Translations under genes and position numbers: made by a program
NCBI GenBank assembly: GCA_003231675.1
Contig: QIJB01000101.1
Coordinates: forward strand, 1 to 25,842
Length of the DNA: 25,842 bases
Source: Candidatus Campbellbacteria bacterium
Lineage (GTDB): Bacteria > Patescibacteriota > Minisyncoccia > UBA9983
Reading direction: 5' to 3'
The notes under the pieces: generated by a model
Told to the model about the DNA's origin: nothing
Database searches by the model: none
The model's input: the letters and a program-made list of their open reading frames with translations, nothing else
In this document: one piece after another, positions 1-25,842 of the stretch
Position numbering within the stretch: position 1 is the stretch's first letter
How the letters are laid out: the number at the start of each line of letters is the position of its first letter

Positions 1-3000
1 TGTCGGTTGTATTGTTGTAACCGGCCTGATAACCTATGGCGACAAGGTTATTTCCCGTGTTATTGTAACCCACTTGGTAGCCCAAACCTGTTTGATAATT
101 CCCTGTGTTATATCTCCCCGCTCCCTCCCCGACAAAGAGTCCATAATTTGTGGACGAGGCGGAGAGAATTGTCTTCCCCGCCTGTTTGTAGCCGGAATAT
201 TGGTCGGTATTTACGAAGCCGGAGACATCCAGTTTATAGGAAGGAGTGGTGGTGGCGATGCCGACATTACCATCTTTTGTTATAACCATTCTACTGATAA
301 AATTGGTCGCGCTGAGATTTGTTTCAAAACTAAGGGAATTATCGTTCGCGTTATCTCCTCGGACACCCACATTCCATTTTTGACCGGGATTCACTCCGTC
401 ACCCAAAGAATACCAGATTCTCGCGTAACCGGTTGAACTCGCGCTATGCAACCCTATTTGAGCATATTCCGGGTCATAAATATCAAGATTAAATCCCGGC
501 GTCGTGGTGCCGATTCCAATCTTCCCGGATGGGTCAATAAAAATTGAAGAGGTCGCCATAATGTCCGTTCCGTCAGTGGCGTAATACGGAAATTGTCCTG
601 CCGTTCCAGAGGCGACTGTTCCGCTTCCGGCTCCGACACACACGCCGTTGACCGCGAAACATCCGTTAGTGATATTCCAGCCGTTGGCGGCCGTAGAAGT
701 GGAACTGTTTGAAGTGGCGGTAAAGTATGAAGAAACTGTTTCTCCGACAACCGACAGTTTGGCGTAGGGAGTGGTTGTGCCGATTCCGACGTTGCCGGAA
801 CTCAATGTCGTTCCCGTTCCATCAAGCCCTGTTCCAAAGATGAGATTTCCGATGTTGAGTTGATTATCTCCGGTGGTCAAGGGGGCATCAACATCATATC
901 CGATAATAAGATTATTTGAGCCGGTGGTGATATTCTGTCCGGCGGCATAGCCCAAAGCAATATTATGCCTTCCTTCCGCAGTTTTACTCCACCAGCCGGT
1001 GGATGTGGCATCATCACCTTCCCATGTATGGGTTAAATAGAAATTATCCGGGTCAATAACCGTAATCGTGTATGTTCCGTTGTAGTTTATTGATCCTGTG
1101 ATTGAAATATTGGAAACTGTCCCCGTTAATCCGTGGGTTTGTGATATAGCTTTTACCGTACCAGGCACTGTTCCGCTATAATCGCTCCAGGATATTATGT
1201 TTTTACTGGTAGGTTTGATATTATAGAGAGCACTCGCTCCGAGAGCGGTATTGTTATTCCCGGTAGTGTTGGAATAGAGAGATTCTGTGCCGTTTGCGGT
1301 GTTGTTGTTCGCGGTAACATTGGAATAGAGGGAGTAGTAACCGATTGCGGTGTTGTTGTTCCCCCTAAGATTGTGAAAGAGGGATTCTGTTCCATTTGCG
1401 GTGTTGTTATTTGCATCGCCATTAGCATAGAGGGATAAGTAACCTACCGCGGTGTTGTTGTTTCCCTTATTGTAATAAAGAGAGTTTACACCATTTGCGG
1501 TGTTGTTTGAGCCACTGCTGTTATAGTAAATTGATTCATAACCGGTTGCGGTGTTGTTGTTTCCAGTAGTGTTGTAGTAGAGGGAGCTCGCGCTGTTTGC
1601 GCTATTATAAAATCCGGTGGTGTTTGAATAAAGAGAATCAGCGCCGAGAGCTGTATTGAAATACCCTGTGGTGTTTGAAGAAAAAGAGTCAGCGCCGACA
1701 GCGGTATTCAAACTGGATTGAAAATATTGTGTCGCCGTTGAGCCCATAGTAAGGTTGCCAGTATACTTTCCAATAAAAGTGTTTTCACCCAATGTCGTTA
1801 CCGTTCCGTTATTGCCATAATTGAAATTATAGATAAAAGGAATACCATTTTTGGTAATCACTCCGTACTGGTTTGTATAAGTCGTATCGTCCAAATTTAT
1901 GTTTCCTTGGTAAATATCAAGTTTTACCCCCGGCGTCGTGGTGCCGATTCCAATCTTCCCGGATGGGTCAATAAAAATTGAAGAGGTTGCCGTGAGGTCT
2001 GTTCCGTCAGCTGCGTAATACGGAAACTGTCCGGTTGTTCCTAAACCGGTTGTTCCGGAACCTCCTCCGGTAACACACATTCCATTGACCGCGAAACATC
2101 CGTTAGTGATATTCCAGCCGTTGGCGGCGGTTGAAGTAGCGGTTGTTGAGGCGGCAGTGAAGTATGAGGAAACTGTTTCTCCGACAACCGACAGTTTGGC
2201 GTAAGGGGAAGTGGTACCAATTCCAACGTTGCCCTCTCTGTTTACTGTCATTATGGTTCCTTCTCTCGTATTGCCAATTTTAAAAATATCACTTCCTCCG
2301 TCTACATCAATTATTTGAAGACCGTTGGAAATATCAATGACATACGCGTAATTTCCCAAAACATAGACATCCTTGAAACTATAAGGGGCTTCGTATTCCT
2401 CGGCGAAAGAAGGACTGGCGGGGTTGGATATGTCAATGATTTGAAGAGATGAACCGTCCGCAACATAGGCGTAGTTACCTGAAACGCTGACGCTCTGCGC
2501 GCCTCCAGAAATGTCATAATTTCCGACCAGCGAAGGGCTGGCTGGGTTGGATACGTCAATGATTTGAAGAGATGTCCCATTCACCAAATACGCGTAATTG
2601 CCGGACACATAAACGTCTCGCGCCGTGGAGGTATTATAATTTCCGACCAGCGAAGGGCTGGCTGGGTTGGATACGTCAATGATTTGCAGACCGTTGTTGT
2701 CATCTGGCACATAAGCATAATTGCCTGAAATATAAACGGACATTGTATTCCCGGGTGTGTTGTAAGTTCCCGTTAAGGAAGGACTGGCGGGGTTGGATAT
2801 GTCAATGATTTTAAGACCATGACCGGGGTCGGTGTTGCTCCATCCGCTACTATGATCCACCACATAGGCATAGTTTCCGGAAACGTAAACATCCCGATCC
2901 TGCGCTGTTCCGGATGTATCGTAATTTCCCGCAAGGGTTGGGGTGGAGGGATTGGAAACGTCTATGATTTCCAACCCGAATGATCCGTCCGCAACATAAG

Positions 3001-3454
3001 CGTAATTACCTGAGACATAAATGCCTTTAGCGCCCGAATGAGAAAATCTGTAAAAAGAGACAGATAACGGGTCAGTCGGGGCGGATACGTTAATGATTTG
3101 GAGGCTGCCGTTATAAGTGTTGGTAACATACGCATAATTCCCGGAAACAAAAACCCTGACGGAACTCCATGAATATACACTCCCGGCGAGAGACGGACTT
3201 CCAAAGAGGGTGAGCCGGGCGGAGGGCGAACTTGTGCCTATCCCAATCCTGCTGTTTGAAGAATTGACAAAAAAGGCGTTGTTGGAAAAATTAACATCTC
3301 CGGAGACGGTCAGCCCCCCGTCCGTGGTGATGCTTGAGCCGATTGTCGTTGAACCGGTTGCCGCCAGAGCAACGAAGACAAAGGTGAAGACAACAGAAAG
3401 AGCGACTGAAAGAAAGGCTTTCGTTTTGTAAAATTTTTTGCGCGCCAGATACAT
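1..3454 (-). CDS. Giant modular secreted/surface protein (fibre/adhesin-like): N-terminal hydrophobic segment, 7 LVIVD repeats, six G-x-[VI]-G-I-[GA]-T-x-x-P modules and 17-aa NTAxG repeats; 3' end lies outside the window
   Basis: Hand translation from ATG at 3454 (MYLARKKFYKTKAFLSVALSVVFTFVFVALAA...) stays open to base 2 (1151 codons; the frame matches at both ends). Probably absent from the ORF track because no stop lies in the window. Confidence 0.9.
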   Translation of the reverse strand, partial: MYLARKKFYKTKAFLSVALSVVFTFVFVALAATGSTTIGSSITTDGGLTVSGDVNFSNNAFFVNSSNSRIGIGTSSPSARLTLFGSPSLAGSVYSWSSVRVFVSGNYAYVTNTYNGSLQIINVSAPTDPLSVSFYRFSHSGAKGIYVSGNYAYVADGSFGLEIIDVSNPSTPTLAGNYDTSGTAQDRDVYVSGNYAYVVDHSSGWSNTDPGHGLKIIDISNPASPSLTGTYNTPGNTMSVYISGNYAYVPDDNNGLQIIDVSNPASPSLVGNYNTSTARDVYVSGNYAYLVNGTSLQIIDVSNPASPSLVGNYDISGGAQSVSVSGNYAYVADGSSLQIIDISNPASPSFAEEYEAPYSFKDVYVLGNYAYVIDISNGLQIIDVDGGSDIFKIGNTREGTIMTVNREGNVGIGTTSPYAKLSVVGETVSSYFTAASTTATSTAANGWNITNGCFAVNGMCVTGGGSGTTGLGTTGQFPYYAADGTDLTATSSIFIDPSGKIGIGTTTPGVKLDIYQGNINLDDTTYTNQYGVITKNGIPFIYNFNYGNNGTVTTLGENTFIGKYTGNLTMGSTATQYFQSSLNTAVGADSFSSNTTGYFNTALGADSLYSNTTGFYNSANSASSLYYNTTGNNNTATGYESIYYNSSGSNNTANGVNSLYYNKGNNNTAVGYLSLYANGDANNNTANGTESLFHNLRGNNNTAIGYYSLYSNVTANNNTANGTESLYSNTTGNNNTALGASALYNIKPTSKNIISWSDYSGTVPGTVKAISQTHGLTGTVSNISITGSINYNGTYTITVIDPDNFYLTHTWEGDDATSTGWWSKTAEGRHNIALGYAAGQNITTGSNNLIIGYDVDAPLTTGDNQLNIGNLIFGTGLDGTGTTLSSGNVGIGTTTPYAKLSVVGETVSSYFTATSNSSTSTAANGWNITNGCFAVNGVCVGAGSGTVASGTAGQFPYYATDGTDIMATSSIFIDPSGKIGIGTTTPGFNLDIYDPEYAQIGLHSASSTGYARIWYSLGDGVNPGQKWNVGVRGDNANDNSLSFETNLSATNFISRMVITKDGNVGIATTTPSYKLDVSGFVNTDQYSGYKQAGKTILSASSTNYGLFVGEGAGRYNTGNYQTGLGYQVGYNNTGNNLVAIGYQAGYNNTTD
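495..775. repeat. Copy 1 of a ~285-bp intragenic direct duplication (copy 2 at 1929-2215)
   Basis: Identical blocks: 495-553=1929-1987 (59 nt), 648-691=2085-2128 (44 nt), 732-766=2169-2203 (35 nt). Confidence 0.95.
1228..1712 (-). repeat. Ten tandem ~17-aa (51-nt) repeats, consensus NTAxGxxSLYxNTTGxx
   Basis: Translated units such as NTAVGADSFSSNTTGYF, NTALGADSLYSNTTGFY and NTANGTESLYSNTTGNN; gcggtgttgttg recurs about every 51 nt on the + strand. Confidence 0.9.
1929..2215. repeat. Copy 2 of the ~285-bp intragenic duplication
   Basis: Same identical blocks as 495-775; encodes PYAKLSVVGETVSSYFTA...ANGWNITNGCFAVNG...GQFPYYA.DGTD..ATSSIFIDPSGKIGIGTTTPG. Confidence 0.95.
2305..3200 (-). repeat. 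Seven LVIVD repeats (probable 7-bladed beta-propeller)
   Basis: Seven copies of [VI]-x-G-N-Y-A-Y...L-x-I-I-[DN]-[VI]; 51-nt identity 2516-2566=2636-2686 and 34-nt identity 2409-2442=2778-2811. Confidence 0.88.
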
Positions 3455-3534
3455 AAAATAAAAGCGGATTTTAACCCTCTATTTCCTCAATAATACCATA
3501 AAAAAAAACAAAAAACTAATCCTGCTGTGGATTA

Positions 3535-4974
3535 CTATACCCTTAAAAATAGAGGTTTTGGCATTTTATTGTCCCTAATCGCCGAAAGTATTTTTTGAGA
3601 GGTTCCCGGTAAAAAAGGCGCAAGCATCAGGGCGATTTTTTTAAGACCGCTAACTAGCTCCCGCAGTATTTCTTTGGCGGCCTCTTCGTCCGTTTTCACA
3701 AGTTTGAAAGGCTCTGTTTTTTGAATTCGCGAATCAAGTTTTGACACCAACTCCCAAATTTTATCCATTGCCCTGCTCAATTCAAAATTTTCCATAAATT
3801 TGTCAAAGTCGGAGACAACTCCTTCTTCTTGTTTGGACGACCCGCTCTCAAAATTCTCCCCGGCAAGATATTGCTCGCTCATTTTCATAATCCGCGCCGT
3901 CAGATTACCAAGTCCGTTCGCTAAATTGGCATTATAGGCATCCTTGAATTTTTCTTCCGTGATATCTCCATCCTCAAAAGGGGATATTTCCCGCAATAAA
4001 TAATAACGGACGGCGTCCGCTCCGTATTTTTCAATTAAATCAAAAGGGTCAATAACATTTCCAGAACTCTTTGACATTCTTCTTCCTCCGGAAAGAAGAA
4101 AACCGTGAACCATTATTCTTTTGGGGAGCGCCAACCCTGCGGACAAAAGCATCGCCGGCCAAACAAGGGCGTGAAAACGCAAAATATCTTTGCCAATTAG
4201 ATGCAAATCAGCCGGCCAAAACCTGTTAAATTTTTCTTGATTATCCGACCCGTAACCGAGGGCGGAAATATAATTAGAAAGCGCGTCGCACCACACATAC
4301 ATCAATTGAGATTCATCTCCGGGAACCGGAATTCCCCATCCGTCTAATTTCTCCGCCGGCCGGGAAAAACTTATATCTTCCGCACCTCTTTTAATCATGG
4401 ATAAAATTTCATTTTTTCTCGCCGGCGGAATAATTTTTATTTCATCAATTTCAATCTTTTTTTTGATTATATCCGCATAACGAGAGAGCCTAAAAAAATA
4501 ATTTTCCTCTTCAATCAGTTCGGGCTCCTTGCCGTGATAAGGGCACTTTCCGTCTGTTAAATCTTTTTCCGTAACATACGCCTCGCATCCGACGCAATAA
4601 TAACCCTTATATTTCCCCTTATAAATGTCTCCGGCGTTGACTAAATTATTCCAAAAAGCGCGCGCTCCCATCCAATGTTTTTCCGGGTCAGAAGTGCGAA
4701 TAAAACCATCATTGGAAATATTCAATTCCTTGATAAGTTTTTTGAATTTTTCCACATTCTCGTCCGTGAACTCTTTTACGCCCTTTTTCACCTCTTGTGC
4801 CGAACGGACTATCTTCAGACCGTGCTCATCAACACCCGTTAAAAAATAAACTTCCTTACCAAGAAGCCTTTCATGGCGCGCGATGCTGTCCGCCTGTATT
4901 TTTTCCAAAGCATGCCCGAAATGAGGGGGGCCGTTCACATAATCAATGGCGGTTGTGATATAGAATTTTTTCAT
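3535..4974 (-). CDS. metG: Methionine--tRNA ligase, short form without the C-terminal tRNA-binding domain
   Basis: FYITTAIDYVNGPPHFGH (HIGH), LTGVDEHG, CVGC...CPYH knuckle, YVWCDAL, IGKDILRFH, RMSKS (KMSKS variant). Confidence 0.97.
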   Translation of the reverse strand: MKKFYITTAIDYVNGPPHFGHALEKIQADSIARHERLLGKEVYFLTGVDEHGLKIVRSAQEVKKGVKEFTDENVEKFKKLIKELNISNDGFIRTSDPEKHWMGARAFWNNLVNAGDIYKGKYKGYYCVGCEAYVTEKDLTDGKCPYHGKEPELIEEENYFFRLSRYADIIKKKIEIDEIKIIPPARKNEILSMIKRGAEDISFSRPAEKLDGWGIPVPGDESQLMYVWCDALSNYISALGYGSDNQEKFNRFWPADLHLIGKDILRFHALVWPAMLLSAGLALPKRIMVHGFLLSGGRRMSKSSGNVIDPFDLIEKYGADAVRYYLLREISPFEDGDITEEKFKDAYNANLANGLGNLTARIMKMSEQYLAGENFESGSSKQEEGVVSDFDKFMENFELSRAMDKIWELVSKLDSRIQKTEPFKLVKTDEEAAKEILRELVSGLKKIALMLAPFLPGTSQKILSAIRDNKMPKPLFLRV

Positions 4975-4990
4975 TATGAATCTTTATAAA

Positions 4991-6043
4991 TTATTGACTG
5001 CTAAAATGCGTGTGTTTCTTTTTTTTCTCAATATCCGCGATAAATTCAAAAAGAACGGCCATAATCGGAACGGATAAAAGCACGCCGAAAAACCCCCCTA
5101 ATTCCGCTCCAATAATAAGAGCCAGAATCGTAATAATGGGCGGGATGCCCACTGTCTTCCTTATGACAAGAGGGTAAATAAGATGATTTTCAAATTGTTG
5201 GATTATAATATACAAAAGAATTACCGCCAGGGCGCTGGATGGATTTTGCAAAAAAGCGATGGCGATGGGGGGAATGGAAGCCAAAATGGGTCCGAATATC
5301 GGTATTAACTCAAATATGGCGGCGAGAAGAGCGAAGGTAAGGGCATAGGGAACCCTGAGAATGGTAAGCCCGAGAAAGACGAGGACGCCCACAAGCACAC
5401 CTAACAATATCTGTCCTTTAAGCCAGCTTCCAATCTTATCGCGGGACCTGAACCAAAGATCAACGACATATTTTTCATGCGAAACAGGTGTTACAATCCG
5501 CAAAAAATTTTCAATACCTTTCTCTTGGACCGCAAGATAGAAAGAAAGAACGATAATGAGCGCAAAAGACAACGCTCCGCCAAAGGCGACGGTGGCCGCC
5601 TGAAAAAATCCGCTTGATATCTCTCCTATATACACTTTCGCGCTTTGAGCGAAACTGAGCAGCAGCCCTGAAATTGATGCCGGAAGTTCTGGTAAAAATT
5701 GCTGAATTGTCTTAAGCGCCAACGGTTTTTCCAAATATGACGGAGTGCTGACGGATAAATTTGATAATTCTGAAAAAATCGGAGGAATGACAAGATAAAA
5801 CATAACCCCCATTATCGCGAAAACAATTAGGTAGACAAGAATTACCGCGAGAACCCTTGGAATTTTATATTTTTGGAACCATCGCGCCGCCGGCTCCACC
5901 CCTGAGGCGACCACCACGGAAAAAAGGACCACCGCGACTATGTCGCGAATAACATAGAGAAAAATAAAAAGAATCACCACTAAAATAGCCTTAAAAAAGG
6001 TTCCGGAGTTGATATTGATGTTTATTGTTTTGTCGCCACTCAT
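4991..6043 (-). CDS. AI-2E family transporter
   Basis: 350 aa, multi-TM; ELIPIFGPI and IIQQFENHLIYPLVIRKTVGIPP motifs. Confidence 0.92.
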   Translation of the reverse strand: MSGDKTINININSGTFFKAILVVILFIFLYVIRDIVAVVLFSVVVASGVEPAARWFQKYKIPRVLAVILVYLIVFAIMGVMFYLVIPPIFSELSNLSVSTPSYLEKPLALKTIQQFLPELPASISGLLLSFAQSAKVYIGEISSGFFQAATVAFGGALSFALIIVLSFYLAVQEKGIENFLRIVTPVSHEKYVVDLWFRSRDKIGSWLKGQILLGVLVGVLVFLGLTILRVPYALTFALLAAIFELIPIFGPILASIPPIAIAFLQNPSSALAVILLYIIIQQFENHLIYPLVIRKTVGIPPIITILALIIGAELGGFFGVLLSVPIMAVLFEFIADIEKKKKHTHFSSQ

Positions 6044-6048
6044 TCCTT

Positions 6049-7335
6049 TTATAATTCGCTGAATAATTTTTTATAATACCTTTCTTGGCCGGTCGCGTTC
6101 AGATGGCGACCTATCACAGCCAAACTGATATTTTCTGATTTAAAGACGCTGTTTGCTATCTTAAGAATATCATCTTGGCTGACTTTTTCAATCGTTTCCA
6201 AGATTTTATCCGGTTGGAGAATTTTTTTGTAGAAGAGGTCCTGCTCTCCGTAAAAATCCGCCACATGGTCGGTAGTTTCAAGACTTAGCGCCATCTGCCC
6301 CCTTATATAACTCTTCGCGTCATTTAAAACCTTCAGAGAAACTCTGTTCTTTTTCAGCTCAGATAAAATATCTTTCATTTTTTCAATCGTTTTTCGCAAA
6401 TTGGCGTGCGAGACCCCCGCCCTAAGATAGACAAGTCCGGTGTCGGTTTGAAGCCAATCATCGCTCCCAACATAATAAGCCAATCCGTTTTTTTCTCTTA
6501 TTTCAGAAAAAAGAAGTGATGATGAATTCCCTCCTAAAATAACGGACAAAACGCCAAGCGCGTGGCGTCTTTCATCAAACATATCAAATGCCCTAAAGCC
6601 GAGCGCCAGATGAGTTTGGTCGCTCTTTTTATTGAAAATTTCAATACGCGGACTTTTTTGATTTTGTTTCGTTTTTGTCGCGGAAATTTTCGCGCCTTTT
6701 TTTGTTTTTACAAAGGCTGATTCTACTTTCTTGAAAACTTTTTCCGAGTTGATTTTTCCTGCCACCACGATTTCCATATTTTTTGCGATATAATTACCGG
6801 CGCGATATTTTAAAATATCGGAACGCTTTATTCCGCCAACACTTTTTTTATCTCCCAAAACGCTTCTTCCCGCAGGTTGGTTGCCAAACATCAACGTCAA
6901 TAACAACTCTGCCACTTTCCGTTGCGGTAAATCTTCATACATTGCTATTTCTTGCAAAATAACGCCACGTTCCTTATTTATTTCTTCCTCTTTGAAAATC
7001 GGATTCAAAAGCAAGTCGGAAATAACATCAAGCCCCACGTCAAAATATTTAGACGCCAGTTTAACCCAAAAACCCGTTATTTCGTAACCAGTAAAAGCGT
7101 TATGGCTCGCCCCCACTCTGTCCAATTCTTTATATATATCGCCGGCAGTTGGTCTTTTTTCCGTTCCTTTGAAAAAAAGATGCTCTAAAAAATGAGAAAT
7201 TCCACTGAGCCGTTCGCTTTCATTTTTTGATCCCACTCCAACCAAAACCTGAATGGTCACCGCCTCGGAATTTTTCATAGGAACAACGGTAACGCGCAAA
7301 CCATTGCTTAAAACTTTCTTTTCAAACTTAAACAT
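6049..7335 (-). CDS. M16 family (pitrilysin-like) zinc peptidase
   Basis: Inverted zincin motif HFLEHLFFKGT, NAFTGYEIT, ERGVILQE, IREKNGLAY. Confidence 0.95.
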   Translation of the reverse strand: MFKFEKKVLSNGLRVTVVPMKNSEAVTIQVLVGVGSKNESERLSGISHFLEHLFFKGTEKRPTAGDIYKELDRVGASHNAFTGYEITGFWVKLASKYFDVGLDVISDLLLNPIFKEEEINKERGVILQEIAMYEDLPQRKVAELLLTLMFGNQPAGRSVLGDKKSVGGIKRSDILKYRAGNYIAKNMEIVVAGKINSEKVFKKVESAFVKTKKGAKISATKTKQNQKSPRIEIFNKKSDQTHLALGFRAFDMFDERRHALGVLSVILGGNSSSLLFSEIREKNGLAYYVGSDDWLQTDTGLVYLRAGVSHANLRKTIEKMKDILSELKKNRVSLKVLNDAKSYIRGQMALSLETTDHVADFYGEQDLFYKKILQPDKILETIEKVSQDDILKIANSVFKSENISLAVIGRHLNATGQERYYKKLFSEL

Positions 7336-7341
7336 AAGCCT

Positions 7342-7350
7342 ATAATAGCA
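7342..7350 (-). promoter_or_regulatory. Extended -10 promoter (TGC-TATTAT), 6 nt before the ATG of the M16 gene
   Basis: Minus strand reads ATGCTATTATAGGCTTATG. Confidence 0.55.
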
Positions 7351-7374
7351 TAAAAGGAGAATTTTGTTTTTATT

Positions 7375-8758
7375 TTAGATTTTTAGGCGGGATGCCAGCT
7401 CTTCAATTTTCACCCTTTCCTGTTCGCCAGTGTCGCGGTCGCGAAGGGTGACGGTATTGTCTTCCAGCGTGTCAAAGTCAACCGTTACGCAATATGGCGT
7501 CCCGATTTCGTCCTGCCTGCGGTATCGTTTGCCGATATTTCCGTTGTCGTCAAAAACAACAGGTTGGATTTCTTTTTTTATCATTTCGTAAACTTCTCTC
7601 GCCTTCGCGACCAACTCCGGCTTATTTTTAAGGAGAGGAAAAACCGCCGCCTTAATCGGAGCGATTTCCGGTTTGAATTTCATAAACACCCTCTTGCCGC
7701 CGGACATTTCGTCTTCGGTGTAAGCTTCACAAAACGCCGCCAGCAAAGCCCTGTCCACCCCGAACGACGGCTCTATCGCATGCGGGACAAATCTTTCTTT
7801 TGGTTCCTCGTCGTAATAGTCAATTTTGTGGTTTTTTAGGTCAAAATCTCCGCGGTACGCCAATCCGACAACCTCGTCATCGCCGAACGGATACTTGTAA
7901 AAAATATCTATGGTCCTTTTTGAATAATGCGCCAAATCATCTTTGGGAACTTCAAAATCGGAAAGACTCCCCGCGGTGATTCCGATACTTTCCAGCCAAC
8001 CGTGAATCTCCGACCGCCAATGCTCAAAAACAGTCTGCCAATCTTCATCATTCTTGGGCGGTTTTATGAAATACTCAATCTCCATTTGCTCAAATTCCCG
8101 CACGCGAAAAAGAAAATCTCCGGGGGTGATTTCGTTCCTGAACGATTTTCCGATCTGGGCGATGCCGAACGGAAGTTTCGGGTGCATTGAATCAACGACA
8201 TTTTTGAAATTTACGAAAATCCCTTGAGCCGTTTCGGGACGAAGATAAATTTGGGAGGCGGTGCCCTCAACCGCCCCAATAAAAGTTTTGAACATCATAT
8301 TGAATTGCTTTTCTTCCGTCAGCTCCCCTCCGCACTCGGGGCACTGTCGGACGGCTTCGTTTCCGTCCCCACCCCGAAGTCGGACTTCGGGGACCCCGAA
8401 GTCCGACTTCGGGGTGGGGGAAATTTTATCAGCCCTGAATCTTTTGTGGCATTTCTTGCATTCAACGAGAGGGTCGGAAAAACCCGCCGTATGCCCGCTC
8501 GCCTCCCACACTTTGGGGTTCATCAAAATGGCGGCGTCAAGTCCGAACATATCCTCCCTGTTCAGAACGAATTTTTTCCACCCACGAATTTTTTATGTTG
8601 TTTTTCAGCAAAACTCCGAGTGGACCGTAATCCCAGACGCCCGCCAACCCGCCGTAAATTTCCGAGCTCTGATACACAAAGCCTCTCCTTTTGGCAAGGC
8701 TTACGATTTTTTCCATTTTACCGTCAATATTGGAACTTTTTGAATTTATGGGTTTCAT
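7375..8758 (-). CDS. glyQS: Glycine--tRNA ligase, homodimeric (GlyQS) type, split by a 1-nt insertion at 8581-8583
   Basis: N-part [15 protein letters not shown]...DYGPLG and C-part [47 protein letters not shown]. Removing one G from TCGTGGGTGG restores [17 protein letters not shown]. The start could be 8758 or 8716. Confidence 0.93.
8367..8419. repeat. Perfect 53-nt palindrome (26-bp arms around a 1-nt centre), built from two 9-bp hairpins, inside the glyQS reading frame
   Basis: ccccaccccgaagtcggacttcgggg-a-ccccgaagtccgacttcggggtgggg; the right arm is the exact reverse complement of the left arm. Confidence 0.97.
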
Positions 8759-8809
8759 TTTACTTCGTCTAATACTAAAATCTTTCTCTGTTTTTCTTCG
8801 CGACAATTC

Positions 8810-10693
8810 CTATTCAACCACCTTCTCTTCCTCCCTGTTAAATACCGGGTCATTCTGCAAAAGTGTCGTCAAAGAATCTTTTTGTTCCTTAAACATCTCG
8901 CCGGTAAAATTATCACGTTCTTCTATGCTTGGAGATATGAGTAACACCGCCGAATTTCCTATTTGACTCACGCTCGGAGCCAAGGCAACTTGAAAGGAAA
9001 TCTCCTTCGCAGGACTGATAATGCCGGTTCCGGAAGGAATATTTCCGACATTCCAGACAACTTTTCCGGAAGATTCGTCAAAGGAAATATCAGCGTCTTT
9101 TTGAGAAATATTTCCCGTCCAACGAACATACGAAGGAAGACCCGCTTCTATCTTAACTCCCGAAAAATCATTCACAGCATCTCCCAAAGACCAAACAATC
9201 GTATAGGTTGTTTCTTTCCCAGCCCGTGGTGGCATTGGACCCGTATTTTTAAAGGAACCTGAATAATGCAGGGCCATATTCGCGAATTGGAGATGCGACC
9301 CGATTTTTACTTCTTTGCTTATTTCATTTTTAATTTCTTTTTTCTCAGCTCCTTCCATAACCGCGTAGCCTTTTATTTTACCGTTTAATTCAATGACAAA
9401 ATTTTTATCGGAAAGATTTTTAACGGGAAGGGGGTTAAGAATGGAAAAACTGAATCTTGCCCTTCCTGTTTCTCCCGGTTCAATTGTTGCCAAAGAAGGC
9501 ATACCGGAAGAATTCCAAACAAGTGTCTTGTCAAAAGTTCTGTAAAAGCCCCTGCTTACGGAGATGGATCTTTCGTCAAGAACGGAACCGAGAATTTTCA
9601 TTTCAATGGAAACATTTCTCATGGGAACGGCGAGGTTATTCTTCCATGCCACTTCAAAACGCAAAGAATCTCCGGCGAGAGCCGAATAGTTATCAAGGTT
9701 CTTCCCGTTCGCGAATAAATCCAATTCAACAAAGGGTTTCTTAACGATGAGCGAAGCGACTGACGCTCCATAGGGCAAAAAATCTCCCTCCGAGTTTTCA
9801 AACCCGACCGTGGCGCGAAACGCCTTTTCTTCAAGATCTTGACCTTTAACAACCCCTTTGACAGATATCTCTCTTTCTTGGGAGGAAGCCAGGTCGCCTA
9901 TTCGCCATGTATTGTTCATATCGCTCGGTTCCGGAACGGCGCCGGTAAAATGAAAACCTGAAGGATATTCCAGTCTCAAAACCAAGCCCCTGGCGATTGT
10001 TGAGGAATTTGAAACGATGCCGATTTTCACTTCCGTTGCCTGCCCGGCGTTTACCTCTTTGGGAACAGTCAAGGAAACTCCTATCGCCGGCCGGGAAATT
10101 TTAATTTTATATTTAGCTGTTTTCGCAAAAATCGCATTGGAGTGCGCCAAACGATATTCAAGGGTGGCGGTTACCGTTTTCTCTTCGTCCTGTTTTCCAA
10201 AGAGCGCTATTTCTACCGTTTTTTTTGCCGATTCGCCGATCCCCATTGAACCCAATTCATAGCGTTTGCGTTTCATCTCAACACCGTCCGGAGAGAAACT
10301 TCCCTCGGGAAAATCCAAAATTATATCCGCCATGTCAATTTCACTTTTATTTTTATTCAAAACCGAAACGTCAAAACCAATTACTTCGCCTCCTTTCGCG
10401 TAAGCCGGGCCTCTTATTTCCATCTCAATGTTTCTGGAAGAAATAATATTTGATTCGCCCATCCATAAATAGAGCAAGGCGGTTACGGACACCAAAAAGA
10501 AAAGGCTGGATAATATGAGAATAATCTTCAAAGGACGAAAAAGAGATTTCTTTTTTTTTCCTGAATCTTTCCAATAAGAAAGAGGGAGTTCTTCTCTCCT
10601 GCCATAAACTCCCGGTCTCTTCCCCCTGCCTTTAAATCTCTCGTTTTTTTGATAGAGGCGTTTCTTTAATCTTTTCAAGTTATCTTCTTTCAT
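8810..10693 (-). CDS. Membrane-anchored protein with multiple beta-sandwich/Ig-like (DUF11-like) domains; function unknown
   Basis: 627 aa; basic N-terminus, one TM (IILILSSLFFLVSVTALLYLW), then alternating beta-strand patterns. Confidence 0.7.
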   Translation of the reverse strand: MKEDNLKRLKKRLYQKNERFKGRGKRPGVYGRREELPLSYWKDSGKKKKSLFRPLKIILILSSLFFLVSVTALLYLWMGESNIISSRNIEMEIRGPAYAKGGEVIGFDVSVLNKNKSEIDMADIILDFPEGSFSPDGVEMKRKRYELGSMGIGESAKKTVEIALFGKQDEEKTVTATLEYRLAHSNAIFAKTAKYKIKISRPAIGVSLTVPKEVNAGQATEVKIGIVSNSSTIARGLVLRLEYPSGFHFTGAVPEPSDMNNTWRIGDLASSQEREISVKGVVKGQDLEEKAFRATVGFENSEGDFLPYGASVASLIVKKPFVELDLFANGKNLDNYSALAGDSLRFEVAWKNNLAVPMRNVSIEMKILGSVLDERSISVSRGFYRTFDKTLVWNSSGMPSLATIEPGETGRARFSFSILNPLPVKNLSDKNFVIELNGKIKGYAVMEGAEKKEIKNEISKEVKIGSHLQFANMALHYSGSFKNTGPMPPRAGKETTYTIVWSLGDAVNDFSGVKIEAGLPSYVRWTGNISQKDADISFDESSGKVVWNVGNIPSGTGIISPAKEISFQVALAPSVSQIGNSAVLLISPSIEERDNFTGEMFKEQKDSLTTLLQNDPVFNREEEKVVE

Positions 10694-10700
10694 ATTGGTT

Positions 10701-10709
10701 ATTATATCA
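10701..10709 (-). promoter_or_regulatory. Extended -10 promoter (TGA-TATAAT), 7 nt before ATG 10693
   Basis: Minus strand reads GTGATATAATAACCAATATG. Confidence 0.6.
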
Positions 10710-11240
10710 CAACATACTTTCTTTTATAGCCTTATTGATGGCGGATACCGCCTCTCTTTCGGAAAGTCGCTCGTTTTTATCCACATATCCCAATTCGCCA
10801 AGAAGAGCCAGTGAAGTTGAAATTTCAAATTTTCTCAAATCTCCGCCCTCCAAGCCCTTTTTCGCCAAAAAAGAAGCTGTCTCCTTTATTTGATTCCATA
10901 GAAATAAGTTACTGCTCTCGCCTTGAACCATTCTGTCCACGAGTCCGGCGAAACGCGAAAACGAAACGAGTTTTTCCGGGCTGAGAAGAATCGCCTTAGA
11001 GTTAAAAGACTCCTCGGCGTTAAGAATTTTCCAGTAGCCTCCGTTTGTTATCAGCCCAAAACTGGAAAAAGAAAAGAGGTCCAAGTTATAGCGAAGTTTT
11101 GATTTCAAATTGCGGACTCCGCGCGCCACCGCCCTTATTTTCCCGAAATCTCGGGTAAACAGCGTAAATAATCTGTCCGCTTCGCCAAAATCGGTCTTAT
11201 TCAAGACGACCCCCTCGGTTTGGTAAATGATATGAGACAT
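10707..11240 (-). CDS. recO: DNA repair protein RecO, short form
   Basis: TEGVVLNKTDFGEADRLFTLFTRDFGKIRAVARGVR...SKLR; probable start MSHIIYQ at 11240. Confidence 0.9.
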   Translation of the reverse strand: MSHIIYQTEGVVLNKTDFGEADRLFTLFTRDFGKIRAVARGVRNLKSKLRYNLDLFSFSSFGLITNGGYWKILNAEESFNSKAILLSPEKLVSFSRFAGLVDRMVQGESSNLFLWNQIKETASFLAKKGLEGGDLRKFEISTSLALLGELGYVDKNERLSEREAVSAINKAIKESML

Positions 11241-11251
11241 TGCGCAAATCT

Positions 11252-12073
11252 TTATTTCCAAGGAAATTTTATCTTAATAGGCAAGGCAAATCCTGAGGCG
11301 GCTTTATGTCCTCCTCCTCCGAATTTTTCCGCCATCTTTGCGACATCAATTTCCCCGTTTGATCTCAAGGAAACTCTTATGGTTCCTTTTTTATAAGACC
11401 AGACGACCCCCACCGTCTTTTTCCCTCCAACGAGCAAATGCCCCAGATCCGAAGCCCAAACGGGAGAATTAACGACCCGAACTTTTTTACCCAAAAGCGT
11501 CGCGTCCTCGGCTTTTGTCAAAATTCTGCCGATTAAGTTTTTGCGATACTTCATAATGACGGCTCCTTCGGTTATATACTTTTTTCTTCTCTCCGGCTTC
11601 TCAAGATCTGAAGCAATCCTGCTCCAAACTTTAAAGTCATAATCATAAAGATCCAGCGAGAGCGCCATTTCCTTACTGCGAGGAACCTTGAATTTCCAGA
11701 TATCCACGTCCTCTATATATTTCAAGAGCCGGGGAGTTTTTTTCTCGGGATGAAAATATTTCCAGCTCAAAACCGAACCGGAATGGTTGAGTTTAAAAAC
11801 ACTTCCGGGAACGCTTTCCACGACACTCTTCCCCGTTATGTGGTGGTCTATAATGACTACTTCTTTGTTCCCCCTGATTAACTCTTCCGTCAAAGGGGCC
11901 GTGTAGCAGAAGTCCACCAAAAAAATTTTTTTGTTCTTAAGTCCTTTGGGAAGAGGGGCGTGCTGTTCCACTCCAATGTATTCCGCTCTTTCCTTAAACT
12001 TCATCCAAGCCGCCCAAGCGGCGCCAAAACCGTCCGGACAGTTTTTATGGTATAAAATAACAATCGGTTTCAT
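11252..12073 (-). CDS. DHH/DHHA1 family phosphoesterase (nanoRNase-like)
   Basis: YHKNCPDG, LVDF, IDHH, SLRS...KFGGGGH motifs; probable start MKPIVILYH at 12073. Confidence 0.88.
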   Translation of the reverse strand: MKPIVILYHKNCPDGFGAAWAAWMKFKERAEYIGVEQHAPLPKGLKNKKIFLVDFCYTAPLTEELIRGNKEVVIIDHHITGKSVVESVPGSVFKLNHSGSVLSWKYFHPEKKTPRLLKYIEDVDIWKFKVPRSKEMALSLDLYDYDFKVWSRIASDLEKPERRKKYITEGAVIMKYRKNLIGRILTKAEDATLLGKKVRVVNSPVWASDLGHLLVGGKKTVGVVWSYKKGTIRVSLRSNGEIDVAKMAEKFGGGGHKAASGFALPIKIKFPWK

Positions 12074-12080
12074 AACTTCC

Positions 12081-12086
12081 ATTATA
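12081..12086 (-). promoter_or_regulatory. -10 box TATAAT overlapping the permease stop codon, 7 nt before ATG 12073
   Basis: Minus strand reads GTATAATGGAAGTTATG. Confidence 0.5.
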
Positions 12087-13272
12087 CAAAAATATGCCAA
12101 AGTTCATAGGAGGCGGCGACAGTGATGCCGATAAGGGCGATGATTTCAATAAAAGGGCGGGGACGCATACGTCCACTGAGATCCGCTCTGAGCAAGCCGG
12201 CTGAATCCCCTTTTTTGATTACCTCTCTTAATTTCCTCGCCATAAAAATAATAAAGATTCCAAAAACGCCCAGACCCACGGCTCCTATAACGGAAAGAAT
12301 GGACGCGAAGCCGACCGCCCCTAAAAGAAAAAGAATTAAGGGAGGAAGGACGACCAAAAGCCAAGCCGCAAACTTCGGAACCCCATAATCATATTTGAAT
12401 ATGTTTTTCATATCCTCTCCCATGGCGAGAAAAGAAGTGAAAACGGCAAGAAAACCGATGAAGGAACCGGCAAGAAGCGCCTTTAATCCAAGCACCTTGG
12501 AAAGTCCCGAAAGAGCGTCCGGTGCGGTATCCGCGCCTGATACGCCCATAACCGCTAAGACGAACAAAAAATAAAAGAAGGAAGAAAGAACGATGCTTAT
12601 TGCAATCATACGCTTAAAATGAGTCACCGAAGATTTTGCAAAGATGTCTCTCGCCTCGGGAAGAATGGCAAAAGCGCTCAAAGAGAAAATCCATATTCCA
12701 TAGGGTAAAAACCAATTTCCGCTAAAGTCAAAATTAATACCCGATAATAAATTCACCGCTCTTATCTCAGGAAGAGCGGTAAAGAGAAGATAAAGAACAA
12801 ATCCAAAAAGAGGAATAGTCAGATAAAAATTTATTTCGGCTATTTTGGAAATATTTAAAAGCAAGAGAAAGGCGGAAAGAATAAAGAAGAAAATTGAAAT
12901 CTCAAGTTTGTAGGCGCCTCCAAAAAAATTAGAGAGGAAAAGTCCTCCCAATAGGCCGTAAATAAGCAGGGTTCCGTAGTAAGTTGCCAGTGTCGTTAAA
13001 AAAGCGAATTGTTGCGCCCTCTTTCCCAAAAACATTCCCACATATCCGGTAAAGCGGTGTTTGCCTTTTGTCAAATGAGTAACTTCGGCGTATAAAAAGT
13101 GCAAAAAAATCATCAAGAAAAACGCCAGAACAAAATTAACCGTTCCCCAGAACAAACCCGCGCGGGAAAAGCCGTAAGGTAAGGCGAACATACCCGCTCC
13201 GAACATCATGCCGACCATCATTCCTATCCCTTTCAGATAAACTCCGGCACTAATTTTACTTTTGTTCATCAT
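12082..13272 (-). CDS. Amino-acid permease (aromatic amino acid/Trp-Tyr permease-like)
   Basis: GMMFGAGMFALPY motif and ~11 hydrophobic segments. Confidence 0.85.
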   Translation of the reverse strand: MMNKSKISAGVYLKGIGMMVGMMFGAGMFALPYGFSRAGLFWGTVNFVLAFFLMIFLHFLYAEVTHLTKGKHRFTGYVGMFLGKRAQQFAFLTTLATYYGTLLIYGLLGGLFLSNFFGGAYKLEISIFFFILSAFLLLLNISKIAEINFYLTIPLFGFVLYLLFTALPEIRAVNLLSGINFDFSGNWFLPYGIWIFSLSAFAILPEARDIFAKSSVTHFKRMIAISIVLSSFFYFLFVLAVMGVSGADTAPDALSGLSKVLGLKALLAGSFIGFLAVFTSFLAMGEDMKNIFKYDYGVPKFAAWLLVVLPPLILFLLGAVGFASILSVIGAVGLGVFGIFIIFMARKLREVIKKGDSAGLLRADLSGRMRPRPFIEIIALIGITVAASYELWHIFV

Positions 13273-13370
13273 ATTCTAAATTGGCATCACAAAAATTATT
13301 TACGAAAATAAAATTAACCAGAGGCTGAAACTTTGGCGTAATTTGCGACACTTGTTTTCCGCAAAAGAAT

Positions 13371-13943
13371 TTATTTGGCAAGCTTGTCTTTCTTGACGAG
13401 TTCAATCACTTTTTCAACCAAGCGTTTCGGATCGCTGTCAAAAACGACCTTCCCGGGACCGCGGTGAGCTCTCTCAATAACTTCTTTTATGGTTTCATCC
13501 ATTTCCCAGTCTCCCTCCAAGACTCCTATCGGTTTATCATCCTCAAAAGCGATGGTAAATTCATTGAGCGTTCCCATCCTCCCGCAGCCGACCAAAACGG
13601 CGTCCGCCGAACGGGTGAGCAGAAGATTTCTGCCTGAATAACCGAAACCGGTAAAAATAATCAGGTCAAGATATTCTAAGGGAAGTTTGTATTTTTCCGT
13701 ATGTTCTCTTTCGGAAGAAGCGGGAGAAATGCCGATTGAGATTCCGTCAATCTCTTTGGCGCCCATGGCTGCCCAAAGAGGAAAACCGGTGGTGGCTCCC
13801 GTAACCAAAGCACAATTATGGCGGACGACTTCTCTGCCCAACTCTTTCGCCTTTTCCAGCGCCCCCTCGCCACAATGACCTGTTTCAGCCGCTCCTGAAA
13901 CACATAGTTTAATTTTTAGATGCAAATGACGTTCATCACTCAT
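13371..13943 (-). CDS. LOG/SLOG family putative nucleotide-binding protein
   Basis: LVTGATTG, IGISP, TGFGYSGRN, GRMGTLNE (variant of PGGxGTxxE). Confidence 0.85.
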   Translation of the reverse strand: MSDERHLHLKIKLCVSGAAETGHCGEGALEKAKELGREVVRHNCALVTGATTGFPLWAAMGAKEIDGISIGISPASSEREHTEKYKLPLEYLDLIIFTGFGYSGRNLLLTRSADAVLVGCGRMGTLNEFTIAFEDDKPIGVLEGDWEMDETIKEVIERAHRGPGKVVFDSDPKRLVEKVIELVKKDKLAK

Positions 13944-13949
13944 ATTATA

Positions 13950-13958
13950 ATTGTATCA
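13950..13958 (-). promoter_or_regulatory. Extended -10 promoter (TGA-TACAAT), 6 nt before ATG 13943; its TGA is the upstream stop codon
   Basis: Minus strand reads TTATGATACAATTATAATATG. Confidence 0.55.
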
Positions 13959-15320
13959 TAAATCCAAAATAAATGAATCTCCGACTTTTGGAGCAATCGC
14001 ATCCACCCCCAAATGATCCCGCAATCGCTGAACAAAAAATAAAGATGATTTCGGTTCTCCTTGAACGACAAACACTTTTTTGAGAGTGTCAACGCTCCCG
14101 CTTACGAAATCAAAAAGGTCGTTCATATCCGGATGAGCCGAATAGCCGTGAATGGATTCCACTTTGGCTCTTACGGAAATGGTCTCCCCCAAAATCTTCA
14201 CGGTTTTTTCTCCCTCCAACAAACGCCTGCCCAAAGAGCCGGACGCTTGATAGCCAATAATCAAAAGCCTATTCTTCGGATCGGAAAGATAACGCCGTTC
14301 ATGATGAATTATTCTTCCCCCGTTTGACATACCGGATCCGGCGATGATTATTTTCGGCGCCGGGACATTATTGATTTGTTTTGATTCATCCGTTCTTAAC
14401 GTCATCTTTAGTCCGGGAAATTGAAAGAGGGAGTCCCCGGAACGAAGAATTTCCTTGGCGCGGTCGTTGTAATATCTTGAATATTTCTTGTAAATAATCG
14501 TCGCCTTTATCGCCAAGGGACTGTCAAGAAAAATCGGCACTCGCGGAATGCGACCGTTTTCAACAAGTTCGTCAATCTGAAAAAGGAGTTTTTGAGTGCG
14601 TTCAAGCGAGAAAGCCGGAATCATCAGGACTCCCTTTTCATGCACGGTATTCTCAATGGCTCTTTCCAGCTTGAGTTTGGTGTCAGTTGATTTTTCGTGC
14701 TCGCGGTCTCCATAAGTGCTTTCAACGCTAAGATAATCAATGTCGCTTATTTTCTCCATATCCCTCAAAATCGGATTGGGAGGATTCCCAAGGTCTCCAC
14801 TAAAGAGTATTTTCTTTCCTCCCCGAGAAATTTCTATCATCGCCGAACCGAGAATATGCCCCGCTTCCCTGAAATTTATTTCAAAATCCCCAACCTGCAA
14901 CCTGTTGTGATAATCAACGGTTTCCCATAATTTCATCGCGTCATCAACATCATCTTCGGAGTAAATTGTTTCTTCCTTGCTTTTTCTCGCTTCCTTTCTC
15001 ATCACTCCCAAACTGTCAATGAGCATTAATTTTCCGAAATCGCGTGTTGGAGCGGTGGAAAATATTTCCCCCTTAAAGCCCTCTTTCACCAATTTGGGAA
15101 TCCTCCCCACATGATCAAGATGGGCGTGAGTGACAAAAAGCGCGTCAATAGAAGCGGGATTGTAAGGGAAAGGCTCTTTGTTTCTTTCCTCACTCACTCT
15201 TGTCCCTTGAAAAAGCCCGCAATCAACGAGCATTTTCATTTTGTCCGTTTCTATCAAATAGTTTGAGCCGGTTACGCTTCCCGCTCCTCCGTAAAATGTG
15301 ACTTTAATCTTTTGATTCAT
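13956..15320 (-). CDS. Metallo-beta-lactamase/beta-CASP ribonuclease (COG1236/CPSF-like)
   Basis: GSVTGSNY, DCGLFQG, THAHLDHVG, AGHILGS, ESTYGDR, AGSGMSNGGRI, GYSAH. Confidence 0.93.
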   Translation of the reverse strand: MNQKIKVTFYGGAGSVTGSNYLIETDKMKMLVDCGLFQGTRVSEERNKEPFPYNPASIDALFVTHAHLDHVGRIPKLVKEGFKGEIFSTAPTRDFGKLMLIDSLGVMRKEARKSKEETIYSEDDVDDAMKLWETVDYHNRLQVGDFEINFREAGHILGSAMIEISRGGKKILFSGDLGNPPNPILRDMEKISDIDYLSVESTYGDREHEKSTDTKLKLERAIENTVHEKGVLMIPAFSLERTQKLLFQIDELVENGRIPRVPIFLDSPLAIKATIIYKKYSRYYNDRAKEILRSGDSLFQFPGLKMTLRTDESKQINNVPAPKIIIAGSGMSNGGRIIHHERRYLSDPKNRLLIIGYQASGSLGRRLLEGEKTVKILGETISVRAKVESIHGYSAHPDMNDLFDFVSGSVDTLKKVFVVQGEPKSSLFFVQRLRDHLGVDAIAPKVGDSFILDL

Positions 15321-15750
15321 TTTTTTTTAATTCTTTTTTAAAACCTTTAATGAAAGCAAGTCCGGCGAGTAAGCCACCGAGTAAATCAAAGAAGAGGTCT
15401 CCCATCGTATCCTGCAATCCAATTTGATTAAAACCGGCGACCGCTCCCTTGCCCGTTAAAAAATCAACACAAAACTCAAAAATTTCCCAACCGACCCCTA
15501 CCAACGCCGCAAAAGAGACGGCGACCAGCAAAAAAACGGGAAACGGCAAACGAATATCTTTCGCCTTTTTGGAATAGAAGACAAACCACGCCGCCACGAA
15601 CGCCAACCAAGCTCCCCCTAAAAAATGTAAAACATTATCAAACCACCATATTCTCCAATACAGGGAATAGTAAAGAGCAAAGGAGTGCAATAAAAAGATA
15701 AAGACAACCAACGCCACTGTAAAATACGCGAATTTTTTCTTTGAAAACAT
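15304..15750 (-). CDS. Small integral membrane protein (DUF2238/VanZ-like)
   Basis: Four TMs with WWFDNVLHFLGG, WEIFEF and DTMGDL motifs. Confidence 0.7.
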   Translation of the reverse strand: MFSKKKFAYFTVALVVFIFLLHSFALYYSLYWRIWWFDNVLHFLGGAWLAFVAAWFVFYSKKAKDIRLPFPVFLLVAVSFAALVGVGWEIFEFCVDFLTGKGAVAGFNQIGLQDTMGDLFFDLLGGLLAGLAFIKGFKKELKKNESKD

Positions 15751-15780
15751 TGTCTTCTTATTATACAGCAGTTCTTTCCA

Positions 15781-15812
15781 AAAAGAAAAACCGTCAAGGC
15801 GGTTTTTCTTTT
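15781..15812 (-). terminator. Intrinsic terminator directly after the ncRNA
   Basis: 13-bp perfect stem AAAAGAAAAACCG/CGGTTTTTCTTTT with a 6-nt loop; a U-tract follows the GC core on the minus strand. Confidence 0.85.
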
Positions 15813-15941
15813 AGATCGCCGGAAACGAACTCTCCCAGCGTTTCGCCAGGTGGGTGCCCGCATAGCTCCGCCAAGGCGGAACAGGATATAGGGCTCCCTA
15901 CGAGAATAACTTAGTCTAGGAAGTTATATCTCCAGCGACCT
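15813..15941 (-). ncRNA. ssrS: Structured ~130-nt RNA, probably 6S RNA
   Basis: The ends pair (AGGUCGCUGGAGA/UUUCCGGCGAUCU) using G-U pairs that exist only on the minus strand. It has a further stem, a central bubble, a GGGAGCCC/GGGCACCC closing stem, its own promoter and a terminator. The GGGAGC and GGCACCCACCUG blocks resemble 6S RNA motifs as I recall them (not searched). Confidence 0.7.
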
Positions 15942-15948
15942 GTCTAAA

Positions 15949-15977
15949 ATTGTAGCACTCTCGGAGCCAAGTTTCAA
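15949..15977 (-). promoter_or_regulatory. Sigma70 promoter of the ncRNA: TTGAAA-N17-TACAAT with extended -10 TG
   Basis: -35 at 15972-15977 and -10 at 15949-15954; predicted +1 falls 7 nt downstream at 15941, the first base of the terminal stem. Confidence 0.8.
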
Positions 15978-16027
15978 AGTCTTTATTCTACCTTAATGTA
16001 TAAAGACTTTACGGAAAATGTTCCCTG

Positions 16028-17102
16028 TTAGCGGTTCACTCCGCCCTCGCCGGTTTGCGCCTCATAAACGGACTTCTCCCCGCTCGGCAGTGTGTATTCC
16101 AGTTCGGTGTCGGATATCCAGTTCGGCTTGAAGCGGTGGGAGGAATCGGCGGAGGAGATTACTTTCTTTTCTTTGGTGAAAAGGTTGTACACGGTGAGGT
16201 TTTTCTTTTCTCCTTTCTCTCTCGCTTCCTTCTCCAATCGTTCAACCACTCCGGCGAACCCGGAAAAGGAAGGTATGTCGGCGTAGGCGACCCAGCCTCC
16301 GAAGCTCCACGCTCTTTCCACTCCGGCGGGGATGTCTTTCGGCAGGGGGAGGATGTCTGTTTTCCGCGTTTTCATTTCAATTCTGTAATACGCCGTTTCT
16401 CTGGCGCCGTCGTAGATGTCGCCCCAGAAATATCTTCCGTCCGGAGTGAAGATTCCCAATCCGATACTGCCCGGCATGACATCCGGATGTTTTTCAAGGA
16501 TGTCTTTGAGTTTCAGTTCGTAAACGTCTTCTTTGGTGTCCAGGTCCTTGATCACGAGGGCGTAGTCGTCCTTGCCGAGGTAGCTTTTAATGAGGAAGAC
16601 GTATTTCTCGTCCGGGGAAACGCGGAAGTCGGAACTGAAAAAATTTTTGTAACCCCTCATACCGCCAACTGAATCAGTATCTAATAGCACCAGTTTTTTT
16701 ATCCCCCGCATAATCATATTTCCATAGTTCCGCCCTATAACCAGCTAATGTTTTTTGAATAGTATAATCGTAATTAAACGACCTAACGGCATACACCCCG
16801 CATTTATGCAGTTCTATTGGGTGATAATGTTGAACTTGCAAAATATCTATTTGAAAATTAAATTTTTCTTTTTGTGATTTTTTATCTTTTATGCTTATTA
16901 TGGCCACGCCTTCTCCTCCTGTTGTTTCTTGTTGTTTGATCTCATAACTCGCCACCTCGTCCTTCCCCAAACAACCGCTCCTTTCGGTTTGCTTTGGGAA
17001 TTCACGGAGGACTGTTTTCCGATTTTGCGCGAACCAATACAGCCCTCCGGACGCCAGAAGGGCGAGAGCGATTAAGGTTAAAACAATTTGTTTCTTTTTC
17101 AT
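16028..17102 (-). CDS. Membrane-anchored secreted protein with TolB-like/propeller-type motifs, split by a frameshift at ~16694-16707
   Basis: ORF 16674-17102 has an N-terminal TM. ORF 16028-16717 has FRVSPDEKY, FTPDGRY and PNWISD. Removing 1 nt from the A7 or G5 run fuses them into 357 aa (WKYDYAGDKKLVLL). Confidence 0.6.
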
Positions 17103-17194
17103 AATGTTTTAAAATTCAAAACCCAAAGTTCCGGATTTGGTCGCTAATTTAACGATAACAATGCCGGATAAGGTTTGTTTCGTTCATTTAAATT

Positions 17195-18199
17195 TCATTT
17201 CAAGAATTTAAATGAAGCGAGAATTCGGTTGAAGGTGTCCTCGTATTTTTTTTCTGTGCCTAAAATCATCCAATACTTTCCGAATTGGAAATCTATACTA
17301 ATCTGTGTAGCATTTTCAAACTCATACTCATATTTTACAGCTTTGGTATTCGCAATATTTATGATTGATGTCCTCGTATTCAATTCTTTGAATTTGCTAA
17401 CGGATCTACTAGCGAAGTCCGGCGTTACAATATTTAAAAGAAAAGGAGGAGAAATTGGATTAGGATAACCATTCTCTTCAGGTGAGCTACCAATCAAATT
17501 AAATTTACTAAATGGACCATAAAAAGTATTTTCATAAAAGAGCCAGTTTTTGGGGTACTTAAATTCAAAGTTAAATTCTATATTATGATAAGTTTTAGAA
17601 GTTATAGTTTTTTGAACAGCAGGTGGCTGCTTATTATAAAACTTAAATGTAAAGATTATTTGATTAAAAATATTTTCGTATTTTTTCTCTGAATCCAAAA
17701 TTAATTTGTACTGACCAAGTGGCAACACTATTGCAACCCTAGATTGTTTATTGAATTTATATTCATATTTTAACCCGGCAACACCATTAACCCTTATTTC
17801 TGACGCGGGATTTTTAACTTCATAAAATAATTTTGTCAAACGTTCAGCACGACTCGCTGTTATAATATTCAGCATAAATGGCGGAGAAAAACTATAAATT
17901 AAATGTTTTTGTTGTGATGGAATACCTGTTAAATAAAACTTACGCACTTTTCCATTGATGAAAGTTTCATCTATAGACCAATCTTTCGGATACTTAAATT
18001 CAAAACCCCACTTCTCATTACGGTAGATTTTAACTTCCGGTGTAGTGGTGGCTTGAATGGACAACAAAGAAGTTTTACTTGAAGTATCAGGGGTTTCTTT
18101 TTTGTTTTTTTGCGCAGTAAGGTAATACAAGCTAACACCCAGAAAAATAGTGGTAAAAGCAAGAGTTAAAACGACTATTATTGTATTTTTACTTATCAT
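17195..18199 (-). CDS. Membrane-anchored protein with two tandem PsbP-like domains
   Basis: Probable start MISKNTIIVV at 18199. The two ~133-aa domains begin YRNEKWGFEFKYPKDW and YHNIEFNFEFKYPKNW, and end FNQIIFTFKF and FNRILASFKF. Confidence 0.7.
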   Translation of the reverse strand: MISKNTIIVVLTLAFTTIFLGVSLYYLTAQKNKKETPDTSSKTSLLSIQATTTPEVKIYRNEKWGFEFKYPKDWSIDETFINGKVRKFYLTGIPSQQKHLIYSFSPPFMLNIITASRAERLTKLFYEVKNPASEIRVNGVAGLKYEYKFNKQSRVAIVLPLGQYKLILDSEKKYENIFNQIIFTFKFYNKQPPAVQKTITSKTYHNIEFNFEFKYPKNWLFYENTFYGPFSKFNLIGSSPEENGYPNPISPPFLLNIVTPDFASRSVSKFKELNTRTSIINIANTKAVKYEYEFENATQISIDFQFGKYWMILGTEKKYEDTFNRILASFKFLK

Positions 18200-18992
18200 G
18201 TCTATAGTGTTTATGATTGAGAATGACCCGTAATATATGCTTTCCTTCAATTTTTGTGCCATCAAAAAGTTGGGCGGTAAATAAAAGCGGCACTTCTCCA
18301 TCGGTAGAGATATTGGCTAAATCCCTAATGTTAAATTTTGCAATTAATGTCGGGGTATTATTATCACTCTTGTATTCATTCTTTTTTTTATGATTTCCCG
18401 TTTTTTGTTTTTTATTCTTTTCTTTAATTTTAGATAAACCAGTTTCAATAAATGTCTTTATCGGATGAGCGTCAGCAAGCATAATTGTAGCAGGATCAAT
18501 GTCGTTTATAGTAACACCAAATCCCAGATCTATTTGCAAGAAAACGGTAAGAACTCCCTCAACCCCGGCGCTTCCTTCCGACATATAAATTCCGGTGTCG
18601 CTGTTTCCTGAGATAACATTTCCGGAAATAATATTTCTGTCTGAGTCTTCAATATCAATGCCTATGAAAGAACTTGATATGCGAAGATTTTTTACGGTAA
18701 CCCCGGTCCGCCACCTGAGCGAAACCACGCTACCAAATTCGCTTCCAATAATGGAACGTCCGTTTCCGTCAAGCGTGATATTATCGCTTTCTATCAAAAA
18801 ACCGCCGTCCACGTCGGCAGTCAAAAGGCATGTTTTTGTTGAATTATTCCAAACACCGACGGAAAGACAATCTCCGCCAGTTGCGTTGTCGGATATTGAA
18901 AATGTTTGCGCGGAAGCAAAGAAAGGAAAAACGGCAAGTGTCGCCGTAATCGCCGAAAGATAAAGGAATCGGATTATTCTTCTATTATTCAT
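18189..18992 (-). CDS. Secreted protein: short NosD-like parallel beta-helix fused to an unrelated C-terminal beta domain
   Basis: Signal peptide ending FASA, DNATGGDC...WNNSTKTC, NITLDGNG, NIISGNVISGNSDTGIY, then DIDPATI...LIAKFN...GTKIEG; probable start MNNRR at 18992. Confidence 0.65.
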   Translation of the reverse strand: MNNRRIIRFLYLSAITATLAVFPFFASAQTFSISDNATGGDCLSVGVWNNSTKTCLLTADVDGGFLIESDNITLDGNGRSIIGSEFGSVVSLRWRTGVTVKNLRISSSFIGIDIEDSDRNIISGNVISGNSDTGIYMSEGSAGVEGVLTVFLQIDLGFGVTINDIDPATIMLADAHPIKTFIETGLSKIKEKNKKQKTGNHKKKNEYKSDNNTPTLIAKFNIRDLANISTDGEVPLLFTAQLFDGTKIEGKHILRVILNHKHYRHDK

Positions 18993-19166
18993 TAAAAGTA
19001 TCGCGCTTGCCGTCAACCGGCAAATTTACCTTTATTATACATCCCGCGAAAAACAAACCCAACCGTTCCGGCCTGGATTGGCTTGTTAACCTTTACTTTT
19101 TCGCCAAATATGGCATCATCTAAACAGATTAAGGAACTTAATAAAATAAAAAGGAGGTGATTTGCT

Positions 19167-20150
19167 CTGGAAAATATTCTGAGGATAAGCGCCCAAACAC
19201 TTGGGCAAATGGGTTTTCTTTGGAAAATCCTCGCTTTCTCTCTTCTGGGGCTAATCGCCTCGGAAATAATTTTCAAGGGATTCCCCGGTTTTGTGAAAAT
19301 TGCCGGACGCCCGCTAAGAGGATTGACGAGAATATGCGGACTGCCGGAAGAGGTTGGGTCACTCTTATTATCTTCCCTGTTCACATCTACCATGGTAACC
19401 AACACGGTTTTGGTCGCGCGAAGAGGGGGGGGAAAATTGAGCGAACGGCAGATGGTGACGGCCGCCATTCTCAACTCCGTTCCGGCGTATGTGAGAAGAA
19501 TCATAGTTTTTCTGATGCCGGTGTTCGTCCCTCTGTTTGGATGGGTATTCTTCCTTGGAGTGGTTTTTTGCCACCTACTTGTCATGGCCGCGAAAATAAC
19601 CTTTTGTGTTTTTTACGGGAGAGGCGAAAGAAAAATGTTCGCGCCCACAACAAAGAGCGAAGAAGATATTTCGTTGCCTCCGAAGATTTCTCTGAGAGGC
19701 TTGCCGAGACTTCTCAGAAAACCATTGAGAATGTTTTTTAAGATATCTTTGAGTTTGGTGGCCGCGACCTTCCTCGTTCTGTTTTTTATAAACGCGGGGT
19801 TGCTGGGGAAAATCGCCGTTCCCGTCCTTTATCCACTCTTGAAACTCGTCGGGCTTTCGCAATCGCTGTCTTCCGCCTTGATAGTTTTCTCGGCGGGAAA
19901 TATAATTGTGGGAGCGGGAGTTTTTCAAACACTGCTCGCTAACGGGACGCTGGCTATTCGCGAGGTTTTTGTCGGGGTGGTTTTCGGGATGTTAATCAGC
20001 CAGCCCGCCATCGTATTGAGGCATGTCCTTCCTAATCACCTCGCGGTGTTTGGAAGAAAAGCGACCTCAAAGATAATCGGCTATTCTCTCATTATTGTTA
20101 TTTTGGTGAGAGCGATAACCTTTTATCTTTTCAAAATCATTTTGCTTTAA
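19167..20150 (+). CDS. Nucleoside-recognition (Gate) domain-like membrane protein
   Basis: 313-aa multi-TM ORF from ATG 19209 with GLPEEVG...KLSERQ...NSVP and an internal two-half repeat. An in-frame CTG at 19167 lies 6 nt after AAGGAGGTGA. Confidence 0.6.
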   Translation: MENILRISAQTLGQMGFLWKILAFSLLGLIASEIIFKGFPGFVKIAGRPLRGLTRICGLPEEVGSLLLSSLFTSTMVTNTVLVARRGGGKLSERQMVTAAILNSVPAYVRRIIVFLMPVFVPLFGWVFFLGVVFCHLLVMAAKITFCVFYGRGERKMFAPTTKSEEDISLPPKISLRGLPRLLRKPLRMFFKISLSLVAATFLVLFFINAGLLGKIAVPVLYPLLKLVGLSQSLSSALIVFSAGNIIVGAGVFQTLLANGTLAIREVFVGVVFGMLISQPAIVLRHVLPNHLAVFGRKATSKIIGYSLIIVILVRAITFYLFKIILL

Positions 20151-20190
20151 AACCCCTTTCGCCGAAATCGGCAAAAGGGGTTTGTTTTTA
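20150..20190. terminator. Hairpin terminator between convergent genes
   Basis: aaacccctttcgccg-aaat-cggcaaaaggggttt: 14 pairs with one mismatch, followed by a T-rich tract on + and flanked by an A-run on the other side. Confidence 0.75.
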
Positions 20191-20228
20191 TCCCGGTGTT
20201 TTTTCCTTTTAAGAATGGCAGGGGAAAA

Positions 20229-20852
20229 TTACTCCAGAAGACCGTCCAGATTTACATCATACAATATTCTTTCCTGCGCCAATTTGTAATTCACTATCTC
20301 TTCCGGTTTGAACCAATGATTGATTTCATTCTCAGCCTCCCCCGTTGAACCGGACGCGTGAATCAAATTTCTTACCGCCCTGCCATCGGCGTCCGCCATT
20401 TGATAAGAGTCCAAAACAAAATCTCCGCGGATGGTTCCGACATCTGACGAAAGGGGCTCGGTCCCACCCACCAGTTTCCTGACTATTTTGACGGCGTGAG
20501 CGCCTTCCCAAACCATCGCCACAAGCGGACCTTTGACCATATAATTTTTCAAGTTTTTCAAAATCGCTTCCGTAATCTCAAACGGATCTTCGGATGGAGG
20601 CTTCAGTCCTTTTTTCTTGTAGCTTTCAATCGTTTTTTCCCCGGTAATTCTTCTCCACTCCGGATCAAGAGTGTAGTGCTTCTCTATCTGTTCCTCGGTG
20701 GCGACCATCATTTTTACCGCCGCCAATTTCAGACCGATCCTCTCAAAGCGCTTCGTAATTTCTCCAATCATTGACCTCTGAACGCCATCCGGTTTGATAA
20801 TGACCAATGTTCTCTCTTTTTTGGGATGAATTTTATTTTCCATAGTTTCCAT
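20229..20852 (-). CDS. ndk: Nucleoside diphosphate kinase, long form with an internal insertion
   Basis: ERTLVIIKPDGVQR, GTIRGDF and the catalytic NLIHASG; start at 20852 or 20843. Confidence 0.95.
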   Translation of the reverse strand: METMENKIHPKKERTLVIIKPDGVQRSMIGEITKRFERIGLKLAAVKMMVATEEQIEKHYTLDPEWRRITGEKTIESYKKKGLKPPSEDPFEITEAILKNLKNYMVKGPLVAMVWEGAHAVKIVRKLVGGTEPLSSDVGTIRGDFVLDSYQMADADGRAVRNLIHASGSTGEAENEINHWFKPEEIVNYKLAQERILYDVNLDGLLE

Positions 20853-20897
20853 TTTACGAAAAACGGCGGTAATTTGCAAATTTAAACGCAAAAATGC

Positions 20898-21764
20898 CTA
20901 TTTATCCACTTTTATTTCTTCGCCATCGCTTTTCATCCTTATGGTTCCAAGGTTAATTGTGCTCAAAATGGAAATTTCAAATTTGTTCAGCAAATCAATC
21001 GTTTCTTTGTGCGGATGTCCGTAACGGTTGCCCGCGCCGGCAGAAATTATCGCGTATTCGGGAGAAACGGCGCTGAGAAAAATATCCGAGGTGGATGTCC
21101 TGGAACCGTGATGCCCTACTTTCAAAACATCGCTTTTGAGTCCGCCTGCCGGCGGACCTCCGAGAGAAACAAGATATTTCTCCATTTTTTTAGGAGAGTC
21201 TCCTGTGAGCATAAAGGAGGTGTTTCCGTAAACGAGTTTGGCGACAATGGAGGCGGTGTTCGTGTCCACGCCTGAAACATCGCGGTCTGGAAGAAGAATA
21301 TCAATACGCGCTCCGTCTCCCATATTTATTCTCATTCCCCTCCTCGCCAAAATTTTCGGAATTTTTTTCTCGGCGATAACTTTATTCAGCTCCCTGTAAA
21401 CGGCTGAATTTGATCTCGCGCCCGGCTCCATTGCCAAGCCGATGTCATACCTTCTCGCCACTTCAACAAATCCTGCAATATGGTCTTTGTCCGGATGTGA
21501 TTCAATTATCATATCAATGGAATGGTCATAAAACGGCATTATTTTTGAAAGCTCCCGCAAAACGGCGTTGTTCGGGCCGGCGTCCAGCAAAATTTGATTC
21601 CCGTTCGGCGCTTCAATAAAAATGGCGTCGCCCTGCCCGATATCCAAAAAGGCGACCGACAACCCATCCCGCGTTTCCGCGTAAACGGCGTACCAAACGA
21701 ACACGGTCAGCAAAAACATCGCCCCGAGAAACCAATATTTAAAATTTTTCATTGAAATCCTCAT
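20898..21764 (-). CDS. ComEC/Rec2-type metallo-beta-lactamase domain protein (stand-alone C-terminal part of ComEC)
   Basis: FLDIGQGDAIFI, SHPDKDHIAG, LTGD, KVGHHGSRTS, NRYGHPH; one N-terminal TM. Confidence 0.92.
   Translation of the reverse strand: MRISMKNFKYWFLGAMFLLTVFVWYAVYAETRDGLSVAFLDIGQGDAIFIEAPNGNQILLDAGPNNAVLRELSKIMPFYDHSIDMIIESHPDKDHIAGFVEVARRYDIGLAMEPGARSNSAVYRELNKVIAEKKIPKILARRGMRINMGDGARIDILLPDRDVSGVDTNTASIVAKLVYGNTSFMLTGDSPKKMEKYLVSLGGPPAGGLKSDVLKVGHHGSRTSTSDIFLSAVSPEYAIISAGAGNRYGHPHKETIDLLNKFEISILSTINLGTIRMKSDGEEIKVDK
21140..21157. repeat. 18-nt GC hairpin inside the MBL reading frame (encodes GPPAGG)
   Basis: gtccgcc-tgcc-ggcggac, a perfect 7-bp stem. Confidence 0.6.
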
Positions 21765-21767
21765 TTG

Positions 21768-21776
21768 TGCTACAAT
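21768..21776 (+). promoter_or_regulatory. Extended -10 promoter (TGC-TACAAT) for dfx
   Basis: tgtgctacaat lies ~55 nt upstream of ATG 21830. Confidence 0.5.
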
Positions 21777-21829
21777 TCTAACATAAACAAAAGGTCTCTT
21801 AATAAATTAATTATTGAATAAAAAATATT

Positions 21830-22216
21830 ATGGCAAATGTAAAAGAAAAAAATGAAGTTTTTAAGTGCAATATCTGCGGGAATATCGTTGAGGTTTTACA
21901 TGTCGGCGGTGTTGAACTTTTTTGTTGCGGACAGCCAATGGAAAAGTTCTCGGAACAAAGCGACGGAGAAGAGGGCTCCGAAAAACATATTCCCATGATG
22001 CAAAAAAGTGAAGCGGGAATTAAAGTTAAAGTCGGCGCGACCGCTCATCCGATGGAAGAAAGGCACTATATTGAATGGATAGAAATCATCTCCGACGGAA
22101 AAGTTTGCAAAAAATTTCTTAACCCCGGCGAGGCGCCGGAAGCCGATTTCGCGATTTCATCTGAAAATATCGTCGCGCGCGCGTACTGCAACGTTCATGG
22201 TCTGTGGAAATCATAG
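21830..22216 (+). CDS. dfx: Desulfoferrodoxin (2Fe superoxide reductase)
   Basis: Centre I CNIC-x15-CC; centre II EKH, HPM, HYI, CNVH. Confidence 0.96.
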   Translation: MANVKEKNEVFKCNICGNIVEVLHVGGVELFCCGQPMEKFSEQSDGEEGSEKHIPMMQKSEAGIKVKVGATAHPMEERHYIEWIEIISDGKVCKKFLNPGEAPEADFAISSENIVARAYCNVHGLWKS

Positions 22217-22327
22217 ATTCATTTTTCTCTTGTTCTCTTGGCGCGCATAGGGATATCGGCTTTGTTGTCTTTACCCTTTTTATAACCCCTGTATTTTAAT
22301 ACGAAGTGTTGCATTTAATGGTTGAGC

Positions 22328-23811
22328 CTATGCAACCTGATTTTTTCTTGTGTTTCGCCTGTTTAATTTGTAAATCAAGAAGCCGTAAAGAATATACACC
22401 GCCAGCGTAAGCCAGAGGGGAAAGTTGGAAACATTAAACGACGCGAACGGAAGTTTGGCGAATGTTTCCACCACTCCGAGTTCGTAACGCAGGAAGGCGA
22501 AACTTATCCAGCCGAGGGGAACACTCAGAAGGGCGGAAAACATTCCAACGGCTCCGGTGATAAATCCGAAAAGCATCGTTGCCGGGACAAAAATCAAAAC
22601 CAAAAGATTGACAGGGACGCTCACGACGGAAAACATCCCCATTTTATAAAGAAGCAAAGGGAGGACAAAAATCTGCGTCGCCAGCGTGGCGGAAAAAATC
22701 TCGCGAAATTGAAATTTCTTCGGTATGAAATGGAGTTTTTCTTCAATTCGCGGAGCGAGAAAAATGATGGCGAAGGTCGCCAAAAATGAAAGCTGAAACC
22801 CCGCGTCAAAACGCAGAATTTTCGGGTTGTGCAAAACCATAAAAAATCCCGTGAGAAAAAGCGCCCAGGTTATTTCGTAAACCCTCCCCGTCGTTCTCGC
22901 TAAAACGACCAGCAATGACATCAGCGAGGCGCGAACCACCGTGGCGGAGGCGCCGGTCATTACGGCGAATAAAATAATGCCCAAAACCCCCAAACTTGTC
23001 GCGAAAACTGTCGGCAAAAAAGACACGGCTCGCATAACCGTGTCCGCCACGAGAGAAATGTTGTAGCCGGAAAGGACGACGATGTGAATAATCCCCGTTT
23101 TTCTGAAATCTTCCAAAAGGTTTTTCCCAATCGCCCGCTTGGCGCCGACAGTGAGCCCGCCCATAAAAGCGGCGTACGGCTCGGGGATAACCTTGGACAG
23201 GGCGGAGAGGTATTTCGCTTTCAAGGCGAACATTTGACGTTTCACCCAGCTTCCTTTTCCGCGCGCGACAAGATTTATTTTCGGATAAAGCATCTCGTAA
23301 TAGATGTCGTCTTTCGCGAGATAACCCGCCCAATCAAAATCGCCACTGAAATTCTCCGGTTTTTTCAGTTTCCCAGATACGCTCAGTTCATCTCCGTATT
23401 CAAACTCCGGGTAATGTTGAGCGTAAACGAGAATTTTCACATTGTCCGTTTCCACTATCAGGCGGGTATTTTTCTCCCGTTCGTCCGGTTCATCAACCAC
23501 AATCCCCGACAACTCCGTCTTTCCCCCAGAGGCGATAGTTGATTCAAACCGGCTCAAATTCGGAGGGGTGTCTTTGATTTCATAGCGCGCCATCCCAAAA
23601 CCGGTGGCGATTAAAAAAATCGCGAATGAAGCCATCAGCTTTCGGGCTCCAACTTTCCCGATGGACAAATCGGTCTGCCTATCGGTTATCAGCGAAACGA
23701 CAAATAAAACACAAAAAATCCCGCGAACGCCCAGCCAAGATTCAAAAAAGAGCGGAGTAGAACTCCGCCGATAAAACCCGCCAATAAAATCGCCATCCGC
23801 TTTTGACTCAT
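22328..23811 (-). CDS. comEC: ComEC/Rec2 competence channel (DUF4131 + Competence domains), with a 1-nt deletion frameshift at ~23706-23718
   Basis: TGIIHIVVLSGYNI, SVVRASLM, GFQLSFLAT. An upstream hydrophobic frame from ATG 23811 (MSQKRMAILLAGFIGG) joins the 446-aa ORF if one T is added to a T4 or T6 run, giving 494 aa. Confidence 0.9.
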
Positions 23812-23821
23812 ATTTTAAAAA

Positions 23822-24271
23822 TCAAAACATAGCTTTTGTTTCTTTCGCATTCATTGCCTCGTTTGCCAGCCGGTCCGCCTCTTTATTCTTTTCGCGCGGA
23901 ATTTCGGTGAATGAAATTTTTCCGAGCTCCATTCTCAAATTCCATATTTTTATGAACAATGGAAAAAGTTTTTCCTCTTGAATCTTGTATTTTCCTCCAA
24001 GCTGGCGCGCCACGAGCTGGCTGTCCATCCTTATCTCAATTTCCATTTTTTTCGCTTTCTCTTTCCCGAACAGATGTTTTACTTTTTGCAAGGCAAAAAT
24101 GACGGCCTCGTATTCCGCCTCGTTGTTGGTCCGCGTTCCGATGTCTTTTGAGTATTCCTTTATGACGGAACCTTTTCCATCCGCGATGACAACGCCAACC
24201 CCCGCCAGCCCCGGATTCCCCCTTGACCCGCCATCCGTATAAATGATTATTTTTTTGATTTCTTTCGCCAT
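23822..24271 (-). CDS. rnhA: Ribonuclease HI family protein
   Basis: YTDGGSRGNPG, TNNEAEY, DSQLV, IPREKNKEADRLAN. Confidence 0.93.
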   Translation of the reverse strand: MAKEIKKIIIYTDGGSRGNPGLAGVGVVIADGKGSVIKEYSKDIGTRTNNEAEYEAVIFALQKVKHLFGKEKAKKMEIEIRMDSQLVARQLGGKYKIQEEKLFPLFIKIWNLRMELGKISFTEIPREKNKEADRLANEAMNAKETKAMF

Positions 24272-24315
24272 TTTTTTATTTCGCCGTTTCTTGATTATAT
24301 ACTATCATATTGATT

Positions 24316-24738
24316 ATGAAACTGCCCAAGGTCAAACGCGCGCTTGATAAGGTTTTCAAAAAAGCGGAGTCCCCGAACTCGGCGGAGTTGAACGGAGAAT
24401 ATTTTGTTGATATGCTTACAGGGATTCCAAGCTTAAAAAGACTCAACCACCGCAAGATTTTTCGCCGAAAAAACGGACAAACAATCGGCTGTAACATTAT
24501 ATTAAAAAATAAAAGATGGGGGCGCTTCTTTCTTGAACAAACCGTCGGCGCGTCCGAACGGTCGGAACTAATAATAAATTACGATGTGCCGAAAAATTTA
24601 TTCATTTCAAAAAGAATACGCGATGAAGTGAGGCAAGTGGGGAACGGGCTGTATCTTGGTCGCTTCAATTACATACTTTTCGGAAAGCCACGTTTCCTCG
24701 GCTATTTCTCGCTTGAAAAGAAAGGCCCCGACAAGTGA
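24316..24738 (+). CDS. Conserved-looking hypothetical protein, basic, ~140 aa
   Basis: Clean ORF with ELNGEY, INYD and IRDEVRQVGNGLYLGR; TATCAT-N7-ATG start at 24316. Confidence 0.6.
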   Translation: MKLPKVKRALDKVFKKAESPNSAELNGEYFVDMLTGIPSLKRLNHRKIFRRKNGQTIGCNIILKNKRWGRFFLEQTVGASERSELIINYDVPKNLFISKRIRDEVRQVGNGLYLGRFNYILFGKPRFLGYFSLEKKGPDK

Positions 24739-24764
24739 TTGCCAGGGCCCTTGGAGTGTTTTGC

Positions 24765-25217
24765 TTAACCTTCTTTATACTTTTTATCAAAGTCTATTTC
24801 CACGTCTATTTCCACAACTTTTATGTTATATACATCCGTTTTAAGTCTTACTTCAACTATTTTTTTTTCATCGTGATAACTTGCATAATAACTACCACAA
24901 TGATAATAATCTGTATTAAGAGCATAAAACCTCGTTTCCTTTCCCTTTATCGTTCCCGTGTTTCTCTTGTAAAACACAAGGAAGAATCTTATTGCATATG
25001 GCCCTATATGCCTCCTTGAAAGCGTTTCGGAGATCAAAAAGACCTCCTCCTCGCTACATTGAACCAACGGGATAGGTTTATCTTTTGGGCTTGGGAAGGA
25101 TGATACGAAAAAACTTTTCCCAGAATCACCCAAGGGCTCAGTGAAATCATACCCTTGGCCGTCCATCTCAAAACTAAAATTGCTTGCTAAAAATTTTGAT
25201 ATCATATTTTTTGTCAT
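24765..25217 (-). CDS. Hypothetical protein, low GC
   Basis: 150-aa ORF with an AAGGAGG SD and a consensus promoter upstream. Confidence 0.65.
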   Translation of the reverse strand: MTKNMISKFLASNFSFEMDGQGYDFTEPLGDSGKSFFVSSFPSPKDKPIPLVQCSEEEVFLISETLSRRHIGPYAIRFFLVFYKRNTGTIKGKETRFYALNTDYYHCGSYYASYHDEKKIVEVRLKTDVYNIKVVEIDVEIDFDKKYKEG

Positions 25218-25277
25218 ATTTCTTCTCCCTCCTTATTTTGTTTTCAAGGTGCAAGGCACTTTTTTCACTCTATTCAG

Positions 25278-25305
25278 ATTATATCACTTTAACGCCATTT
25301 GTCAA
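25278..25305 (-). promoter_or_regulatory. Consensus sigma70 promoter TTGACA-N16-TATAAT with extended -10 TG
   Basis: Minus strand reads TTGACAAATGGCGTTAAAGTGATATAAT. Confidence 0.8.
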
Positions 25306-25337
25306 GAGTATTAAATTGGCTTATTTAGAGCCACAAA

Positions 25338-25842
25338 TCAGGATTTCTTAATATCAACAATTTTCAGACGGAGTTCGGTTCTGCCGGCGAAGAACGATTT
25401 TTCCAGTGTGGCGGCGAGGTCTATTTTTTCTCCGGCGCGCAGGTTGAATTTTTCGCTGTCGCCGATAAAAAATCCGATTGCCGGCACCTTCTTACCGGCC
25501 GAATTCTTAAAATCCAGCCCCAGATGAATTCCGCCGTTGCCGAATTTTCTGACATTGTCTATTTCCAGTTCGGAAAACTTGAACACCGGCTTGGAATTGT
25601 CCATACCGAACGGCTGAAGTTTTTCAATCACCGCCCATGTATCCCAATTGACATCGTCAATCAATGTTCAAAATGCCATTTTCCGTTTTTTCTTTCGGCA
25701 TTTTTCCGTGAATGCTTAAAACTTCTTTTTTAAGTTCTTCAATTTTATTTTCTCCCATTGAAAAACCCCCGGCAAAAGCATGTCCGCCATAATTCAACAA
25801 AACTCCTTCAGATAAATTTTTCATCAAATCAACCAAATTGAC
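25338..25842 (-). CDS. recJ: Single-stranded-DNA exonuclease RecJ, 3' part (end of DHHA1 + OB domain); 5' end outside the window; frameshift at ~25657-25665
   Basis: Edge frame ...NYGGHAFAGGFS...ILNID stops at TGA 25657-25659. EKLQPFGMDNSKPVF...HL...AIGF...LRLKIVDI continues in another frame. Confidence 0.85.

Follow-up and report, generated by a model that had tools for sequence, protein, structure and literature searches.

A perfect nested palindrome in frame within the glycyl-tRNA synthetase gene of a Candidatus Campbellbacteria genome is probably a compact REP doublet

The glycyl-tRNA synthetase gene (glyQS) of a Candidatus Campbellbacteria bacterium carries a 53-nt perfect palindrome within its coding sequence. 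We consider it highly likely that this is a compact, REPIN-like doublet of REP hairpins from a REP/RAYT system of Patescibacteria, present as a passenger in a variable loop of the enzyme. We place it in this class of elements because the same hairpin core flanks RAYT genes in relatives. The evidence consists of the palindrome and its in-frame site, the hairpin family to which it belongs, the linkage of that family to RAYT genes in relatives, the absence of the insert from orthologues, and the range of lengths that the loop tolerates. The gene lies in a window of 25,842 nucleotides, by which we mean the whole stretch of DNA that was analyzed (GenBank assembly GCA_003231675.1, contig QIJB01000101.1, positions 1 to 25,842 of the forward strand). 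The genome to which the window belongs amounts to 726 kb in 102 contigs.

The two arms of the palindrome (8367-8392 and 8394-8419) are 26 nt long each, 100% complementary and separated by a single central base, in agreement with the 26-bp perfect arms given in a preliminary description of this DNA. Nested in each arm is a 21-nt unit of the form CCCCGAAGTC-S-GACTTCGGGG, a perfect 10-bp stem around one central base. The preliminary description was right that there are two such hairpins, but its 9-bp stems around three bases have to be corrected accordingly. The spacer between the units is 1 nt, and outside them five further bases are paired on each side. In the window the hairpin pattern had two matches; 100 dinucleotide-preserving shuffles gave none. 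With a GC content of 72%, compared with 42.6% for the genome, the palindrome is indeed richer in GC than its surroundings, as had been claimed. One long hairpin is predicted both for the RNA (107 nt folded, -65.3 kcal/mol, z -7.6) and for the DNA (67 nt folded, -35.9 kcal/mol, z -9.1), the z values being relative to shuffled controls. The 51-nt core, read on the minus strand from 8418 to 8368, was described as 17 in-frame codons between the cysteine pairs CKKC and CPEC, and this also holds; none of the six frames of the 53-mer contains a stop codon. The perfect nested palindrome in frame is therefore a confirmed observation. No Rfam family matched any of the hairpin loci. Within the short hairpin next to the palindrome, the stretch GTCGGAC-GGC-TTCG (encoding ...NEAVRQ) might be a decayed REP half, to judge from its resemblance to one. 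All features are collected in Table 1.

Table 1. Features of the glyQS region, with window coordinates, and further in-frame hairpins found in the same genome
Feature	Position	Strand	Remark
53-nt perfect palindrome, probable REP doublet (REPIN-like)	8367..8419	.	one 26-bp hairpin or two 10-bp hairpins
Probable REP unit 1, CCCCGAAGTC-G-GACTTCGGGG in plus-strand reading	8372..8392	.	identical 21-mer at G000:C37:2499-2519
Probable REP unit 2, reverse complement of unit 1, central C	8394..8414	.	
Neighbouring short hairpin GGACGG-N8-CCGTCC	8346..8368	.	second small stem in the RNA fold; no counterpart in G001
glyQS, class II alpha2-type glycine--tRNA ligase, C-terminal 391-aa frame with insert	7375..8550	-	PF00587, PF03129; PDB 8u2q, E 9e-112
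Insert codons (17), GlyRS loop bounded by the two CxxC pairs	8368..8418	-	AlphaFold2: low confidence
glyQS, N-terminal part in another frame, conserved ...NSW	8537..8806	-	
+1 frameshift site, TGGGTGG here, TGGTGG in the same-genus orthologue	8578..8584	-	alignment
CysRS, 54-nt doublet			in frame
MnmA, 56-nt doublet and two single copies			in frame
AIR-synthase-family gene, 54-nt doublet			in frame
LeuRS, single copy			in frame
GT4 glycosyltransferase, single copy			in frame
PheT, GC-rich palindrome of a separate family, without a RAYT link shown			in frame

Between the two CxxC pairs GlyRS has 35 residues in this genome and 19 in its closest relative, G001 (93% identical GlyRS), a difference of 16 residues. 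The corresponding DNA segments are 78 and 30 nt long, a net gain of 48 nt, and codons of the flanking loop have changed as well. Because the flanks are rearranged relative to G001, the gain in the loop is real but has no clean boundaries, and the comparison with orthologues for an empty site, suggested in the preliminary description, bore out only the first half of what was sought: the insert is absent from G001, but the site it leaves is not a clean one. The length of the segment is variable in general. Across 29 relatives it ranges from absent, with the whole zinc-ribbon-like piece gone in several, to more than 40 residues, and in the 120 best database homologues it ranges from 12 to 53 residues and measures 13-14 in 76 of them. 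No GC-rich hairpin was found in the glyQS coding sequence of the 29 relatives or of the 120 best homologues examined. An AlphaFold2 model (mean pLDDT 72, N-terminus missing) gives the insert, residues 48-64, pLDDT values below 50 and places it between better-modelled strands of the zinc ribbon, and the best solved GlyRS structure, 8u2q, aligns straight through a 29-residue loop. These models fit a tolerated surface loop that is probably disordered. The enzyme with its 17-residue insert presumably remains active, and we infer that the insert is translated and neutral.

Hairpins of the glyQS type, which we refer to as REP-A, occupy three loci in this genome: glyQS, the site on contig C37 listed in Table 1, which lies between genes, and C8:12636-12656, with two mismatches. 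No other REP-A copy was found in the rest of the assembly. The 17-nt core of the hairpin, CCGAAGTCSGACTTCGG, was present in 11 of the 401 Paceibacteria-like genomes sampled from the class, distributed over six families, and a reversed-pattern control gave no match in any of the 401. Core copies number 44 in G396 (at about 34 sites), 12 in G180, 10 in G104 and 8 each in G201 and G250; the same-genus genome G001 has four. Only the apical 15-17 nt are conserved across genomes, and the basal stem varies while keeping its complementarity, that is, it covaries. Both G396 and G180 contain further doublets, with spacers of 1-5 nt. The copies in G396 are for the most part intergenic, and at least three sites there lie inside identified domains or genes; in-frame copies of the core occur in UvrD, LytR and a RAYT gene itself. 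The unit is thus multi-copy, patchily so across the class, and compatible with coding sequence, both as the preliminary description had supposed. The GTAG or CGTC tetranucleotide, the classification tag of REPs in the scheme of Di Nocera and the cleavage context of E. coli TnpA-REP, is absent in or beside the core in this genome, in G396 and in the f18 genomes. No REP-A site is common to this genome and G001, and the intergenic sites (the one upstream of gyrA compared with G001, the C37 site compared with G002) are too diverged to be aligned between species.

We also scanned beyond the class, with each of 185,579 species represented by a single genome (596 Gb). Among the records listed, those with the core at several sites were Patescibacteria, namely Giovannonibacteria, records automatically labelled Saccharibacteria, and Sungbacteria (sites on two contigs), and each listed non-Patescibacteria record had a single core site. 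Since about 70 chance matches are estimated for a 17-nt palindrome in 596 Gb, these single sites are compatible with chance, and they were excluded from the family.

The link between this family and a transposase comes from relatives. On contig C2 of G396, a gene encodes a 238-aa protein that matches Pfam Y1_Tnp (E 1.5e-8; 35.3 bits against a cut-off of 23) and has as its best NCBIfam match REP_Tyr_transpos (REP-associated tyrosine transposase), at 37 bits and so below the curated cut-off of 80. The alignment of the RAYT proteins conserves the HUH-type motifs PNH[YF]HL and Y[IV]H.NP; a search of PDB sequences with the RAYT-like proteins gave no match. The G396 gene has nested copies of the core upstream, a doublet just downstream and an in-frame doublet inside, and the next gene, uvrD (UvrD-type helicase), contains an in-frame tandem pair of the core that encodes LPKSDFGR twice. 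A survey of six genomes comprised 23 RAYT-like loci, with the reading frame recovered at 21. Identity to the G396 protein reaches 50% or more for six RAYT genes from four other genomes. In this group G180:C13, G104:C15, G250:C45 and G201:C22 have the core upstream and/or downstream and one copy inside, each time in the loop around residue 60; the hairpin of G250:C18 is another one, and no clear reading frame was recovered for G104:C20. The more distant RAYT genes, 15 of 15, either have different hairpins of their own or none that we could detect, and these include C23 and C20 of the present genome. Core-flanked RAYT-like genes were thus found in five genomes (G396, G180, G104, G250 and G201) from three families, which supports the earlier proposal of a mobile palindromic repeat of the RAYT/HUH type.

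The same does not apply to the genome of the window. A TnpA flanked by the same hairpin had been proposed as well, and it is found in those five relatives but has no counterpart in this assembly. The RAYT genes of this genome (C23, C20 and C13/C59) carry other hairpin families; none of the cognate clade was found in the assembly, the best match being 41% identical and associated with a different hairpin, and no truncated REP-A copies were found at contig ends. A search of G001 with one RAYT protein also gave no match, despite the four hairpin copies in that genome. The REP-A family looks orphaned in this genus, and the glyQS copy is taken to be an orphan because the assembly lacks a cognate RAYT.

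Other hairpins behave in the same way in this genome. We scanned it for perfect hairpins, placed them in genes with Pfam, and found several further REP-like families in frame in six genes (Table 1), most of the copies lying in linkers that separate or adjoin Pfam domains. Leaving PheT aside, at least five genes besides glyQS carry hairpins of other REP families. REP-type repeats are present in at least six housekeeping genes of this 0.7-Mb genome, three of which encode aminoacyl-tRNA synthetases. The CysRS doublet is also present in G002, an independent assembly of a sister species, and the AIR-synthase-family doublet is present at the orthologous position in both G001 and G002. The AIR-synthase-family site is cleanly empty in G009 and G012, which represent two other genera, and filled in G000 (the present genome), G001, G002 and G015. 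In G015 a doublet of a different REP type occupies the same codon position, and at this site each genome carries, inside the gene, the REP type that it also has in multiple copies. The MnmA site has an equal total length in different genomes with a different REP type.

Where the arms of these doublets differ between species of the genus, a difference in one arm is matched by its mirror image in the other. Two such pairs were found in the AIR-synthase-family doublet, which stays perfectly palindromic in each of the three species. The MnmA doublets of G001 and G002 likewise differ by two mirrored pairs, at positions that include bases paired in the long hairpin but not in the short ones, and in CysRS nothing differs except the dinucleotide at the centre and, on the outer edge, three bases that are unpaired. 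Mirrored differences must be due to correction of one arm by the other, or else to selection for the long hairpin. Since such changes keep the palindromes perfect, the perfection of the glyQS palindrome is no proof that it was inserted recently.

From what is known of the family, a Y1 HUH RAYT would recognize the folded hairpin on single-stranded DNA and would cut and rejoin it, so that single hairpins or doublets could be copied to new sites. One such copy would have landed, or expanded, in the GlyRS loop between the two CxxC pairs. As it has no stop in any frame and a length that is a multiple of three, it would be read through as 17 Pro/Gly/Ser/Arg-rich residues in a loop that is predicted to be disordered. 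Arrival by way of a RAYT is what we infer for the glyQS copy, which today would be an orphan passenger in an assembly whose RAYT genes serve other hairpin families. That the genome has only three REP-A loci counts against the REPIN-like reading, and so do the missing cognate RAYT, the lack of a clean empty site, the low NCBIfam scores of the RAYT-like proteins, the absent GTAG or CGTC tag, the single assembly from which the doublet comes and the frameshift in the gene.

A more far-reaching version of this scheme, which we put forward tentatively and would sooner doubt than accept, is that doublets within genes are actively maintained. The hairpin/transposase system would then continually rewrite loops of essential proteins, by conversion or by re-insertion at fixed sites, and glyQS would be one such site in a lineage that now lacks the enzyme. 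This version draws on the mirrored differences described above and on a second pattern: at one and the same codon position of the AIR-synthase-family gene, and likewise of MnmA, each genome has the REP type that is multi-copy there, and the site is empty in genomes that lack the family.

The hairpin might instead be kept for a function of its own, as a site for RNase III or mRNA decay, a translation pause, or a binding site for a RAYT-like protein. The mRNA would form a perfect GC-rich helix of 25 bp and the genome encodes RNase III. Doublets in other genes have stayed perfect across species through mirrored changes, and each of the six intergenic REP-A copies in this genus has an extended -10-like motif at a distance of 5-12 nt. 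A functional role is nevertheless unlikely, given that none of the 29 relatives and 120 homologues shares the glyQS copy and that the positions of the inserts differ from gene to gene and coincide with variable loops or linkers; mirrored changes, moreover, can be produced by a mutational mechanism alone.

Such a mechanism could in principle account for the whole palindrome. Quasipalindrome correction by intrastrand template switching is known from E. coli as a mutational process, and a short quasi-palindrome perfected in this way during replication would have needed no transposition. The process would keep arms exact complements, as the mirrored substitutions in the genus do (two pairs each in the AIR-synthase-family gene and MnmA, which fit arm-to-arm copying). 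In glyQS the arms are exact reverse complements down to the central bases of the small hairpins, and the gene offers no clean empty site. We regard a purely local origin as improbable, however, because this is a process and not an element and leaves the dispersal of one sequence unexplained: neither the exact 21-nt match to an intergenic copy nor the 17-nt core, which hairpins beside RAYT genes in other families also have, can have arisen locally by chance. Template switching may still account for the doubling of a single REP and for the preservation of its symmetry, and it would then complement the REP/RAYT origin that we favor.

It is very unlikely that the doublet or the whole insert was created during amplification or assembly, by fold-back or, in a de Bruijn graph, by a path across a palindromic k-mer. 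Both flanks are correct glyQS sequence in collinear order and do not repeat the upstream sequence in inverted form. The reading frame is preserved by the length of the insert, and the identical hairpin exists elsewhere in this genome and in other genomes. The 54-nt doublets at orthologous positions in independent assemblies of sister species (two assemblies for CysRS, three for the AIR-synthase-family gene) indicate that structures of this kind are not products of assembly. What keeps the suspicion alive is that only a single assembly contains the glyQS doublet, the insert-bearing GlyRS in the protein database coming from one contig, that the genome is fragmented into 102 contigs, and that an indel-type frameshift lies 160 nt away in the same gene. 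In addition, the public runs provide no cover of 8262-8747: two runs each contained 13% of the sampled words, with short contigs of relatives at the edges and nothing over this interval, and in metagenome_contigs both the exact right-junction pattern and the general doublet pattern gave 0 matches.

The frameshift, on which the preliminary description is silent, splits glyQS about 160 nt upstream of the palindrome. It is a +1 shift caused by an extra G in the run 8581-8583 and leaves the N-terminal ~70 residues in another frame. Both parts of the protein are ~93% identical to the intact orthologue from the same genus and contain no further stop, and neither a glyQ/glyS-type gene nor a second glyQS was found in this 90%-complete genome. 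The shift could be an error of assembly or sequencing or a real lesion; because this is the sole GlyRS gene found and both halves are so similar to the orthologue, a sequence error is the probable cause. The least credible reading of all is that the gene, having lost its N-terminal part to the frameshift, is a decaying pseudogene in which the palindrome is one of several lesions, since the only GlyRS gene found, well conserved on both sides of the shift, is unlikely to be dispensable in a 0.7-Mb genome and an indel error is the simpler explanation.

Several other candidates were rejected. An intrinsic terminator does not fit, as there is no consistent T-run: the glyQS copy is in the middle of a gene, a weak ATTTT is all there is at C37, and at C8 the genes on either side are divergent. 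A transcription factor operator or a DNA-uptake sequence, for which the low copy number and the nearby promoters were considered, is, as a main reading, at odds with the covariation of the basal stem and with the position of the core beside RAYT genes. A CRISPR repeat, intron or intein was dismissed on the basis of the length of 51 nt and of the lack of an array or a catalytic fold.

If the glyQS palindrome is a REP doublet, as we think, it bears on how such repeats persist. Ultra-small Patescibacteria genomes have almost no intergenic space, and REP/RAYT-type repeats would survive in them partly inside essential genes. For annotation, this means that GC-rich palindromes in coding sequence should be taken neither for errors nor for inteins, and in alignments of marker proteins such inserts should be treated as non-homologous. 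Symmetric doublets that are conserved between species offer a natural record of hairpin maintenance, which is relevant to the persistence of REP populations.

The REP/RAYT (TnpA-REP) transposases of Proteobacteria are reportedly the subject of work by Ton-Hoang from 2012. In Proteobacteria, REP/REPIN elements and RAYT (TnpA-REP) are well described (Nunvar 2010, PMC2817692; Bertels & Rainey 2011, PMC3116915; PMC5581495). As in those systems, the hairpin here is short and GC-rich, inverted doublets fold into a longer hairpin, and a RAYT-like, putative Y1 HUH gene is flanked by its own hairpin, which is specific to the RAYT lineage. There are also clear differences. Classical REPs occur in hundreds of copies, whereas there are three loci here and at most 44 copies in relatives; the spacer is 1-5 nt in the present family, and the GTAG or CGTC tag of classical REP/REPIN is missing. 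The RAYT proteins are distant from the classical ones, as their scores below the NCBIfam cut-off indicate, and there are several RAYT genes per genome. Finally, classical REPs are extragenic, whereas many copies here are coding, even within the RAYT gene, and the cognate RAYT is absent from the genome of the window.

Rickettsia palindromic elements (RPEs) lie in frame in housekeeping genes, according to the part of Ogata et al (2000) that is relayed in PMC3733652. The glyQS element resembles them in being a palindromic repeat in a reduced genome that would be read as an extra surface segment, a likeness of behaviour. RPE-1 is about 100-150 bp long and specific to Rickettsia, and it is not known to have a dedicated transposase; the element described here is 53 nt long and is linked to RAYT genes in relatives.

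The preliminary description had called the element possibly undescribed, which is too strong, as intragenic REP dimers, including some in tRNA synthetases, have been published. Di Nocera et al. (2013; PMC3733652) reported single REPs and dimers in frame in genes, more than half of them dimers, encoding 20-30 residues; they are located in UvrD-type helicases, repair genes and tRNA synthetases and are linked by the authors to the RPEs of Rickettsia. Those REPs differ from the present ones in being GTAG- or CGTC-tagged and in occurring in Proteobacteria, Opitutus, Rickettsia and others; the text of PMC3733652 makes no mention of Patescibacteria or Parcubacteria, and in the full-text literature we found no paper that joins RAYT or REPIN with the candidate phyla radiation, Patescibacteria or Parcubacteria. 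Taken by itself, the glyQS case adds modestly to this, because in-frame REPs and RPE-like behaviour were already known. Known, then, are REPs inside genes; new are the lineage, the hairpin family, the very compact doublet and the orphan copy.

In-frame hairpins are present in six further genes of the genome that contains the window (G000; loci L242-L246), and they belong to families other than that of the glycyl-tRNA synthetase (GlyRS) gene glyQS. Three of the six are perfect nested palindromes of 54-56 nt that resemble the glyQS doublet. In the PheT frame, residues 385-454 also match an NlpC/P60 peptidase domain (E 4e-19), which is flanked by the B3_4 and B5 domains.

We compared orthologous in-gene doublets in an AIR-synthase-family gene (AIRS; L243, L255, L256 and L266), mnmA (L242, L252 and L253) and cysS (L244 and L250). 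Near-perfect palindromy was kept between species in all three genes, and the arm differences within the genus were mirrored pairs in the AIRS and MnmA doublets. The same codon position carried differing REP types in different genomes, the type inside the gene being that genome's multi-copy family. In G009 and G012, from other genera, the site was empty where other genomes carry a REP doublet.

Coordinates of hairpins and associated genes
Feature	Location	Locus	Remark
MnmA hairpin	G000:C35:7223-7278		in frame
LeuRS hairpin	G000:C35:567-593		in frame
AIR-synthase-family gene hairpin	G000:C62:2793-2846		in frame
CysRS hairpin	G000:C93:2882-2935		in frame
PheT hairpin	G000:C22:5844-5875		in frame
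GT4 glycosyltransferase hairpin	G000:C42:6328-6352		in frame
PheT (phenylalanyl-tRNA synthetase beta chain) frame	G000:C22:4444-6939	L245:445-2940	minus strand
RAYT-like gene, internal cognate hairpin	G000:C23:1555-2190	L061	
RAYT-like gene, internal cognate hairpin	G000:C20:5986-6680	L062	
RAYT-like gene, internal cognate hairpin	G396:C2	L055	
RAYT-like genes, internal cognate hairpin		L104, L106-L108	
Intergenic glyQS-type hairpin	G000:C8:12600-12660 (hairpin at 12636-12656)		
Intergenic glyQS-type hairpin	G000:C37:2499-2545 (hairpin at 2499-2519)		
Intergenic glyQS-type hairpins	G001	L037, L040, L043, L045	
Hairpin-core copies	G015:C10:4314, 6498, 8757	L035, L038, L041	

GlyRS of the same-genus genome G002 (L009) carries a long helical-type loop. 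It is only 65% identical to its G000 counterpart, whereas the CysRS, MnmA and AIR-synthase-family proteins of the two genomes are 86-89% identical (L250, L252 and L255), which suggests that glyQS was replaced in one lineage. The only GlyRS gene found in G000 is divided into ORFs 8537..8806 and 7375..8550 by a +1 frameshift at window positions 8578-8584 (minus strand), where it has one G more than the same-genus orthologue; the extra G is probably a sequence error.

RAYT-like genes have copies of their own cognate hairpin not only on their flanks but also in frame within the coding sequence; the internal sites recur near residues 60 and 150 and at the 3′ end. Contigs C13 (1-460) and C59 (1-400) of G000 terminate within RAYT-like genes. 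The GCGACGAAGTCCGGTGTCGTCGC-type hairpin of these two genes has CGAAGTCCGG in common with the glyQS hairpin, and repeats of this type are probably one reason why the assembly is fragmented.

Outside genes, the 17-nt hairpin core occurs three times on one G015 contig, each copy forming part of a larger intergenic repeat (at least ~80 nt); these repeats are ~2.2 kb apart and precede successive genes. In each of the six intergenic copies in the genus, the glyQS-type hairpin has an extended -10-like motif 5-12 nt away, which reads TGTGGYATAAT or nearly so, and TATAAT also adjoins the upstream hairpins of the RAYT genes of G000. The glyQS-type hairpin may travel with a promoter or sit directly upstream of one.
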